A stretch of 57,489 bases of DNA, from positions 1 through 57,489 of the IMG/VR virus record IMGVR_UViG_3300031839_001226; one strand, written 5' to 3'. Below the pieces are notes generated by a model. It saw only the letters and a program-made list of their open reading frames with translations, made no database searches and had not been told where the DNA came from. How positions within the stretch are numbered: position 1 is the stretch's first letter; every line of letters starts with the position of its first letter. Positions 1 to 57,489 of the stretch are shown here, one piece after another. The translations under genes were made by a program, and so were the position numbers. This DNA is from a virus. Taxonomy: Duplodnaviria > Caudoviricetes.

Positions 1-253
1 GCACGAGGCGCAGGAAATTGCTTGGAAGCGGGAAGGCAGCGCTGTATTCAAAGTCTGGCGCCGTCGTGCTTGCGGCAAGCGTCGCGCGCTTGGTAGCACA
101 GTTCCATTGATGCTCCCGAAGGACTTCCTTCAGTACCGGCTCATAGTGCCCATTGGCAAGCCGAGCGGGGCGCGTGCCTTCCTCGATATCGTTGATGATA
201 TCGTCGCCAAGGATGGACAGAGCCGTGTTTGCCACATCTGTTCGTGAGACCAT
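1..253 (-). CDS. Tail tubular protein A / head-tail adaptor (T7 gp11-like), 3'-truncated by window edge
   Basis: Not in the ORF track. Manual translation from ATG 253 (GGAG RBS upstream) gives MVSRTDVANTALSILGDDIINDIEEG...VLREHQWNCATKRATLA...PDFEYSAAFPLPSNFLRL, with the typical 'D-A/C-N-x-AL-x-x-LG', 'H-x-WN' and 'LP-x-x-F/C-LR' motifs; lies downstream of the capsid genes. Confidence 0.8.
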   Translation of the reverse strand, partial: MVSRTDVANTALSILGDDIINDIEEGTRPARLANGHYEPVLKEVLREHQWNCATKRATLAASTTAPDFEYSAAFPLPSNFLRLV

Positions 254-269
254 AGGGACTCCGCCATAG

Positions 270-294
270 AAAAAGGCTGCCCCGGAGAGCAGCC
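270..294 (-). terminator. Rho-independent terminator closing the Cas7-like cassette
   Basis: GGCTGC...GCAGCC stem (275-294) followed by a T-run on the minus strand (AAAAA at 270-274), directly after array 1. Confidence 0.75.
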
Positions 295-300
295 CTTCGT

Positions 301-380
301 GCCTTGTTTAGTGATGCTACGTCAGGTGAAGTGACGTGGAGCCATGCAGCGCAAAGTGCTGTTGCGCGTTGTGTCGCGAT
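301..380 (-). ncRNA. Pentamer-periodic array 1 (putative gapped guide RNA)
   Basis: + strand GCCTT GTTTA GTGAT GCTAC GTCAG GTGAA GTGAC GTGGA GCCAT GCAGC GCAAA GTGCT GTTGC GCGTT GTGTC GCGAT: 16/16 units begin G-Y. Starts right after the stop codon of 383..874. Confidence 0.85.
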
Positions 381-382
381 GA

Positions 383-874
383 TTATACCTTGAATGCTTC
401 CAGCGTCTTCGCGAGAGGCAACTGAGCGCCAGCCTTCGCGACTTGCTCTTCCAGAGACTTCACGCGGCCCGGCGACATGATTGAAGCAATTGCCCCAAAC
501 CCGCTGAGAGCCGCGTTGTGCTTTACCTTCAAGTCGTTTGGAAGCTTGTCGAATTCCTGTACGCACGTCAGACGCTTGACCGCGCGCTTTGCCTTACGGC
601 GGATGCCTTCGCGCGCATGCTCGGCGGTGTTCACCACTTCGATATCGTTCATGCGCTGGTAGCCGACACCACGCACATTGGCGAATGCTACCCCTTCACC
701 CTCCAGCCGATGAAGTGCTGACTGGAGGTTGGAACAGGCGCCTTCCACTTTCCTTCCGAGCAGTTCTGTCATCTGCTGAAACGAAACCACTTCACTCACC
801 GCCACCTTCTTGAGGCGATCGTACAGCATCCTGGTATCGATGCTCATTTCAAAGAGGGTCTTCTTGTCCGTCAT
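383..874 (-). CDS. Accessory protein of the Cas7-like cassette, probable N-terminal winged-helix domain
   Basis: ATG 874 with AAGGA RBS (885-889), 163 aa. Helix-turn-helix then 'FANVRGVGY' wing motif, basic helical C-terminus. The longer ORF-track start runs through the repeat arrays. Confidence 0.7.
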   Translation of the reverse strand: MTDKKTLFEMSIDTRMLYDRLKKVAVSEVVSFQQMTELLGRKVEGACSNLQSALHRLEGEGVAFANVRGVGYQRMNDIEVVNTAEHAREGIRRKAKRAVKRLTCVQEFDKLPNDLKVKHNAALSGFGAIASIMSPGRVKSLEEQVAKAGAQLPLAKTLEAFKV

Positions 875-884
875 CGGTGTTTGA

Positions 885-964
885 TCCTTGTCTTGACCTG
901 TCGCGTCTAGCCCGGCAATGCCCAGCCGAAAGCTGCGGTGCCTAGTAGGGCCGTGGGAAGCGAC
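885..964 (-). ncRNA. Pentamer-periodic array 2 (putative gapped guide RNA)
   Basis: + strand TCCTT GTCTT GACCT GTCGC GTCTA GCCCG GCAAT GCCCA GCCGA AAGCT GCGGT GCCTA GTAGG GCCGT GGGAA GCGAC: G at every 5th base in 14 of 15 units from 890. Confidence 0.8.
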
Positions 965-977
965 AAATGAAAATGAT

Positions 978-1055
978 GGAACCTTGTCTTGCTTTGCCTC
1001 GCACGGTGTTGTCATGCCGTGTGGTGCGAAGCCGAGCCGGGTCGAGCCGAACTCG
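978..1055 (-). ncRNA. Pentamer-periodic array 3 (putative gapped guide RNA)
   Basis: + strand from 981: ACCTT GTCTT GCTTT GCCTC GCACG GTGTT GTCAT GCCGT GTGGT GCGAA GCCGA GCCGG GTCGA GCCGA ACTCG: 15/15 begin R-Y, 13 consecutive G-Y. Confidence 0.85.
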
Positions 1056-1060
1056 ATATA

Positions 1061-1636
1061 CTACGCGGCCATCTGCTGCTCGGACCAGTTCACCCGGTCA
1101 ACAGCATAACGACCATAAAAGCCACCATTCTCAGGACGGAACCGCCCGATACCGATGAAATTTCCAGCCTCCTTCAAGTGAGCCTCAAACACGTCCGGCG
1201 TGATCGTTTCGTCCAGAATGTAGAACGTCACGTCGCCAGACCATTCACGGATGACGGGGAACTTGCGCTTCACGCGCTTGCCGCCGCCAGCCTTGCCGTC
1301 CGATGGGACAAAGAACACTTCGCCCGGAACGTTTTCCTTCTTGTCCGGCAGGATCAGCCCGTCAGTGACGAGGACGCCGGCCTTGAAGTGTTTCGTGTAA
1401 GTCGCCTTGCCTCGACCCTTGATCTGCATCGACAGGAACCGCGCGGCGGTCTCCAGCGATTTCTTGAACGCCATCGGCGGGATAAACACGTGCCCGTCGT
1501 CGGTTGTGCTCAGGCGTTCCGCCCAAGTCCTCATTTCGTAGTCGTCAGCCGCTTCCTTCTCGCGCTTCGGCGTGTCGTGATAGCGGGACTGCGAATACGG
1601 AGCTACGCTCCGGAGCGATGCAACTGCAATTCTCAT
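1061..1636 (-). CDS. Stand-alone Cas7/RAMP-superfamily-like protein (Vipr-like)
   Basis: ATG 1636 with GGAAGGA RBS, 191 aa. N-terminal strand 'IAVASLRSVAPY', 'GHVFIPPMAFKKSL' (cf. Cas7/Csm3 IPGSSxKG motif), C-terminal Gly-rich loop 'GNFIGIGRFRPENGGFYGRY'. Confidence 0.75.
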   Translation of the reverse strand: MRIAVASLRSVAPYSQSRYHDTPKREKEAADDYEMRTWAERLSTTDDGHVFIPPMAFKKSLETAARFLSMQIKGRGKATYTKHFKAGVLVTDGLILPDKKENVPGEVFFVPSDGKAGGGKRVKRKFPVIREWSGDVTFYILDETITPDVFEAHLKEAGNFIGIGRFRPENGGFYGRYAVDRVNWSEQQMAA

Positions 1637-1656
1637 AAGCAACTGTCCTTCCGTTA

Positions 1657-1739
1657 GGAACCATGTCTTGCCAAGCTACGCGCGGACGTGAGTTGTCGTG
1701 CCCTTTCACGCGTTGTCGTGCTTCGATGGAAGCAGTTGC
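1657..1739 (-). ncRNA. Pentamer-periodic array 4 (putative gapped guide RNA, in the 5' leader)
   Basis: + strand from 1660: ACCAT GTCTT GCCAA GCTAC GCGCG GACGT GAGTT GTCGT GCCCT TTCAC GCGTT GTCGT GCTTC GATGG AAGCA GTTGC. Same GGAACCWTGTCTTGC end as array 3. Confidence 0.8.
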
Positions 1740-1791
1740 TTTATCTTCCTTTTTGTGCGAGTTTGCAAGAGGTTTCGATAGTTTTTTTATC

Positions 1792-1845
1792 ATGGACGAT
1801 ATGGAAATCTACGGAACGTAGTGGAACACAACGGACAAGGACGGA
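1792..1845 (+). repeat. 10-bp-phased RYGGA repeats upstream of the XRE gene
   Basis: ATGGA 1801, ACGGA 1811, GTGGA 1821, ACGGA 1831, ACGGA 1841 (plus ATGGA 1792). Confidence 0.6.
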
Positions 1846-1848
1846 AAG

Positions 1849-2139
1849 ATGTCATTGGCGCTTGCCCCGACATACAAACCTGTGGAAATTGCGCCTGTGT
1901 TGACAGGTTCTCAGATTCGAGCGGCCCGCGCGCTCCTCAAATGGTCAGGCCAAGACCTGGCTGCCCGTTGTGGCGTCTCGTATCCCGCGATCCAGCGCGC
2001 TGAGAAGGCCGACGATATGCCGAACATGCAGGCGCGGAACCTTGCCGCAATCAAAGCCGCGCTAGAACGCGGCGGCGTACAATTTCTGGACGGCCCATAT
2101 TCCGGTGATGGCGGGCCAGGAGTCAGGCTTCGCGGCTAG
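1849..2139 (+). CDS. XRE-family HTH transcriptional regulator
   Basis: 'QIRAARALLKWSGQDLAARCGVSYPAIQRAE...ALERGGVQF...GPGVRL', a typical alphaproteobacterial XRE; divergent from the Cas7-like gene. Confidence 0.85.
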   Translation: MSLALAPTYKPVEIAPVLTGSQIRAARALLKWSGQDLAARCGVSYPAIQRAEKADDMPNMQARNLAAIKAALERGGVQFLDGPYSGDGGPGVRLRG

Positions 2140-2311
2140 CCGCGCTGAACTCCTTACCGACAGCAATCAGTTTGTCCCGTGCCCGTTTAAGGTTCGCTAA
2201 TTCCTCTTCCATGTTCTCAATGTCGTCACATATGCGTGTGAGCTTCTTCTGCATGATGAGCCGGATACAGGACCGCCAGTCATCCACATTGAGAAAATCG
2301 AAGTCAGTCAT
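2123..2311 (-). CDS. Hypothetical coiled-coil protein
   Basis: 62-aa ORF in late-operon orientation, GAGG RBS. Confidence 0.55.
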   Translation of the reverse strand: MTDFDFLNVDDWRSCIRLIMQKKLTRICDDIENMEEELANLKRARDKLIAVGKEFSAASREA

Positions 2312-2317
2312 GAGCCC

Positions 2318-2992
2318 TCACAGATATTCCGCATAGCATGCTTCCCATGCCTTGCGTCCGATGTGCTTGAACCGCAAAAGCGTGTCCGCGTAGCACTCGC
2401 CGCCGATCGCTCGCCAGCGCCGGCAGAACATGAAATCCTCGCCCCACAGGCTTGGCTCGCATCCTTCATCCGCGACGATCTCGGGAAGGAACAGCGCGCA
2501 GTTTTCCTTGTGGGCCAGACGGTCATCCACATAACGCAAATGCCGGTAGTGTTCGGTCATCTTCTCCGCACAGTTGCGGGAGATATGCAAGAAGCCACCG
2601 GGCAGCATGGCGACCTTCAAGAGCCCGTTATCGTCCGGCTCTTCGCCCTTGATGCGTTTCACGGGAAACCGTATGTCATCCTGCTTTAGAGGATAGACGC
2701 CGCCACAGACATCCTTGCCGTGGCTGACTAGGCGAAGGATCGCGTCATCCTCCCACCATATGTCGTCGTCAAGCATGACGAGATCGGTGCACTCGGAATG
2801 CAGGAAGTCGGCAACGAAGCTATCCCTTGCATGGGAGATCAGCGAGTTGCCGACCGTAAATCTGTACTCGCATTGCCAGCCGACGCGGCGTATTCCGTCC
2901 GCTGCCTGACGAAGGCAATGGAACGTTTCGATGTCAGCCTTTCCAGAGAAAGTCGGGCAGGCGATGTAGATGTTCCGCGCCGGCTGAGCCAC
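2318..2992 (-). CDS. Glycosyltransferase-like protein (GT-A fold)
   Basis: 'IYIACPTF', 'ISHARD', 'LVMLDDD' (DxD), 'GGVYP', 'GEDFMFCRRW', 'HIG' motifs. Confidence 0.7.
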   Translation of the reverse strand: MAQPARNIYIACPTFSGKADIETFHCLRQAADGIRRVGWQCEYRFTVGNSLISHARDSFVADFLHSECTDLVMLDDDIWWEDDAILRLVSHGKDVCGGVYPLKQDDIRFPVKRIKGEEPDDNGLLKVAMLPGGFLHISRNCAEKMTEHYRHLRYVDDRLAHKENCALFLPEIVADEGCEPSLWGEDFMFCRRWRAIGGECYADTLLRFKHIGRKAWEACYAEYL

Positions 2993-2994
2993 TG

Positions 2995-3240
2995 TTACGC
3001 CGCCTGCGTAGCGTGCGGATGATCCGGATACTTCACCCGTTCGTCGTAGTGCGGGATATCGGTGTGCTGCTCATGCTCCAGCTTGCACAGGGCATAGGCG
3101 GTTTCCCACGCCTGATCCGGATTGTCGAACTCACCCCGCTCGGATACGGAACCAGCGCCCGCGCCCTCTTCGACATAGCGCGTGATGATGTAGCGATCCA
3201 CTTTGCGAACGCGGTATTCCAGTTTGGTGATGACACCCAT
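2995..3240 (-). CDS. Hypothetical protein
   Basis: 81-aa ORF with AGGAAG RBS. Confidence 0.6.
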   Translation of the reverse strand: MGVITKLEYRVRKVDRYIITRYVEEGAGAGSVSERGEFDNPDQAWETAYALCKLEHEQHTDIPHYDERVKYPDHPHATQAA

Positions 3241-3307
3241 GGTAGTCTTCCTTTTGGCTTGAAAGCGACGGCCTCAACCGCCTATCCGCACCATGCGGAT
3301 TCCTTGC

Positions 3308-3336
3308 AGAAAGGGGCAGGCCCGAAGACCCGCCCC
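3308..3336 (-). terminator. Rho-independent terminator after capsid genes
   Basis: GGGGCGGGTC-TTCG-GGCCTGCCCC-TTTCT on the minus strand. Confidence 0.7.
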
Positions 3337-3351
3337 ATCCCCCGTCCCCGA

Positions 3352-3858
3352 TCAATCGATCGCGTATTCAATCTCCGCAGTGATCGTGCCGGCGCCGGAC
3401 GAGAGGTGTACGGCTCCTTCGATCACCACCTTGACATCCAGAAGCCCGCCGGGATCGACGGTCTGGCCGTTGACGTATTCCCACAGGCGCTTGCCCCAGT
3501 TGGCCTTGTCAGCAATGAATTCCTTCGTGCCGGCCGTGGAAGCGACGATGCCCGTGTTCAGCGCGTCAGCGTCATCCGTCATGGATTGCTTCGTGCTGGT
3601 CTTGTAGATGCCGATGCCCAGCGCGGCAGTGGTCGCACCCAGCGCATCATGCGCCAGTTTCGAGCCGCCGAAGATGCGGGCATTGGACGGAAGACGCGCC
3701 ATGAGATAGGTGGAGGTCGCGGAGTCGGCAGCGCCGGTTTCCACAGTCTCAACCCACTTGCGCGTGCGGCCACCACCCTCACCGGGGTCGGCAAGGACGG
3801 CAGGCGTGGACGTGAGGCTCGACATGATGCGCGAGCCGTAGCTGGTAACGATAGCCAT
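3352..3858 (-). CDS. Capsid cement/decoration-like virion protein
   Basis: Immediately downstream of the capsid gene, strong AGGAG RBS, beta-rich with 'ARLPSNARI'. Confidence 0.55.
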   Translation of the reverse strand: MAIVTSYGSRIMSSLTSTPAVLADPGEGGGRTRKWVETVETGAADSATSTYLMARLPSNARIFGGSKLAHDALGATTAALGIGIYKTSTKQSMTDDADALNTGIVASTAGTKEFIADKANWGKRLWEYVNGQTVDPGGLLDVKVVIEGAVHLSSGAGTITAEIEYAID

Positions 3859-3882
3859 TGTGGTTCTCCTTTCTGGCTAGGC

Positions 3883-4794
3883 TCAGATGTCAGTCGTCGG
3901 CGAGCCGCCCGGATCGCACTCGATGTATCCGACGCGCTTCTCTTCCATGCGGGTCGCCCCCACGGACATCTTCGCGTAGACCTGAGTTGCGTAGGACTTG
4001 TCGTCTCGCTCGGAGATGCGAGCCATCATGTCCGCGCCGAGAGCGAGAAGCATGCCCGACCTGGTGTAGAACGGCACCTTGTCGTCGCTGTTGCTGTCGA
4101 GGCCGATACGATTGCACGGAACGAGCGTGCAGCCGCCGACCATCGACACCTTGCCCGACACGAGCGGCAGGGCCGCGTTGTAGTCGCCGGACACGACACG
4201 CTCATCTTTGAGCAGAGACGAAATCTGGCGGGCGTTGACGACAACGAAGACTTCCTCGTCGGGGTCAACGTCGTTTGAACCGAGGAGCTTGCGCGCTTCG
4301 ATGAGCTTCGCCAGATTGAGTCCGGTATCGGCGGCGGAGACGCCAGGCCACACGGTCTGCACGTCAACGACCATGTTCGTGTCGAACGCGGTCTGGGTGG
4401 AGCCGCTTTCCCCGGTGTATGCGGTCGCATCGATGGCCGCGAGGATTTCGTCATCGATCGCACGACCGAGGGACATCATCGCAGCTTCGGTGTAGACCGA
4501 GGCCGGGTCGAGAAGCATGCGGATTTTGTCCTGGTCATCGATCAGGTCCGCCCACTCATAGTCGAACACCGACACGCGCCTGCGGGCGTGCGGGGTGTCC
4601 ATGCGAGGCGTGTCGCCATGCCGCGAGGTGCGGCGCTGTGCGGTGACGGCACCGATCTGGTCGAAGAATGCGTTCTTGCCAGTGATGGTCTCGGTGCGGA
4701 CAGTGCCGCGAAGCTTGCTGCCCTTCTGCTGTACGAGGTGGTAGACGTTTGCCTTGTACTGCTCGACAAACGCCGTCGTGATCTGGACAGACAT
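3883..4794 (-). CDS. Major capsid protein
   Basis: 'MSVQITTAFVEQY...VQQKGSKLR', 'DTPHARRRV', 'DKIRML', 'GATRMEEKRV' motifs of podoviral capsid family; synteny. Confidence 0.9.
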   Translation of the reverse strand: MSVQITTAFVEQYKANVYHLVQQKGSKLRGTVRTETITGKNAFFDQIGAVTAQRRTSRHGDTPRMDTPHARRRVSVFDYEWADLIDDQDKIRMLLDPASVYTEAAMMSLGRAIDDEILAAIDATAYTGESGSTQTAFDTNMVVDVQTVWPGVSAADTGLNLAKLIEARKLLGSNDVDPDEEVFVVVNARQISSLLKDERVVSGDYNAALPLVSGKVSMVGGCTLVPCNRIGLDSNSDDKVPFYTRSGMLLALGADMMARISERDDKSYATQVYAKMSVGATRMEEKRVGYIECDPGGSPTTDI

Positions 4795-4930
4795 GTCCTT
4801 ATCCTTTCAACGGTGAATTTTTGGGATGGTTTGTCGAACGTTGTCCGGCGAGCCGGGCGTTACATGCCCAACGTGGGCGGCGGCATGGCTACATGCTTTC
4901 GTGCGGGGCCTTGCGGCTTGTCCGCTAATG

Positions 4931-5119
4931 CTATTGCGTGACGACCTTCGGAGGACGGCCCCGGCGCTTTGGCTGGGGTTGTTCGTCACTCGGTTGGACA
5001 GTCACGAATTTAAGGAACGCTTTGGCGCGTTCGATGATGGCTTTTGCGTCCGGGTCTCTCACTCCATCAGGACGTGCGAGCTTGAGGCATTCGAGGCGGA
5101 TGGTGCTTTCATCCATCAT
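4931..5119 (-). CDS. Hypothetical protein
   Basis: 62-aa ORF, 'IRLECLKLA', overlapping stop/start with the upstream gene. Confidence 0.6.
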   Translation of the reverse strand: MMDESTIRLECLKLARPDGVRDPDAKAIIERAKAFLKFVTVQPSDEQPQPKRRGRPPKVVTQ

Positions 5120-5406
5120 GCAACCCTCCGCACTTTGGCGATGGCATGCAGTATCTTCCTCGGCCCACCCGCTTTGGACAAAAAACTACCCTTGCGTTCG
5201 GATACCTCGAAAACCGCGTCCTCCGTAGCTACACCATGGCGTTCTTCAAGCATCCGAAAAGCAGCATTCGCCGTCTGTATCAGGCTACCCAGAGGGCCCG
5301 ACCTTGCCTCCGCCTCATCAATCCTGCCGCAGGGAACATCAACGCCAGGAGGAAGGAAATCAGCCCACTGATAGGCTTCATCCTTTTCCGGTGCGCCGGC
5401 ATTCAT
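5116..5406 (-). CDS. Hypothetical protein
   Basis: ATGA-coupled in the head operon. Confidence 0.55.
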   Translation of the reverse strand: MNAGAPEKDEAYQWADFLPPGVDVPCGRIDEAEARSGPLGSLIQTANAAFRMLEERHGVATEDAVFEVSERKGSFLSKAGGPRKILHAIAKVRRVA

Positions 5407-6317
5407 CCGCCGAACCTCTGCTGATAGAGCCGCGTCATCTGTTCCGTCAGCCGCTTGTGATCGACATGGCTGGAATCGTGCAGTGCGGCATGATGCTCAC
5501 GGCGGAACGTAGCGATTGTCTCGTCCAGATTGGCGGGCGTGGGTTCCTGTTCCACCTTGTCGCCGACGAGCTGGCTTTCGCCCATGGTCTTCTCCGCAAT
5601 CGTGGCGAATGCCTTCACGAGCGCGGGATGATCGCCAAGCCCGGACTGGTCGAGGAACGCGGCGAATTCCGCACCTCCGTATTCCTTCACAGCCTTATTG
5701 GCGGCGGTCAGCTTCTGGTCGTATGCCCTGCCCCACTCTGACTTGAGTTGAGCGGCTGCGGCTTCCTGTGCAGCGGCGGATTCTTCCGCCTGCTTTGTCT
5801 GGGCCTGCGAGAGGTAGTCCAGTTGCCATTCGCGAAGAGCGCTGGCCTGTCGCTTGTTCAGGCCGAGTTCGTGCGCCTTGGTCGCGAACGTCTTGTCCAC
5901 CTCCTCGGAATATTCCATGCCCTCAGGGAGCTTTTCCGGCTTGGCGAATTCGTATCCCTTCGGATCATCAGGACGGCCGGCCGCTTTCCAGAAGCGATCC
6001 CATGCAGCCTGGTCGCCTTCCTTCGGGACTGGAACCTTGTCGCCGCCCATCATGCGCTCCAGATTGACGTAGGACTTCGATAGCCCTTCCCATGTCTGGA
6101 ACTTGGACAGTGACGGAGAGTTCTTCACGTCTTCCGGCTGCTTTTCCAGCCAGTCCTTGAACTCGAATTCCGTTACCGGAGGCGGAGTGGTTGCCTCGGG
6201 TGTCGGTGTCGTGGCTTGGGTTGTCGTCTCAGCAACGGGTGGCTGCTGTTCGGCCCCTGCGATTGGTGCAGTTGCCGCGTTGTCCGTCGTTTCGACGGGC
6301 GCGGATGCGTCGGTCAA
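5403..6317 (-). CDS. Capsid scaffolding/assembly protein
   Basis: Between portal and capsid; Pro/Thr-rich N-terminus, 'LSKSYVNLERMMG', 'GRPDDPKGY', 'LKSEWG', 'GLGDHPALVKAF'. Confidence 0.75.
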   Translation of the reverse strand: MTDASAPVETTDNAATAPIAGAEQQPPVAETTTQATTPTPEATTPPPVTEFEFKDWLEKQPEDVKNSPSLSKFQTWEGLSKSYVNLERMMGGDKVPVPKEGDQAAWDRFWKAAGRPDDPKGYEFAKPEKLPEGMEYSEEVDKTFATKAHELGLNKRQASALREWQLDYLSQAQTKQAEESAAAQEAAAAQLKSEWGRAYDQKLTAANKAVKEYGGAEFAAFLDQSGLGDHPALVKAFATIAEKTMGESQLVGDKVEQEPTPANLDETIATFRREHHAALHDSSHVDHKRLTEQMTRLYQQRFGG

Positions 6318-6376
6318 GATTGTTTCCTTTCATGGACTGTGGTAGTCTTCATCCCTTCATCAACAAGGGATTTCCC

Positions 6377-6589
6377 GTGCGAAACTCATCGCGTCTGATC
6401 AATTGGATTGCGCATGTGCGCTACGCTGGCAAGGAACCCGTATGGTACGGGAACCTCACGGTCGATGCCGATCTAGGGCTTGAACAGGTCCGCTCATTGA
6501 TGGTCGCTGATATAGAGGCTCACCTTGCCGATGGCTTTGAGATCATCGACCTCAAGCGCGGCCAGGTATGGCTCTCCTTTGACGACTAG
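6377..6589 (+). CDS. Small hypothetical protein inserted antisense in the head operon
   Basis: Fills the gap between two minus-strand genes; likely GTG start with AAGGG RBS. Confidence 0.45.
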   Translation: MRNSSRLINWIAHVRYAGKEPVWYGNLTVDADLGLEQVRSLMVADIEAHLADGFEIIDLKRGQVWLSFDD

Positions 6590-6879
6590 ATATCCGCGCC
6601 TTCCGCCTGTGACGCGACCTGTCTCATGACTTGCGTCTTGAACCTGTGTTCGGGATTGACCGTGAGCGCCACGATCTCATTTCCTACGGATCGCTGACCT
6701 TCGTTGAACAAGGTGATGTTCATGTTCCCGTCAGGCGGCATGGAGTCGCGGAACACATGGCAAAAATCGAGGATGTACCCGAATAGCCGTTCGCCTTCTT
6801 CCGTGCCGGCTACGATCTTGGCGTCAATGGCAGCTTGCCGACGACGCTCTTCCCACTTTGCCTGTTCAGCCTTCGTCAT
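6586..6879 (-). CDS. Bbp19-like protein
   Basis: 'GTEEGER', 'FNEGQRSVG' motif, directly after the portal. Confidence 0.7.
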   Translation of the reverse strand: MTKAEQAKWEERRRQAAIDAKIVAGTEEGERLFGYILDFCHVFRDSMPPDGNMNITLFNEGQRSVGNEIVALTVNPEHRFKTQVMRQVASQAEGADI

Positions 6880-8486
6880 GCGGCCTGCTGTCCTGTCGCA
6901 ACTGCCTCACTGAAGGCTTTCGATCCTTGCCCTGCCGCCTGATATGCCTTGGCGGCTTCCGCTGCCATGCCGACCATGCCGGGCGGGATTGGTGGTTCCT
7001 GTACATCGTCTTCATCAATGATGAGCGCAGGATCGACGCTCATTTCCTTGGCCGACCATTCAACGAAGCCTTCTCCGTCAAAGCGTTTAGCCATAGCCTC
7101 CGCAACACTTGGAATAGACTCGGCAGCACCGCCGACCATTGCCATCCAGCGCATCGCCAGTTCGACTTTCTGGCCTCTCTGTGCCAGTGCGATAGGCGAG
7201 GTATATTCCACCGTCCATTCCACGCCGTCGAGTTCTTCCGGCTGCTCGGGAAGACGCTCCAGACGCGATAGAATGCCGAACACGCGAGCGATCAACGGCC
7301 CGAGCAATTCGCTTTCCATGCGCCCCAGGATCGGGCCTAGAAGCCTCATGCGCTCCTGTGTGCGCTGCATGACTTCGGTCGCGGTCATGTCCGCGTCGCC
7401 GACCATCTGCAACTGATCCACGAAGAACGTGCTCAGGACGCGATTGCGAAGGTCTTGGAGGAAGTCCAACCCTACCGCCGGCTGTACCCCCGTCATCATG
7501 GGGGATATCTCACGCTCTCCGCGATAGAAGTTCAGGCCGCCGGGAATGGTGCGGACTGGGCCGATGTGCCCTTCATCCGGAACATTGAGCGGAGGACGAA
7601 CCGCAAGCTGGGAAGCTATAGCCACATCCTTCATGACCGAATGCAGCATCTTGCAATCGGGAAGCGCAGACATGCCAGGGGAACGGCCATAGGTCTCGCC
7701 CGTCACCTTGTACCAGCGAGGAACCGCGTAGGGAAACTCTTCGAACCCGCTTTCGCTCAAGGTCTCCTTGGACTTATAATCCAGATAGACCGACGCGAAC
7801 GGCATGTTCATCGCGTCTTTCTTCCCGCTCTCCCGCTCTTCGCGAGGGCATACGGCATGAAGGATTTCCACCGGCTCGGTGAACTTGCCTTCCGCGTACT
7901 TGTCCTTGACCTCCTTGGGGCACTTGTCGCCCCATTTCTGAAAGCACTGGCGCACGGACATCTTGAACTTGCGGATGACGGTGTCGACCACCCCCTCGGC
8001 GTTCTCATCGATCATGCACTCGGCAAGCGAGCGCGTCTGGAACAGGAGCTTGTCTTCCTTCGTCTTGCCGATAAACATGATGCCGGTTCCGAACGCGGCA
8101 TAGTCCATGTAGAGTTCGTGCAGATGCGTCGTGATCGAGGACGACGGCGAGTGCATTTCGGAAAACAGCCGGTCTTCTACAGCCGATAGATACTCTCGGA
8201 CATTATCGTCTTCGGCATCCTCGCCAATGATGCGCAGCGAAAACCATCGACTGGCCGGGTTCGTCGCCATGCCATGCAGACCGGCCGCCAGCAGTTCCAA
8301 TGCCTGGAGCGGCGTGCCATCATATATCTTCGTCGTGCGCTTTTCGCCAACCGTGCGATCGCCCACGAAGCCCATGCGCCGGGTATAGATGTTCTCTGCG
8401 ATCTCCTCCCAATGGGATTCGAACGTGCCACGCTGGCCTTTCAGCTCATCGTAGCGCTGGCAGAGTTGGATGGCGTCATAGGCCAT
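6876..8486 (-). CDS. Portal protein (head-to-tail connector, T7 gp8/BPP-1 type)
   Basis: 536 aa; 'WF', 'AFGTG', 'FPYAVPRW', 'GETYGRSP', 'MTATEV', 'EYTSPIA' motifs. Confidence 0.95.
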   Translation of the reverse strand: MAYDAIQLCQRYDELKGQRGTFESHWEEIAENIYTRRMGFVGDRTVGEKRTTKIYDGTPLQALELLAAGLHGMATNPASRWFSLRIIGEDAEDDNVREYLSAVEDRLFSEMHSPSSSITTHLHELYMDYAAFGTGIMFIGKTKEDKLLFQTRSLAECMIDENAEGVVDTVIRKFKMSVRQCFQKWGDKCPKEVKDKYAEGKFTEPVEILHAVCPREERESGKKDAMNMPFASVYLDYKSKETLSESGFEEFPYAVPRWYKVTGETYGRSPGMSALPDCKMLHSVMKDVAIASQLAVRPPLNVPDEGHIGPVRTIPGGLNFYRGEREISPMMTGVQPAVGLDFLQDLRNRVLSTFFVDQLQMVGDADMTATEVMQRTQERMRLLGPILGRMESELLGPLIARVFGILSRLERLPEQPEELDGVEWTVEYTSPIALAQRGQKVELAMRWMAMVGGAAESIPSVAEAMAKRFDGEGFVEWSAKEMSVDPALIIDEDDVQEPPIPPGMVGMAAEAAKAYQAAGQGSKAFSEAVATGQQAA

Positions 8487-8492
8487 GAAGGG

Positions 8493-8693
8493 CTATTCCC
8501 CGAGCAGCCGCTTGCGCGCGACCGGCATGTTGGCCTCTTCGTCCGACAGCCTTGTGAGCATGGTCGAACGACGGCCTGACTGTGAGGCTGCATAGGAACG
8601 CTGACGCTGATCGTTCACAGCGGCGATTTCGCCTGCGGACTTCTGCGGAGGGGCAGGAGCCGGCTTAGGCTTGGGGATCGACATGAAGCACAC
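8493..8693 (-). CDS. Small virion-associated protein preceding the portal
   Basis: GTG start after AAGGAA; 'CFMSIPKPKPAPAPP...GRRSTMLT...LLG'. Confidence 0.65.
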   Translation of the reverse strand: MCFMSIPKPKPAPAPPQKSAGEIAAVNDQRQRSYAASQSGRRSTMLTRLSDEEANMPVARKRLLGE

Positions 8694-8694
8694 G

Positions 8695-8965
8695 GGCCTG
8701 TTCCTTAGATGAAGAGCATGAGGATTGAACCGGCAACGGTAATGAGCGATCCGAGCATGGCGGCGTTGTATCCGGTCTCGGATTCCTTGTTGGCGAAGTT
8801 GCCAGCGATCCAAGCCCAGCCAGCAGCAGACATTGCGGCAATCATACCAACCCTGTCACCGTCGATCGCATGGATGGCAAACAGCATGCCGAGCATGGCC
8901 GTTCCGGTGACGATGGTGACGAATGCACCGTATTTCTGGAGATCAGACATTGGCCTGTTCCTTAG
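8695..8965. repeat. 14-bp direct repeat (stop codon plus RBS) flanking a membrane gene
   Basis: GGCCTGTTCCTTAG at 8695-8708 and 8952-8965. Confidence 0.7.
8705..8950 (-). CDS. Small membrane protein
   Basis: ATG 8950 after AAGGAA; about three hydrophobic segments. Confidence 0.6.
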   Translation of the reverse strand: MSDLQKYGAFVTIVTGTAMLGMLFAIHAIDGDRVGMIAAMSAAGWAWIAGNFANKESETGYNAAMLGSLITVAGSILMLFI

Positions 8966-9162
8966 TCTTCCCGACGAATACGAAAGCCGTGTATCTCGTC
9001 CCACGACAGCATTACGTTCATGCCAGGGATCATCGACACCAGCCAAGCGACGGCCATAGCTACACCCCACCACGGCGAGACTTCACCCATAAGGACACCG
9101 ACCAGGATTACGCCGCTAATGACATAGGCGCAGAAATCGGCTGCTTTCGTGAGATCATACAT
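8962..9162 (-). CDS. Small membrane protein
   Basis: AGGAGG RBS; two hydrophobic segments. Confidence 0.6.
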   Translation of the reverse strand: MYDLTKAADFCAYVISGVILVGVLMGEVSPWWGVAMAVAWLVSMIPGMNVMLSWDEIHGFRIRRED

Positions 9163-9415
9163 TGGCGGTCGATTGCCTCCTGTGGTAGGATGAAGCCCTC
9201 ATCAATCAGGGCTAAAACATGCGAAAAATTACCCGCTTTGATATAGCAGACGCGGTTCTTGCCGAACGCGAGCGATGCGCCAGTGTTATCCGAGACCTGC
9301 ATGCCCACTATGGGAGCGGAGACATCCATGCATGGCATGTAGAACACATGATCCGCTCTATCGAGACGCCAGAATACAACTGGGAGACTGCCCCGATCCC
9401 TACGCAGGCGGAGCT

Positions 9416-9877
9416 TTAGCGAACCCAGCTAAACTGAACATACGACGCACCATCGCGCCCATAGCCACGAAGAACACCCTCGTCTCTCGCGCCCATTGCC
9501 CTAAGCCATGAATGCGCCGTGCGATGATCGATCCGGCTCGCACACTGCAATCTATGTGCGCCATGATCCAGAACATACGGCTTCAGCACAGTCAGCGCAT
9601 ATCGCGTGAGAGACAGGGCAACACGCTGGAAATCATCCGTGCCCCATGCCCAGGCTTCCCATACTCCGGGCCAGTTTGGTGAAACTCCTATCACAGCGGC
9701 AGGAATGCCCCGCCAGCAAGCGACAGATGCCTTGCCGAGCGATGCAGCCGCGATGGCCTCTCGTGCCAGCAGGAACGGGTTTGTGTGGCCGCGAAGGCCG
9801 TACACCTCCCGAGCGTCATCCTCTCGCATGTTGAGGCAGACGTACTCGACAGCCTCACGGGTGATCGGCTGGATCAA
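9416..9877 (-). CDS. GNAT-like acetyltransferase (T7 gp13/DUF2833-like)
   Basis: 'NMREDDAREV', 'WAWGT', 'HRLQC', 'WLRAMGA..EG'; TTG start overlapping the upstream stop. Confidence 0.65.
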   Translation of the reverse strand: MIQPITREAVEYVCLNMREDDAREVYGLRGHTNPFLLAREAIAAASLGKASVACWRGIPAAVIGVSPNWPGVWEAWAWGTDDFQRVALSLTRYALTVLKPYVLDHGAHRLQCASRIDHRTAHSWLRAMGARDEGVLRGYGRDGASYVQFSWVR

Positions 9878-10761
9878 GCCGCCGTCTCTGAGTGGTAGAA
9901 GGTAGACACCGCGAAATTGTACGAGCCTGCGCTGCCCGCGATGCTGGTTTCCTTCACGGACTTTATGCGCGTGGTCTCGCCAGCCACAACACCACATTTG
10001 ATCTGCGAAGGCGAAAAGTTCCGATCCCTTAGAATGGTCCGGTCATCGGACTTGGCGAAATTCACGCCTTGGAAATACACCACATCCGCATTCGTGCCAT
10101 CGACCCGAGTGATGACCCCGATGCGAACCCTGCCCGTTGCAGTGCTGTCCCGGTCAACGGAAATGTAGACGTTTGTCAGATCGACACGGCCGACGCGATC
10201 CTGAGCAGACAGATCGATCAGCCACCGAAATCCACTGGCCGTTACATCCTGCACTGCCACTGCGGCGAACAGATTGCGCTCACGCTCGGTGACTGTGACC
10301 AGAAGTTCGTTGTCATCCGAAGATGAGGCTGGGAACAGGTTGTTTCCGTAGCTCGTCAGAAGCGCGAAGGACGATTGCCCCGTTCCTCCATTGACATACC
10401 GCACCCGGAATGCCCGACCCGGCATCTTGACCAGTGGGCGGAAGTAAGCCGTATCCGCGTAGATCGGGCGTGAGGACGACAGCGTTTCGACAACATCGCT
10501 GTCCGTGATCGTTCCAGCCGGATCGACGCCATCTTTCAGGATGGCAGTTTCAACGTACAGCGTTCCGTCCTGATCCGCTACGACGTTGATGCACGCATGC
10601 TCAAGGCTGTTGACTTCCCACGCGCCTGTAAACTCCCCGGCAGAGCCAAGCGCAGTGTTGGTCGAATTGCCGCTCGACTTCTTCGCGGATGTCTCTTCCA
10701 ATGCCAGGAAGATAGCCGAGCGCATGTCACGGGATATCCCGAGGGGAAGATCAACCATCAT
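9874..10761 (-). CDS. Hypothetical beta-rich protein
   Basis: 295-aa ORF coupled in the late operon. Confidence 0.65.
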   Translation of the reverse strand: MMVDLPLGISRDMRSAIFLALEETSAKKSSGNSTNTALGSAGEFTGAWEVNSLEHACINVVADQDGTLYVETAILKDGVDPAGTITDSDVVETLSSSRPIYADTAYFRPLVKMPGRAFRVRYVNGGTGQSSFALLTSYGNNLFPASSSDDNELLVTVTERERNLFAAVAVQDVTASGFRWLIDLSAQDRVGRVDLTNVYISVDRDSTATGRVRIGVITRVDGTNADVVYFQGVNFAKSDDRTILRDRNFSPSQIKCGVVAGETTRIKSVKETSIAGSAGSYNFAVSTFYHSETAA

Positions 10762-10770
10762 CAGCCCTCG

Positions 10771-12168
10771 TCAGAACGGCGAGTAGTCACCGCCGGAACT
10801 TGCCGGCCTGTCACGATAGGTAGACGCATCGAAGTTGAACGGATCGAAGTCCTGAGCCACCGCTGCTCTTGGCGTCTTGTCCCGGCGGTCATCGATCAAG
10901 CCGGGGAACAGTTCGGTAAAGCCCCATACGAGAGCATCGACACGATCCGGCGAATACCCCTGCCCCTTGCGGTCGAAGTCGCTGGTGAAGTTGCACTGCT
11001 GATTCTCTAGCTCTTCGAAGTCCCCAGCATGCCTGATCCTGTCACGGGCATAGAGCGCTGCGATCGGTTCCGCCCGAACATACTTGCCTCGCGTGGCGCG
11101 AACCTGCTTTACCGGCAAATCGGGCGCATGACCGCGAATGTTTGCCTCGACCAGATCGCCGCCCTGATTGTTCTCGCAAACAATCGCGTCCGCCTTGTAA
11201 TAGTGGTACAGCGTGATAGCCTTGCGTGCCCACTCTTCCGGCTTCATCACACCCGAGCCGTCAGCAAGCACATACCCCATGCCACCCGCATCAATGGCCG
11301 TGACGACGATGCCCGTCTCGTTCGACCCGCTTTCCGTCGAGACGGCAGGATCGATTGCAACCACCACCCTGCGGAAGTCGGGCAGTTCGGCATCGTTGAG
11401 CACATAGAGCTTCTTGATCGACCCGCGCGACCACAGTGCATCCGCCTTGTCGCCCGAGAACTCACCGAGGAAGAATCTTCGCTTCTGTGCCTCCGGGAGA
11501 AACTTCAGGCTCTCGATATAGTCAGGCGCCAGGTTCTCCGCATTGTCGAGTGGATTGGCAACGCCATAGACGTAATTGCCTTTCGGCAGCGGCTTCTTCG
11601 ATTCAGGCTCGATGCCCTGCACATAGAGCTTGTACGTCCAGTGGCTTTCCGTGGTAGGATTGAGATCGACATAGCTCTTGAGTGGGAGCGGTTCGCCAAC
11701 CCCATCGCCGGCCGTAACGTCCACCTTCTGCGCCAGTCGGGTTTGAGCCACGAGATAGGACTGATACGGGATTTCCGACGCCTCGTTGAAATACAGCGTC
11801 GCGAACTCCTTGCCGAGGACCTTGTCCACACGATCCTTGTCATCGAGACCGGCAAGCCAGACCTCGGAACCGTTCGGGAAGGCAAAATACCCGTCCTGCT
11901 CCTTCCATTCTACAGCCGCGCCATCATACGCCAGTTCAAGCACCTTCGGCATAGTGTCCTTGCCGATCGATTGCTTGACCGCGACACCATGGCGGCGGAA
12001 GATCGCATGCCTGGAACCGCTGGACCTTAATGCCCTCGTGGCGATGGCATAGCAGTACAGGAACGTCTTTCCCGAGCGCGAGCCGCCGTAGATAAGGGAA
12101 TGCTTGGCAGGGCTCAGGAGCAGCGTGTCGCGTAGATGCTTCTGCTTTTCCGTGAGGAGAACGGTCAA
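10771..12168 (-). CDS. terL: Terminase large subunit
   Basis: Walker A 'YGGSRSGKT', Walker B 'LYFNEASE', 'DLNP', RNase H-like 'VVAIDPA...ETGI...SPDRVDA'. Confidence 0.95.
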   Translation of the reverse strand: MTVLLTEKQKHLRDTLLLSPAKHSLIYGGSRSGKTFLYCYAIATRALRSSGSRHAIFRRHGVAVKQSIGKDTMPKVLELAYDGAAVEWKEQDGYFAFPNGSEVWLAGLDDKDRVDKVLGKEFATLYFNEASEIPYQSYLVAQTRLAQKVDVTAGDGVGEPLPLKSYVDLNPTTESHWTYKLYVQGIEPESKKPLPKGNYVYGVANPLDNAENLAPDYIESLKFLPEAQKRRFFLGEFSGDKADALWSRGSIKKLYVLNDAELPDFRRVVVAIDPAVSTESGSNETGIVVTAIDAGGMGYVLADGSGVMKPEEWARKAITLYHYYKADAIVCENNQGGDLVEANIRGHAPDLPVKQVRATRGKYVRAEPIAALYARDRIRHAGDFEELENQQCNFTSDFDRKGQGYSPDRVDALVWGFTELFPGLIDDRRDKTPRAAVAQDFDPFNFDASTYRDRPASSGGDYSPF

Positions 12169-12584
12169 ACGCCAGCGTCGTCCTTGGCGATGGTGATGGA
12201 AAGGCCGGAATGGGCGACTTCCTGCTTATCGCGCCAGTCGTCAGGCTTGCGGTTCTTGAGCCAGTTGAACGCAGCCCCAACGTCTGGAGGGACATGCTCC
12301 ACCGTTTCAGCGCGGATGATCTGGCCTTGATACTGGAAGACTTTCTCGCTTTCGAAGGTGTAGCCGACAGCCCGATTGTACAGCGAGCGCTCTACACGTT
12401 CGTCCGCCTTTTCCTTCCCGCTAATGACTGCCTGACAAAATTCTTCGTGCACGTTCTTCCAACGATAGATCGTCCGCGTGTCCACACCGAAAAAATCCGC
12501 TAGTTCAAAGTCGGTCGCCCCGAGCGCGCAAAGCTTCGATGCCTGTGCCGCATACTCAGGGGCGTAGTCGGTTGGCCTGCCCAT
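12165..12584 (-). CDS. terS: Terminase small subunit
   Basis: 'MGRPTDY', HTH, 'SLYNRAVGY', 'PPDVGAAFNWLKNR..WRDK'. Confidence 0.9.
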   Translation of the reverse strand: MGRPTDYAPEYAAQASKLCALGATDFELADFFGVDTRTIYRWKNVHEEFCQAVISGKEKADERVERSLYNRAVGYTFESEKVFQYQGQIIRAETVEHVPPDVGAAFNWLKNRKPDDWRDKQEVAHSGLSITIAKDDAGV

Positions 12585-12972
12585 TCAACAAGCCTCGCCA
12601 TCTGTCCGAACCCCAATCGGCGATCCACACACGACGCCCTTAGCGCGAGCCATAGCGATACCCAAATGGATCTCGGTCAGCACGGCTGCGAGCATCTCTA
12701 CGCGATCTAGCTTCTGATCCTTGTCAGTGGCCTTTGCCATCGGTCAGCGGTCCTCTTCGGATTGTCGCTCGTGAGAATTGGTCTTGCCGCTGTTAAGCCG
12801 CGTGCGTGCTATTCGACGGGGACGAGATCAGCCGCGAAAAACCAATGATCGGCGATCCGCACGAGCGCCTTGCCATCAGCCGTGACGGTCTGTGCATCTA
12901 CAGTGCCCTGTATGTTGGATTGGGGACAGCGTAGTTCCATGCCGATCATGTGGAGCTCCTATCGGGGGATAT

Positions 12973-13026
12973 GCAAAATTAATTTGCGAAACCGCTTGAC
13001 TATCGCCAAATGATTTGGCATATTAT
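12973..13026 (+). promoter_or_regulatory. Sigma70-like promoter with two palindromic operators
   Basis: TTGACT 12996, CATATTAT about 13019; palindromes GCAAAATTAATTTGC (12973-12987) and GCCAAATGATTTGGC (13005-13019). Confidence 0.6.
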
Positions 13027-13050
13027 GGTCACAAACCAAGGGAGACCGAC

Positions 13051-13290
13051 ATGAGAGCCATCGCACCGAAGGAAATGCCGAACCTGCCCGCCAAGGCTAC
13101 CGGATGGGCACGATCAACAAAACGGGCCGGCAGTGTTTTCCATGCCCACGCACTTGGAAGGCCAGTATGTGGGGCTCGATTCGTTATCGATAGGCATCAG
13201 GCAGAATTGCCTGACGGCCTCGGGTCTTTTCGTTACCACGGCGTATGCCCACGCTGCTACAAACTGTCCCTCGAAGCGGTCGAAGCATGA
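13051..13290 (+). CDS. Small Cys/His-containing hypothetical protein (moron)
   Basis: GGAG RBS, 'FHAH...VCG...CPRC'. Confidence 0.6.
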   Translation: MRAIAPKEMPNLPAKATGWARSTKRAGSVFHAHALGRPVCGARFVIDRHQAELPDGLGSFRYHGVCPRCYKLSLEAVEA

Positions 13291-13493
13291 CCCCAGCCCA
13301 ATTTAAACAGGCCGTGGAAGCCCTCCAGTCTCGGGGGGCTATTCCACATGGGCACGGGTGGAAAACCGCACTGGCGGGCAAGCTGGGCCTCACCAGAACC
13401 ACCATAGACAACTTCGAACGCGATGGCACGAAAAAGGTTCAGACCGACTATGCCATTGCCGCCCTCGTTGCGGGGCTTGATCCCTATCCCTGA
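13287..13493 (+). CDS. Small HTH protein (moron)
   Basis: 'MTPAQFK...ALAGKLGLTRTTIDNFERDG'. Confidence 0.7.
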   Translation: MTPAQFKQAVEALQSRGAIPHGHGWKTALAGKLGLTRTTIDNFERDGTKKVQTDYAIAALVAGLDPYP

Positions 13494-14028
13494 TCAGGTG
13501 GGGCCTCTTGGGGATGGGGGAGGATGCGAGGCGGTGGCGCGTATGGGCTTCCCGTAGGCTGACCGCAGCAGCAAGATAAGGGCATCAACGCCGCGCGTAC
13601 CAGCCTCGCATTCTGTACCCCTCTCATATCGGGAGGGGAAGGGATTGGGCTAGCCGTAGCCGCGAAACCATGTCGCTGACCCGCCATCAGGTGCACCGCC
13701 AACCCGAGGGAAGGCTTAGGCGAGCCGCCCAAACTGTATGCCGCTATGGAGCGGCGGAATTGAATGGGCTGCCGGTTATCACCTCAGCGGGGCCACCGCG
13801 TGTGTCGGTGCCGGAATCCCGCAACGCTGTCCGCTGGCTAAGCGGCTATTCGCGTCTTTAGGGATGCCCAACTCTGACCCGCTCATCGCGGGGAACTCAC
13901 TGGCGCAAAGGGCCTCTATCTGAGCAATGCAAAGCCACATGCCTCAACGCAACATGCGGAGGCTGGGGCGAACCGGCGAGTGATCTTGCGATCCCGCTAA
14001 CTGCACATTCGCTCATCCGATGCACAAC

Positions 14029-14628
14029 CTATGCTGCCGCTTCGTTCGCGTCAATAGGCGTCAGGTCTCTTGCGTCAAATTCCACAGGAACCATGCCTCC
14101 GAGAAGTTCGATCATCGCCTTCACCTTGCGCCGTCCCTTGGCTGCTACAACGCTGCCATAGAAGCCGCTGAACGAGTGCCCTTCCTTGACAGCCACACGC
14201 AAACCCTTGTGGAACTTGGCCTTGAGTTCGTCCTTTTCGTTTGCCATGATCTCCCCGCGATATATCTTGGCCTTCCGGGTGTCATCAAACTCCATTTCGA
14301 CCTCGGCTTCACGGAACTCGCGAACGATCTTTGCTGATACCCTGGCAGGCAATCCATTGACGCCTAGAAGACTCTCGACACCATCGCATGAGCGGGCAAA
14401 GCCGAAATGAAACGGCCCACTCTCGACGCCCACGAACAGATAGCGGTTGAACAGGACGAACTCCTTCGTGATGACCGCCTTTGTCCGATGATGGATGATG
14501 TCCTTGCGCATTCGAGGCAGGTACACGTCGAAGCCGGCCGATCGCAGGGATGATGCCGCCCTGTCCTCGCAACGTATGCCGGTTCTCGCGACATACCATT
14601 GCGAGCTGTCGCTGATGTTTGCCTTCAT
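14029..14628 (-). CDS. NusG/RfaH-family antiterminator (probable late-gene regulator)
   Basis: NGN 'WYVART...E..A...L...GFDVYLP...LFNRYLFV' plus KOW 'GLRVAVKEGHSFSGFYG'; last early gene before the late operon. Confidence 0.9.
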   Translation of the reverse strand: MKANISDSSQWYVARTGIRCEDRAASSLRSAGFDVYLPRMRKDIIHHRTKAVITKEFVLFNRYLFVGVESGPFHFGFARSCDGVESLLGVNGLPARVSAKIVREFREAEVEMEFDDTRKAKIYRGEIMANEKDELKAKFHKGLRVAVKEGHSFSGFYGSVVAAKGRRKVKAMIELLGGMVPVEFDARDLTPIDANEAAA

Positions 14629-14683
14629 GTATCCCCGCCGCTTATGCTTTTCTGGTATTGAATGGGGTTAGTTGTGCGCTTCC

Positions 14684-14944
14684 CTATTCGTCTGCTAGCG
14701 AAGCGTCAGCCCGCTCGATCATCCGTAGCGCCATCGCCTTGAGAGCCTTGATGTCCTGCCTAGGCATCCTTTCCATGGACGGGACTTCATGCTCGGGGAA
14801 CTCCCATGAATTGAATCGTTCGCCGCACGCTTTGCACTCACGCCTTCGAACAATGGCATTATCTCTCGGGCGGCTGTTCTTGACCATCAACCGGGTAGAC
14901 CGGCATTTCGGACAGTGCACGCCGGGGCTTAACGTCGCCATCAT
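14684..14944 (-). CDS. NrdR-N-like zinc-ribbon protein
   Basis: 'CPKC...VKNSRP....RRRECKACGERFNSWE'. Confidence 0.75.
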   Translation of the reverse strand: MMATLSPGVHCPKCRSTRLMVKNSRPRDNAIVRRRECKACGERFNSWEFPEHEVPSMERMPRQDIKALKAMALRMIERADASLADE

Positions 14945-15492
14945 GCTGCCCGCTCCGTGAGAAATGGCTGCTTGCCCTCCTTCCTTCGATACGTGTCCAC
15001 AAGCGCCAGAATATCCACCCACTTGCAGGCTCGCGGTTTGCCTGATCCGGTGCGGAGGGTGTACTTGTCCTGATTGCCGTGAGGCGTTCCGCCAACCTCA
15101 TGCCCGCGTTCGGCAAGGTACATCTTCACCGACGTGAAATCCGATGACACTCCGCGCTCAAACCGCCTTACCCCACCGTTTCTCGCGATCCAGTCCTTGA
15201 CTAGGAAATCCACATCGTTCGATACTACGCGAACTTCCTTGCGCGGCCTTCCGGGCTTTCCTTTGGGTTTGGGAGCCTTCGCCTCGGCAATCTCCCGAAT
15301 GCGCTCCTGATGCTTGTGTTCGGCGCGGAAACCGATGTCTCTCAGCTTCGATTCCCGATGAACAATACCGATTATGGCATAGCGCGAGACGTTCATTATC
15401 TCACCGATTTGTCTAGCAGTTTTGCCGTCGAGAAGCAATTCGGCCACCTGGTTTATCCGCTGCTCATCCCACACTCTTACAGCCACCATCAC
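14941..15492 (-). CDS. GcrA-like HTH protein
   Basis: N-terminus 'WDEQRI..VAELL.DGKTARQIG..MNVSRYAIIGIVHR' matches the GcrA N-terminal pattern. Confidence 0.7.
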   Translation of the reverse strand: MMVAVRVWDEQRINQVAELLLDGKTARQIGEIMNVSRYAIIGIVHRESKLRDIGFRAEHKHQERIREIAEAKAPKPKGKPGRPRKEVRVVSNDVDFLVKDWIARNGGVRRFERGVSSDFTSVKMYLAERGHEVGGTPHGNQDKYTLRTGSGKPRACKWVDILALVDTYRRKEGKQPFLTERAA

Positions 15493-15812
15493 ACCCCACT
15501 ATCAGCCGCCGCACGCCATCGCCTGCGAACGCTTGACGACTCGCAATTGAAGAACTTCGCAACCGTGCCAGATGTCAGATCAGGACGTTCACGTCGGATC
15601 GCGAACATGGCCTCGCTCTTCGCCGCCGAAATCAGTTCGTTGCGCGCATGCTCCTTCATCTTCGCCAGCGGCACATTGGTCTGCCGGCATACATCACCGA
15701 CGATATCCGCCATTGATCGGCCGCGTTCTTCATGCACCTCTATGATGCGAAACCAAGGCTCCCGATACATCCCGTCTACTCCTACGACTTCTCTGCTTTC
15801 ATGCGCTCCCAT
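15489..15812 (-). CDS. DnaA-C-terminal-like HTH protein
   Basis: 'IVGDVC..TNV..M....RN..ISAAKSEAM..IRRERPDLT...VAKFFN'. Confidence 0.55.
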   Translation of the reverse strand: MGAHESREVVGVDGMYREPWFRIIEVHEERGRSMADIVGDVCRQTNVPLAKMKEHARNELISAAKSEAMFAIRRERPDLTSGTVAKFFNCESSSVRRRWRAAADSGV

Positions 15813-16177
15813 TGGCGGGAGAAGTGGTTTTCAGGAAGCTGTGGACGGATCGATACCACGTTCTCCTGACCGTTCTGGCGCTCCTGTAGGCGGCGCTGAT
15901 AGGCGCGTTCCTGCTCGCACTCATCCACCCACCGCTCTGAATTGAGGTACACCGACAAGAGTTGGATATACGGGCGCTCTTCCGCCTTCATGGTGCGGAG
16001 ATGGTAGCGGGCGCCGTCGAGTATGTCGGCGGGCTCAGCACCTTCCAGGAGCCATTTGCGATACGTGGGGCGGGCTTTGCCAGGTCCGTCCGACTTGCGG
16101 GCGTGCGGGAGCCACAGCTTCCACAGCGTATCGAAACCTTCAGGCGGGGCTTCACGTACCTTGCTCATCACAGCCAC
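15782..16177 (-). CDS. Protein resembling the C-terminal domain of phage replication initiators
   Basis: 'FDTLWKLW..H.RK..G..KA...Y', 'ILDGARY', 'YI....YLNSERW.DE'. Confidence 0.5.
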   Translation of the reverse strand: MAVMSKVREAPPEGFDTLWKLWLPHARKSDGPGKARPTYRKWLLEGAEPADILDGARYHLRTMKAEERPYIQLLSVYLNSERWVDECEQERAYQRRLQERQNGQENVVSIRPQLPENHFSRQWERMKAEKS

Positions 16178-16647
16178 CGTGTCTTATGCTCACGAGCACG
16201 AATGACCGGGCGCTTTCCTTCGGCGACGTTCTTTTCGCAGATGCGACAGTGACCGCGCCCGCCACGCCAGCCACGAAGGATGCTGAACCTCCAGCCATTG
16301 CTTCGATTCCAGCCATAGTCGCACATAGGCCAGTAATTTCCGGCCGCTGTTTTCGCGTATGTGTGAGAGCGCGACCCTTCCGGGTCATTCCGACAGACAC
16401 CAGATATGTAGTCGATTACCTTGCTCATCCCGCCGCTTTCTCCCTTGCCTTCCCTGCCATCCAGATCAGGACTTCCCGCGTCCGCTCCAGCTTCGCTAGT
16501 TGATCGCGCTTGACGTGGATTTCCCAATCGGGTCTCTTGTTTCGACCGTCGCTGAAGTTCTCCAGCCAGACAGCTTTGCCCCTTGCCAAACCGGCATGGA
16601 ATTCGGCTAGGCCGGCAAGCTCTTCGGCGAACTCAGTCGGGTTCACG

Positions 16648-17052
16648 TCAGACCTCCACCACACGAACGGCAGGGTACATCGCCTCGACAAGCGCCTTCC
16701 GAAGAGTGTAGGCTTCCGTCCTTGTGGACTGACCACCTTTCACGTCTTCGATGATCCGATGCTTTCCATCAAAGTATGCGAAGTCGAATTTGACGCCGGC
16801 ATGGCGCCCGTTCGGATAGCGTTCCGACCGGATCAGCACTGGCCGATCCCCGATGTAGAACTTGAACTTCGGCTGGCGCTCCAGATGACTGATTTCGCCC
16901 TGCTTCTCCAACTGCTTCAGTTCCTGATACCGCCGCGCTTCCTTCTTACTGTCGAACCGGATGCCGTCCACGACAGTAGGCTCAGCCCCGTACTTGGATC
17001 GCTTGGGCTTTGCGGCCTGTGTCCTGTATTCGGATGCTGACATGCGGGTCAT
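16648..17052 (-). CDS. DUF1064-family PD-(D/E)xK nuclease
   Basis: 'SKYGA..TVVDGIRFDSKKEARRY..L', 'LERQPKF', 'DFAY', 'IEDVKG'. Confidence 0.85.
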   Translation of the reverse strand: MTRMSASEYRTQAAKPKRSKYGAEPTVVDGIRFDSKKEARRYQELKQLEKQGEISHLERQPKFKFYIGDRPVLIRSERYPNGRHAGVKFDFAYFDGKHRIIEDVKGGQSTRTEAYTLRKALVEAMYPAVRVVEV

Positions 17053-17453
17053 GAACGACCCTCAGCCTTCGGCACGTCGTTCTGTTGCCAGTCCGTCCCA
17101 GCAGCGACACCGCACGCAATACCGTTCGTGCCTATGATGACGACGGTGAATGTCTTTCCATCGGCGGAAGCGTATATCTGGACAACCGCGTTTCCCTTGG
17201 TAGTAACCCCGCTTGCGACGGGGAATTCGTGGTATGTCTTCTCCATCTGCTCCTTCATCACGTTGACGGGGATGCAGACGGGTTGCGCGAAGGCTTTCGT
17301 CACGATCATGCTCGGGAGCAAATACCACGCCGTTAAAGCCAGTCCTGCTCCAATGGTGGCGTAGACCAACATAGGCCAGATAACCCACCCTGCTTTGCAA
17401 GGCCCTTCCATGCCGTTGTAGTCGTCAGTGTTCATGCTGTTCCCTCCACTCAT
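17049..17453 (-). CDS. Hypothetical membrane-anchored protein
   Basis: TM segment plus conserved-looking Cys pair. Confidence 0.55.
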   Translation of the reverse strand: MSGGNSMNTDDYNGMEGPCKAGWVIWPMLVYATIGAGLALTAWYLLPSMIVTKAFAQPVCIPVNVMKEQMEKTYHEFPVASGVTTKGNAVVQIYASADGKTFTVVIIGTNGIACGVAAGTDWQQNDVPKAEGRS

Positions 17454-17509
17454 AGGAGAGCGCGATCTAGGCCGGATCGCTCGGCACGCAGGGGGAGTTA
17501 CGCGGCGTG

Positions 17510-17821
17510 TTACGTCCGACGCCAGAACTGCCAGCCGGTTTCCGCGGTTGTATCGTGCTCGCGAAACATGCCTTTGCTTTTGAACTTGGCCCGGATCGAC
17601 CCGAGATTGATGCCGAATGCCGTCCGGACACCGTTGTTATAGTCGGCCGCCAAAACCTGAATCGCTAGACACGACGGCCAGCGAGAACGCTTGTCGAGAC
17701 CACGACTAGGTCCAAACCAACTATTGGGGGCGATGCCGATGATCGTGGCGCCAATCTGTAGGCTGAATCCGACTGCTTGGATTTGCGCCCAAGCCGTTTC
17801 CGTCATTCGATAGAACTTCAT
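17510..17821 (-). CDS. Hypothetical protein
   Basis: ORF in early-right operon orientation. Confidence 0.45.
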   Translation of the reverse strand: MKFYRMTETAWAQIQAVGFSLQIGATIIGIAPNSWFGPSRGLDKRSRWPSCLAIQVLAADYNNGVRTAFGINLGSIRAKFKSKGMFREHDTTAETGWQFWRRT

Positions 17822-18040
17822 CTGCTTTCCCCAAAGTTAGCGTGTCTGATACGATCGCTTATCGACCGCGATGAATTCCTGGTCCTGTTTAGCAAGGTCC
17901 ATCCACATGCCGCTAAGTGTCGATTTCGCAGCCTCACACAACAGCCGCGCTTCGCGGGGACCGTTCTGCTTATTGGAGCGATAAAGCCCTTGCGCGATGA
18001 GGGCGATGCCATCCTCAATCAGTTCGTCGGGCGTCTTCAT

Positions 18041-18559
18041 TCATCGTCCTCCCGGAGTTCCGGAGCGCCCGTGGTTTTCGTGGAACCCGTATTGGCGTTC
18101 TGCTGCGCGTCGTGCGCTTGCGGCCTCGTCTAGGCAGTCAAACATGCCGATATGCTTCAACTGCCCATCAAGATTTCGTATCTGCGCGCACCAACGGCCA
18201 GTCGCCTTAACCTTGTAGACGCCGCTTACACCGCTCCTATTCGTACACCTGAGCGCCTTGTTGCGCTGATTGATCTGACATGGAACCGACCGAAGATTGG
18301 CGATAGCGTTGTTGTGGCAATCACCGTTTATGTGATCGATATGTTCTGATGGCCATTCACCATGAACATAGAACCACGCTAGTCGATGACCACTGTATTG
18401 TTTCCCGTTGATCGCTATCCGTTCGTATCGCCAAGTTCTGCCGCCCGCTCGCTTGCCGGCACTCCCACTCCCGCTGCTACGCAACCAAGTGAACTCGCCA
18501 GTGACAGGATCGTAGTGGATGACCGATCTAAGCTCCTCCAGTGTCAAATCCGTCATCAC
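18041..18559 (-). CDS. HNH endonuclease with AP2 domain
   Basis: 'YDPVTGEFTW', 'HRLAWFY..GEWP..IDHING..HNNAIANLR', 'SGVSGV','HIGMFD'. Confidence 0.9.
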   Translation of the reverse strand: MMTDLTLEELRSVIHYDPVTGEFTWLRSSGSGSAGKRAGGRTWRYERIAINGKQYSGHRLAWFYVHGEWPSEHIDHINGDCHNNAIANLRSVPCQINQRNKALRCTNRSGVSGVYKVKATGRWCAQIRNLDGQLKHIGMFDCLDEAASARRAAERQYGFHENHGRSGTPGGR

Positions 18560-19188
18560 CTCAACTCCCCCCGCGTCTTCGCCTTGCTCTTCGCAGCTTC
18601 CAAGCGAGCCACGTCATCATCACGGCCTTCCAGTTCTTCAATCTGCGCAAGAACCTCAGCCCTATGGGCCATCAACTCTGAGACGACCGCCTCGCGTAAA
18701 GTCTTGAGCAGATATGCGCTGACCGTGATGGCTTTGTGTCGCAGATGGTCCAGCTTCGATGCGCTGATACCGTAGTCAGCGGTGATTTCCTTCCTTGCCT
18801 CACCCATAGTGAGGCCCTTTCGTTGGCAACGGTTCCATACCAGCCTACGGGCGAGATGCTTCGCTTCCTCCGCCAAAGCAGCTTCACCAAGCGCCCATTC
18901 TTTCTCGGCCGCCGTCTCACATATTTCAGCGACTGCGCCATCAGGAAGATCGGCAATCATGCGACGAATTTCGGCACTCCCACGAAACCACTCGCCGAAC
19001 TCAAGATGCCGTGCAAAGCCGCTTTGAATCTTCTTTTCGCGCCGCCTATCGCCATTGATAACCCTGATAATCTCAAGAGCGCCGTGGTTCTTGGTCAGGA
19101 CGCGGAGACGCGCATCAAAGTTCGTCGTATAGCCGACCTTGATCAACCCATCGCGGCGACCAAGAAAGTAGATGCTGCCGGTCTTCAT
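18556..19188 (-). CDS. GIY-YIG/T5orf172-domain protein with helical C-terminal domain
   Basis: 'IYFL....LIKVGYTTN...RL', 'GEWF'. Confidence 0.75.
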   Translation of the reverse strand: MKTGSIYFLGRRDGLIKVGYTTNFDARLRVLTKNHGALEIIRVINGDRRREKKIQSGFARHLEFGEWFRGSAEIRRMIADLPDGAVAEICETAAEKEWALGEAALAEEAKHLARRLVWNRCQRKGLTMGEARKEITADYGISASKLDHLRHKAITVSAYLLKTLREAVVSELMAHRAEVLAQIEELEGRDDDVARLEAAKSKAKTRGELR

Positions 19189-19599
19189 TCATCGCCCTCC
19201 TTCATTTCCGGCGCTATCCACTTTGCCCAGCGGAGACGACGCGCTGCGATACGCATCCATCTGCGGGCCAAAGAACGCCTCATCCGCCACGGCAAGTGCT
19301 GCCTCAAGGCTTGCCAACCTCCCTTTGATTTCATGGTATTCACGTCTAGCTTCCTCGATTTGTGCCCGCTTGATTGCTTCCGCTTCCTCGGCGTCGATCC
19401 GACGAGCGGCACCCTCCCAGATAGATCGTGCGCGGCGTTCGCTGAAATCCTTAGTGACCTTCGGTGAGATGTACCGATAGGCCGCATAGATCGACGCCTT
19501 GGCACCTCCGTATCGCCACTTCGGGAACGCATCCCGAAGTGCCTCCTGATAATATGCAGTGTCACTCATACCCTTAACCTTGTCCCGGTCTGACAGCAC
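19189..19599 (-). CDS. CII-like regulatory protein
   Basis: GTG after AAGGAG; 'ERRARSIWEG.ARRIDAEE' pattern common in rhizobial prophages downstream of cro. Confidence 0.5.
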   Translation of the reverse strand: MLSDRDKVKGMSDTAYYQEALRDAFPKWRYGGAKASIYAAYRYISPKVTKDFSERRARSIWEGAARRIDAEEAEAIKRAQIEEARREYHEIKGRLASLEAALAVADEAFFGPQMDAYRSASSPLGKVDSAGNEGGR

Positions 19600-19869
19600 T
19601 TTGTTCGTCTCCTTCTGTAGGGTTCTGCCTATGAAACAGAACCCCGACAACAAAGGAGAAGAGACGATTGGTGAAGCTGCGAAGCGCCTGCTGGCAGGCA
19701 TAGATGCGCGTCGCAAAGATACGGCTCCGGGGCGCCGTCAAGCCCCCGGCGAAATCAGTTCCGAGCTGGTATCCCCGTCTCAGCTCGGTGTCAGCGGATC
19801 GGAAGGCGACAACCGCCGTAGTACTGCCTTCCGATCCGCCTTTTTGTTCATATTGGCAGCGAACGATAA

Positions 19870-20574
19870 TCATTCCGCAGCCTCCATGCGTGGAGCCAGG
19901 ATATGATCAATGGCAGCGCGTCCGATGAACTCCGAATATGCAGGCGGTATCGCTTGGGAGAGCCGGTCTCGCGGCATATACCAGCCGATGTCCATTGCCG
20001 CCGCGCCCTCAACGCGCCGATAATTGTTGCCTGCAACAGTGACAAACTCCGCTCCAGTGCTGTATCCTCTATGCGAATTTGTCGGACCATGCCGCCCGCA
20101 CTGCGGAACCATGATTATCGGGAAGTTCAGTTCGAACAGCCGGTGCCGTATGACCTTGAGCCCGAACATAGTTCCGCACAGGGTGATGGTGTTTCGGAGA
20201 GGGGCGCCAGGAACGTTCTCAATCGCCCATGTCGCTGCCGTTCGCTCCAGACGAGACCGCGTTTGCGGTATCAGATCAGGATAGTTCTTGCCGTGTATGG
20301 CGCGGGTTTTCGAATGCGCCTGACATGGCGGCGACGCCCAGATGAAATCGAATCCCTCCAGCGGGTACGTAAGCGCGTCGGCTTTGTGGAATTCGAACGG
20401 GTAGTATGGCTGCGGCTCGATATCCACACCCACAATTTCGAACCCAGCGCGGTGCAGGCCCATGGATGCGCCGCCAGAACAGCAGAACAAATCCAGTGCG
20501 CGCAGCTTCCGCTCAGGCGCACGCGGGGCGGCCTTGTATGGTGAGCGGACTGTCCATGGGTCGGTGGGGGTCAT
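19870..20574 (-). CDS. DNA cytosine-5 methyltransferase
   Basis: 'LDLFCCSGG', 'GVDI', 'ASPPCQ', 'IENV', 'RHRLFE', 'QAIPPAY'. Confidence 0.9.
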   Translation of the reverse strand: MTPTDPWTVRSPYKAAPRAPERKLRALDLFCCSGGASMGLHRAGFEIVGVDIEPQPYYPFEFHKADALTYPLEGFDFIWASPPCQAHSKTRAIHGKNYPDLIPQTRSRLERTAATWAIENVPGAPLRNTITLCGTMFGLKVIRHRLFELNFPIIMVPQCGRHGPTNSHRGYSTGAEFVTVAGNNYRRVEGAAAMDIGWYMPRDRLSQAIPPAYSEFIGRAAIDHILAPRMEAAE

Positions 20575-20897
20575 TTGCCGAGCGCCTTGAGAATATCTTT
20601 GGCAACTATCGAAATCCACGCCACTATGAGAAAAACCCCGCTCGCGTCACTATCGCCAGCCATGCTCATGGCTATCGAAATGGCGCAGAAGACAACAAAA
20701 GCTGCGCCGTAAAAATTGGGTGGCTTCATCCCGCCCTCCGTACCGCCTCTTGCGGATCATGCGGGACGACAGGAGACATGAAGTACTCCAGTTCATCCCG
20801 CTTCCTTGCCGTCACGCGACGCTGGATTTCAGCGCCGATAGAAACGCCTAGGATAAGGCCAGTGATGATGCAGATGATGTTGCCGGGATCGAACATG

Positions 20898-21230
20898 TCA
20901 GGCGGTTTCCTTCGTCTTGGAAGGGATGCCGGTCAGATGCTGACGGAAGATCGCGAGACGGTCGCCAGAGAGGGGGCGGAAGCGGCTGATATGATAGCCA
21001 GGTTCACCGAAGTGCGGCACTGGACGGCGTTCAATTTCTTCGAGCCATACGCAATGCCTTGCTTGCGCAAATGCCCCCACCCGCCGCACCGTGTAAACAT
21101 GGCCGGCAACGAGCCCTTCAAGGCCTCTTTCCTCATATTCTGGCGCAATATGCCACGGCGTGAGGTCGTTTCTGTCGCTTGCATCCACACACTCGACCAG
21201 CATGCCAGGCTCAAGAGCAGGGGCGGACAT
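20898..21230 (-). CDS. Hypothetical protein
   Basis: 'PGMLVECVD..GHVYTVR..RFRPL' phage-type small protein. Confidence 0.6.
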   Translation of the reverse strand: MSAPALEPGMLVECVDASDRNDLTPWHIAPEYEERGLEGLVAGHVYTVRRVGAFAQARHCVWLEEIERRPVPHFGEPGYHISRFRPLSGDRLAIFRQHLTGIPSKTKETA

Positions 21231-21572
21231 TCAGGTGGTTCCTTCATTGGATTGGGAGAGGAGCTGCGAGAATGCCACCCGCAACTCTTTGCGGATTTTC
21301 ATGCCGACACAGCCTTTGTAGTGCTCGTTTGCATGAGCACATATCGCGTCGAACTTCTCCGCCGCCCGTCGCATGCCTCTCTCTTCACCGCGTTTTTCTG
21401 CGGCTATGATTGCGGCATCCGCGTTATCGACTTGCGCACGAAGCGACACCAAGTCGTCGTACTGGCTCCACGCTTCACAACAGGCGCATCCAGCGGCGAA
21501 TTCCTCGCATCTCTCTCCGAACTGTTCGGTGATGGCTTCGGCGATATAGTCAGGAACGATTGTGCCGCTCAT
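21231..21572 (-). CDS. Hypothetical protein
   Basis: Coupled ORF, Cys cluster 'GERC....GCACCEAW'. Confidence 0.55.
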   Translation of the reverse strand: MSGTIVPDYIAEAITEQFGERCEEFAAGCACCEAWSQYDDLVSLRAQVDNADAAIIAAEKRGEERGMRRAAEKFDAICAHANEHYKGCVGMKIRKELRVAFSQLLSQSNEGTT

Positions 21573-21581
21573 TGCCGCGTC

Positions 21582-21806
21582 CTATTCGGAAGGGTTGGGA
21601 GCGGGAGGAAGGGGCATCCAGTGGCTATAGGAGTCTGGTTTGCACTTGCCTTCGTCGGACTCCCACGGCCAGTCCGGATCACCAGAATAGCCAACGATAT
21701 CCATGTACCAAGTCACGGATTTATCGCCGGGATAAAGGTACGAACCGCATGCAAGGAAATCATTTCCATCGCGCGGCGCTGTCTCAATAGGCTGCCACTC
21801 GCTCAT
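21582..21806 (-). CDS. DUF551-like protein
   Basis: 'WQPIETAPRDG...SHWMPLP.AP'. Confidence 0.85.
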   Translation of the reverse strand: MSEWQPIETAPRDGNDFLACGSYLYPGDKSVTWYMDIVGYSGDPDWPWESDEGKCKPDSYSHWMPLPPAPNPSE

Positions 21807-21927
21807 GCGTCCGCTCCATGCGTTGAATTGGGGAGGCCGAGCACAGACGGGGAGGAGGTCGTCGCGCTCGGCCTATCGGCTGCACCGGGAGGAACGGGAG
21901 CCGATCTGAAAGGGTTGGGGAAGGTGC

Positions 21928-22653
21928 TCATTGAATGAGCCCTCCCGCGAATATGCTTCGATACTCCGCCGTTAACGGATCGGTCTGTTGAGTTTGATCT
22001 AGACCGCCTTCGCGCCAGTCCGTTTCATCCCACGCGCCCTTACCTTGGTTGCATTCGTCGCAAAGAACCTGAAGGTTTGAACGGTCAAGCCGTAGATGCC
22101 AGAACTTCGATACCGGCTTGATGTGATCCACGACGATGCGAACTTTTCCGCCGTGCATCGCTGTGTCTGTCGGTTGTGCCCCGCAGCACATGCACCGGCG
22201 TCCATATTCTTTCAGGACTTCCATTCGCATGCGCCGCCATTCCCACGTGAGGTAGAACTCAGTGCGCTTTGTCGCGCTCGGCTTTCGCTTCAGTGCGTTC
22301 TCTGCAACTTCGTCTCCCCACTCATTCTTCGCCGACTCCGGCGGACTCGTGTGGACTATCGGCGGGTTTCCTTCAGCAGCGCACCGAGCGATGTAGCGGG
22401 CTTGTGCGCGTTGCTCCGATGGCAGTCGTGCGATCGCGTTCCTTATGCGTCGAACGGCGACCATGAACCCCTCTCCGGGGTAAGGTCGCATGCCAAACAT
22501 CGAATGAACGATACCCCAAAGCTGCTCTTCCGAACGGATCCGCTTCTTAGGAATCCCGATGCAAAGGGACGTATAGTTGATCAGGGACGCCACCGCTCGC
22601 GTATCCCCGCGTCCGAGTTCATGCCCGAGGAACCACTTTGTTTTCTTGCTCAC
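21928..22653 (-). CDS. HNH endonuclease-domain protein
   Basis: 'FY.TWEWRRMR..VL..YG.RCMCCG...VDHIKP...NLQVLCDECNQGK'; GTG start overlaps the cro stop. Confidence 0.85.
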   Translation of the reverse strand: MSKKTKWFLGHELGRGDTRAVASLINYTSLCIGIPKKRIRSEEQLWGIVHSMFGMRPYPGEGFMVAVRRIRNAIARLPSEQRAQARYIARCAAEGNPPIVHTSPPESAKNEWGDEVAENALKRKPSATKRTEFYLTWEWRRMRMEVLKEYGRRCMCCGAQPTDTAMHGGKVRIVVDHIKPVSKFWHLRLDRSNLQVLCDECNQGKGAWDETDWREGGLDQTQQTDPLTAEYRSIFAGGLIQ

Positions 22654-22883
22654 GCCGCTTCTCCGGCGCCAGTCTCTTGTTCGTCCAGCCAATCGATTAC
22701 GCGCTGGTACGTCTTGAGGGTGAAGTTATCGCCCTTTTCGACGTTCGCGAGGAACTTGCTGTCCTTCACCGCCGCTTGGGAAATGGCGGAGAGACTCGTC
22801 TTGGTTGCGGATGAATACGCCTTTGCCCTGTCGAGCAGGTGCTTCCGGACATGGTCAGCGGTGAGTTCGACGTGCTGGTTCAT
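22650..22883 (-). CDS. cro: Cro-like repressor
   Basis: 77-aa HTH-like protein divergent from cI. Confidence 0.75.
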   Translation of the reverse strand: MNQHVELTADHVRKHLLDRAKAYSSATKTSLSAISQAAVKDSKFLANVEKGDNFTLKTYQRVIDWLDEQETGAGEAA

Positions 22884-22893
22884 GCCGCCGATA

Positions 22894-22961
22894 TTCGGGA
22901 CATTTCCCGAATTGTCAAGGGATTATTCCCGATGGCGGTGAATTTTCCCGAATTCTATGAT
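22894..22961. promoter_or_regulatory. OR-like switch region: three operators and divergent promoters
   Basis: CGGGACATTTCCCG (22896), AGGGATTATTCCCG (22918), GGTGAATTTTCCCG (22937); TTGACA on minus (22913-22918); TATGAT on plus (22956). Confidence 0.8.
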
Positions 22962-22967
22962 CGCAGC

Positions 22968-23654
22968 ATGGATTCGAACCCCGACACGCCGTTGAAGAAG
23001 CGCATCCGCGAGCGCATGGATTTACTCGGCATTAACGCATTGCAGACGGCTAAGAAATCGGGGCTTGGAGATAGCTTCGTTCGGGATATCCTACGCGGAA
23101 AGACGCGGAATCCCAGCGCGGCGAATCTAGCGAAACTCGCGGTCGCGCTTGAGACAACCGCCGATGCGCTCATGGGCCAAGCGGGGGAAACGCCAACCCA
23201 AATCGAAGAGGTCCCGGTCACGGGCCTGGAAGTCGTTTCAGACGTCCAGGCCGGTAGTTGGCTAGAGGTGACGGAATTGGACGACGCGGATCACGAGGTC
23301 ATCCCGGTAGCTCACGACCCTCGGTTCCCGCACGCGCGCCAGTACGCACTTCGCATCCGTGGCGATTCGATGGACCTAGAGTATCCCGAAGGCTGCTTCG
23401 TCACCTGTGTCGACTTCTGGGATTCTGGCATCGCCATGCGCGAAGGTCTACACGTCCACGTCGAGCGCAACCGCGACAATGGCCAACTCGTGGAGATCAC
23501 CATCAAGGCGATTGAACGCCGGGATGGCGTCTGGTTCCTCGTGCCGCTCAGCTCCAACCCGCGCTGGACAGCCGTCGCGGTGGAAGGCGACGAAACGACG
23601 AAAGTTGACATCAAGGGGTTGGTAACCGGCTCATGGAAGCCGACCGTAATCTAG
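22968..23654 (+). CDS. cI: CI-like repressor (HTH plus S24 peptidase)
   Basis: N-terminal HTH, 'VQAG' cleavage site, 'ALRIRGDSM', 'TIK'. Confidence 0.92.
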   Translation: MDSNPDTPLKKRIRERMDLLGINALQTAKKSGLGDSFVRDILRGKTRNPSAANLAKLAVALETTADALMGQAGETPTQIEEVPVTGLEVVSDVQAGSWLEVTELDDADHEVIPVAHDPRFPHARQYALRIRGDSMDLEYPEGCFVTCVDFWDSGIAMREGLHVHVERNRDNGQLVEITIKAIERRDGVWFLVPLSSNPRWTAVAVEGDETTKVDIKGLVTGSWKPTVI

Positions 23655-23742
23655 GCCTTTCCCCCTGTTGATATAGATCTACCCTCCAGAGCCTATATCT
23701 TCTGGGATAACCCTTTTAGGAATTAGCCTTTACAGATTCGTA

Positions 23743-23784
23743 CGCAGAAATTGCGTGGGTAACCCGCGCAGAAATTGCGTGGGT
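23743..23784. repeat. Iteron-like 18-bp direct repeat
   Basis: CGCAGAAATTGCGTGGGT at 23743 and 23767, next to an AT-richer segment. Confidence 0.7.
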
Positions 23785-24101
23785 TAGTCCAATGGGCTGC
23801 GGATGAAGTAGGTATTCCGCTTCCCAGATTCCCTTACGACGAGCATCAACCCGAGCCGCTCCAGTTCGGCCGTCGCATCCGAGACGGTGCGCGTGCTCAC
23901 TCTCAAGTGTTCGGCAATCCGCTTGACCGACCACCAGGTGCACTGGTCCTCGCCGTTCATCTTCATGGATAGCCAATACCCGACGCGGAAAGTCGCGTGC
24001 CCTACGTCGGGATGCTCCACCAACAGTTCCCGCCATTTCCGGCGCTTGTCGTAGAAAGCGGCGGCGGCTTCGCCGTTGTCGTTACGTTTGAGCATCCCCA
24101 T
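23784..24101 (-). CDS. Winged-HTH protein resembling the N-terminal domain of phage replication initiators
   Basis: 'CTWWSVKRIAEHLRVSTRTVSDATAELERLGLM...GKRNTY'. Confidence 0.7.
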   Translation of the reverse strand: MGMLKRNDNGEAAAAFYDKRRKWRELLVEHPDVGHATFRVGYWLSMKMNGEDQCTWWSVKRIAEHLRVSTRTVSDATAELERLGLMLVVRESGKRNTYFIRSPLD

Positions 24102-24107
24102 GCACTA

Positions 24108-24189
24108 CGGGTTTTTTCCCGCTTACGCAAACATTTTTAGGGATGTTTCCCGATTTTGCATTGACGACGGGAAATTTCCCGAATACTGT
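24108..24189 (+). promoter_or_regulatory. OL/PL-like region: three operators and promoter
   Basis: CGGGTTTTTTCCCG (24108), AGGGATGTTTCCCG (24139), CGGGAAATTTCCCG (24168); TTGACG-17-TACTGT (24161-24189). Confidence 0.8.
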
Positions 24190-24218
24190 CTCCCCATCAA
24201 ACGACGGGAGCGACGGAC

Positions 24219-24485
24219 ATGCAGACCGACTTTAACGACCACCCTTTCTCTCCGCAGAACGTAGTCCGCGAGAGCGGCGCATCTGACCGTTCAGAACGCG
24301 CTTGGCTCAAGTGGTGCGCGGATGCCGAACGTCTCTTCGGCCACGACATCGACGGCAATGACGTTGGCGGCAAGGGCTGCGGCTATTCGCTGGACGAGGC
24401 GTACGACCACTTTTGCAAGGGCACCACGCCTCACGCCTACGTCGCAATGGCGGCAAGCCGTGATCGGTACTTCCGCGCTCCCTAA
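24219..24485 (+). CDS. Hypothetical early protein
   Basis: First ORF after PL, GGAG RBS. Confidence 0.6.
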   Translation: MQTDFNDHPFSPQNVVRESGASDRSERAWLKWCADAERLFGHDIDGNDVGGKGCGYSLDEAYDHFCKGTTPHAYVAMAASRDRYFRAP

Positions 24486-24558
24486 CCCCCCACCACCCCG
24501 AGGAAGCACCCCCGCCCACGAGCAGGGCTTCCTCATCAGATGAAACGGAGACGATGAC

Positions 24559-24816
24559 ATGGGCGTATTCATGGACATGCTGACAGCGAAGCCGAAGGGG
24601 CTCCGCGTCGAACCGAAATACTTCCCGAAGGTCGGCGAGGTCTGTCTCGTCTCCGGGCCAAACGAAGACAACGACCAAGGCTATGTCTGGGGCGAAACAA
24701 CCCTTCTCTGGAGCAACGACATCTTCGTTCTCTACGGGCGGGATGGCTTCTGGCCCGTGCTCCACAAATGGGAACACGTCCTGTTCAAGCCACGCGAGAA
24801 CACCACGCCTATCTAA
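24559..24816 (+). CDS. Hypothetical early protein
   Basis: GGAG RBS. Confidence 0.6.
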   Translation: MGVFMDMLTAKPKGLRVEPKYFPKVGEVCLVSGPNEDNDQGYVWGETTLLWSNDIFVLYGRDGFWPVLHKWEHVLFKPRENTTPI

Positions 24817-24861
24817 CCGCACCTCACCACGGCCCACGGGCCATTAGCACGGGGAAAGACG

Positions 24862-25266
24862 ATGGAACTGACCGCACAGAATGTGAACGAAGTAGCAAAG
24901 CATTGTCTGTTTCGCGACGATGAAATCGGCGAAGGCGAAGCCGCCATTCCGTCCAACGCGATCATCGTTGATGGGATTGTTGGACGCTATGGCTTCCACC
25001 CTGACAGGCTTTCCGAGCGCAAGGCAGACATCGCTTCCATGCTCGATGATCTTCCTGACGAGTTCAAGGAAGGACATGGCGGCGGGATGAGTTTTCTGAA
25101 TGCGTGCATGACCAAGAACGGCACTCATTGGGGTGAACACCCGACGATGGGAATGCTGTTCGCGCTTGGCATCGGCGTTGATCTCGCCGCATACACGTTC
25201 CCTCGCGAGATGTGGAACGCCCTTCCTGGTGGCGTGCCTTACGTCACCGTGAAGACCCTGTCCTAG
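24862..25266 (+). CDS. Hypothetical early protein
   Basis: 134 aa; 'GGGMSFLNAC...G.HWGEH', 'LPGGVPY'. Confidence 0.7.
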   Translation: MELTAQNVNEVAKHCLFRDDEIGEGEAAIPSNAIIVDGIVGRYGFHPDRLSERKADIASMLDDLPDEFKEGHGGGMSFLNACMTKNGTHWGEHPTMGMLFALGIGVDLAAYTFPREMWNALPGGVPYVTVKTLS

Positions 25267-26032
25267 CCCTCTCCTACCACAGGACACCTCCCATGAACAT
25301 CCACACCCCCACACCGACAATGAGAGCAGAAGCTACGGGACAGAAGTACCCGCTGTACCGGCTCGTGAACGGCGAGATCAACTGCCAGCATCACAAGGGC
25401 GGCGACTGGTATCCCGTCGATTTTGTATGGGCAAACATTCTGCTTTCGAAGCTGGATGGCGTAGCGCTTCATGACTGCGAACTGGCGAAGCGCGATCTGA
25501 TCCCGGATTGCCCGAAGCCTCTTTTCTGGCATCCAGTTTGAAGGCGGGAGCGGTGTCATGAGCAAGGGAACTGAGACGATGGAAGCGAAGCATACCCCCG
25601 GACCTTGGACGATTGTTGACCGCGAAGTCCTCGAAGACGGCGGCGTGTACCCGCGCCATATCGTCGGCGGGTCTCGCGAACTGGAAATCTGTTGGCTGGA
25701 AAGCCTGTTCAGTGCCGAGTCTGCGGTGAAAAATCCGGACAGCATCGCCAGCAGTGACAAGATGATGGAGAGCGCTACCGATACCCGCTCAAAGTCAGCC
25801 AACGCCCACCTGATCGCAACCGCGCCGGACATGCTGGCCGCGCTTAAGGCAATGCTTGCGTTGCGTCCGCTCAGCAGCGGTGAAAGCAACGGGCTTTTGA
25901 ATGAAGCGTGCGCCCTCGCGGAAGCCGCCGTCGCAAAGGCTGAAGGCCGCGCTTCCTAGCCCTCTCCTACCACAGGACACCTCCCATGAACATCCACACC
26001 CCCACACCGACAATGAGAGCAGAAGCTACGGG
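25261..26032 (+). repeat. 79-bp direct repeat covering stop, RBS and first 15 codons
   Basis: Identical at 25261-25339 and 25954-26032 (MNIHTPTPTMRAEATG). Confidence 0.9.
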
Positions 26033-26502
26033 TCATTTCGATCCGTTCTACTGCGATGCAGAACAGCATGTGGACCGCAGGGAATGGGCAAGGTTCAAGA
26101 CCACGGCAGGCGTCTCTGCCGCGCTTGTTCTCGCGATCATAGGCGGTGTGGTTGTGCTGGCGGGAGCGGTGTCATGAGCGCGAAGACGACAATATCGCAG
26201 ATCGAATGGCACCGCCTAGTTGACGGTGATCCGCCATCAACTGGCCGCTACATTGTAGCACATCGCGGTTGTTCGATGCAGGTGAACTTCAATTCCAGAC
26301 GCCGGGGCATGTGGGATGAGGATGTGTCGGCGTTCACCCATTGGGCAAAGGAGCCTTGTGCGCCAAACGATGGCACGCCAAACCTGCGCAACGCGCGCGG
26401 AAAGGAACTCCGTGACGCCGTAGATGAAGCGGCAGCTTGGGAAGCATTCACACCCAGCCAGGGAGCGGTGTCATGAGCAAGGGAACTGAGACGATGGAAG
26501 CG
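25543..26502 (+). repeat. Second gene-start repeat family
   Basis: 42 bp GGGAGCGGTGTCATGAGCAAGGGAACTGAGACGATGGAAGCG at 25546 and 26461; 21-bp partial copy at 26159. Confidence 0.85.
25558..25959 (+). CDS. Hypothetical phage protein
   Basis: 'KHTPGPW...ANAHLIATAPDMLAALK...AKAEG', a widespread phage motif. Confidence 0.75.
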   Translation: MSKGTETMEAKHTPGPWTIVDREVLEDGGVYPRHIVGGSRELEICWLESLFSAESAVKNPDSIASSDKMMESATDTRSKSANAHLIATAPDMLAALKAMLALRPLSSGESNGLLNEACALAEAAVAKAEGRAS

Positions 26503-26681
26503 GAAACGGAATTGCGCGAGGCATTTGAAGAACAGACGGACCTCGTTGACCGTCTACTCTCGGCGATTGAACGCGCGGAAGAGGACATAGGTGGTGAAAC
26601 AGCCATCACTGTCATCGGCTTACTCGGGCCTTCGTATGAACGCTCCCGTGCTGCCCTTGCCCGCGCTACTGGAGCAACGTC

Positions 26682-26981
26682 ATGACCAAGACAGGCGCAT
26701 ACAAGGCTGTACACGTCGCCATCAGCGAACACATCACCTACTGCGATTCAGTTGTAGGCCGCCTTTATCGGTTGGCTGATGCACTTTCGGTAGTTGGGAT
26801 GGATCGCGTAGCCGATGAGATCGTCGGCATCTGTGAACATCTCCCCATGTCTGCCCGAGAGATACAGAAATGCAACAGCGCGGCCCTCACTGAAAACGTC
26901 CGTCATTCCGAGCATATGGCCGGACTGCTTCTTAAGGCGACGCTTCAAGGCGTTCTAGGACCGAAGGAGAATGCATCATGA
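26682..26981 (+). CDS. Hypothetical early protein
   Basis: GGAG RBS, coupled. Confidence 0.55.
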   Translation: MTKTGAYKAVHVAISEHITYCDSVVGRLYRLADALSVVGMDRVADEIVGICEHLPMSAREIQKCNSAALTENVRHSEHMAGLLLKATLQGVLGPKENAS

Positions 26982-27226
26982 CCCCCGATCGCACACTCTG
27001 GTTTGTCACCAGCATAGAGGACGGCAACGCTGCTGTCTGCACGTCGGAACAACAGGCATTTGATTGCTGGGTTATGAACCCGAGAGACACGGTGATCGAA
27101 ACCAACCCGTTCGAGAACTGGTCTCGCTATGTCCACGATGAATTCGCAGAACGCCTTGAGGGCGAAGAGATAGCCGCCCGTAGCTGGCGGGCTCATGAGC
27201 GGTCGTTTGCAGTGGGGCGTATGTAG
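26978..27226 (+). CDS. Hypothetical early protein
   Basis: AGGAG RBS, coupled. Confidence 0.55.
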   Translation: MTPDRTLWFVTSIEDGNAAVCTSEQQAFDCWVMNPRDTVIETNPFENWSRYVHDEFAERLEGEEIAARSWRAHERSFAVGRM

Positions 27227-28631
27227 CATGCCACGCGCCCGCGATGAAGCCTCAATCCGCTGGCTGGACACATGGACTGGCCGAGAGTTCGAACGCGCTC
27301 TGGACCGTGTCTGTGGCCGCTACAAGGGTATGGATTTCTGGACCGACGAACAGCTTGCCGAGATACGCGCTCAGATGGTTCAGGACGCATGGTTCAGCCA
27401 CCAGATCAATCGACAGAACCGCAGGAGGAAGGTGGCATGAGCGGGATCATTGAACAACTCCGGTTCCGCGCCAAGGCAAAAGGCGACGCCGATCTTCGCG
27501 CGGGACGCAAGGCCCCGACATACGGGCCTGAAAGCGAACTCGAATGGCAAGCCGCAGACCTCCTAGAGAAAGCAGTGAAGGCGCTGGAGCCGTTCGTGGC
27601 GCTGACCTTCACTGGCTCAGTATACGAAGGCGCTGCGGACGAGACGGCGGTTCTATACTGCCACGCAGACGGCAGCCAAGTGACCATTGGCGACTTCCAT
27701 AACGCCCGCGCCACCCTCACCAAGATCAAGGGAGAGTAGACGATGGCAAGGCGTGTCACTGTCCGCTGTGCCCACTGCAATGCGGCGTTTTCTGCGCGGA
27801 CGGTAGATCGTGAGCGCGGGTGGGCAAAGTTCTGCTCAAAGTCATGCAAAGCGCTCAGTCAGGCGCGGCGTTCAGATTATCTCGGAAGCGATGAAGAGCA
27901 TGACGATCTGTGCGCAAATGCCGTCGAAGGCGATGGCTGGGATGCACACAAGGTTTGGAGGTGACCCGATGCGTCTTGAACCCCACGAACTATACGCCCC
28001 ACCCGAGGAAGAACGTGAAGGCCCGATAGCCGTCATTCTCGGCATCGTCGGCATGTTCGGCGGCATCGGATTGGGGATGTTCATCTTCGGGATTTTTGGA
28101 TCATGACAAGCAGGCCACTCAACTACAGCATCCGCATAGAACAGAAGCATTTCGAAGCCATGTCCCGGGTGTTCGACAAGAACCTTCGTGGCGATCCCAT
28201 GCAGGGGTTCTACATCACGATGGCGACCGCGCTCATCATGATAGCAGATGGCCTCGTTGACATCTATGGCGAGGAAGAAGCCCGCCGCCAAATGTCGGAA
28301 GGCGTCGAGCGTGCGTTTCGGCAAGTGCTTGTCGGCGACGGGAACCTATCGTCATGACCATCCACACCCGCCCCCTACACGAACCATCCCCGGCAGACGT
28401 ACAGGATGCATTCCGTATCCTTGCCGATGACTGGAACAGAGAGTGGGAAGCCAAGCGCGAGGATCGTTCCGCCCGGTACATCCCCATGATCCAGGATTGG
28501 CTCGATCACTACGAAGGCTCAATCCGCAGGGCAATGGCCTATCGCAATGAAGGCGATGCCGATGAGGCGGAGAGGCAACTGGACAACGCACGGTTTGCCC
28601 TACGGCAGGCTGAGATACTGAGGAAGCAGAT

Positions 28632-29369
28632 ATGAACATCGCAGTCGCGAAGATAGGCCACAACCGTTCCCCGTTCGAACTCTCGAAAGAACGCATCGAA
28701 GAGCTATACGAGGAAGCGAAGCACTGGCTCGACGGTGAACCGATTGAGACGCAGGAACAGGCGAACGAAGTCCAGAAGCTTCTCCGCATGATCCAAGAGG
28801 CGGAGACGGAAGCCGACGCTCGCCGCAAGGAAGAGGCCAAGCCGCACGACGAAGCGAAGGCCGCGATCCAAGAACGGTACAACACCCTCATCGGGAAGAC
28901 AAAGACCGTCACCGGGTTGACCGTCAAGGCGGTCAAGGCGTGCAAGGATGCACTCGCGCCGTTCCTCATGAAGATCGAGGAAGAGAACGAACGCAGGGCG
29001 GCAGCACTCCGCAAGGAAGCGGAGGAACGCCAGCGCGAGGCCATGGAGGCCATGCAGAAGCGCAACGGCGATCTGGCGGCAGCAGAGAGGGCGGAAGAAC
29101 TCGTTCGCGCTGCCAAGGCCGCAGAGGCGGACGCAAGGCGTGCTGGCAATACCAAGGCGACAGCGAAGGGCGCAGGCCGCGCCGTCACCCTCCGCGACGA
29201 CTACCGCCCGGAGATCACGGACTACACCGCGTTCGCCCGCCATGTGTGGCTGACCCATAGGGAAGACATGGAGGTCTTCCTCGACGGCATGTCTGTGAAA
29301 CTTGTCGCGGCTGGCGTCCACCACGGCATTCCGGGCGTGACCGTCCATCATGAAAGGAAAGCGGTATGA
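28632..29369 (+). CDS. Coiled-coil protein upstream of the recombinase
   Basis: 'IGHN', long helical region, C-terminal 'IPGV'. Confidence 0.7.
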   Translation: MNIAVAKIGHNRSPFELSKERIEELYEEAKHWLDGEPIETQEQANEVQKLLRMIQEAETEADARRKEEAKPHDEAKAAIQERYNTLIGKTKTVTGLTVKAVKACKDALAPFLMKIEEENERRAAALRKEAEERQREAMEAMQKRNGDLAAAERAEELVRAAKAAEADARRAGNTKATAKGAGRAVTLRDDYRPEITDYTAFARHVWLTHREDMEVFLDGMSVKLVAAGVHHGIPGVTVHHERKAV

Positions 29370-30100
29370 GCTTCACCGAACAGCAGATTGCGCAGCTTTC
29401 CGGCAAGTTGGACCCTGCCGCCGTCCGCCCGCCGCAGAAGTTCGGGCCGAAGGGAGACTATCTCGAAGGCTGGTACGTCATCGCGGAAGCAAACCGCATC
29501 TTCGGCTTTGACGGATGGAGCTACGAGTCCCTTGACGTGCGGTGCGTATCGGAAGCCCCACGCAAGATCGGCAGAGACCAAAAGGACGGCTGGGGCGTCA
29601 CCTATACAGCGCGGGTCCGTGTTGTGGTGCATGGAATCGTTCGTGAAGACTGCGGCGCCGGCCATGGCTACGATCTGGACGTTGGGCTCGCCCACGAGAG
29701 CGCGTTGAAGGAGGCGGTCACGGACGCTTTGAAGCGGACGCTACGCACATTCGGCAACCCGTTCGGACTGGCTCTGTACGACAAGACGCGGGCGAATGTC
29801 GGCGTCACGGAACCTGCAACGGAGCCGCAGAAGCCTACCAGCGCGGCCGAGATGAAGCGCGGTCTTGAGCAGATCGACCAAGACCTCGTTGACTGCCACA
29901 CCATCGGCGACGTGGACAAGTGCGCCAAGATATGGGCCGCGCTCATGAAGCGGGATGGCTGGTCGAAAGAGTACATCGATTTCGCCAAGCCGAAGTTCGC
30001 CGCGCGTCGCGATGCGATCAACAAGGCTGGATCGGTGGACGATATCTTCCCCGGCGACGTGAAGACCAACAGTTATGTGCAGAACGTAGGAGCAATGTGA
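29366..30100 (+). CDS. Rad52/Sak-family single-strand annealing protein
   Basis: 'YLEGWYVIAEANRIFGFDGWS', 'REDCGAG', 'ALKEAVTDALKR.LRTFGNPFGLALYDK'. Confidence 0.93.
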   Translation: MSFTEQQIAQLSGKLDPAAVRPPQKFGPKGDYLEGWYVIAEANRIFGFDGWSYESLDVRCVSEAPRKIGRDQKDGWGVTYTARVRVVVHGIVREDCGAGHGYDLDVGLAHESALKEAVTDALKRTLRTFGNPFGLALYDKTRANVGVTEPATEPQKPTSAAEMKRGLEQIDQDLVDCHTIGDVDKCAKIWAALMKRDGWSKEYIDFAKPKFAARRDAINKAGSVDDIFPGDVKTNSYVQNVGAM

Positions 30101-30103
30101 TCT

Positions 30104-30502
30104 ATGAAGGCGATTGTAATCTCTGGACGCTTGGGGAAAGATGCGGAACTTCGTCGCACTCAAGGCGGCGATCCGGTACTATCATTCTCGGTCGCTGTCG
30201 ATGACGGATATGGCGAAGGCAAGCGGACCATGTGGTTCGAATGTTCGGTCTTCGGCAACCGTGCGCAGGCGCTGGAACAGCACCTGAAGAAGGGCACATC
30301 GGTCAGTGTGTCCGGCGCGTTCGGAACCCGTGAGTACGATGGCAAGACGTACCTCCAAATTCGCGTGAATGATGTGACGTTCATAGGCAATGCGCCAGCG
30401 AAAGACGAGCGTCCAGCACCACGCAAGCAGGAGCCGGCGGGCTCGTATGGCATGGCGGATGAACTCTCAGATGAAATCCCGTTCATGATGGAATGGAGGT
30501 AA
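30104..30502 (+). CDS. ssb: Single-stranded DNA-binding protein
   Basis: 'GRLGKDAELR', 'FSVAV', 'LKKG', acidic tail 'DEIPF'. Confidence 0.95.
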   Translation: MKAIVISGRLGKDAELRRTQGGDPVLSFSVAVDDGYGEGKRTMWFECSVFGNRAQALEQHLKKGTSVSVSGAFGTREYDGKTYLQIRVNDVTFIGNAPAKDERPAPRKQEPAGSYGMADELSDEIPFMMEWR

Positions 30503-30504
30503 CG

Positions 30505-30909
30505 ATGGGCCAGTCTACGAACGGCATTCTCGTATACGGCATCGCCTTCGAAGATGAGGACGAACTGCCGGAAAGCCTCTCGTTTCTGGAAGAGTTCGAC
30601 GGGGACTTTGACGAGTATCTGGAGTCTCTAGCCGGCCTTCCGAAGTGGGGCGAACCAGGCCATTCGTTCGAAGCCGTTCGCGCTCATCGCGAGACATGCC
30701 CTGCGGATTTGGTCATGCACTGTTCGGGCGACTTTCCGATGTACATCCTTGCGGTGCGCGGTACTGAAATCACGGCGCACAGGGGCCACGCGGTCGAGAT
30801 CACATCGCTAGACGTTCCCGTCGCCAAGGTAGCCGCGTTCAAGCAATGGTGCGCCGAACGTGGCATCGAAGGCGAGCCGAAGTGGTATCTTTGCAGCATG
30901 TGGAACTGA
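30505..30909 (+). CDS. Hypothetical acidic protein
   Basis: GGAGG RBS before ATG 30505. Confidence 0.6.
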   Translation: MGQSTNGILVYGIAFEDEDELPESLSFLEEFDGDFDEYLESLAGLPKWGEPGHSFEAVRAHRETCPADLVMHCSGDFPMYILAVRGTEITAHRGHAVEITSLDVPVAKVAAFKQWCAERGIEGEPKWYLCSMWN

Positions 30910-30921
30910 CAAGCGGAGACG

Positions 30922-31320
30922 ATGAACGTGGCGCAGACAGTCATCCTAACTGGCGACAGGCAACGGCAGTTTGCCAAGACCCTCATTGACCGGGCGCCGC
31001 AGGATGCTGTCCTGACGATCCGAGAAGCCACGCGCACGAATGACCAGAACGCCCGTCTATGGGCCATGTTGTCCGACGTAAGCCGCGCGAAGCCGGAAGG
31101 ACGTATGTGGCCGCCAGAGACGTGGAAGTGCGCCTTTATGCATGCTCTAGGCCATCAGGTGAAGTTCTGCGAAGGACTGGACGGAACTGGCCCTTTCCCG
31201 CTCGGCTTTCGGTCCTCTCGGCTCACGAAGAAGCAGATGAGCGACCTGATTGAGACGATCTTTGAATACGGTTCCAGGCACGCGGTTGTCTGGACGGAAC
31301 CGGAGCGCGAAGCAGCATGA
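30922..31320 (+). CDS. ninB: NinB/Orf-family recombination protein
   Basis: 'RTNDQNARLWAML.DVSR', 'WK..F', 'SSRLTKKQMSDLIE.I'. Confidence 0.9.
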   Translation: MNVAQTVILTGDRQRQFAKTLIDRAPQDAVLTIREATRTNDQNARLWAMLSDVSRAKPEGRMWPPETWKCAFMHALGHQVKFCEGLDGTGPFPLGFRSSRLTKKQMSDLIETIFEYGSRHAVVWTEPEREAA

Positions 31321-32121
31321 CCGCCCTCACCCGCGACGCTCTCATAGCCTACCGTGCGTCCTTACCATCTCACTCACGGGGAATACGAGTACTGGATGAA
31401 CTGGCAAGACGGCTCACGAATGAAGAGCTGCGGATGGAACTGGAACTGGAACGGGTTGTGGACGATGCGATCCGCGCCGAGATGGAAGAATGCAGGGAAG
31501 GGATGTGAGATGAAGGCCCGCGCCTCACGCGACTACGAGTTCCTTCGCAGGGAACAGCCGCTATCTGGCTTTACGCTCGGCTATGAGCAAAAGGAAGTCT
31601 GGAGAGTGCTGCTGGAAATATCGCCTCGGCAGTCGTTCCTTTCTACGAGAACCTATACGTCATGCACAAGTGCGCAAAGGGCAGCCGATCGGATCAACGA
31701 GAAGGCAGAAGGCCGCCAGTCATGACCTCCCTCATCGCCCTCCTTCTCCTAGCCGGTGAACTATCCCGTACCCCGGAGGGTGTCGTGAAGGGACTATGGC
31801 GCATGTGGAGAAATGGGAGGAAGTGATGACAGAGCCGATGCAAATCAGCGAACTGTTCGCGACAATCATCGACTGGATTGCCTCGAAGGGTGTAGAGGAT
31901 ATTTCCAAATTGCCCGGACTATGGACGGGCGAGACGCCGGAATGGAAAGTCGAAATCAACGGTGTAGGTGGTGAGATTGACGACCTCCCATACCTGCATG
32001 TCCGGCTTAGGCATAAGCGGCTTTTCCAACTTGGCATCATCTCGCCAACGGACGGCGCAATAGGCGGTGGAGCCCGCGAAGATGAGATGATTGAGCATTT
32101 CCGCAGCGAGGCAAAAGCGTC

Positions 32122-32583
32122 GTGAGCCGCCGTGAGTTCACCCGTAATCAGCGCGAAGAGATCGTCGAGCGGGCGAAGAATGAACGTGGCGAAATCTGCT
32201 GCGAACGGTGCCATCTTGCGCTAGGATCGAAGCCATTCGAGATCGACCATACTATCGCGGAAGCGTTGCGTCCAGAAGCCGACAAGAAGGCCAAGATCAC
32301 CATCGCGGAAGGCCAGCTTCTAGGTCGCGACTGCTGCCATAGAGGCGACGACGGCAAGACGAACAAGGACGTGGCGAAAATCGCCAAGGCCAAGCGTCAG
32401 AACGCCGCCCATCTCGGCATCAAGACCGCCCCTCAGAAGCCCCTACAGGGCCGTGGCTTCCCGAAGACAGACAAGCCCAAGACACACCGCCCTTCCCTTC
32501 CCCCACGCTGTATGTACGCCCCTGTAGGAGCACTATGGCCGCAACCGAAACCAGATTGGAATGAGGACCGAAATGGCGATTGA
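32122..32583 (+). CDS. HNH-like zinc-binding nuclease
   Basis: 'RREF', 'CERC', 'EIDH', 'CH...KT.KDV.KIAKAKR'. Confidence 0.75.
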   Translation: MSRREFTRNQREEIVERAKNERGEICCERCHLALGSKPFEIDHTIAEALRPEADKKAKITIAEGQLLGRDCCHRGDDGKTNKDVAKIAKAKRQNAAHLGIKTAPQKPLQGRGFPKTDKPKTHRPSLPPRCMYAPVGALWPQPKPDWNEDRNGD

Positions 32584-33487
32584 GACGAAGACGGATGTAT
32601 GGCCTGAAAAACTCACTCTCCGCGACACCAAGGTCTATGCGGACGAAGGGCAGCGGATATTCACCACTGCCACCGGATATGGATACGAGAAGCAGGAATA
32701 CGTCCGCGCCGACATCGCTTCCCGTCCCTCCATATCGGAGGGTGTGGAGGCGGAGGCGGTGGACGGCGAGGCTCGTGAGTGGCTGATCCGCAAATCGGGC
32801 TACTTCTATCGGCCGAACCGCGCCGGATACACATCGTCCAAGTTCGAAGCTGGCCGCTACACAAAGGCCGACGCCGAGCGTGAAGCCGCAATCGAGCCGT
32901 GGCACATGAAGGCGATCCACGAAAGCGAATGGCCGGACGATGCTCCGAGCGCGGCAGTCTCTCACCACAAGGACCGCATTGCCGCCCTATCGGCGGAACT
33001 TGCCGGGGTGAGGAAGGAGCGGGACGAGGCCCAGCGCCTATTCCAAGCGCGTGACGAGCAACTGACTGCCGAGTTTTCCGTCAGTAGTAAAATGGCACGA
33101 CTTGCGGAGGAAGCCGCAGCCCGCGCGGAGCGCAACTGGAAAAACATGCAGCGCCTTTGGGATTTGGCGCGCGGCGATGATCCGGACGATCTTCTAGACG
33201 ATAGGCCCCGATGCCGTGATTGCGCCGACGAAGATGGCACCTGTCCGCACAGCGGTTTTGCATGCGACCCGCAGACCGGCGCCGAACAACGCATCCGCGC
33301 CCTCGCCTCCCGCGCCACCACCGCCGAGGCGGAAGTCACGAAGGTGCGAGAGGCCCTCGGCGACCTGTTGTCTTGGTTCCCGAAGGAGCCGTCAAAGCCG
33401 GAATGGAGGCTAGAGGCAGGGCCGTCTGGCGCGGATGACGCGGTTGCTCACGCGCGCTCCCTCATCGCAAAGGGAGACCAGTCATGA
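32573..33487 (+). CDS. Mosaic hypothetical protein (Ead/Ea22-like region)
   Basis: Long ORF with 'WLIRKSGYFYRPNRAGYT' module, coiled coil and Cys cluster. Confidence 0.6.
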   Translation: MAIETKTDVWPEKLTLRDTKVYADEGQRIFTTATGYGYEKQEYVRADIASRPSISEGVEAEAVDGEAREWLIRKSGYFYRPNRAGYTSSKFEAGRYTKADAEREAAIEPWHMKAIHESEWPDDAPSAAVSHHKDRIAALSAELAGVRKERDEAQRLFQARDEQLTAEFSVSSKMARLAEEAAARAERNWKNMQRLWDLARGDDPDDLLDDRPRCRDCADEDGTCPHSGFACDPQTGAEQRIRALASRATTAEAEVTKVREALGDLLSWFPKEPSKPEWRLEAGPSGADDAVAHARSLIAKGDQS

Positions 33488-33894
33488 CCCGGATACCCGA
33501 AGAGGCGGTGGAGGCGGCGAAGGCCACGACATTGTGGGCTATCCGCAAGTGGAGGGACAAGCTTACGCCCGAGGAATTGGTCGAAGCGATTTTCGATGCG
33601 CCGCCAATGCAAGAAGCCCTCGCCGCCGCCCTCCCGATGCTCCACCGTGAGGGGGTGGTGGAGGCAACGCACCGGCACAACAAGCGCGGGAGCGAGTACG
33701 TACTGCTCGGCATCGGCAGGATGCAGTCTGCGTATTGGCTCGATGGTTTGGATGAGGAGGGGCGCCTCGTGGACATGCGCGAGGTCGTCATATACCGCAG
33801 CCTTGATGGCGGGTCGTTTTGGGTTCGCCCGCGCGAAGAGTTCGAAGACGGCCGGTTCTCCGCCCTCCGTACTGGAGGCAATGCCAATGGGTAA
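33484..33894 (+). CDS. DUF1653-like domain protein
   Basis: 'HRHNKRGSEY...VVIYRSL.G..WVRP..EF.DGRF'. Confidence 0.65.
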   Translation: MTRIPEEAVEAAKATTLWAIRKWRDKLTPEELVEAIFDAPPMQEALAAALPMLHREGVVEATHRHNKRGSEYVLLGIGRMQSAYWLDGLDEEGRLVDMREVVIYRSLDGGSFWVRPREEFEDGRFSALRTGGNANG

Positions 33895-34349
33895 GCTGAC
33901 AACGAAACTGCTAATGCGCGCTGCCAGATTAGCTGAGCAGAAAGCCAGGATACAGGATGATCTGTCCGAGGCGTTCGTGGAGCGATACGGCACCACATAC
34001 TCTGACGTTGATGCCGATGGCATCATTGACATCCTAGACTATGGCGGCGGCGATATTGACCTCGCTCAATGCGACGCGATCATGACTGAAGCTGGCCATC
34101 CGCCTCTCAGTAGACGCGCCCTCTCTGAGGGAGAAGGCAAATGAGCATCATCATCACGAACGTCTCGCGCCACGAAGGCAACGCTCGCATCAGCGAGTAC
34201 ATCGTGCAGGTCGATGACAGCCCGATCATCGCCAGGTTCAAGCATTGGCGCCGTGATGGGCTTGCTGAGTGCCTACGCCTTGCGGCTACCGCTGTCGATG
34301 AGGCAGAGGCCCGCCGTCGCCCCCTCCCCCGCCAGGAGGACGACGGAAG

Positions 34350-34700
34350 ATGAGCCAGTCGCTACTCTCCCCGGCCGACGCCGCGCGCGTCCTGTGCATT
34401 TCCGACACGCAGCTCCGGGCGCTGACTTGCGCTGGGTCCATCCGGTACATCAATATCGGCTTAGGGGCGAAGCGCGAGACCCGCCGTTACCACCCGGACG
34501 ATCTCGCAGCATTTCAGGAGGCACGGGGATGTCAGTCTACAAACGTCCGGGCGCCGAAGTCTACAGCTACGACTTCCGGTGGCGTGGTAATCGATTTTCG
34601 GGGTCAACCGAATGCAAAACCAAGCGGGAAGCCGAACGCTTCGAGGAAGCCGAGCGGACCCGCGTCAAGTCGGCAGGGATCGACCGAAGCAAACCAATGA
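34350..34700 (+). CDS. xis: Excisionase-like HTH protein
   Basis: 'LLSPADAARVLCIS...LR.L...G.I.YINIG.G.KR..RRY...DL..F', overlapping int. Confidence 0.75.
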   Translation: MSQSLLSPADAARVLCISDTQLRALTCAGSIRYINIGLGAKRETRRYHPDDLAAFQEARGCQSTNVRAPKSTATTSGGVVIDFRGQPNAKPSGKPNASRKPSGPASSRQGSTEANQ

Positions 34701-35623
34701 CGTTCGCGGTCGCGTCAACGCTCTACTGGAACGAGGTCGGCCAGTTTCATCGAAATTCATCCGACACAAAACGCGCTCTTGGCTGGCTGCAAACCAACGT
34801 CGGGATGAACAAGCTCGTATCAGCCATTTCCGACGCCGAGATTGCCCGCCTCGTGGCGAAGCGACGCGGGGACGGTGTTTCCAACGCCACGGTAAATCGA
34901 AGCGTCTGCGAGCCATTGCGGGCCGTTCTGAAGCGGGCGGGGAAAACATGGAAGCAGTCGGTGCAAGACATTGACTGGAGAAGCCACGTCCTTAACGAAT
35001 CCCAGGAGCGGGTTCGGGAAGCTACGCCGGGGGAAGAGACGAAGCTTATAGCAGCGATGCGGCCCGACTACCGGCCGGTCGTGCAGTTCGCCATCCTGAC
35101 AGGCTGCCGGATGAACGAGATACTTGGGCTGAAATGGGCGAAGGTGGATTTCTTCAACCGCCAGTTCACCGTGTTCGGGAAGGGAGACAAATCCCGCACG
35201 ATCCCGATGACGCAAGTGGTCTTCGATCTGTTGACGGCCTTGCGCAAGCATGATGGCCCAGACGTGTTTACCTACCAGGCGACGAAGACGCGCGACGGCA
35301 AGGTGCGCGGCTATCGCTACCCGATCACCGAAAACGGGTTCAAGACGCAGTGGCGCCGGGTGAAGCGGGATTCAGGCGTAGAGGACTTCCGGTTCCACGA
35401 CACGAGGCATACTGCGGCGACGCGACTTGTGCGCGCGACGGGCAACCTCAAGCTCGCTCAGCGGCTTCTCGGACACACGGAAATCGCGACGACATCAAGA
35501 TATGCACATGTCACAGACGCAGACCTCCGCGCAGGGATGGAGGCCGCCAATCCCACGGGAAGTGCCACGAACGTTGCTTCACCCGATGATAAGGCTTTGA
35601 GAAATAACGGTAATGTGGTATGA
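34529..35623 (+). CDS. int: Tyrosine integrase
   Basis: ATG 34529 after AGGAGG; 'TGCR..E', 'GKG.K', 'FHDTRH', 'LGH', 'RYAH'. Confidence 0.95.
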   Translation: MSVYKRPGAEVYSYDFRWRGNRFSGSTECKTKREAERFEEAERTRVKSAGIDRSKPMTFAVASTLYWNEVGQFHRNSSDTKRALGWLQTNVGMNKLVSAISDAEIARLVAKRRGDGVSNATVNRSVCEPLRAVLKRAGKTWKQSVQDIDWRSHVLNESQERVREATPGEETKLIAAMRPDYRPVVQFAILTGCRMNEILGLKWAKVDFFNRQFTVFGKGDKSRTIPMTQVVFDLLTALRKHDGPDVFTYQATKTRDGKVRGYRYPITENGFKTQWRRVKRDSGVEDFRFHDTRHTAATRLVRATGNLKLAQRLLGHTEIATTSRYAHVTDADLRAGMEAANPTGSATNVASPDDKALRNNGNVV

Positions 35624-35633
35624 GGATAACCGT

Positions 35634-35672
35634 TCCCAAACCAGATGCGCTACCAGACTGCGCTACACTCCG
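35634..35672 (-). mobile_element. attP core: 5' half of tRNA-Pro(UGG)
   Basis: CGGAGTGTAGCGCAGTCTGGTAGCGCATCTGGTTTGGGA = acceptor 5' strand, D-arm and anticodon loop; similarity stops after the loop; lies 10 bp from the int stop. Confidence 0.85.
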
Positions 35673-35834
35673 GGCTTTCTCAGCCGTTGATTTCCCTAGT
35701 GATTTGGCTGCTGGAACGCAAGCATTGAATTCGCCGGCAACGGCAAGAACGGAATCTTCGGTATCCAGTGGCGCCAAGCGGGACAAAACTCCCACGCAAA
35801 GTTCCACGGACGTTCCATAGCGAGGAGTAGCAGA

Positions 35835-36362
35835 TTGCCCGCCATCAAGAACCTGCCGGAATGCATCAAAATAGGGCGCACCTGGCGCATCGTACCATTC
35901 AACCCCGTCGAGGCTGCGTGGAACTGGCCGAAGTATGAGGGGAAACGCGCGACGCTGTACGTCGTGGAGTGCGCCGGGTACTTTAAGGTCGGGCTGACTA
36001 CAAACTTCAAGTCGCGACTGAACGCCATAAACTTCGGCACGCCGCTACCGATCCGCAAGGTAAAGACCCGCGAAGTTCCTGCCGCAGGATTAGCATATGC
36101 TGAATCGTGGGTTCATCACCAACTTTCCGACACGCGGGTCAAGGGAGAATGGTTTGCTGCGCCAGAGGCGGATATCCTAGCGCTTCTACCGAAGGCGGGC
36201 ATTCTTGCCGCGCGCTATGAGGAAGAATGCCGTCGCTGGTATTTTGATGAACGCCGACTGATGTCTGACGAGGATAGGGCCAAAGCGAAGGCAGAGGTAG
36301 CTAGGCTTGAAGCCGAACGAAACGAAGCTACGAAATCTATCGAGGCAGCGTTGGCAGCATGA
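35835..36362 (+). CDS. GIY-YIG/T5orf172-domain protein
   Basis: 'LYVV....YFKVGLTTN..SRL', 'E..VH','GEWF'. Confidence 0.8.
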   Translation: MPAIKNLPECIKIGRTWRIVPFNPVEAAWNWPKYEGKRATLYVVECAGYFKVGLTTNFKSRLNAINFGTPLPIRKVKTREVPAAGLAYAESWVHHQLSDTRVKGEWFAAPEADILALLPKAGILAARYEEECRRWYFDERRLMSDEDRAKAKAEVARLEAERNEATKSIEAALAA

Positions 36363-36449
36363 TCCGCCGCGCCGAGTCCGCCGGCATTCCGGTTCGCCGC
36401 GTTCCCCCGAGACAGCATCGGTCCGCAAATGCCGTAACCAAAGGAGAAA

Positions 36450-36764
36450 ATGATGGAAACTACCCATACGAATCGAGGTTTCTGCATTAGCAAGTTCTTG
36501 GATGCGAATGGCGTTGATTGCTCTGTTCAAGAAAGTAGCATCATGGCGGATGAAGGCCATATCTGGCTTGGCTGTAGCGAAATCGGGTTGAAGAAGTTCA
36601 CCCCATACAAGGGATGGGAAGACGTGCCTTTGGAGCAAGATGCTCCTTATGGTGTAACGCACAGCGCTAATACGCGAATGCACCTTTCTCAGTCGCATGT
36701 CGCGGAGTTGTTGCCGGTGCTGGCATACTTTGTTGAGCACGGATCATTGCCAGAGCGCACATAA
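36450..36764 (+). CDS. Hypothetical phage protein
   Basis: 'TNRGF...F.D..G..CS.QESS.....IWLG...RMHL', AGGAG RBS. Confidence 0.7.
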   Translation: MMETTHTNRGFCISKFLDANGVDCSVQESSIMADEGHIWLGCSEIGLKKFTPYKGWEDVPLEQDAPYGVTHSANTRMHLSQSHVAELLPVLAYFVEHGSLPERT

Positions 36765-38365
36765 TACGGTTCGCCGCGTTCCCCGCCCCTAACCGTGAGG
36801 AGAGAGAAGATGCAGATGCTGTACGACCCGGACGAGTATGAGAGCGTCCAAGACTATCGCCCATGCCCGCTTCACGAAAAGAACCCCGGCATGTGGCACG
36901 CCGGGTGCACTTGCTCGGTCGGGTACACAAGCCGCAAGCGGGCGCCGGAAGAGGTCGCGGCTATCAAGGAACGGAAGCGCATCGCGGAAGAAGACCGCAT
37001 CCTCGCTGAGGCGGACGCGATCCGTGCCCGCCGCGCTTCCTCCCCCACCACAGGAGCCTCATGATGGACTGGAACACCGACATGAACACGCCACGCGAGT
37101 TCCGCCCCTGCGTGATCGTGAATGAAGAATCGCGGATCACGGAAGCCGTCTTCGAGGACGTGCCCTACATTGCCGTTCCGGTCTTCGATGGCGTCCATCA
37201 CTACATGGACAAGCACATAGCGATGGATGACGGCCGACTGGTCGGCTTCGCTGTGTGGGCAACGCGTCCGCCTCTCCCCTCCCCTCCTACTGGAGAAGCG
37301 TCATGATGGACGCAAGCTATACAGACGGAATGGTCGAGTGCTCCTCCGTTTATGACTTCCAACGGGGACTGCGGATTTCACTCTTCGTCGTGATGCGCGA
37401 TGGAAATATCGACTATCGCGCTACTCTTTCAATGCTCAAATGGCGGGCACTCGTTCTCTGGCACGAAGCAGGGAAGCCCCTACCTTTTGTCGCTCACCTT
37501 GGATCGTTTGTTCGGATCGAAGCCACCAACACAGAGGAGCAGGATGCGTCATGACTGAGACACGCCCGAGAGTGGTTATCTACGTTGACCAGAATGGAAA
37601 CTGGTCCGTTCAGGCCGACCCCGGCGTGGATGTGTACTCTGTGGACGAGCTAGTCCCGCACGACCGCGTTTACCAGATGAACCCGGATCATATCGAGGAC
37701 GGCGTTCTTGATGGTGAGGTACACCATGAGAATGACGGAAGTGCGGCTGCGGCTCGGATTACCAGGGCCGTCCGTGAGGCGCACGGGATGCCAGCGTTCG
37801 AGGTGATCGAGAGGAAGCCGTCATGACTGAGACACCACTGGAACGGGCGAAGAAAATCGACGCCTTGGCAGACGCGCTGGAACGCATGTGGAGCGGCGGC
37901 GGCGGGGAGTATGGCGTCTACACCGTTGCAAACCAGCGTGAGAAGGTGCGGGAACTGCTACACGAATTGCTCAGAGAGCCAAATGCTTCCTGACCGCCGC
38001 CCCGAAGTCTATGCCGTCCCTGCTATTGCGGGGGTTATTCTGGTGGTATGGATGGTGTCTGAGGTTGGGAGTTATGTTGTGGGGCTTTGGAATTGGATAG
38101 GAGGGTGAGATGACGATAAGCGAACGATTGCGAGCGACGAGCGGCAAGGGGCAACGGGCGGTAAGGTATGTGAACAATACAAACGACACGCCGCCGCAAA
38201 CACCGGCGGAAATGGAGCGCATTATCATTCGCCAACGCGCTACAATAGACGCATTGATTGCCGCTGGTCGGGGCCTGTCAAATACAGCTTTCAATCTCGC
38301 GCAGGACGACCACCCTGCCCGAGTTGCACTAGAGAGCGGATATAAGGCTTGGGATGCCGCCTTGT

Positions 38366-38698
38366 CTAAAGCCCCCCGATAGCCTTCCGTCCCTTCTCGG
38401 ATGCAGTGTGGATTTCCGTCTCTGACATGCCAAGACGGCGGCCGACGATCTTCTCTTTCGGGAACTGCTGGACCACGATCTGGTCAAACCATGCGGGTTT
38501 GTCGGCTGGCATCTCATCGGAAATCGCAGCGACGATCTCCTTCAATGCGGTGACGAGCGCAACGTGACGAGGCCCCTTCTTCGCGTTCTCTTCCGCTTCC
38601 TGTGCGGCCCGCATCTCCGCGTCTGCCAGCTCTTTTCTGATCCGATCTACAGCCTCTGCGGCAGTCTCTACACGGTCCACTTTCCTACGCGGTGCCAT
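38366..38698 (-). CDS. Hypothetical protein
   Basis: AGGAG RBS, 110 aa. Confidence 0.55.
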   Translation of the reverse strand: MAPRRKVDRVETAAEAVDRIRKELADAEMRAAQEAEENAKKGPRHVALVTALKEIVAAISDEMPADKPAWFDQIVVQQFPKEKIVGRRLGMSETEIHTASEKGRKAIGGL

Positions 38699-38828
38699 TG
38701 GTATTCCATCCTCCTATATCGTAAAGGAGGGGAAAGAAGCACAGCGGATTGGCACTTGCAATCCTGTGAACATTGTTCTATGTTGTGTGTACGGCAATGA
38801 AGCCGACCTAACCGCAAGGGGAAATGCG

Positions 38829-39077
38829 ATGATGAACTACAGGATGGAATACCAAGCCCAGAACGGGGATGACGAAGTTGTCCATCTCGGCCAGCTTTCA
38901 GTAGCAGCCGCCAGAGCGCGCGCTCGTCGCCTCAGCGAGAAGCCCGGTCACTTTTTCACTTTCGGTAACGTCGTCTACCTCATGGGTGCGGACGCTGACG
39001 GAACGGACCAAGAATTGTACACCTACTTCGCCGGCACGATGACGGAGAAGGACTTGGTGAAGGATTGGGATAAGTGA
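38829..39077 (+). CDS. Small hypothetical protein (moron)
   Basis: Promoter TTGCAA-17-TATGTT (38756-38784) with palindrome GAACATTGTTC. Confidence 0.6.
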   Translation: MMNYRMEYQAQNGDDEVVHLGQLSVAAARARARRLSEKPGHFFTFGNVVYLMGADADGTDQELYTYFAGTMTEKDLVKDWDK

Positions 39078-39289
39078 CCCCATACGAATTCAAGAACGCC
39101 CGCCTGTCGCTGACAACCACCAGCGGCGGGCGGATGACCGAAGGCAAGATGGCGACCGTCCTTAACGTCAACAAGCGCACCCTGCAATATTGGGAATCCG
39201 ATGACGGAAAACGCCCGCCTCATCCTACCGCAGTCAGGGTGATGCAGTGGTTCCTTGCTGGGTATAGACCGCCTGAATGGCCTGTCTAA
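39074..39289 (+). CDS. Small XRE-HTH protein (moron)
   Basis: 'TPYEFKNARLSL...MATVLNVNKRTLQYWES...GYRPPEWP'. Confidence 0.75.
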   Translation: MTPYEFKNARLSLTTTSGGRMTEGKMATVLNVNKRTLQYWESDDGKRPPHPTAVRVMQWFLAGYRPPEWPV

Positions 39290-39357
39290 CTACTTGCTCA
39301 TCACCTTCGCCACTATCTTGTTCACTCCCCCCATAAGGGACCATGCACAGACAGCGG

Positions 39358-39642
39358 CTATCTCCGCCTTGGCGTGTCTTTCATGTGATCGATGGCTTCT
39401 GCAAGCTCTTCCAGCCGAGCGTTGATAGACGATGTGTTCCTGTCTGTGATGGCGTCGGCGATCCGTTTGACCTCGGTAATCAGGCGCTCCATCTGTTCCC
39501 GCTCGACAAATCCGCCCCCGATGCCATCGATGAGCGGGTTTCGGGAAGGGCTCTTGAGGGTGCGTAGGTAGTTCCCTATCGCCCCAAGAATGACAAGCAG
39601 GCCCACGCCTGCGGTTCCTAGAAGCTCAGGTGTCAATTCCAT
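39358..39642 (-). CDS. Small membrane-anchored protein (lysis region)
   Basis: N-terminal TM plus coiled coil. Confidence 0.55.
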   Translation of the reverse strand: MELTPELLGTAGVGLLVILGAIGNYLRTLKSPSRNPLIDGIGGGFVEREQMERLITEVKRIADAITDRNTSSINARLEELAEAIDHMKDTPRRR

Positions 39643-40096
39643 TGCGCGCCGTCCGTTGATGATGTGCGTCCGATCTGCCCGCTTCACCCATGGTGCGGAT
39701 GGCGTTGAATGCGTCCAGAAGGAAGAGAACGGGATAGACGGCAAGGCCCGTTCCCCATGTCCCGGCCTGTGCAAGGCCAACGGAAATCTCAAACCAGAAA
39801 AAGCACGAAAAGAATGCGAAGAGCGCCCGCATATGAGGCGACCGACGCCATGCGCCATTGATCGCGAGTACCACCAGCCGCGCACCGCCGGCTATCAGGC
39901 AGGCGAGCGCCCACCAGTTCTGCGGCATGACATCGGCGAGAGCGCGGTACGACACCCGATCATCGAACAACGTCTCGTTTGCCGACAACACCACAGACCA
40001 GAGGAAGAGCATCAACCCCAGCGCCCATTCGGAGGCTCGTGCCGGAAACGTCTCCCTAAGCGACAGCAACGTCATGTTAACCCCGAATATGTGCAT
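39626..40096 (-). CDS. Multi-pass membrane protein (possible holin/antiholin)
   Basis: About four TM segments; 'RASEW', 'NG.WRRSPH.R'. Confidence 0.6.
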   Translation of the reverse strand: MHIFGVNMTLLSLRETFPARASEWALGLMLFLWSVVLSANETLFDDRVSYRALADVMPQNWWALACLIAGGARLVVLAINGAWRRSPHMRALFAFFSCFFWFEISVGLAQAGTWGTGLAVYPVLFLLDAFNAIRTMGEAGRSDAHHQRTARNGIDT

Positions 40097-40358
40097 ATTT
40101 GGTCAGCCATCGTCTAACCTCTCATCAGGTCGGGCGGTTGGTCAGGGATTGGCGCAATGTTAGCCCCATGGCGTCGGTCCCGCTTGTTGTCTTTTTATGG
40201 GGATGTGGTAGGAAGGAAGGGCTGGCGGCGGCGCTGAAAACCGCAGAAGCACGATGGCGCGGCAAACGCCATTTGATGAGACAAGATGGCCCGCTCTTTG
40301 CCTTTTCGAGCGCAGTTGTCTGTCTCAAGCCTCAGTAGCGCGAGGCCCGCCAGCTACT

Positions 40359-40562
40359 TTACCAACACCCCTGCCCTGCCCCGAACCGATTGTGCGCCGC
40401 TACCTGATTGGAGAACGGGCGATCATTCTTCAGGATGAAAACCGACGTTTCAAGGCTCGGACGAAGCGCCTGAAAGCCGTCGCACACATTCTGCTTCGTC
40501 GTCGTCTGGCAGCCGGAAATCAGCGCACAAAGCAATGGCATCAGCAACAGACACTTCATCAT
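40359..40562 (-). CDS. o-spanin (Rz1-like lipoprotein)
   Basis: Lipobox 'ISGC', overlapping the i-spanin 3' end. Confidence 0.75.
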   Translation of the reverse strand: MMKCLLLMPLLCALISGCQTTTKQNVCDGFQALRPSLETSVFILKNDRPFSNQVAAHNRFGAGQGCW

Positions 40563-40737
40563 CTATGGTTTCCCTTTCCCGGAGGATTTCGACAGAGCGT
40601 TCAAGCGCCTCTACAGCCGCCGCCTGTCGCCCTTCATGCTTTCCATACAGATAGACGCCGGGAGATATGAGAAGCGCACCAGCGGCTACGCCTGCTCCGA
40701 TCTTGAGCCAGTCAGGGATGAGGAAGCCGAACATCAC
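40450..40737 (-). CDS. i-spanin (Rz-like)
   Basis: N-terminal TM plus helical periplasmic domain. Confidence 0.7.
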   Translation of the reverse strand: MMFGFLIPDWLKIGAGVAAGALLISPGVYLYGKHEGRQAAAVEALERSVEILRERETIDDEVSVADAIALCADFRLPDDDEAECVRRLSGASSEP

Positions 40738-40949
40738 ATATCCTCCGCCCGGCGACGGCGCAGGTACTCGCTGAATACGCCATTCGCCAGCACGAGAAGC
40801 GGGAACAAATCGGTCGGCATGATAGGCTCCAGAACGGACGGATCAACATAGGTCACGACGGCGGCGATGATGCCGATTGCCGTCTGAAGGCGAGCCCAGA
40901 AGATCGTCTCGCTTTCCTTAAAAAATCTCTTCGTTCTTTCCCAGAACAT
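40734..40949 (-). CDS. Putative holin
   Basis: 71 aa, two TM segments, basic C-terminus, in the lysis cassette. Confidence 0.55.
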   Translation of the reverse strand: MFWERTKRFFKESETIFWARLQTAIGIIAAVVTYVDPSVLEPIMPTDLFPLLVLANGVFSEYLRRRRAEDM

Positions 40950-41046
40950 TGTCTCGTTCCCTTGTGGATGGTACAAATAGCGAACGCGCCGCAGGGCTGG
41001 CACCCGGCGACGCGCTCTAACCAGCCCAACCTGTCAGGAGGTCAAG

Positions 41047-41628
41047 ATGGCTGCTTCTCGTTTATGCTCGATTCCGAACTGCAACAAGGCGGCGTTTTGC
41101 CGGGGTTGGTGTTCGGCGCATCACTGGAGATTTCGCAAATTCGGCGACCCGCTCGCTGGACCGCCTCTACGCAATCGTTGGGGTTCGCCCGTTTGCATTG
41201 TCGATGGCTGCAACTCGCCTCGGAAGAGAGGAAGTGGCATGTGTACCGCGCACACTTTGCGGAAGTGGCGGCATGGTGATCCGCTTTCTGGAAGAACGCC
41301 AGTAGGAGAGCCCGCCAAGTTCATCAAAAAGGTGCTAGCCACCCCTACGAAAGAGTGCGTTTCATGGCCGTATTCTCGGGGCGTAGACGGCCGGCCACTA
41401 ATCAATAATAATTCGATCAGCGACAGCACCAAGATCGTCTCCCGGATCATTTGCATCGCGGCCCACGGAGAGCCGCCATCCCCTGCCTATGAGGCGGCGC
41501 ACTCATGCGGGAACGGACACCTCGGGTGCGTGAACCCTCTACATTTGCGATGGAGGACGCATCGGCAAAACATGCAAGAGACTTTGATCCACCGAGAAGA
41601 AGGTAAAGGGCGATGGGCCGCGCAGTGA
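41047..41628 (+). CDS. HNH homing-type endonuclease
   Basis: Two 'C...C...G.C..H..R....GDPL' repeats plus 'AAHSCGNGHLGCVNP.HLRW.T...N'. Confidence 0.85.
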   Translation: MAASRLCSIPNCNKAAFCRGWCSAHHWRFRKFGDPLAGPPLRNRWGSPVCIVDGCNSPRKRGSGMCTAHTLRKWRHGDPLSGRTPVGEPAKFIKKVLATPTKECVSWPYSRGVDGRPLINNNSISDSTKIVSRIICIAAHGEPPSPAYEAAHSCGNGHLGCVNPLHLRWRTHRQNMQETLIHREEGKGRWAAQ

Positions 41629-41968
41629 TGCTTAGCCCACATTGGCTGTTTTCCTTTCCGGTTATGTGGTAGGGTTTGCGCCTTCAGATGAGAGGCGAGA
41701 GATGAAGCAGTCGCGCTGGCGTGAGCCAATCCTATCGAAAGTGACCGCAATCCCGGTGGCCGTGGATTTGAATGACATGCGCCCGCAAAAAGCATGGCGG
41801 GAACATGAAGTGGACGTTGTTCTTCAAGGCCATTACGACGGCCATTGGTTCTACCCAACCCACCGAGTCGGGCGTCATTTCATAGATGGCGTTCTGACCG
41901 ACACGCAGAATATGCCGCTCGAAAAAGGCGACGTTCCGATGAAGATTGACGAGGCTGACTTCGAGCCT

Positions 41969-42796
41969 CTACCCGCACCACACGTTGAACAGGCTACACG
42001 GCAGCGACGCCATCCACGCCCATCCCGCAGCAAGAGCAACCACAACAGCAGCGATAATGCCTGTCTTGCCCTTTGGCTTTGGTACTGGTGAGGGTTTTGG
42101 GCTCGGGACGGGGATTGGAGCGGGATCAGGCTGGCGTGGCTGTACGGGCTTTTCTGTGCCAAACCCGGCTTCCGTTAGCGCCTTGAAGAATGCGCGGTGT
42201 GACTTTGCCACTTCCGCGTCACTACCGTCCTTCCCGTTGACGATCCGGCGGGGGTTGGTATCCGGCGGGTTGTCGAGATCGCGTGGGAACACGTAGCCGG
42301 ACAGTTTGCGGTTTCGGAACATCCCCTCCACCATGCCGACGATGGCGATGTCCGCCCCATGCTTCAGGTCGAGCGCGAGAGACGGATTCTTCCTAAGTGG
42401 GATGCCGAGGCGCCGCCCGAACTTGTCGTAGTTCTCCCAATGCGTAAGTTGGATTGGCCCACGCCCGAATGCGCCATCCCGCCAGTACGGCGTTTTGACC
42501 TTGCCGAGCACGCCCTTCTTCCATGCGTTGTCGAGACGGGCAATTACCGTGGCGTCGGACGGGTTCTTGTCCTTGTGGTAGGGCATCACAGTTTCTTTGA
42601 TGCCTCGCATATAGCCGCCGGTCTCTCTGTAGACCTGTGCCATGATGTTCGCGGCATGGTGAGGGTTGCGGACATCGTGGCGTTCAAAGCCGTCTAGGAG
42701 CGCATCTGTGCCCTGCACCTGAGCGGCAGACAGCGAAGTGCCGAAGAGGCCCGATTCGCGACGGCGCAAAGCATCGAAAAACCGCTTCCGGTCCAT
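41969..42796 (-). CDS. Endolysin, GH19 chitinase/lysozyme-like, with C-terminal hydrophobic tail
   Basis: 'YRETGG', 'GRGPIQLTHWENY', 'RRIVNG'. Confidence 0.85.
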   Translation of the reverse strand: MDRKRFFDALRRRESGLFGTSLSAAQVQGTDALLDGFERHDVRNPHHAANIMAQVYRETGGYMRGIKETVMPYHKDKNPSDATVIARLDNAWKKGVLGKVKTPYWRDGAFGRGPIQLTHWENYDKFGRRLGIPLRKNPSLALDLKHGADIAIVGMVEGMFRNRKLSGYVFPRDLDNPPDTNPRRIVNGKDGSDAEVAKSHRAFFKALTEAGFGTEKPVQPRQPDPAPIPVPSPKPSPVPKPKGKTGIIAAVVVALAAGWAWMASLPCSLFNVWCG

Positions 42797-42894
42797 CGGT
42801 ATTCTCCTGTTCATGTGAGAGCCGCGCTCGGAAGGCGGCTTGAGGTTTTCGGGTGGGTGTGCTTAGGGGTGGGCCGCCAACTGGAAAGCGGCTA

Positions 42895-44805
42895 ATGAAG
42901 TATCTTGCCTACGTGGACGGGCTACGCGCCATCTCCATTCTTTCTGTGGTACTGTACCACATCGGCGGAATTCCGGGATTTTCTGGCGGTTTCGTAGGCG
43001 TAGATGTATTCTTCGTAATTTCCGGCTATCTCATCATCGGCCAGATTGCGAATGACCTGACAAAAGACCGCTTTTCATTCTCGGAATTCTGGTCGCGCCG
43101 CGCCCTACGCATCCTGCCACCATACCTACTCGTCATCATTGCTTCCATGATCGCGGCGCAATACGTGCTCGTCACGGAAAAGGAGTTCACCGAATTTGGG
43201 GATCAGGCGCTCTATTCGGCCCTAATGGTCGTGAACCACTATTTTCTGGAACAGCAAGGATATTGGGATACCGGCGCCGAACTGAAGCCCCTGCTCCACC
43301 TGTGGTCTCTCGCTGTGGAGGAGCAATTTTACGTTGTCGCGCCGATCCTGCTTTTCCTCGGCTGGAGATTTCGGCGGTATGCGCTCCCCCTGGTTGCGAT
43401 CCTTTTCATCGCATCGCTTGCCGGAAGCGTCATGTACACAAACGTGGATGACAAGAACTATGCCTTCTACCTCATGCCGTTGCGTGCATGGGAGTTCATT
43501 GCTGGCGGAGCGGCCTTGCTCATTACGCGCGGCAATATGATGCCGAAGTTTATGCGAGACCCGCTCGGGGTTGTTGGTCTGGTTGCAATCCTGTTAGCGG
43601 TTTCCACATTCTCCGAAGACACCGCGTTCCCATCCTACAGCGCCATGTTGCCGGTATTCGGTGCCGTCGCGATTATTGCGTCCGGCTCGGATTCGCTTGT
43701 CGGGCGGCTGCTCTCGACACGCCCGATGGTCGGCATAGGGCTCGTCTCCTATTCATGGTACCTCTGGCACTGGCCGCTATTGTCGTTCGGCCGCATTTAC
43801 AATTTCGAGGAACAGATATTTGCCTTCGATCTCGCGATGGGCATCGCCGCCCTCGTTCTTGCTATTGGAACGTTCTTCCTTGTCGAACGGCCGATCAGGG
43901 ATTGGCGTCGTCGGCAAGGCGCGCTTGGCTGGCGTCCTGCCTATGTAGGTGGTGCAGTGGCCGCACTGATAGCCGTGGCAGGCGCTACTGTAGGATACGG
44001 CGCCCTGCCCAACGCCGCGATAGCAGCAGCTCAGGAGAGGCCCAAGCCGGCGACTGTCGAAAGACCCGTAACGAGAGGGTACATATTCGGCGATTCACAC
44101 GCCAGAACCGCATACGCCGGCTTGAGCCAGTACCTTGCCGAGCGCAAATCCAAGCTCATAGTTGCGACAGGGAGCGGATGCCCGCCTTTCACATGGGTTG
44201 TGATCCGAACGCCGACTGGCGGCTCATTCAAGAAATGCACGAACATAGTATCGAAGAAGCTCGGCGACGCAAAGGCAGACTACGCCATCCTTCACGCCAG
44301 ATGGAACATCTATGGCCCGCAACCCGAGATCATGCTTGGCGGGAAAACGATGCAGCGGCTGTTGGACCGGGAGGGAGTAGACCCGGCCGACCAAGACGCC
44401 TCATTCGTATCGAGCCTCAAGACCACGATAAGATGGCTGCGCAAGAAGGGCGTCAAGCGCATTCTCATCATCGGCCCCACCCCGGAATTTGTCCGCCGCA
44501 TTCCCGAATGCATTGCCAGAGCCGACCAGTACGGCAAGGACCGGGATGCTTACTGTTCCGTCCCCCGCGCTACGAATGATAGCAGGCGCGCGAAGATCGT
44601 TGGCCTATTGAAACAGGGAGCGGACGGCATGGAAGGCGTGCGCGTCGTGGACCCGATCAACATGTTCTGCGGCGATGATATCTGCCGCCCATACCATGGC
44701 GACGATCTCCTTTTCCGGGACGCAAACCACCTCTCGGAATCTGAAGGTGTTCCCCTTATGGTCGCAAGCATGAAGGACGATCTGGACTGGCTGGTTGGTC
44801 GATAG
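42895..44805 (+). CDS. Acyltransferase-3 plus SGNH protein (OafA-like surface polysaccharide O-acetyltransferase)
   Basis: 'DGLRA', 'GGFVGVDVFFVISGY', 'HLWSLAVEEQFY', 'SYSWYLWHWP', 'GDSHA', 'DANHLS'. Confidence 0.93.
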   Translation: MKYLAYVDGLRAISILSVVLYHIGGIPGFSGGFVGVDVFFVISGYLIIGQIANDLTKDRFSFSEFWSRRALRILPPYLLVIIASMIAAQYVLVTEKEFTEFGDQALYSALMVVNHYFLEQQGYWDTGAELKPLLHLWSLAVEEQFYVVAPILLFLGWRFRRYALPLVAILFIASLAGSVMYTNVDDKNYAFYLMPLRAWEFIAGGAALLITRGNMMPKFMRDPLGVVGLVAILLAVSTFSEDTAFPSYSAMLPVFGAVAIIASGSDSLVGRLLSTRPMVGIGLVSYSWYLWHWPLLSFGRIYNFEEQIFAFDLAMGIAALVLAIGTFFLVERPIRDWRRRQGALGWRPAYVGGAVAALIAVAGATVGYGALPNAAIAAAQERPKPATVERPVTRGYIFGDSHARTAYAGLSQYLAERKSKLIVATGSGCPPFTWVVIRTPTGGSFKKCTNIVSKKLGDAKADYAILHARWNIYGPQPEIMLGGKTMQRLLDREGVDPADQDASFVSSLKTTIRWLRKKGVKRILIIGPTPEFVRRIPECIARADQYGKDRDAYCSVPRATNDSRRAKIVGLLKQGADGMEGVRVVDPINMFCGDDICRPYHGDDLLFRDANHLSESEGVPLMVASMKDDLDWLVGR

Positions 44806-44810
44806 TACGC

Positions 44811-46838
44811 CTATGCAGGCGTCACCGATACCGAACCGTCAAAAGCATCCCACGGGTCTGTTGCGTTCGCCCCACGGGCTCGCATCATGCGGTTGTTCGT
44901 GGTATCCCAATAGGTGATACCTGCGGTCTTCCCGGTTGTGTTGACGGCGTTGGCCGCACTGGCAATTGCCGCTGCCGTGGTCTCTGCCTTGAATGCCGCC
45001 GGGAGAAGAATGTCGGTTCGTTCTGGCCTGAAACGAATAGGCGTCGCGGCATTGACAATGACATCCCACATGAAGGAAGACCCGGAAGACCCGGAGGCCC
45101 GGAGCTTGATGCCGCCGACTTCACCTGGAGTGCCGGACGTATCCGCCGCTGATACCCGCATACCACCCGCGAAGACATCGGAGCCTGTCCATGAAGCGTC
45201 GTCAGCGGTCGCGATGATATCGATGTAGGCATTTCGGGCTTTGCTGATCGCGAGATTGTCTCGGATGAAGCTACGCGCCTTGAGGACGTTGAGGATGCTG
45301 GTTTCGCTGTAGTCCTGTGCGTTGCTGTCCAGAGAGATATCCGTGACACTGTTGAGGACCACGCGGCCAAGAGAGAGGTCGAACCCATAGACAAGGCTGT
45401 TCTTGACGGTGCAGCCTTGGAAAGAATTTCGTTGCCCGTAAACGCTGATACCAACCTCGCAGCCGTCTGCCGTTAGGTTGGAGAGCTTGAGATCGCGTGT
45501 ATTGGCCGTAGTTCCGATGCCAACCGCATCATCTCCAGCGCCAGTGCAGGCAACGGCTGTAATGTTGCTGAAGTTGCCCGAGGTTGGGACGCCGTCGGCG
45601 GTATCATATGCACGGAAACCGTGGAAGCACCCATAGACGTAGATATTTGATGCGGTGCACCCCTTGTCGTTGACGACAACGCCCTGAATACGCTTGACCG
45701 AATTCGTCCCTTCGGCTGGGTCTTTGCTGGAGTAGACACGGATGTTGTGTGCCTGAGACCCTTCCGAACCGTTACGACCCAATGAGGTCGATTTGGCACG
45801 GAAACGAACCCCCGCATTGCCGATCTGAGCATCGTAGGAGTCGAGATTGTAGATCGTGACGCCATCCACAATCATGCCCTGGCACATATCGATGACGGCT
45901 TGGTTTTCCGACCCTTGACCGGCGTCGTACTTGCCAACGTAGTTGTGGCCGCAGCCGTCGAGCGCAATTACATCGCGGATTATGATGTTGCGTTTGTAAG
46001 CCGCACCGGATGTGAAAGATTTGCCGTCTATGCAGTCACCGCCGATATTCGAGAAAACAGGCCGCTGAATGAATGCATTATCAATCGATACGTCTTGGAG
46101 GCCAATGCCGTAATGGCCTGTATTTTTTACGCGAGGGTATATGATGCTCAGGTTGCTTAAAGTGCCGCCACCTTCACAAATAATACCCTCTCCGCGGACG
46201 GAGCCTGAACTTGCATTGGTCGTCCCCTCTGGGATCGGATCATAATTATCAACGTCGCCGTCTACTATGAAGCATTTTACATCGACGGTTCCGCTTCGGA
46301 GACGAAGCACGCAACGCCAGTTGTCAGCGCCGTTCTTTAGGTGAAAGCCACTGGCGACTAGCCCATCACGGGCAATAATGCCGCCATGCGCCCACTCGCC
46401 GGAAGACCATGATGTGCGGTTTCCTTTGTAGCCGTCGATGATGTAGATATTATCAAGGCTTTCAACTACGGGAATTTTGTTGGCCGCTGCATAGTCGAAA
46501 CACTTCTGGACTGCCTTCGTATCCACGGCCATATTCGCAACGTCGCCGTCGCCCACGCCGCCCCACTGCTTGACGTTGCACACGCCACCGGGGAACAGCC
46601 ACTGGACCTGGAGTCCATTGTCCAAATCGGTGAACGAGCCGCCATCATCCGTGCCCGCACCACCTGCCACGACAACGCCGGTATTCGCCCCGCCATCCCC
46701 ATAGGCATAGTAGCCGTAGGTCTGGACGTACTGGCCTAGACGAAGGCTGCCATCCGAGACGACAGCGGCTAGAGTTGCGCGGAACTTTGGCGGCGTGCCA
46801 AGTATGTTTGATAGAGGGTAAACGTGACTGGTCATCAC
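44811..46838 (-). CDS. Tailspike / beta-helix depolymerase
   Basis: 'GYYAYGDGG', 'NVKQWGGVGDG..DTKAVQ', right-handed beta-helix-like repeats. Confidence 0.8.
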   Translation of the reverse strand: MMTSHVYPLSNILGTPPKFRATLAAVVSDGSLRLGQYVQTYGYYAYGDGGANTGVVVAGGAGTDDGGSFTDLDNGLQVQWLFPGGVCNVKQWGGVGDGDVANMAVDTKAVQKCFDYAAANKIPVVESLDNIYIIDGYKGNRTSWSSGEWAHGGIIARDGLVASGFHLKNGADNWRCVLRLRSGTVDVKCFIVDGDVDNYDPIPEGTTNASSGSVRGEGIICEGGGTLSNLSIIYPRVKNTGHYGIGLQDVSIDNAFIQRPVFSNIGGDCIDGKSFTSGAAYKRNIIIRDVIALDGCGHNYVGKYDAGQGSENQAVIDMCQGMIVDGVTIYNLDSYDAQIGNAGVRFRAKSTSLGRNGSEGSQAHNIRVYSSKDPAEGTNSVKRIQGVVVNDKGCTASNIYVYGCFHGFRAYDTADGVPTSGNFSNITAVACTGAGDDAVGIGTTANTRDLKLSNLTADGCEVGISVYGQRNSFQGCTVKNSLVYGFDLSLGRVVLNSVTDISLDSNAQDYSETSILNVLKARSFIRDNLAISKARNAYIDIIATADDASWTGSDVFAGGMRVSAADTSGTPGEVGGIKLRASGSSGSSFMWDVIVNAATPIRFRPERTDILLPAAFKAETTAAAIASAANAVNTTGKTAGITYWDTTNNRMMRARGANATDPWDAFDGSVSVTPA

Positions 46839-47125
46839 TCAACCCCCAGAAGAACAAAGCTGACAGAAGGAGACGAGCCGCCGGTTATAGTCCCGCGAAG
46901 ATAACAGGAACCAATCTCAAAAGACGGCAGGATACCCGGCGCTGTGAACGTCACATCGTCAATCGTATCTACCGCATTTTCGCCGTCGAGGGACAATTCC
47001 AGCCCCACTGTCGCGCCGCTCGGGTCACCCGAAACGACCGGCATTCGCTTGCCGCTGACAACCCGAACCCAAGGTCCGGTTTCGGATGCGCTGGTCAACA
47101 ACGTGACCGGAGCTATAGCGCCCAT
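46835..47125 (-). CDS. Small virion-associated hypothetical protein
   Basis: GAGG RBS, beta-rich, coupled to the tailspike. Confidence 0.55.
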   Translation of the reverse strand: MGAIAPVTLLTSASETGPWVRVVSGKRMPVVSGDPSGATVGLELSLDGENAVDTIDDVTFTAPGILPSFEIGSCYLRGTITGGSSPSVSFVLLGVE

Positions 47126-47139
47126 GATGATACCTCATG

Positions 47140-47162
47140 AAAAAGGCCGCTCGAAAGCGGCC
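47140..47162 (-). terminator. Rho-independent terminator
   Basis: GGCCGC-TTTCGA-GCGGCC-TTTTT on the minus strand. Confidence 0.7.
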
Positions 47163-47191
47163 GGCTTTGACGTTCGATTGTTTGGATTGGC

Positions 47192-47359
47192 TTAGGAAGC
47201 GGGGGGCTCTTCCGGCTTCGGTTCGGTCTTGAGCGGAACGTGTTCCTGAAGCTGCTGAAGCGCTGCAATGCCGGGAGCGACTTCGGAGTATGGCCGTCCA
47301 GCCATGTAGCCGATGATGGCCTTCAGAAGTTCCTCGGGGATGATGTACTGCTTTTCCAT
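47192..47359 (-). CDS. Small protein after the tail fibre (55 aa)
   Basis: Manual translation MEKQYIIPEELLKAIIGYMAGRPYSEVA...; AGGAG RBS. Confidence 0.6.
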   Translation of the reverse strand: MEKQYIIPEELLKAIIGYMAGRPYSEVAPGIAALQQLQEHVPLKTEPKPEEPPAS

Positions 47360-47368
47360 GTGCTCTCC

Positions 47369-49495
47369 TTACGTGGTAATGAGACCGTGGCCGGCGGTGG
47401 AATGCAAATCGTCCTTCAGTGCCTTGACTGTCTGTGTGCAGTCACGCACTGCGTCCATAAGGGCCTGAATGGTCGCTTGCGTATAGCTTGCCTCAGCGGT
47501 GCCAGAATATGTAGCATTAGCGGTGCGCTTGGCGGTGCCTGTGTCCACTGCCCATCCGGTCTTCCGATCCGAAACCACCTGAAGTGCATTGACGTAATAC
47601 CCGCCTCCGGTCAGCACGTTGACGCGCCCCGCCCCCATATCAGTCGTGGTGCCAACCATAAGGCCAGCGCCAATGGCTGCGCGTCGCGTGCCATTGCTCG
47701 AAAAGGCCCATATACCGGACGAAACCCAGTACCATCCGGTGTCATTGTCGGCGTGGTAAGACCATGCCGGCTTGCCGACTAACCCCGCTCCGGAACGGAC
47801 CAGGCCTGTTCCATCCGCATGCTTCGCCGCCGTAATGTGGAAGTCCATGTAAGAGTCCCCCCACTGTGTAAAATGCGAGAGAAGGAACTTGATCCCCGGC
47901 GATCCCGTGAGATTGGCCTGACTTGCCCCCAGAAAGGCGCAGCCAACATCCCCCACCCATGCAGTGGTAGCGAAAGCCACATGCTGGCGAGGGAACATCG
48001 ACTGAGGTATGTCAACCATATCCCAGCCGACATAGTCATGCGCGTGCTTAAAAATGGGCGGGTTCTGAGAAGCAGTCGCTGTTACGTCACCGGCGACAGT
48101 CACTGACAAAGTCGAACTGTTGAGATCGTTTGTACCTGTGACGGTCACAACCGCGCCAGAAGCGGCAGCCGTAAATCCGTGTGATCCTGTTCCCCCATTG
48201 ATCGCCGATGCCACCGCAGTCGCCGTCGCAGAGTGGGAAGTCGTCCAGTCCACCGCCGAGGAGAGGAGGTTAGTGGCGCCCACCGTGACTTGTGATATCT
48301 TGTTGACGCCTGCGCTTGCCGTCCCACCTGTGATGGTGAACGTCTTGGCGTTTGCATCGTACATCAGGTTCTGGACTTCGAGGGTCAGGTTGTTGCCGGC
48401 CCCTGTCACACCAGCATCAGCATTCGACACAAACACCTTTCTTGTGCTGTATGAAGTGCCGCCGCCAGTACCCCACCGTCCTTGGGACGTGATGTGGAAC
48501 ATGGTGGTAATCGGCCCGTCGATAGTCGATGTCAGCCAGTTCTTCTTGTACGCTTGCAGCCACAATCCGCCGTCAAGATGGCTTGCGTTGCTTGGCCCGG
48601 TCGATCCCTCTGCCTCGTGCGAGATAGACTGTGCCCAACGCGACGTGTTGAGGTGGGCGCCGGTTGTGGAGTAGTGGACAGCATTGCCACCAAATGCTCC
48701 ACCTGCCCCGCCGCCGAAAGCATTGGGGATAGTGGCTGAAGGTACAGCGGACGAGGAGACCGTGAATGCTTCGGCCGCATTCAATGTCTTCACATTCCCG
48801 GATGCAGTGCCGATCGTGAGCAGGTCAGCCGTGCCCGATCCCGTGAAGTACGGTATCTTGTTTGCAGCACTCGTCAGCCCGGAGATGGCGTCAAGATTGG
48901 CAGTCGCAGCGGCGGAAAGAACAATCGGGATACCGGCGCTATTATTGCGGAAGTACCTGTTTGCCGTCGCCGGGAAAACCGCAGTGTCGAGATCGGTCGC
49001 CGTCTTGTTTTCCAGCGCATTCGCATCAGAGTTCCAACCGAGCAGTTTCGATGCCCCAGGTTCTGGAAACGTCAGGCCGGAATAGGTACTGGTTTCTTTC
49101 AGTGCCGGGCTGCGATCAAGCCGCTCCTCCAGCATCTGGATTTTCATCGCCAGCCGGTCGAGCGCCTTTTCGTGGCTCTTGGCCGGGAACGGATCGTTGA
49201 CCGTATAAGACTGTGGCTGCGTCAAAGGTTCATTGCGCAGGATGGTGATCTTCGTTCCGCTGGCCGGGGTGTAGTTTGTCGGCGTCGTCTTGACGTTGAC
49301 TGTTCCGGTAGCGGCGGCAGCGTTGTCAGTGAGCGTGTAGTGGGTATCGATTACCCACGTCGCATCAACCCCGTCCGCGTCGGTGTAGACCACTTTGACG
49401 CCAGCCGCCGTCAGGAATTCGAACGGCACGGCAAAGGCCGTCGTGGCCCCGTTGCCGGAATATTGCGCGCGGGTTGTCGTGCTGGAAATCGTCAT
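47369..49495 (-). CDS. Tail fibre protein
   Basis: T7 gp17-like N-terminal anchor 'YSGNGATTAF.VPF.F...HEKALDRL...IQ'; Gly/Thr/Ala-rich shaft. Confidence 0.85.
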   Translation of the reverse strand: MTISSTTTRAQYSGNGATTAFAVPFEFLTAAGVKVVYTDADGVDATWVIDTHYTLTDNAAAATGTVNVKTTPTNYTPASGTKITILRNEPLTQPQSYTVNDPFPAKSHEKALDRLAMKIQMLEERLDRSPALKETSTYSGLTFPEPGASKLLGWNSDANALENKTATDLDTAVFPATANRYFRNNSAGIPIVLSAAATANLDAISGLTSAANKIPYFTGSGTADLLTIGTASGNVKTLNAAEAFTVSSSAVPSATIPNAFGGGAGGAFGGNAVHYSTTGAHLNTSRWAQSISHEAEGSTGPSNASHLDGGLWLQAYKKNWLTSTIDGPITTMFHITSQGRWGTGGGTSYSTRKVFVSNADAGVTGAGNNLTLEVQNLMYDANAKTFTITGGTASAGVNKISQVTVGATNLLSSAVDWTTSHSATATAVASAINGGTGSHGFTAAASGAVVTVTGTNDLNSSTLSVTVAGDVTATASQNPPIFKHAHDYVGWDMVDIPQSMFPRQHVAFATTAWVGDVGCAFLGASQANLTGSPGIKFLLSHFTQWGDSYMDFHITAAKHADGTGLVRSGAGLVGKPAWSYHADNDTGWYWVSSGIWAFSSNGTRRAAIGAGLMVGTTTDMGAGRVNVLTGGGYYVNALQVVSDRKTGWAVDTGTAKRTANATYSGTAEASYTQATIQALMDAVRDCTQTVKALKDDLHSTAGHGLITT

Positions 49496-49567
49496 GCGAT
49501 TGCCCTACATAGGCCCCTGTGACGGGGCAGTTGCATTTCGGTTTGAACGGGAGTTCACTTGCCGGCC

Positions 49568-49768
49568 ATGACCAACGCCACGCCGTACATCGCCGCCGCC
49601 ATCGTCGGGGCAGTTGCCTCAGTCATCATCGGATACTTCGCCCACGCTTCCGCGTATGACGGGATATCCTTTTCCTTCTGGATCGAACGCCCGGTACGTT
49701 ACGGGGCTATCTGGTGGGCGATTGCCGGGGCCGCTATCGGGCCTGCCGCACGGTACGCTTTCCGTTGA
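49568..49768 (+). CDS. Small membrane protein (moron)
   Basis: Antisense between tail genes, two hydrophobic segments. Confidence 0.5.
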   Translation: MTNATPYIAAAIVGAVASVIIGYFAHASAYDGISFSFWIERPVRYGAIWWAIAGAAIGPAARYAFR

Positions 49769-49885
49769 CGCGCTTCTTCCTGGTGACGTGCGCGTGGGCA
49801 CTTGTCGGAGCATCCGGTTTAGGAACGAATGTCGATCCGCTCACATGGGGACTGCTTTGGATCGCCGGCTACTGGTTTCTCGTCT

Positions 49886-52516
49886 TCAGTTTAAGGCACG
49901 GGGAATGAAACTCTCCTGACCGTACTGTGTCTTCCGGCGACGTTCCGTCTTGCGCAGATAGCCGGGGCTTGCCGCTTCACGCATGGAATTCAGGAACAGG
50001 TAATCCAGAGCCGGGCGCGTGTAGAACAGGTTGATGAACGGCGTGTTCTGAAGTGCGTAGTTCAACCAGTCGGCAGCTCTGACTTCTTCCTCCGGGCTGA
50101 TTGCCGCATCCCGCGCCTTTGCCACGAGATCGATGAAGTCGAACACGGACCCGATGCCAGGCCCCATTGCCGTTTCGGCGATCCCACCGCCGAACCGATT
50201 GACGCGGGAGAACAGGAAGTCGCCATAGATGCCCATGGCCCCGCCTTGAGTGAACGCCGCGATCCACGTCTCCGGATTGGTCGGATCGCGTGGAGGCCAA
50301 TAGCCCCGTGTCAAGTCTTTCATCGTCATGGACACATAGCCAGCCATCGTCATTCCGGCCAGCAAAGCACCAATATGCGAGCCATAGACTGCCGCGCGCT
50401 CCGCGCTACCCATGCCCGCTCGTTGACCAAACAACGCCCGCCCGCCAATCCTTTGCGCGAAGGCGGTTGGGAACCCCTTGAACTGTGCGATGAACCGCAT
50501 GGCCTCGCCAGCAAATGTGCCCGGTCTTTGGCCTAGCGTCATCGTGCGGCGGGAGCGATTGTCCACCTCCACTATGCCGTAACTCGTCTCGTCGGCGAAG
50601 AAGCGGAGCAACGACAGTTCCATGTCGCGCCGGCCGTCTTCGATGATGGATGCACGGCGTTCCTCAAACTGTGCTTCCCGCTTGGCCTTGGTTTCCGGTG
50701 ACTTCGCCTTATCGACTTTCAGCGCCTTTCGGGCCGCGTCGAGACGATCCTTGACCAAAGGCTCAATATCGGCGTCCGACAAATCACGAATGCGATCCGG
50801 GGTGACGTATGCCTTGCCATCGATCTCCCGAGGGCCGGCCTTGCGGATCACATTCCACTTCGCTTCCGTGATGCCGTGAAGACCAAGGACATGCCGATAG
50901 TTGGCCGGGAGCGCGGAATAGGATGCCTTGGACCTCATGCCCATCTCTGCGGCGATCATACGGCCCGCTGACGCGCGTTGAATGTCTGTCCACCACGACA
51001 GGCCATTGAAGCGAAAGAACGTCTCCTGGAGCTTGCTGAGCCTGCCAACGGGGCCGTCCACGGCAGCGGCAGGGGAGACGATATGGCCAATAATCCCATC
51101 GAACCCCTCACCGAGCAGGAACGAGATTTCCGCCCGCTCGCCTTTCGGCCTCCCGCCCATGATGCCGGCGATCTGGTTTGTGAAGCCTTTGAAGAATCCC
51201 GACCCGCGAAACTGCGATGCAAGCCCCGCCGTCACGTTGTCCGACACCGACGACAACAGAGCCCCGCCGAGCTTCGCCATGGACTGGACGGCGCGGATGT
51301 CAGACCCGATGCGAGCCGCCGTGACGTTGACCGGGCGCGAGTTCAGACCCGTCGCAATCCCGAGCGCATGTTGCAGTCCTTCCGCGTCAAGCGCGTTCGT
51401 CTGTTTGTTCTTCTGTTTCGGTGTGAGTTTCGGGTCTTCCTTGATCCTGCGCTTCTGACCATCGATGATGGACTTGAGCATCACTTCAGGGTTAGGACCA
51501 AGCACTTCCATGTTGGCCGCCACCCGAGCCGAATTGCGCAGATGCGAGATCATGCCCGAGACGGTGTTGCCCGTCCCGAATTCATTGCGATAGGCAAGTG
51601 CAGATTCCGCATCCTTGAAATGCAGAACACGGGACTTGCCCAGCCGCTTCGCCATGTTCGCCGGGTTGACGCGCTGGCCCTTCTCCGCAGGCGTGGCCTT
51701 GTTTGGAAAGCCGGTGATGATGGTGTCGTAGATATCCCCGAGGATTTCCACGATTTCATCGCCACTGGCAGCATCCGGGAACGTCCGTGCCGTGTCGATC
51801 TTGGGAAGGATCGATGCCGTCCATGCTTCCTTGCCCGCAGCGATCAGCTTCACATCGTCATGCGATTGATGCCCTGCCCAGCCGTCGAGTTTGCCGATCG
51901 ATGCGCCGAGCTTGTTCAGGTCCGTCCTTGCCAGTTCGGCATAGGTGGAGAAGACCTTGGCGATGTACTGCGCATCCTTGTTTCCCGTGGAACCTGGATT
52001 GCCGCCCTCCCGCAGTTCCGTCATCTCGCGCATCACGTCGGCGTCGAACTTCTGATCTCGCATCGCCATGACGAGGTGAGGCTTGTTCTTCTGGACTTCT
52101 GCGAACAGACCGCCGATGTACCGTGCTTCATAGGCAAGGTTCGTCGCGGCAACCGAATTGCGCCCGCCCTCGATGCCTTTCTGCGTGCCCTCTAGGACGG
52201 CGAGAACCGCCTTCTTCGGAGATAGGCCAGCCTTCACATAGCCGTTGACCGCCGCGTCCAGTCGATCCCGCACGAGGATGTTCAAGGCCGCATGGCGCTT
52301 TGACATGGCAGCGGCGATCTTGGTCCGCTCGGCTTCCCTCTCCGCAAACGAACGGAGTTTGTCGGCCATGCCGTCGATATTGCCTTCCGCCTGTAGCTTC
52401 TGCTTATAGTCGGACACGCGCTGGAATGCGGCGTCGATCTCCTCGCGGGTGAGCTTTTGGCCGGACGCGACATTTGCGGCATCGTAGCAATCAGGGCTGG
52501 GTTTGTACTTTGCCAT
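49886..52516 (-). CDS. Internal virion (DNA ejection) protein
   Basis: 876 aa; 'RVLHFKD', 'GE..RF..QFKGFP', 'GG.GIYGD'; position before the tail fibre. Confidence 0.75.
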   Translation of the reverse strand: MAKYKPSPDCYDAANVASGQKLTREEIDAAFQRVSDYKQKLQAEGNIDGMADKLRSFAEREAERTKIAAAMSKRHAALNILVRDRLDAAVNGYVKAGLSPKKAVLAVLEGTQKGIEGGRNSVAATNLAYEARYIGGLFAEVQKNKPHLVMAMRDQKFDADVMREMTELREGGNPGSTGNKDAQYIAKVFSTYAELARTDLNKLGASIGKLDGWAGHQSHDDVKLIAAGKEAWTASILPKIDTARTFPDAASGDEIVEILGDIYDTIITGFPNKATPAEKGQRVNPANMAKRLGKSRVLHFKDAESALAYRNEFGTGNTVSGMISHLRNSARVAANMEVLGPNPEVMLKSIIDGQKRRIKEDPKLTPKQKNKQTNALDAEGLQHALGIATGLNSRPVNVTAARIGSDIRAVQSMAKLGGALLSSVSDNVTAGLASQFRGSGFFKGFTNQIAGIMGGRPKGERAEISFLLGEGFDGIIGHIVSPAAAVDGPVGRLSKLQETFFRFNGLSWWTDIQRASAGRMIAAEMGMRSKASYSALPANYRHVLGLHGITEAKWNVIRKAGPREIDGKAYVTPDRIRDLSDADIEPLVKDRLDAARKALKVDKAKSPETKAKREAQFEERRASIIEDGRRDMELSLLRFFADETSYGIVEVDNRSRRTMTLGQRPGTFAGEAMRFIAQFKGFPTAFAQRIGGRALFGQRAGMGSAERAAVYGSHIGALLAGMTMAGYVSMTMKDLTRGYWPPRDPTNPETWIAAFTQGGAMGIYGDFLFSRVNRFGGGIAETAMGPGIGSVFDFIDLVAKARDAAISPEEEVRAADWLNYALQNTPFINLFYTRPALDYLFLNSMREAASPGYLRKTERRRKTQYGQESFIPRALN

Positions 52517-54474
52517 CAGATGATACAGTTTACCGCAGCGCGCAAAGCCTCGCCATACGCAGCGCCGTTCTCAAGGTTGGATTGAGCCTGGTCGAGTGCG
52601 TCGATATCGTCCTGCGTCAGCCGACCTTCGGCTTTCAACTGGTCGATCTCCGCGCTTTCAAGGAAGTCGCCCGTTTCAGGATCGACACGGTACTGACTGG
52701 ATAGGGCTTTGTAGTCTTCCGTCTTGGCGATGGAACGCTCGGCTTCAGCGCGCCCTTCGGGAATAGGTTCGGGGCGCCCTACGCTTGTGTCGATTGCCGC
52801 TCTTTGATCTTCGCCAGCACGAGCATATTGCCTGCGATCCGCCGCATTTGCTCCGCGTCTTCCTTGTCCGCGCCTTCGGCCTTGCGGTTCAAAAAGTCGG
52901 CCTCCTGTCGCAGGCGTTCCGGCGTCTTCGAAGAAAGGGATGTCTGCGGCGTCATTGGCGAACCCTCCGTCGCGCTCGGACATAGCGTCGTAGAATTGAC
53001 GATAGTCCTCTTCGATCGCGCGTTCAAGCGCCGTCACCCGATCATCGCCATCCGCCATGTACCCGGCCGCACGGCGGATCGTGTCGTCATCAACCCTGTG
53101 GTCGATCTTCAATTCGTCAAGCGCGGTATCAACCTCATCGAGAACACGCTTGTACTCTTCGCTGTTTCTCAGCTGCGCATCGAATTCCGCCTGGTCGAAC
53201 ATGCGACCGCCATCAAGGCGCGGGGAATAGGTTGCCCGTCCCGCCGCTTCGTCGCTGAGAAGCCTCAGAAGATCATCCGGCGTTGACTTCGCCACCGCTT
53301 CATCAGGGCCGTAGATATGGTCGAAATAACCGGCTTCAGCAGCAGCCTCCCGCGCGTACTCGATGCTCAAGCCATTGCGACGAACAAGAGCACCACTGCC
53401 AGGAATGAACTTGCGCGAAAGCCCCATGGACCGCAGCGCGCCCGCTTCATCGACAATGCCGCCCTCACCGGCAAGAAACTGCATGAGATTGACCGGACGA
53501 AGCGGGGCAGCGTCAACAGGAGCATCCGTGCGCGCCAACCGCGCGAGTTGTTCCGCCCGCGTTTCGTTTATGACCCGCTCGACGCCCGCCATCCCATTTG
53601 GCGACAGGCTGACATCCTCACCCCTCACAACCCCGTCAATGGCCTCGTTCAAGGCTATGCGGGCTTCCTGAGTGGTGCGCAGCGTCGAGAGACGTTCGGA
53701 TGCCTGCGCTTCGATCCTCGCGTCCCTGCGTGCTCCTATGGCCCCGGAAATCGTACCGAACGCGGAGCCGATCAATGCAGCCGTGGCGATCTCGGATATC
53801 GTAGCCTGCCATGATACGTCATCCCCGTATCGACCGCGCTGTTCCCGTGTCGCCAATCCTGCAATGGCGGTGTTCGCCGCAGCATCGCCAGCACCAGTCA
53901 GCGTCCTGCCGAGTACCCGCCCTGCTCTTGCGACCGCAGCGGCCTCGACAACCGGGCCAGCAACCGGAATGTAGTTGATCGGATCGACCGCCTGCCCCGC
54001 CAGATTGCCAACGAAAGACGTGAACGGGCGCTTTTGCGCGTAGTACTCACGAACCTTCTTAGCATCGTGATATGCGGCAAGGGCAGCGGCGCGATCTTCC
54101 GTCATCGCAGCATCCCACGGGACATCCTTGCGATAGTAGGCCGATGCCTTCCATGCGTTCTCATCGAGCGACTTGGAAGGTTCATCCGTCAGGCGGCGAA
54201 TGGTCGAACCGATTGCCCCGGCAATTCCTCCGGGAAGGACCGTTTCGAACGTGCGCTTTACCTGCTCCCCGGTATCGAGTTGCGACGTATCGCCGGCCGG
54301 AATGTCCGCCCCACGAATAGCCGTGCCGAGACCAAAGCTTTCCAGTGTCCCGCCCTTGGCCTGATCCCAGAACGTCGCGCCCATGTTCATCGGCTGGTTG
54401 AGAGCCGAGTCGAACATCTCCGCACGAGATGCACCGCGAAACGACGGGCCGGGGCGAAAGCCGTAAATGCTCAC
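52516..54474 (-). CDS. Internal virion protein
   Basis: 652 aa, 'DPINYIP', Gly/Ala-rich; coupled. Confidence 0.7.
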   Translation of the reverse strand: MSIYGFRPGPSFRGASRAEMFDSALNQPMNMGATFWDQAKGGTLESFGLGTAIRGADIPAGDTSQLDTGEQVKRTFETVLPGGIAGAIGSTIRRLTDEPSKSLDENAWKASAYYRKDVPWDAAMTEDRAAALAAYHDAKKVREYYAQKRPFTSFVGNLAGQAVDPINYIPVAGPVVEAAAVARAGRVLGRTLTGAGDAAANTAIAGLATREQRGRYGDDVSWQATISEIATAALIGSAFGTISGAIGARRDARIEAQASERLSTLRTTQEARIALNEAIDGVVRGEDVSLSPNGMAGVERVINETRAEQLARLARTDAPVDAAPLRPVNLMQFLAGEGGIVDEAGALRSMGLSRKFIPGSGALVRRNGLSIEYAREAAAEAGYFDHIYGPDEAVAKSTPDDLLRLLSDEAAGRATYSPRLDGGRMFDQAEFDAQLRNSEEYKRVLDEVDTALDELKIDHRVDDDTIRRAAGYMADGDDRVTALERAIEEDYRQFYDAMSERDGGFANDAADIPFFEDAGTPATGGRLFEPQGRRRGQGRRGANAADRRQYARAGEDQRAAIDTSVGRPEPIPEGRAEAERSIAKTEDYKALSSQYRVDPETGDFLESAEIDQLKAEGRLTQDDIDALDQAQSNLENGAAYGEALRAAVNCII

Positions 54475-57400
54475 TGTCCCTGCATCCTTCGCTGGAACGC
54501 ATCGAACGCATCATCGGTCAATGGCGCTTCCGGTGCGCGCGCATCCCTGTCGCGACGGTTCGGATCAGGCTGGACAGTCAAGACATCATCCATGGTGAAG
54601 ATGATCGGGTTTCCGTTCTCATCGGCAACCGCCGCCCCGGTGTAGGGATCGAAGAACACGAACCCGTCTCCCGAATTGCGGAAGTAGCCTTCCGACAGGA
54701 CGTTGCGGGTGTAGTTGGCAGTCACCGAATCCATGATTGCGCGCGTGCCATCGGCAGCCGGCGCATCCTCCGGAACGACCATGATCCTCTCAAGTGCCGA
54801 CTGGACCTGTGGCATCAATCGATCCAGCCCGGTCAGAACCTCATCTTCATCCTGGTCCATCGGAATGAGAATGCGGGCCTGATCCTCATTGACTGGCTTG
54901 ACATCGCCATAGAGGTCTTTTGCCACCCCCGAAATCGCCGCTTCTTCGGTCTCTCCGCTCATCATGCGAAGAATGACCGAGTTCATCATGAGCTTGCTAT
55001 CGCGCTCGGCCCGGACGTAGTTCTCTGCCGTGCCGTCCGTGATGCCGTAGTAGATATCCCCGATCTGCCCTTCATCCATCAATGATGCCTGAATAGAGGC
55101 GCTGAGCATCGGCTTCGTCACGTCCCCCGGCAGTTTGCCCGGAAGCTTGTCGGGATCGATCATCGCAGCCTGGAACAGGCGTTGCGCCGCCCCATTGTCG
55201 CCACGGGTCAAGGCGGAAATCGCACCTTCCGTCATGTCCGGAAGGCCGGCATCCACCAACTGTTCAAAGATCGCCCTTTGCTGATCCGGATCGCCCGTCG
55301 CCATGACGAGCCCGGCAACCGTGGCAAGGCGCTCCTTCTCGGGAAGGTCAACGTCCTTGAACTGGCCTACCGCATTCTCGGCAACGTCCTTGGGCAGCAA
55401 CTGCATATTGCGGATGCCGAGCTGCTGTTGTGCTGTGGCGGTTGCCGCAAACGCTTCTTGGAACCCGCCGTTCTCCATACTCGCATCCTGCCATGCCTGC
55501 TCGACGTGGGGATAGGTATTGCGAACATAGGCGGCTGGATCGGCCTCTCTGGTCTTGATCGTTTCCTGCGCGGCCTTGGATAGCGCATCGTACCTTGCCG
55601 TCTCGACTGCTGCATTGTTGCCCGATGAACGCGGCATGGCGTCTTCCACCAACGCCGTGATTTCGTCAGTCGGCATCGTCCGCATATCGAAAGCGGAACG
55701 GCTTACGTCTATCTCAGCCTGAAACGCCTTGTACCGTTCGGCTCCTTCGTTTGCCCCATAGGCTGCGACGAACTGCTGTCCGGTCGGAAGCATTCCGTCA
55801 TATGAGCCGGTATTGCGGATGGCTACAGGCGCATTCGTCATTGCAATATCGATTGCCGCCCGATCCTGTGCACTGCGCTCGTTCAGTGACGATTGCGCGG
55901 TGTTCATGAGGGAGCGGATTTGATCGATGCTCAGACCCGCATATGCCGGATTACCGGCAAACTTCATGGCCTTGGCAGGACCGCGCTTGGCGGGATTGCC
56001 CCAACCTTCCGCCGCCGCCGCTGCAAAATCGGGATCGACGGTACGGCTCGACTTGTCCGGTCCCCATATCGCCTGTGCGCCGCCGCCGATATGAACGCCC
56101 CACTCGTAATGCCCCATGCCAGTGAAACCCATGGCGGCGGCGTTGCGGAAGAACTGGCGATATAGTTCCTTGTTCTCGCTGGGCTTGACTTCCTTCCCGT
56201 CCACGACAAGCACGATGTCAGCCGCATTCCCGTGGTCGTGACGCGCCGATCCTGTGCGCTTTCCGCCCGAGCCCTTGGCATCCTGCCCGCCTGAGACAAC
56301 CTTGATCGCAATCCGCGAATCCGTAGCCGATGCAGCACGGGCGAGACCGTCATACACCCACTGCTGGACCGGCTTGTCCCTGATCTTGCCGGGTGTCGCA
56401 TCGATGAACTGGACCTGTGGAACCGTATCGCCCGACTTGTCGAGGACCTTCTTCTTGTATTCTCGGGTTTCCTTTGGAAGAACGCTATCGTCACGCCCGG
56501 ACGCAATCCATTCGTCCGCTCGGGAAGGCCCACCATTGTACGCAACGAGTGCGGCTTCCGCGTCCCCGTCATACCGGACAAGCATCTTGTCCATGTAGTG
56601 CCGTCCATAACGACGCCCGGTCGCTTCGTCCTTCAGGTACGCCTTGACTTCTTCGTCACTACCGCCAGCCGGGAAGTTCGGATCATTGAGTTCCGTCGCG
56701 ATCTCGCGCGCCGTTGCGGGCATCACCTGCATGATGCCGGACGCACCCTTGGGAGATTCCGCGTTCGGGTCGTTCGTGCTCTCCACCGTCTCCATCGCGG
56801 CATAGATGTTGCCGGTAGGAGCTGCGACTTCCGCCATGAACTGTTCGGGCGAGAATTCCGCCAGGTTCTTCGCGCGGGCCAGTTGCAGGTTCGTGGTGAT
56901 TGCCGCCTTGGCGTCCGCTTCCTGCTCAGGCGTCATCCACTGTTTGGCGCCTTCGAAATCGTCCATTGCACGGCGGACAACAGCATCATACTGTGTCGGA
57001 TCGGCGAAGATCGTCTGAGCATGCGCGTTCATTGCTTCCGCGAAATCAGTTGACCGCTTGGCAATCTCGCTCTTTGCCTGAAACCCGGCGGACCTTTGCG
57101 TCAGGGTAACGTCGTAATTCGTCGCCCATTCATCGTACATGGCCCGTGCGCGCTCGGAAGGGGCCGACGCAAGCCGCTGCTCCTTGGTCTGGTGGAACTG
57201 GCTGCGAATGCCTTCAACGTAGCCCTGTGCCCCGTCTGTGGCCGAACGCTGCGCTTCCTGCTCAGCCGTGATCATTCCAAGCGCGGTTTCCGCCCGCGCC
57301 TTGGTGAACCACGTATCGTCCTGCGTCTGGCGGATTTTCTGCTCACGCGCGTACAGATCATCCCCAAGCCCGGAGACGGCATTGCCGAGCCCCTGCAAGG

Positions 57401-57489
57401 CACGAGCAGGAGCAGCTATCGCATCGGAGGCATAGGAAGCCGTCGATCCGCCAGATAGCCCTACCTGTCTTGAGTACGTCGGAAACTTC
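54471..57489 (-). CDS. Internal virion protein with lytic transglycosylase and probable M15-type peptidase domains (start beyond window)
   Basis: Frame is open to the window edge; SLT 'VES....AESPKGASGIMQVMPATA...ALVAYNGGP'; 'SARHDHGNAAD...GVHIG'. Confidence 0.85.
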   Translation of the reverse strand, partial: KFPTYSRQVGLSGGSTASYASDAIAAPARALQGLGNAVSGLGDDLYAREQKIRQTQDDTWFTKARAETALGMITAEQEAQRSATDGAQGYVEGIRSQFHQTKEQRLASAPSERARAMYDEWATNYDVTLTQRSAGFQAKSEIAKRSTDFAEAMNAHAQTIFADPTQYDAVVRRAMDDFEGAKQWMTPEQEADAKAAITTNLQLARAKNLAEFSPEQFMAEVAAPTGNIYAAMETVESTNDPNAESPKGASGIMQVMPATAREIATELNDPNFPAGGSDEEVKAYLKDEATGRRYGRHYMDKMLVRYDGDAEAALVAYNGGPSRADEWIASGRDDSVLPKETREYKKKVLDKSGDTVPQVQFIDATPGKIRDKPVQQWVYDGLARAASATDSRIAIKVVSGGQDAKGSGGKRTGSARHDHGNAADIVLVVDGKEVKPSENKELYRQFFRNAAAMGFTGMGHYEWGVHIGGGAQAIWGPDKSSRTVDPDFAAAAAEGWGNPAKRGPAKAMKFAGNPAYAGLSIDQIRSLMNTAQSSLNERSAQDRAAIDIAMTNAPVAIRNTGSYDGMLPTGQQFVAAYGANEGAERYKAFQAEIDVSRSAFDMRTMPTDEITALVEDAMPRSSGNNAAVETARYDALSKAAQETIKTREADPAAYVRNTYPHVEQAWQDASMENGGFQEAFAATATAQQQLGIRNMQLLPKDVAENAVGQFKDVDLPEKERLATVAGLVMATGDPDQQRAIFEQLVDAGLPDMTEGAISALTRGDNGAAQRLFQAAMIDPDKLPGKLPGDVTKPMLSASIQASLMDEGQIGDIYYGITDGTAENYVRAERDSKLMMNSVILRMMSGETEEAAISGVAKDLYGDVKPVNEDQARILIPMDQDEDEVLTGLDRLMPQVQSALERIMVVPEDAPAADGTRAIMDSVTANYTRNVLSEGYFRNSGDGFVFFDPYTGAAVADENGNPIIFTMDDVLTVQPDPNRRDRDARAPEAPLTDDAFDAFQRRMQGQ

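What the first reader, a model, noticed from the sequence alone, without database searches (positions are those of the whole stretch)
212..380. Array 1 decodes, as a gapped code, to a non-self version of the adjacent tail gene's N-terminus
Seen: the last two bases of each + strand pentamer from 311 to 380 are AT AC AG AA AC GA AT GC AA CT GC TT TC AT. Read as NNx codons these give M-T-S/R-K/N-T-D/E-I-A-N/K-L-A-L/F-S-I/M. The neighbouring tail-adaptor gene begins ATG GTC TCA CGA ACA GAT GTG GCA AAC ACG GCT CTG TCC ATC (MVSRTDVANTALSI). That is 8/14 dinucleotides and 18/28 bases identical, starting exactly at the start codon, with up to 10/14 identical residues. Two mismatches are synonymous (Ser AGN vs TCA, Leu TTR vs CTG) and two are conservative (K/R, I/V). 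The binomial chance is about 1e-5 for one pre-chosen site, but about one such hit is expected genome-wide, so the weight comes from the location, codon phase and protein-level conservation. Including the third variable base would give ATT and Lys instead of ATG and Asn, which suggests every third target base is skipped. Inference: the RNA is antisense to the coding strand of this gene in a related competing phage, ignores wobble positions, and spares the host phage's own divergent allele, much like a homing element that targets the locus next to its insertion site.
Basis: partly seen in the sequence, partly recalled or inferred. Interest (0 to 1): 0.95.

Follow-up and report, generated by a model that had tools for sequence, protein, structure and literature searches.

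The report
Phage VIPR guide RNA beside tail gene
The pentamer array belongs to a phage-borne VIPR system, a recently described RNA-guided gene silencer that reads two bases and skips one, and its decoded guide looks like the start of a tail gene of a rival phage, although no real target was found.

Summary
The 14 + strand pentamers at 311-380 and the 18/28 (8/14 dinucleotide) match to codons 1-14 of the neighbouring tail gene are in the sequence.

The cassette at about 255-1760 is a VIPR system, described in three 2026 bioRxiv preprints. It has a Vipr RAMP protein (1636->1061), a winged-helix-like accessory protein (877->383) and four minus-strand guide RNAs. Each guide is built of [xRC]+NN pentamers followed by a conserved tail. 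The Vipr assignment rests on hhalign to phage SUSP1 Vipr (probability 97.3%) and on Foldseek matches to Cas7/Csm3.

The specific target claim is plausible but unproven.
- **For:** only the rule-conform decoding matches, at offset 0 of the adjacent gene. Shuffles reach that score at that site in 89 of 200,000 cases. The decoded guide fits a profile of 62 distant tail-tubular-A gene starts better than the phage's own gene does.
- **Against:** 18/28 is what any such guide finds somewhere in 57 kb. No target with at least 80% match was found in any collection. No such tendency appears among 124 related guides.

This is a new member of a known kind, of moderate interest.

The parts
299..383 (-). 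vrRNA-1 repeat tract. It has 17 pentamers in the register [xRC]+NN. The last units before the tail (299-310) resemble the conserved 3' end of the other three arrays.
   Evidence: The register was set by the invariant C and by homology to the GGC+NN arrays of relatives.
266..298 (-). 3' tail of vrRNA-1: a 12-pair hairpin followed by a U run, which looks like an intrinsic terminator.
   Evidence: Fold of 390->256: MFE -42.9 kcal/mol, z -2.33, hairpin present in both the MFE and the centroid structure. The consensus scan did not list it.
212..253 (-). First 14 codons of the tail tubular protein A gene. The gene spans 253->2 and is cut by the contig end. This is the stretch that the decoded vrRNA-1 resembles (18/28).
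   Evidence: phrog_394 E 4.7e-27. tblastn hits are annotated as tail tubular A.
383..877 (-). vap-like accessory gene (164 aa): an N-terminal winged-helix-like domain plus a helical C-terminal part.
   Evidence: A homologue lies next to vipr in 45 of 75 loci. AF2 pLDDT 93.0. The Foldseek top hits are winged-helix DNA-binding regulators, but weak (best E 1.3e-2, none at or below 1e-3). No Pfam hit.
888..962 (-). vrRNA-2a repeat tract (15 units). It ends in the conserved AAGAC-AAGG motif, which overlaps the ribosome-binding site of vap.
984..1048 (-). vrRNA-2b repeat tract (13 units), followed by a tail that begins AAGGTTCC, as in relatives.
1061..1636 (-). vipr gene: a 191-aa RAMP protein with a C-terminal glycine-rich loop.
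   Evidence: phrog_4652. AF2 pLDDT 95.3. Foldseek: type VII Cas7 E 1.2e-8, then Csm3 and Cmr4. hhalign to the phiSUSP1 195-aa protein: probability 97.3%, E 2.6e-11.
1663..1727 (-). vrRNA-3 repeat tract (13 units), upstream of vipr.
1849..2139 (+). Divergent HTH_3 regulator. It travels with the cassette only in the closest relatives.
   Evidence: Pfam HTH_3 E 5.4e-6. A homologue is present in 2 of 75 loci, L002 and L004.

Best explanation
The region from about 255 to 1760 is a VIPR (Viral Interference Programmable Repeat) system carried by a temperate, podovirus-like marine phage.

By homology with the SUSP1 system, Vipr protomers would line up along each vrRNA, one per pentamer. Each protomer would hold the three handle bases, here xRC rather than GGY, and present the two variable bases. 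The filament would then bind double-stranded DNA wherever successive NN pairs match with one target base skipped between them, and it would block transcription. The winged-helix-like Vap protein would assist.

The tail-proximal end of the guide would sit on the ATG and the skipped bases would fall on wobble positions. The phage's own allele differs at 10 of the 28 read positions and so escapes.

Shown here: the homology, the anatomy, the strand and the statistics. Inferred: RNA expression, RNP formation, the skip rule in this clade, and the identity of the target. I put VIPR membership at about 0.9 and the target assignment at about 0.5.
For: **VIPR membership**
- The Vipr family profile (42 sequences) aligns end to end with the 195-aa protein of phage phiSUSP1 that lies between GGT+NN arrays (hhalign probability 97.3%, E 2.6e-11).
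- The AF2 model (pLDDT 95.3) matches Cas7 of type VII and Csm3 of type III systems (E 1.2e-8 to 1e-4, 119 hits at E 0.001 or below).
- The window holds four arrays of 13-17 pentamers with an invariant C, each ending in a shared tail motif.
- 72 of 75 homologous loci carry such arrays.
- In near-identical proviruses the arrays differ only at NN positions or are swapped whole.
- Terminators and promoter-like boxes in L061, and the hairpin after array 1, place the RNA on the vipr strand.

**Target**
- Only the rule-conform decoding matches, at offset 0 of the adjacent gene.
- Shuffles reach 18/28 at that site in 89 of 200,000 cases, and other guides do so in 0 of 1,010 windows.
- At any of 368 mechanical ORF starts, shuffles of vrRNA-1 reach it in 5 of 300 cases.
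- I built a position matrix from 62 distinct tail-tubular-A gene starts, each at most 49% identical in protein to the window's gene. Against it the decoded guide scores 7.2 bits, more than the own gene (2.3). Shuffles match or beat that in 32 of 100,000 cases, and the best of 1,010 other-guide windows scores -8.7.
- Where guide and own gene differ, the guide often carries the family's common state. ATN (Ile) at codon 7 occurs in 60 of 62 homologues, C at the second base of codon 2 in 62 of 62, AGY-Ser in 18 of 62 and TT-Leu in 34 of 62.
- There is a published precedent: solo vrRNAs that target the early codons of vipr and score lower on self than on non-self (10.64898/2026.10.15.759431, Results section read).
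Against: - No target was found. The full 14-unit pattern has 0 exact matches in viral, metagenome and genome collections.
- The 10-unit core has 0 matches in viral contigs and 2 in genomes. Both lie inside unrelated ORFs, and about one chance hit was expected by my own rough estimate from the collection's 596 billion bases.
- A relaxed pattern gave 1 metagenome hit, in a 32-codon ORF of an AT-rich contig.
- The best of 88 homologue starts scores 18/28, no better than self.
- 18/28 is the ordinary window-wide maximum for such a guide (70.5% of shuffles), and a skip of 0 gives 20/28 somewhere in the window.
- The test restricted to the 10 positions where guide and own gene differ is weak (P = 0.078). 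Four of the six non-identical units differ at both bases, as random units would.
- Among 124 related guides there is no tendency to resemble the start of the next gene (mean 0.350 against 0.349 for shuffles).
- The three other guides of the window have only chance-level self matches, and their decoded patterns have 0 exact hits in viral contigs.
- The skip rule has been tested experimentally only in GGY-type systems. The handle here is xRC.
Confidence: 0.5

Rival explanations
1. The cassette is a VIPR system, but the likeness of vrRNA-1 to the adjacent tail gene start is a coincidence. The real target of vrRNA-1 is some other element (a prophage, a satellite or a rival VIPR locus) that is not in the collections searched.
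For: - 18/28 is the expected window-wide maximum for such a guide.
- Any of the four guides, when shuffled, reaches a fraction of 0.643 or more at some ORF start in 28 of 300 trials.
- There is no family-wide tendency across 124 guides.
- No homologue start exceeds 18/28.
- The conditional test gives only P = 0.078.
- The mismatched units look random: 4 of 6 differ at both bases.
- In the published systems most targets are satellites, prophage regulators or other VIPR loci, not homologues of the phage's own structural genes.
Against: - A match at exactly the ATG of the gene next to the array, in codon phase and with the guide's end on the start codon, has a per-site chance of about 4.5e-4.
- The decoded guide fits an independent family profile better than the own gene does.
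- Only the rule-conform decoding gives the match.
Confidence: 0.4
2. vrRNA-1 acts on the phage's own tail gene. Imperfect pairing (64%) would give weak, tunable repression of the late tail operon just downstream of the cassette.
For: The guide lies about 60 nt upstream of the gene and is aligned to its ATG. VIPR represses transcription when aimed at promoter-proximal sites.
Against: Perturbing NN pairing abolished silencing in the published reporter assays. No natural self hit reached 80% in their controls. Ten of the 28 positions are mismatched here. No such pattern appears in 124 related guides.
Confidence: 0.04
3. The arrays are not guides. They are periodic protein-binding tracts in the 5' and 3' untranslated regions of the operon, where a filament or ring binds 5 nt per subunit as TRAP does on the trp leader, and they control translation or RNA stability. 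The NN positions would simply be unconstrained.
For: Arrays 2a and 3 end on or next to the ribosome-binding sites of vap and vipr. In L044 long arrays run straight into Shine-Dalgarno sequences. This was my own first reading (text).
Against: The protein is a homologue of SUSP1 Vipr, for which guide function was shown experimentally. L061 has ten stand-alone array genes, each with promoter-like and terminator elements and with no ORF to regulate. Guides are swapped whole between near-identical proviruses.
Confidence: 0.03

Closest known systems
Type II VIPR system of Escherichia phage SUSP1 (bioRxiv 10.64898/2026.04.26.720920; cryo-EM in 10.64898/2026.04.26.720927, abstract only read)
   Same: - A two-gene core: vipr of about 190 aa, then a small DNA-binding-type accessory gene.
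- Guide RNAs on the vipr strand, both upstream and downstream of the genes.
- Pentamers with three handle bases and two hypervariable bases, in 9-16-unit tracts, each followed by a tail.
- Carried by a phage.
- The Vipr proteins align over their full length, including the C-terminal G-loop.
   Different: - The handle here is xRC (only C invariant, second base A or G), not GGY.
- The accessory protein shows no sequence similarity to the 146-aa SUSP1 gene next to vipr (BLASTP E = 30).
- A divergent HTH gene accompanies the cassette in the closest relatives.
- The tail of vrRNA-1 is a plain terminator hairpin, not the pseudoknot described for SUSP1.
- The Vipr proteins share only about 20% identity.
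- Expression, RNP formation and the skip rule have not been tested for this clade.
Solo and VIPR-borne vrRNAs that target rivals' vipr genes or vrRNAs (bioRxiv 10.64898/2026.10.15.759431; abstract, Results section 8, Methods 17 and 26 read)
   Same: The guides are aimed at the early codons of a gene that the carrier phage (or its ancestor) also has. Self-match scores are lower than non-self scores, so the carrier avoids autoimmunity. The codon periodicity of the target is exploited.
   Different: There the targets are VIPR components or satellite genes, and real targets with identity of 0.8 or more were found. Here the putative target is a structural gene (tail tubular A) lying directly beside the guide, and no real target sequence is known.
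Cas7 backbone of class 1 CRISPR effectors (type VII Cas7, type III Csm3/Cmr4)
   Same: Both have the RAMP fold with a glycine-rich loop (Foldseek E 1.2e-8, TM 0.56). Both form a protein filament on a guide RNA that interrupts pairing periodically.
   Different: There is no CRISPR array, no other cas genes and no spacer acquisition module. The periodicity is 5 nt with sequence-specific handle bases, rather than 6 nt on an arbitrary spacer. The guide information is discontinuous.
TRAP and the trp leader of Bacillus (recalled from general knowledge, not from a call)
   Same: The RNA tract has a conserved triplet every 5 nt or so, which would suit one protein subunit per repeat.
   Different: This is an analogy only. 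The protein here has a RAMP fold and does not resemble TRAP. I considered this function first and dropped it (see the rival explanations).

Membership tests
VIPR system | A Vipr protein: a small stand-alone RAMP with a G-loop, homologous to described Vipr proteins | tested here: met
   hhalign of the 42-sequence profile against the phiSUSP1 195-aa protein: probability 97.3%, E 2.6e-11, residues 1-183 aligned to 1-191. Foldseek matches Cas7/Csm3. Invariant G158, G162, R167, G172 and G175 at the C-terminus.
VIPR system | vrRNA arrays: tandem pentamers with a conserved trinucleotide handle and two hypervariable bases, flanking vipr | tested here: met
   The window holds four arrays of 13-17 units. 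72 of 75 homologous loci have a period-5 run of 11 or more. Between near-identical proviruses the differences lie at NN positions, or whole guides are exchanged.
VIPR system | Handle consensus GGY (or NNNGG / YNNNG / NNNNG, as listed in the paper's Methods) | tested here: inconclusive
   The window's handle is xRC on the vipr strand. That fits YNNNG only if G is relaxed to R. Relatives have GGC (L018, L005 group) but also CAC (L044), CTC (L061) and AAC (L072), which contain no G. The paper's fig. S17 and its data files could not be seen.
VIPR system | A conserved 3' tail after the repeat tract | tested here: met
   All four arrays end in AAGAC/AAAC-AAGG. The tail of 2b (AAGGTTCC...) matches those of L018 and the L005 group. 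The vrRNA-1 tail folds into a 12-pair hairpin.
VIPR system | An adjacent vap accessory gene with a predicted DNA-interacting fold | tested here: inconclusive
   A gene is conserved next to vipr in 45 of 75 loci. The model has pLDDT 93.0. The Foldseek hits are nearly all winged-helix regulators, but the best E is 1.3e-2. There is no sequence similarity to the SUSP1 neighbour gene.
VIPR system | Encoded by a phage or provirus | tested here: met
   The window is an IMG/VR virus record. It carries a portal-type connector, a major head protein, tail proteins and an integrase.
VIPR system | vrRNAs are expressed as RNAs of about 100 nt and co-purify with Vipr | not testable with these tools
   No RNA run holding the stretch was listed; this is reported only as something tried.
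VIPR system | A natural target with at least 80% NN identity under the 1-nt skip rule, and none in the own genome | tested here: inconclusive
   The best own-genome fractions are 0.64, 0.65, 0.68 and 0.73, all below 0.8. No external target was found, but the collection scans accept exact patterns only and may withhold close relatives. A 1.2-Mb local search gave 57 hits, against 31-46 for shuffles, and none was convincing.
CRISPR-Cas class 1 | A CRISPR repeat-spacer array and further cas genes next to the RAMP | tested here: not met
   TRF finds only one 14-nt repeat in 1-3000. Rfam has no hit. The neighbouring genes are vap, an HTH gene and phage structural genes.

The most novel reading that the evidence does not exclude
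The guide and the gene it resembles are neighbours for a reason. A VIPR cassette sits directly upstream of an "immune" allele of the very gene whose foreign alleles it silences. In mixed infections the cassette and the linked resistant allele would then spread together by recombination, an RNA-guided counterpart of homing-endonuclease and immune-allele linkage. Alternatively, new guides may be born from the neighbouring gene.

Separately, Vipr clades with handles that contain no G (CAC, CTC, AAC) would be mutually orthogonal guide systems.
Probability: 0.15. Interest if true: 0.75.

Novelty: new member of a known kind. Interest (0 to 1): 0.45.

Why it matters
VIPR was described only in 2026, from NCBI records and mainly from GGY-type systems of enterobacterial and Pseudomonas phages.

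This window adds a large marine and environmental clade. The family has 1,193 cluster representatives at 50% identity with E at or below 0.001. In PHROGs it is listed only as "unknown function" (phrog_4652). Its guide handle is relaxed or altered, which bears on how Vipr reads its RNA and on building orthogonal programmable repressors.

If the target assignment holds, it would be the first case of a guide placed beside the self allele of its own target. That would suggest linkage between VIPR cassettes and immune alleles. If it does not hold, the case shows how easily a 14-unit gapped guide finds a 64% match by chance.

Tried and rejected
**First idea.** I first read the arrays as TRAP-like periodic protein-binding tracts on mRNA. 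I dropped this after the RAMP fold, the SUSP1 homology and the papers.

Rfam gave 0 hits, tRNA search gave none and TRF does not detect the arrays. Pfam has nothing for Vipr, Vap or the tail fragment.

**Searches for close relatives.**
- DNA similarity of 1-2400 to GenBank phages: none.
- Vipr by tblastn in GenBank phages: 1 record, LESphi2, 30% identity.
- Close relatives of the tail gene: 1 locus from the single-protein search.
- phrog_394 in 0 of 5 records that hold the closest Vipr genes.
- 80 loci obtained from a 4-sequence alignment, all at most 49% identical. None has an array upstream.

**Target searches.**
- Exact patterns of the four decoded guides gave 0 hits.
- Three further hits were judged to be chance.
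- A local search of 133 related guides against 1.2 Mb of window and loci gave, at skip 1, 57 hits against 32, 46 and 31 in three shuffles. Inspection showed low-complexity or partial matches only.
- The best self matches of the other three guides lie in the connector, the integrase and an unknown ORF. Their scores are at chance level.

**Promoter and terminator scan.** It found 0 promoter-like sites in 1-2300 and 4 terminator-like sites, against 2.6 expected. The hairpin after array 1 was not among them. A TTGCAA-17-GATAAA box that I saw by eye upstream of vrRNA-3 fails the scan's rule.

**Sequencing runs.** No RNA holder was listed. Contigs of four DNA runs match at 99% or more with no differences. 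No contig covers 243-346 (X2) or 262-655 (X4), and I draw nothing from that.

**Literature searches.**. One search found the VIPR paper. I have seen 10.64898/2026.10.21.760802 only as a search listing.
Full report
**What is in the sequence.** The window is a complete IMG/VR virus record of 57,489 bases, linear and estimated 80% complete, with 58.3% G+C. From 301 to 385 the + strand has a G at every fifth base for 17 units, each followed by a pyrimidine. Three more arrays of the same kind lie at 890-964, 986-1050 and 1665-1724.

All nearby genes are on the minus strand:
- a tail gene whose ATG is at 253 and which is cut by the contig end (phrog_394, E 4.7e-27);
- a 164-aa gene (877->383);
- a 191-aa gene (1636->1061, phrog_4652, "unknown function", E 1e-11).

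A divergent HTH_3 gene lies at 1849-2139. Read on the minus strand, each array is a run of [xRC]+NN units. Each run ends in AAGAC-AAGG or a close variant. Array 1 is followed by a 12-pair hairpin with a U run.

**The arrays and the 191-aa protein belong together.** A scan of viral contigs gave 75 loci that encode a homologue. Of these, 72 have a run of 11 or more identical bases at period 5, against 3 of 75 at period 4, 23 of 75 at period 6 (codon effect) and 2 of 75 at period 7.

The handle differs between clades. It is GGC in L018 and the L005 group, CAC in L044, CTC in L061 and AAC in L072. L061 has ten array units in series. Each has a TGn-CATAAT box in front and a hairpin plus T-run behind, on the strand of the protein gene, so the arrays are small RNA genes on that strand.

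In eight near-identical proviruses the middle array differs only at NN positions, while the upstream array is replaced wholesale between conserved flanks. The family is large: 1,193 representatives at E 0.001 or below, and 771 at 1e-10 or below.

**What the protein is.** An AlphaFold model from 42 sequences (pLDDT 95.3) matches Cas7 of type VII CRISPR complexes (E 1.2e-8, TM 0.56), followed by Csm3 and Cmr4. A full-text search then found bioRxiv 10.64898/2026.04.26.720920. That preprint describes VIPR systems, which consist of a stand-alone ancestral RAMP (Vipr), an accessory Vap and vrRNAs of 9-16 YNNGG pentamers plus a tail. Only the NN bases pair with double-stranded DNA. One target base is skipped per unit, usually the wobble base. 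The systems are used by phages to repress competitors.

I fetched the type phage phiSUSP1. It has a 195-aa gene flanked by GGT+NN arrays on its own strand. The window's family profile aligns with that protein over its whole length (probability 97.3%, E 2.6e-11), including the C-terminal G-loop.

The 164-aa neighbour is conserved next to vipr in 45 of 75 loci. It models as an N-terminal winged-helix-like domain plus helices (pLDDT 93.0). Its fold matches to winged-helix regulators are weak (best E 1.3e-2), and it shows no sequence likeness to the SUSP1 neighbour gene. The cassette is therefore a VIPR system with a variant handle and a different accessory family.

They correspond to the NN of the GGC+NN arrays of relatives that share the same tail. 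Reading them with one skipped base is the published rule. So the vrRNA would pair with the coding strand of a gene that starts ATx ACx AGx and so on.

**Is the match to the tail gene more than chance?** The arithmetic is right: 18/28. As a score it is ordinary. Only 2 of 114,894 window sites reach it, but shuffled guides reach a window maximum of 18 or more in 70.5% of trials, and a skip of 0 even gives 20 somewhere.

The place is what stands out.
- At that single site, shuffles reach 18 in 89 of 200,000 trials, and 0 of 1,010 windows from other guides do so.
- Of 20 alternative decodings, only the rule-conform one matches, at offset 0.
- At any of 368 mechanical ORF starts, shuffled vrRNA-1 reaches it in 5 of 300 trials. 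Any of the four guides reaches the same fraction in 28 of 300.

I then built an independent test. The data were 86 tail-tubular-A gene starts, 6 from GenBank phages and 80 from IMG/VR, giving 62 distinct 42-mers. Two further GenBank starts were left out because of insertions after codon 2. All are at most 49% identical in protein to the window's gene.

The decoded guide matches the full set of 88 starts (insertion-bearing ones included) as well as the window's own gene does: mean 14.5 against 14.7 of 28. On a position matrix from the 62 distinct starts it scores 7.2 bits, against 2.3 for the own gene. Shuffles reach that in 32 of 100,000 trials. The best of 1,010 other-guide windows scores -8.7. 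Two of 114,894 window sites reach it.

At several positions where guide and own gene differ, the guide carries the family's usual state: Ile at codon 7, C at the second base of codon 2, AGY-Ser and TT-Leu. Restricted to those 10 positions, however, the test gives only P = 0.078.

**Evidence against the target claim.**
- No sequence with a near-perfect match was found. There were 0 exact matches of the full pattern in three collections.
- The 10-unit core gave 0 matches in viral contigs and 2 in genomes. Both lie inside unrelated genes, and about one chance hit was expected by my own rough estimate from the collection's 596 billion bases.
- A relaxed pattern gave 1 hit in metagenomes, in a 32-codon ORF.
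- The maximum over 88 homologue starts is 18/28.
- Across 124 related guides with a downstream ORF, likeness to that ORF's start equals the shuffle level (0.350 against 0.349). The window's guide is simply the top of that list.
- The cassette sits elsewhere in the closest relative, between the portal and scaffold genes of L002, with a quite different guide. None of 5 related records has a phrog_394 gene.
- The other three guides show nothing comparable.

**Weighing.** A coincidence needs a chance of roughly 5e-4 at the adjacent start. Allowing for four guides and a few flanking genes, that is perhaps 5e-3 to 2e-2. The family-profile fit comes on top of that. On the other hand, the generic idea that the guide targets a rival's homologue does not itself predict that the homologue lies next door. 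No target is known, and the family shows no such habit. I put the target assignment near 0.5 and VIPR membership near 0.9.

A later preprint (10.64898/2026.10.15.759431; abstract, Results section 8 and Methods 17 and 26 read) reports vrRNAs that hit the early codons of rivals' vipr genes and score lower on self than on non-self.

**Novelty.** The mechanism and the family are in print: three bioRxiv preprints of 2026, found with the searches. For 10.64898/2026.04.26.720927 I read only the abstract. It reports Vipr filaments that sequester GGY and present NN, and an R-loop triplex.

What this window adds:
- a marine, temperate, podovirus-like host phage, with an integrase, connector, major head and tail genes and DNA in runs of five studies, four of which were laid;
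- an xRC handle, and handles without G in relatives;
- a different accessory family;
- a candidate guide-beside-self-allele arrangement.

I could not see the supplements, so I cannot tell whether this clade is already among the seven published types.

Noticed in passing
L044:3265-3445, 3679-3994, 4581-4907: A relative (Vipr about 50% identical) has CAC+NN arrays of 36, 63 and 65 units. That is far longer than the 9-16 units described for vrRNAs. The arrays run straight into the Shine-Dalgarno sequences of the next genes.
   Followed up: partly
L061:5125-6633: Ten CTC+NN array units lie in series. Each is preceded by a TGn-CATAAT box and followed by the same hairpin plus T-run. The handle contains no G at all.
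   Followed up: partly
L072:1283-1423, 2007-2174, 2670-2825: The arrays have an AAC+NN handle in an AT-rich phage. Across the 133 guides anchored on an invariant C, the handle consensus is CGC in 44, GGC in 36, AAC in 11, AGC in 7, and CAC, ATC and CTC in 6 each. This suggests that the handle co-varies with the Vipr clade.
   Followed up: partly
L005-L010, L047, L062: 3775-4000 and 4557-4680: In eight near-identical proviruses the guide between vipr and vap differs at only one or two NN positions. The upstream guide is exchanged whole between conserved leader and tail (at least four versions).
   Followed up: partly
L002:3509-5240: The closest relative (Vipr 86%, Vap 85%, HTH 79% identical) carries the same three-gene cassette between portal and scaffold/capsid genes rather than beside a tail gene. 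The cassette therefore moves between phage backbones. The HTH gene is found in only 2 of 75 loci.
   Followed up: partly
window 34214-35620 (+), 6879-8486 (-), 3883-4794 (-), 54474-57398 (-): Integrase (phrog_1, E 6e-58), connector (phrog_332), major head protein (phrog_3437) and a 975-aa internal-virion/lysozyme-type protein. Together they indicate a temperate, podovirus-like phage. DNA 99% or more identical occurs in seawater, marine and estuary metagenome runs of four studies.
   Followed up: partly
window 34790-34821 (+): The best self match of vrRNA-3 is 16/22 (0.73), in codon phase inside the integrase gene. Shuffles reach that score in 15% of trials, so I treat it as chance.
   Followed up: yes
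window 301-385, 890-1050, 1665-1724: Tandem Repeats Finder and Rfam 15 both miss these arrays completely. A simple same-base-at-period-5 run test finds them cleanly.
   Followed up: yes

Follow-up and report, generated by a model that had tools for sequence, protein, structure and literature searches.

A probable VIPR locus with a relaxed guide-RNA handle in a marine temperate phage and a predicted guide target in DUF2924 genes of other temperate elements

The stretch of DNA analysed here (57,489 nucleotides, IMG/VR record IMGVR_UViG_3300031839_001226, referred to as the window) is recorded as viral and carries genes for a terminase, a portal, head and tail proteins and an integrase. A compact locus lies between its capsid-region and tail genes, as an initial annotation had it, with PHROG-assigned genes on either side. 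Read along the minus strand, the features follow one another in the order that had been proposed, from array 4 through a Cas7-like gene, array 3, array 2, a winged-helix gene and array 1 to a terminator:

3883..4794, minus strand: major head gene (phrog_3437), flanking the locus
1849..2139, plus strand: divergent XRE/HTH_3 gene (Pfam HTH_3, E 5.4e-6; PADLOC Control_protein, E 3.7e-4)
1740-1768, minus strand: putative promoter, hexamers TTGCAA and GATAAA with 17 nt between them, directly upstream of vr4, from reading of the sequence
1662-1721, minus strand: array 4 (vr4), the upstream array, 12 pentamers
1637-1661, minus strand: tail of vr4 and ribosome-binding site of vipr
1061..1636, minus strand: vipr gene, 191 aa, a stand-alone RAMP/Cas7-like protein (profile, hhalign, AlphaFold2 and Foldseek; also a match to phrog_4652)
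983-1052, minus strand: array 3 (vr3), 14 pentamers
962-982, minus strand: tail of vr3 and U-rich spacer
887-961, minus strand: array 2 (vr2), 15 pentamers
383..874, minus strand: vap-like accessory gene, 163 aa, N-terminal winged helix-turn-helix and helical C-terminal domain
298-377, minus strand: array 1 (vr1), 16 pentamers, the last two repeats forming the vr1 3' end together with the terminator
270-297, minus strand: intrinsic terminator at the operon end (12-bp stem, 4-nt loop, U5 run)
2..253, minus strand: tail gene (phrog_394), flanking the locus

RNA folding of the terminator gives a hairpin of -20.7 kcal/mol followed by UUUUUCUAU; the element is absent from the list of a simple terminator scan, and no promoter was called by a consensus scan. 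The promoter-like hexamers are also kept in the related locus L001. Among 91 loci, only the window and the related L001 and L003 keep the divergent XRE gene; this gene, which had been recognised before and is now assigned by Pfam, is possibly a local controller and a putative member of the system. CRISPR repeats and cas genes had been reported as lacking, and indeed none of the 76 window ORFs matched a Cas model (PADLOC) and no CRISPR-like array was detected in the window by TRF. Positions 1-2400 gave no match to Rfam, and a megablast search with positions 1-6000 gave none to deposited phages. Contigs from four runs in three studies show no difference from the window wherever they overlap it and thus carry no information on guide turnover.

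The periodicity of the arrays was scored as the occurrence of G-pyrimidine (GY) in a single phase within sets of 12 pentamers that were moved along the plus strand of all 57,489 bases. Scores of at least 9 of 12 were confined to positions 286-400, 885-969, 971-1065 and 1665-1724, in agreement with the description of arrays in which some bases are fixed every 5 nt and the others vary. Elsewhere in the window the score reached a maximum of 8 with a mode of 1-2, GY on the other strand peaked at 8 in the same test, and the four array sites are the only ones in the 57.5-kb window with a fixed dinucleotide every 5 nt. Periodicity is weakest in vr4 (9/12). The 16 consecutive GY starts that had been seen in array 1 are present on the plus strand and correspond to a C fixed in 16/16 repeats on the sense strand. 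A uniform length of 15-16 pentamers, which had been stated for all arrays, applies to vr1 (16) and vr2 (15) and not to vr3 and vr4, which have 14 and 12. On the sense strand the constant triplet is a relaxed S-R-C, with G or C at position 1 (47% and 32%), G or A at position 2 (53% and 39%) and C at position 3 (95%).

The final two repeats of each array appear to form a constant tail. The tails of vr2, vr3 and vr4 share the motif ..AAG ACA(A/T)G G(T/A)TC, and vr1 shares ACAAGG; a convincing conserved structure or pseudoknot was not found in the tails, the fold z-scores ranging from -1.1 to -2.3. In four orthologous loci the fixed array columns are kept and the variable dinucleotides (NN) differ, and an alignment of vr4 with the orthologous arrays of L001-L003 has invariant columns at 5-nt spacing and varying NN columns. 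Around homologues of the Cas7-like gene the search for periodic flanks proposed earlier was positive: of 75 viral loci, 70 have pentamer arrays next to the homologue; at least 15 pooled repeats were obtained from 78 of 86 loci.

VIPR (Viral Interference Programmable Repeat), first described in 2026 (bioRxiv 10.64898/2026.04.26.720920; structures in 10.64898/2026.04.26.720927, PDB 36pp), is a system that binds DNA under RNA guidance by means of a non-contiguous code, and a proposed ancestor of CRISPR effectors. A profile of the family of the 191-aa protein (114 sequences) matches PDB 36pp_D, the SUSP1 Vipr protein, with an E value of 2.1e-12, the next match being noise (E 1.1). The single sequence matches PDB 36pp with E 2.9e-4 over a region that spans the thumb and the G-loop, and an hhalign comparison with a Felixounavirus Vipr has a probability of 98.4% over 168 columns. 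The AlphaFold2 model has a pLDDT of 97.3 and gave 106 PDB matches at E<=0.001 in Foldseek; those listed are all Cas7-type subunits (types VII, III-A/B/D and III-E), the best being 8yhe_J (E 2.3e-8, TM 0.54). The earlier call of a Cas7/RAMP-like protein is thereby supported both by homology to SUSP1 Vipr and by the structural comparison that had been suggested for it. No family for Vipr was found in Pfam or PADLOC. By tblastn, deposited phages contain no close Vipr (best identity 30%), and the Felixounavirus matches cover the C-terminus only. The family comprises 2078 proteins at E<=0.001 among 2162 candidates. Within the order of one homologue-bearing MAG, one of 401 genomes has a Vipr, namely that MAG.

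The second gene had been annotated as a winged-helix protein, and the model (pLDDT 91) indeed has an N-terminal winged helix-turn-helix domain; the Foldseek matches are weak (best E 8.8e-3), all of them to DNA-binding regulators of this fold. The 163-aa protein has 56 homologues, one of which adjoins a Vipr homologue in Mesorhizobium, and vipr has a vap homologue downstream of it in 49 of 91 loci, one of which is the window. It matched no Pfam, PHROG or PADLOC family. A 210-aa ORF that extends into the arrays was considered as the accessory gene and found unsupported, the homologues being 160-169 aa long.

The most likely reading of the vrRNAs is along the minus strand, the strand of vipr itself, as judged from the sequences of the locus and its relatives. 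Three relatives (L017, L019 and L024) carry canonical GGC+NN repeats on the strand of the gene, and the first array of L017 ends with GCAAG ACAAG GTTCC, the same tail as in the window; this combination indicates that guides and gene are read in the same direction. At least two successive AA dinucleotides are found in the last five repeats of 144 of 290 arrays as compared to the first five repeats of 6 of 290, and the terminator at 270-297 agrees with the same direction. With minus-strand reading the fixed letters are R-C within a relaxed S-R-C, and the G-Y that had been proposed as the fixed element is abandoned. Guides transcribed from the plus strand, antisense to vipr and vap, would still belong to a VIPR system but would have the opposite polarity, with the conserved motif at the 5' end and with G-Y followed by three variable bases (the published 'YNNNG'). 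Such a reading has in its favour that G is fixed in 95% of the units and followed by a pyrimidine, which is nearer to the published invariant G than R-C is. The vr2 match described below fits either strand and cannot discriminate between them because the same dinucleotides are displayed either way. Plus-strand guides are nevertheless quite improbable: relatives of the same family have GGC+NN and the terminal motif on the strand of the gene, the terminal AA-AA repeats are polar with respect to it, the sole good terminator belongs to the minus strand, as do the promoter-like hexamers, and plus-strand RNAs would have their start within the terminator and continue into coding sequence in antisense.

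Read on the minus strand, the locus can be compared with the VIPR type II exemplars, Escherichia phage SUSP1 and a Pseudomonas fulva prophage (bioRxiv 10.64898/2026.04.26.720920). It shares with them a stand-alone, sequence-homologous Vipr RAMP of ~190-200 aa, a two-gene core of vipr and vap in a phage context without cas genes, vrRNAs of 9-16 pentamers on both sides of the genes, probably an invariant 3' end of the individual vrRNAs, and a guide, vr2, whose match obeys the 1-nt-skip rule and places the skipped base in the wobble position. It differs from them in the triplet (S-R-C instead of the GGY of YNNGG repeats), in the two arrays placed between vipr and vap, in a tail that consists of two constant AA repeats and G(T/A)TCC without a predicted pseudoknot, and in the predicted target, a DUF2924/serine-recombinase module. 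The vap gene has no detectable sequence similarity to its Felixounavirus counterpart (probability 1.2%). GGC is found in only 14 of the 57 repeats, a point against the VIPR assignment; strict GGY is not needed for VIPR membership, because the preprint admits 'a related consensus' and alternative repeats. That preprint distinguishes seven VIPR types and names NNNGG, YNNNG and NNNNG as alternative repeats in its methods. The present arrays resemble these repeats in a relaxed constant part with retention of the 5-nt period and the variable dinucleotide, but differ in that the best-kept letter is C (95%), the adjacent purine is A in 39%, and no G is invariant.

With the Cas7 proteins of type VII, the type III subunits Csm3 and Cmr4 and the type III-E gRAMP, the window Vipr has the RRM/RAMP core, the thumb and the glycine-rich loop in common, and presumably, with the Cas7 backbone subunits, the property of polymerising along guide RNA in regular steps. 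Sequence identity to these subunits is, however, 9-18%, and Cas7 effectors have a step of 6 nt with one base flipped as compared to 5 nt with three bases flipped in VIPR. Class 1 CRISPR-Cas systems differ by a repeat-spacer array and further cas genes, neither of which is present here; a Cas7-like fold alone is common.

The G-loop GIGRFRPENGG aligns with GVGDWRPR of SUSP1. A point against the assignment is that the positions of SUSP1 D177 and R138, reported readers of G1 and G2, are occupied by R165 and F126 in the window Vipr. Across the family the constant triplet, or handle, differs by clade (GGC, CGC, GAC, CAC, GTT and others) and tracks residues of the thumb and the G-loop, with at least nine handle forms in this one Vipr family (GGC, CGC, GAC, CAC, GTT, GTC, CTC, AAC and AGT/ATT). 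The window Vipr combines R124/E169, as in the C-type, with R165, as in the G-type, and its handle is the mixed S-R-C.

Targets of the guides were sought with the published 1-nt-skip rule (NNx), in which the NN dinucleotides are separated by one skipped base. Repeats 3-13 of vr2 (897-951) match DUF2924 genes under this rule over 11 consecutive NN. The 10-NN core of vr2 was found in six IMG/VR contigs and its reversed version in none, the eleventh NN matches in five of the six, and the first two of the 13 variable NN mismatch. The skipped base coincides with the wobble position of the codons. Under the 1-nt-skip rule vr2 scores 11/15, as compared to at most 8 for every other rule, guide and reversed control. 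With up to two mismatches, vr2 matches were present in 27 of 401 genomes (32 places) versus one for the reversed control, and all ten of the match places that were fetched lie in DUF2924 homologues. The target gene belongs to PF11149 (E 1e-53) and the next gene encodes a Resolvase+Recombinase+Zn_ribbon_recom protein; the matched DUF2924 genes are located directly upstream of large serine recombinases, and the site is a conserved motif, coding for the RLAYRIQEL(V/A)YGG stretch of DUF2924; it spans 33 bp, and its ELAYG variant has one mismatched NN. The probability of obtaining the vr2 match by chance is about 1 in 100, a rough estimate with an assumed database size. The window itself has no DUF2924 homologue, and its integrase is of the tyrosine type (PF00589). 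At the level of literature listings no function is stated for DUF2924, and the words 'integrase' and 'recombinase' are absent from the main text of the VIPR preprint (bioRxiv 10.64898/2026.04.26.720920). From the sequence match, integration genes carried by rival prophages seem to be what vr2 is directed against, and we regard them as its predicted target.

Exact 1-nt-skip searches of IMG/VR returned nothing for vr1 (14 NN and its 10-NN core), the 13 NN of vr2 or the 10-NN cores of vr3 and vr4. The 563 kb of fetched loci contained no match above the wrong-skip and reversed controls, vr1 with up to three mismatches matched nothing in 10 related or target records, and the records that hold the vr2 target contained no match to vr1, vr3 or vr4. 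The 316-317 guides that were extracted automatically from relatives gave no match in the local loci or the vr2 target records; the extractor produces false positives and missed vr2 of the window.

A VIPR system whose natural targets are genes of the host or of the phage itself, for tuning of their expression, would make the vr2-DUF2924 match a coincidence. For three of the four guides no target in a mobile element was found, and the six viral vr2 matches amount to one independent event because the matched genes are homologous. Two identical metagenome contigs moreover contain a tamB-like chromosomal gene that an 11-NN core of vr1 matches; this match was judged to be due to chance, as none of the five NN outside the required 11 agrees and the base that is skipped is the first of the codon rather than the wobble base. 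At up to two mismatches vr1 was found in one of 391 genomes, which is the control level, and self-targets in the window did not rise above the level of wrong skip rules (best 6-7 of 12-16 NN). The vr2 match, by contrast, runs past the searched core and is wobble-phased, and we therefore consider host or own-gene targets unlikely. The presence of a winged-helix protein within the locus could also suggest that the tracts are binding or bending sites at the DNA level, for that protein or another factor, with the RAMP-like protein being employed otherwise. This is barely credible in view of a homologous Vipr whose solved structure includes such an RNA, of arrays that follow vipr (70/75 loci) and not vap (about half), and of constant letters that covary with thumb and G-loop residues of Vipr.

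We conclude that the locus is very probably a VIPR system, carried as a moron by a marine temperate phage, in which vr2 is predicted to silence a module of rivals. The resemblance to VIPR that had been pointed out in the initial annotation is thus confirmed by the profile match to SUSP1 Vipr and by the arrays of related viral loci; the system is not new, the VIPR preprints having been out already in April-June 2026. A single minus-strand operon, starting at the putative promoter around 1740-1768 and ending with the terminator (270-297), would encode the four vrRNAs, Vipr and the winged-helix accessory protein, and the transcript would presumably be processed to the individual guides. By homology with SUSP1, Vipr protomers are expected to polymerise on each vrRNA, one per pentamer, to flip out the constant triplet and to present the two variable bases. 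Binding of one protomer per pentamer with a gripped triplet and displayed NN, as had been postulated, is what cryo-EM revealed for SUSP1 (10.64898/2026.04.26.720927) and is transferred to the present protein by homology only. The presented NN would pair with double-stranded DNA that bears the same dinucleotides with one base skipped between them, and the bound filament would block transcription. In the case of vr2, binding is predicted at the RLAYRIQEL(V/A)YGG-coding stretch of DUF2924 in other temperate elements and would silence the integration/excision module of the rival.

The VIPR system itself is not new here, and the known picture of VIPR is unchanged by the locus; the variation of the handle by clade and the vr2 match are new. 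Tentatively, and with rather less than even confidence, we propose that a variable Vipr handle set by residues (a thumb/G-loop code) and a broad-spectrum guide, vr2, directed at the most strongly conserved codons of DUF2924 in DUF2924-serine-integrase elements are both novel in VIPR. To a large and uncharacterised branch the locus adds a clean and compact example of marine origin, and it provides bioinformatic support for an extension of the 1-nt-skip rule to constant triplets other than GGY. The handle seems to be determined by a small number of residues in the thumb and the G-loop; the protein-RNA code would, if this is true, be readable and perhaps re-engineerable, and natural handle variants that covary with a few residues may be useful for orthogonal Vipr/vrRNA pairs. 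The candidate natural target would tie VIPR to competition over integration modules: if the assignment is true, a phage that itself uses a tyrosine integrase would block the integration/excision modules throughout an entire class of competing temperate elements.

The virus record of 57,489 bp (58% G+C) looks complete. PHROG matches comprise the terminase small and large subunits, a portal or adaptor protein, the major head protein, tail and internal virion proteins, an endolysin, an O-antigen acetylase and an integrase of the tyrosine type (PF00589). A tail gene (2..253) and the major head gene (3883..4794) flank a small minus-strand cassette of eight parts. The initial annotation had described arrays, a Cas7-like gene, a winged helix-turn-helix (wHTH) gene and a terminator, with a divergent XRE gene, between head and tail genes, and this layout was confirmed.

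Features of the cassette and its neighbours
1740-1768, minus strand: promoter-like hexamers
1662-1721, minus strand: array vr4, one of the set of 12-16-pentamer arrays, upstream of vipr
1636..1061, minus strand: vipr, 191 aa
983-1052, minus strand: array vr3
887-961, minus strand: array vr2
874..383, minus strand: vap-like accessory gene, 163 aa
298-377, minus strand: array vr1
270-297, minus strand: strong hairpin and U-run (terminator)
1849..2139, plus strand: divergent HTH_3/XRE gene
2318-2992, minus strand: gene of unknown function, 224 aa (phrog_1574, E 4e-16)

The 224-aa gene and three small ORFs lie between the cassette and the head gene; neither it (2318-2992) nor the ORFs beside it have a Pfam match. 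Other cargo of the phage includes an O-antigen acetylase moron (phrog_6705, E 8e-157; 42853-44805, plus strand), the tyrosine integrase (34214-35623, plus strand) and two HNH endonuclease genes (18041-18559, minus strand; 41047-41628, plus strand), and much of the region from 19 to 29 kb has no PHROG match. Runs of three studies, on seawater, marine and estuary metagenomes, include contigs that do not differ from positions 1-2400 over the parts they cover. This suggests a wide distribution of the phage in marine and estuarine waters, and one of these runs may be the source sample.

The 191-aa protein has no match in Pfam or PADLOC and falls into an unnamed family of PHROGs. Its family is large, with 2078 proteins at E≤0.001 among 2162 candidates and 1193 matching clusters at 50% identity in a representative library. 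A profile of 114 members gave one convincing match to solved structures, the SUSP1 Vipr protein (PDB 36pp), at E 2.1e-12 and over nearly the whole length; the single sequence matched the same chain at E 2.9e-4. The alignment of the profile to the Vipr of one Felixounavirus runs from end to end (probability 98.4%). The AlphaFold2 model (pLDDT 97.3) has a Cas7 fold, and the Foldseek matches listed were all Cas7-family subunits of type VII, III and III-E effectors. The Cas7/RAMP-like call for 1061..1636 is thus upheld, as is the suspected resemblance to VIPR; by homology and predicted fold the protein belongs with the characterised Vipr proteins.

VIPR is described in two 2026 preprints (10.64898/2026.04.26.720920, 10.64898/2026.04.26.720927), according to which it consists of the RAMP protein Vipr and usually one accessory gene, vap. 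The guide RNAs (vrRNAs) have 9-16 YNNGG repeats and a constant 3' tail; one protomer binds each repeat, with GGY flipped out and NN presented, and DNA is recognised with one skipped base per repeat. The outcome is transcriptional silencing, and the natural targets belong to rival mobile elements. The same sources distinguish seven types, and NNNGG, YNNNG and NNNNG occur as alternative repeats (10.64898/2026.04.26.720920, 10.64898/2026.04.26.720927).

The 5-nt periodicity of the arrays is real. When G-pyrimidine at a fixed phase was counted over 12 successive plus-strand pentamers across the whole window, scores of at least 9/12 were obtained at the vr1-vr4 sites only, three of which reach 10-12. 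The remainder of the window reached at most 8 and usually scored 1-2, and the mirror test on the other strand never exceeded 8. An array length of 15-16 pentamers had been proposed; this holds for two arrays (15 and 16), but the other two have 12 and 14. Examination of the flanks of homologous genes revealed pentamer arrays in 70/75 viral loci. When the upstream arrays of four related loci were aligned, the fixed columns recurred every 5 nt and the NN columns showed differences. Some relatives carry much longer tracts, of about 1-1.6 kb, in which pentamer arrays follow one another directly (L013, 4055-5074; L017, 3586-4942; L043, 2256-3906; L067, 3557-4886), which resemble what the VIPR preprint calls multi-vrRNA or 'staggered' arrays.

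G-Y on the plus strand equals R-C on the minus strand. The pattern alone cannot settle the strand of the arrays; comparison with related sequences does. Three relatives (L017, L019, L024) have canonical GGC+NN arrays on the strand of the gene, and the first array of L017 shares the ending GCAAG ACAAG GTTCC with the arrays of the window. Among 290 arrays found automatically in the window and in the loci of Vipr relatives (L001-L090), 144 have a run of at least two AA-dinucleotide repeats at the gene-sense 3' end, against 6 at the 5' end. Since, in addition, the terminator at 270-297 serves the minus strand, the arrays are most likely read on the gene (minus) strand. The AA-repeat ending looks like a family-wide constant cap, irrespective of the constant triplet. 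A 9-bp inverted repeat (1733-1741 with 1637-1645, minus strand) brackets all of vr4 and stops just ahead of the vipr start codon; L001 has the same pairing (2899-2906 with about 2993-3000), the two loci being too alike to show covariation. This repeat may serve for processing, or it may link the translation of vipr to the folding of vr4.

In the gene-sense reading, the 57 repeats of the window have G (47%) or C (32%) at triplet position 1, G (53%) or A (39%) at position 2 and C (95%) at position 3, the commonest triplets being GGC (14), GAC (10), CAC (8) and CGC (7). Across the family this constant triplet, or handle, differs between Vipr clades. The fetched loci gave 69 unique Vipr sequences for this survey; 62 with at least 15 pooled repeats were kept and 7 with too few repeats were dropped. 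The triplet is GGC in 17 sequences, CGC in 12, GAC in 9, GTT and CAC in 4 each, GTC in 3, CTC, AAC and AGT in 2 each and ATT in 1; in the remaining six, including the window's own clade, position 1 or 2 lacks a majority base. The triplet varies in step with the residues at positions 124, 126, 165 and 169 (window numbering). In raw counts, uncorrected for shared ancestry, G at position 2 goes with R165 in 34/34 sequences and A with R165 in 3/15, otherwise with F, S, V, Q or Y; G at position 1 goes with K124 in 28/34 and E169 in 0/34, C with R124 in 14/18 and E or Q at 169 in 11/18. SUSP1 residues D177, W178, R179 and R138 align with R165, F166, R167 and F126 of the window protein, whose combination of R124, E169 and R165 fits its mixed handle. 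We regard this handle diversity with protein covariation as a lead and not as an established result; it may already be covered in figure S17 and the data files of 10.64898/2026.04.26.720920.

For the 163-aa protein, 56 homologues were found, one of which adjoins a Vipr homologue in a Mesorhizobium genome. A homologue is located downstream of vipr in 49 of the 91 loci searched (window included; L085 and L090 represent one place). In its model (pLDDT 91), a helix-strand-helix-helix-strand-strand winged-helix unit precedes four helices, in line with the earlier wHTH call; Foldseek matches were weak (best E 8.8e-3) and all to wHTH regulators, and similarity to the Felixounavirus vap was not detectable. 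Of the loci searched, only L001 and L003, the two closest relatives of the window, also have the XRE gene (1849-2139). In PADLOC this gene has a weak match (E 3.7e-4) to the 'Control_protein' model, which describes controllers of restriction-modification systems, and it may control the VIPR promoter.

Neither the window nor the fetched loci (563 kb) gave targets above controls, and exact searches of IMG/VR by the 1-nt-skip rule gave none for vr1, vr3, vr4 or the 13-NN form of vr2. A 10-NN core of vr2, searched by the same rule, matched six IMG/VR contigs, and none when read backwards. An eleventh NN matches in 5/6 contigs, giving 11 consecutive NN directly 5' of the vr2 constant tail; the sixth has 10 NN matched. 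The target gene encodes a DUF2924 protein (PF11149, E 1e-53; phrog_11806), with a large serine recombinase directly downstream in both places examined; both of these sites, and that of a third contig, are near an end of the record. Because the hits are homologous (pairwise identity of the six homologues down to 42%), they represent one independent event. The skipped bases vary among contigs and coincide with the wobble position of the opposite-strand gene (motif RLAYRIQELVYGG). The target records score 11/15 with vr2 under the 1-nt-skip rule, and at most 8 with other rules, guides or reversed controls. With up to 2 mismatches, the 11-NN vr2 pattern was present in 27/401 genomes (32 places) sampled from one class, the built-in backwards control giving one match, and 10/10 fetched places lie within DUF2924 homologues; vr1 gave 1/391 genomes in this test (control 0). 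We roughly estimate the chance explanation at near 1 in 100 after several tries, assuming about 10^11 searchable positions (a figure not stated by the database) and allowing for the extra NN and the wobble phase. The window itself has no DUF2924 homologue. On this sequence evidence we lean towards DUF2924 as the target of vr2, as a lead and not as an established result. A tamB-like gene beside a BamA/TamA-like gene, matched by the 11-NN core of vr1 in two identical metagenome contigs (L091 and L092, 2001-2032, minus strand), is probably a chance hit: 0/5 of the other NN match and the skipped base is at codon position 1.

What the analysis itself shows is homology to a solved Vipr, the Cas7 fold, how the arrays are built and oriented, their linkage with vipr and vap, and the match of vr2. 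By analogy with the published system, the operon would be transcribed and then cut into four vrRNAs, each of which would be coated by Vipr with one protomer per pentamer. The NN dinucleotides would pair with the target by the skip rule, and transcription of the target would be blocked. If DUF2924 is the target, vr2 would silence this gene together with the serine recombinase that follows it in rival temperate elements. The kind of system is already known from the preprints, to which the present locus adds a new member; the branch it comes from is large and uncharacterised.
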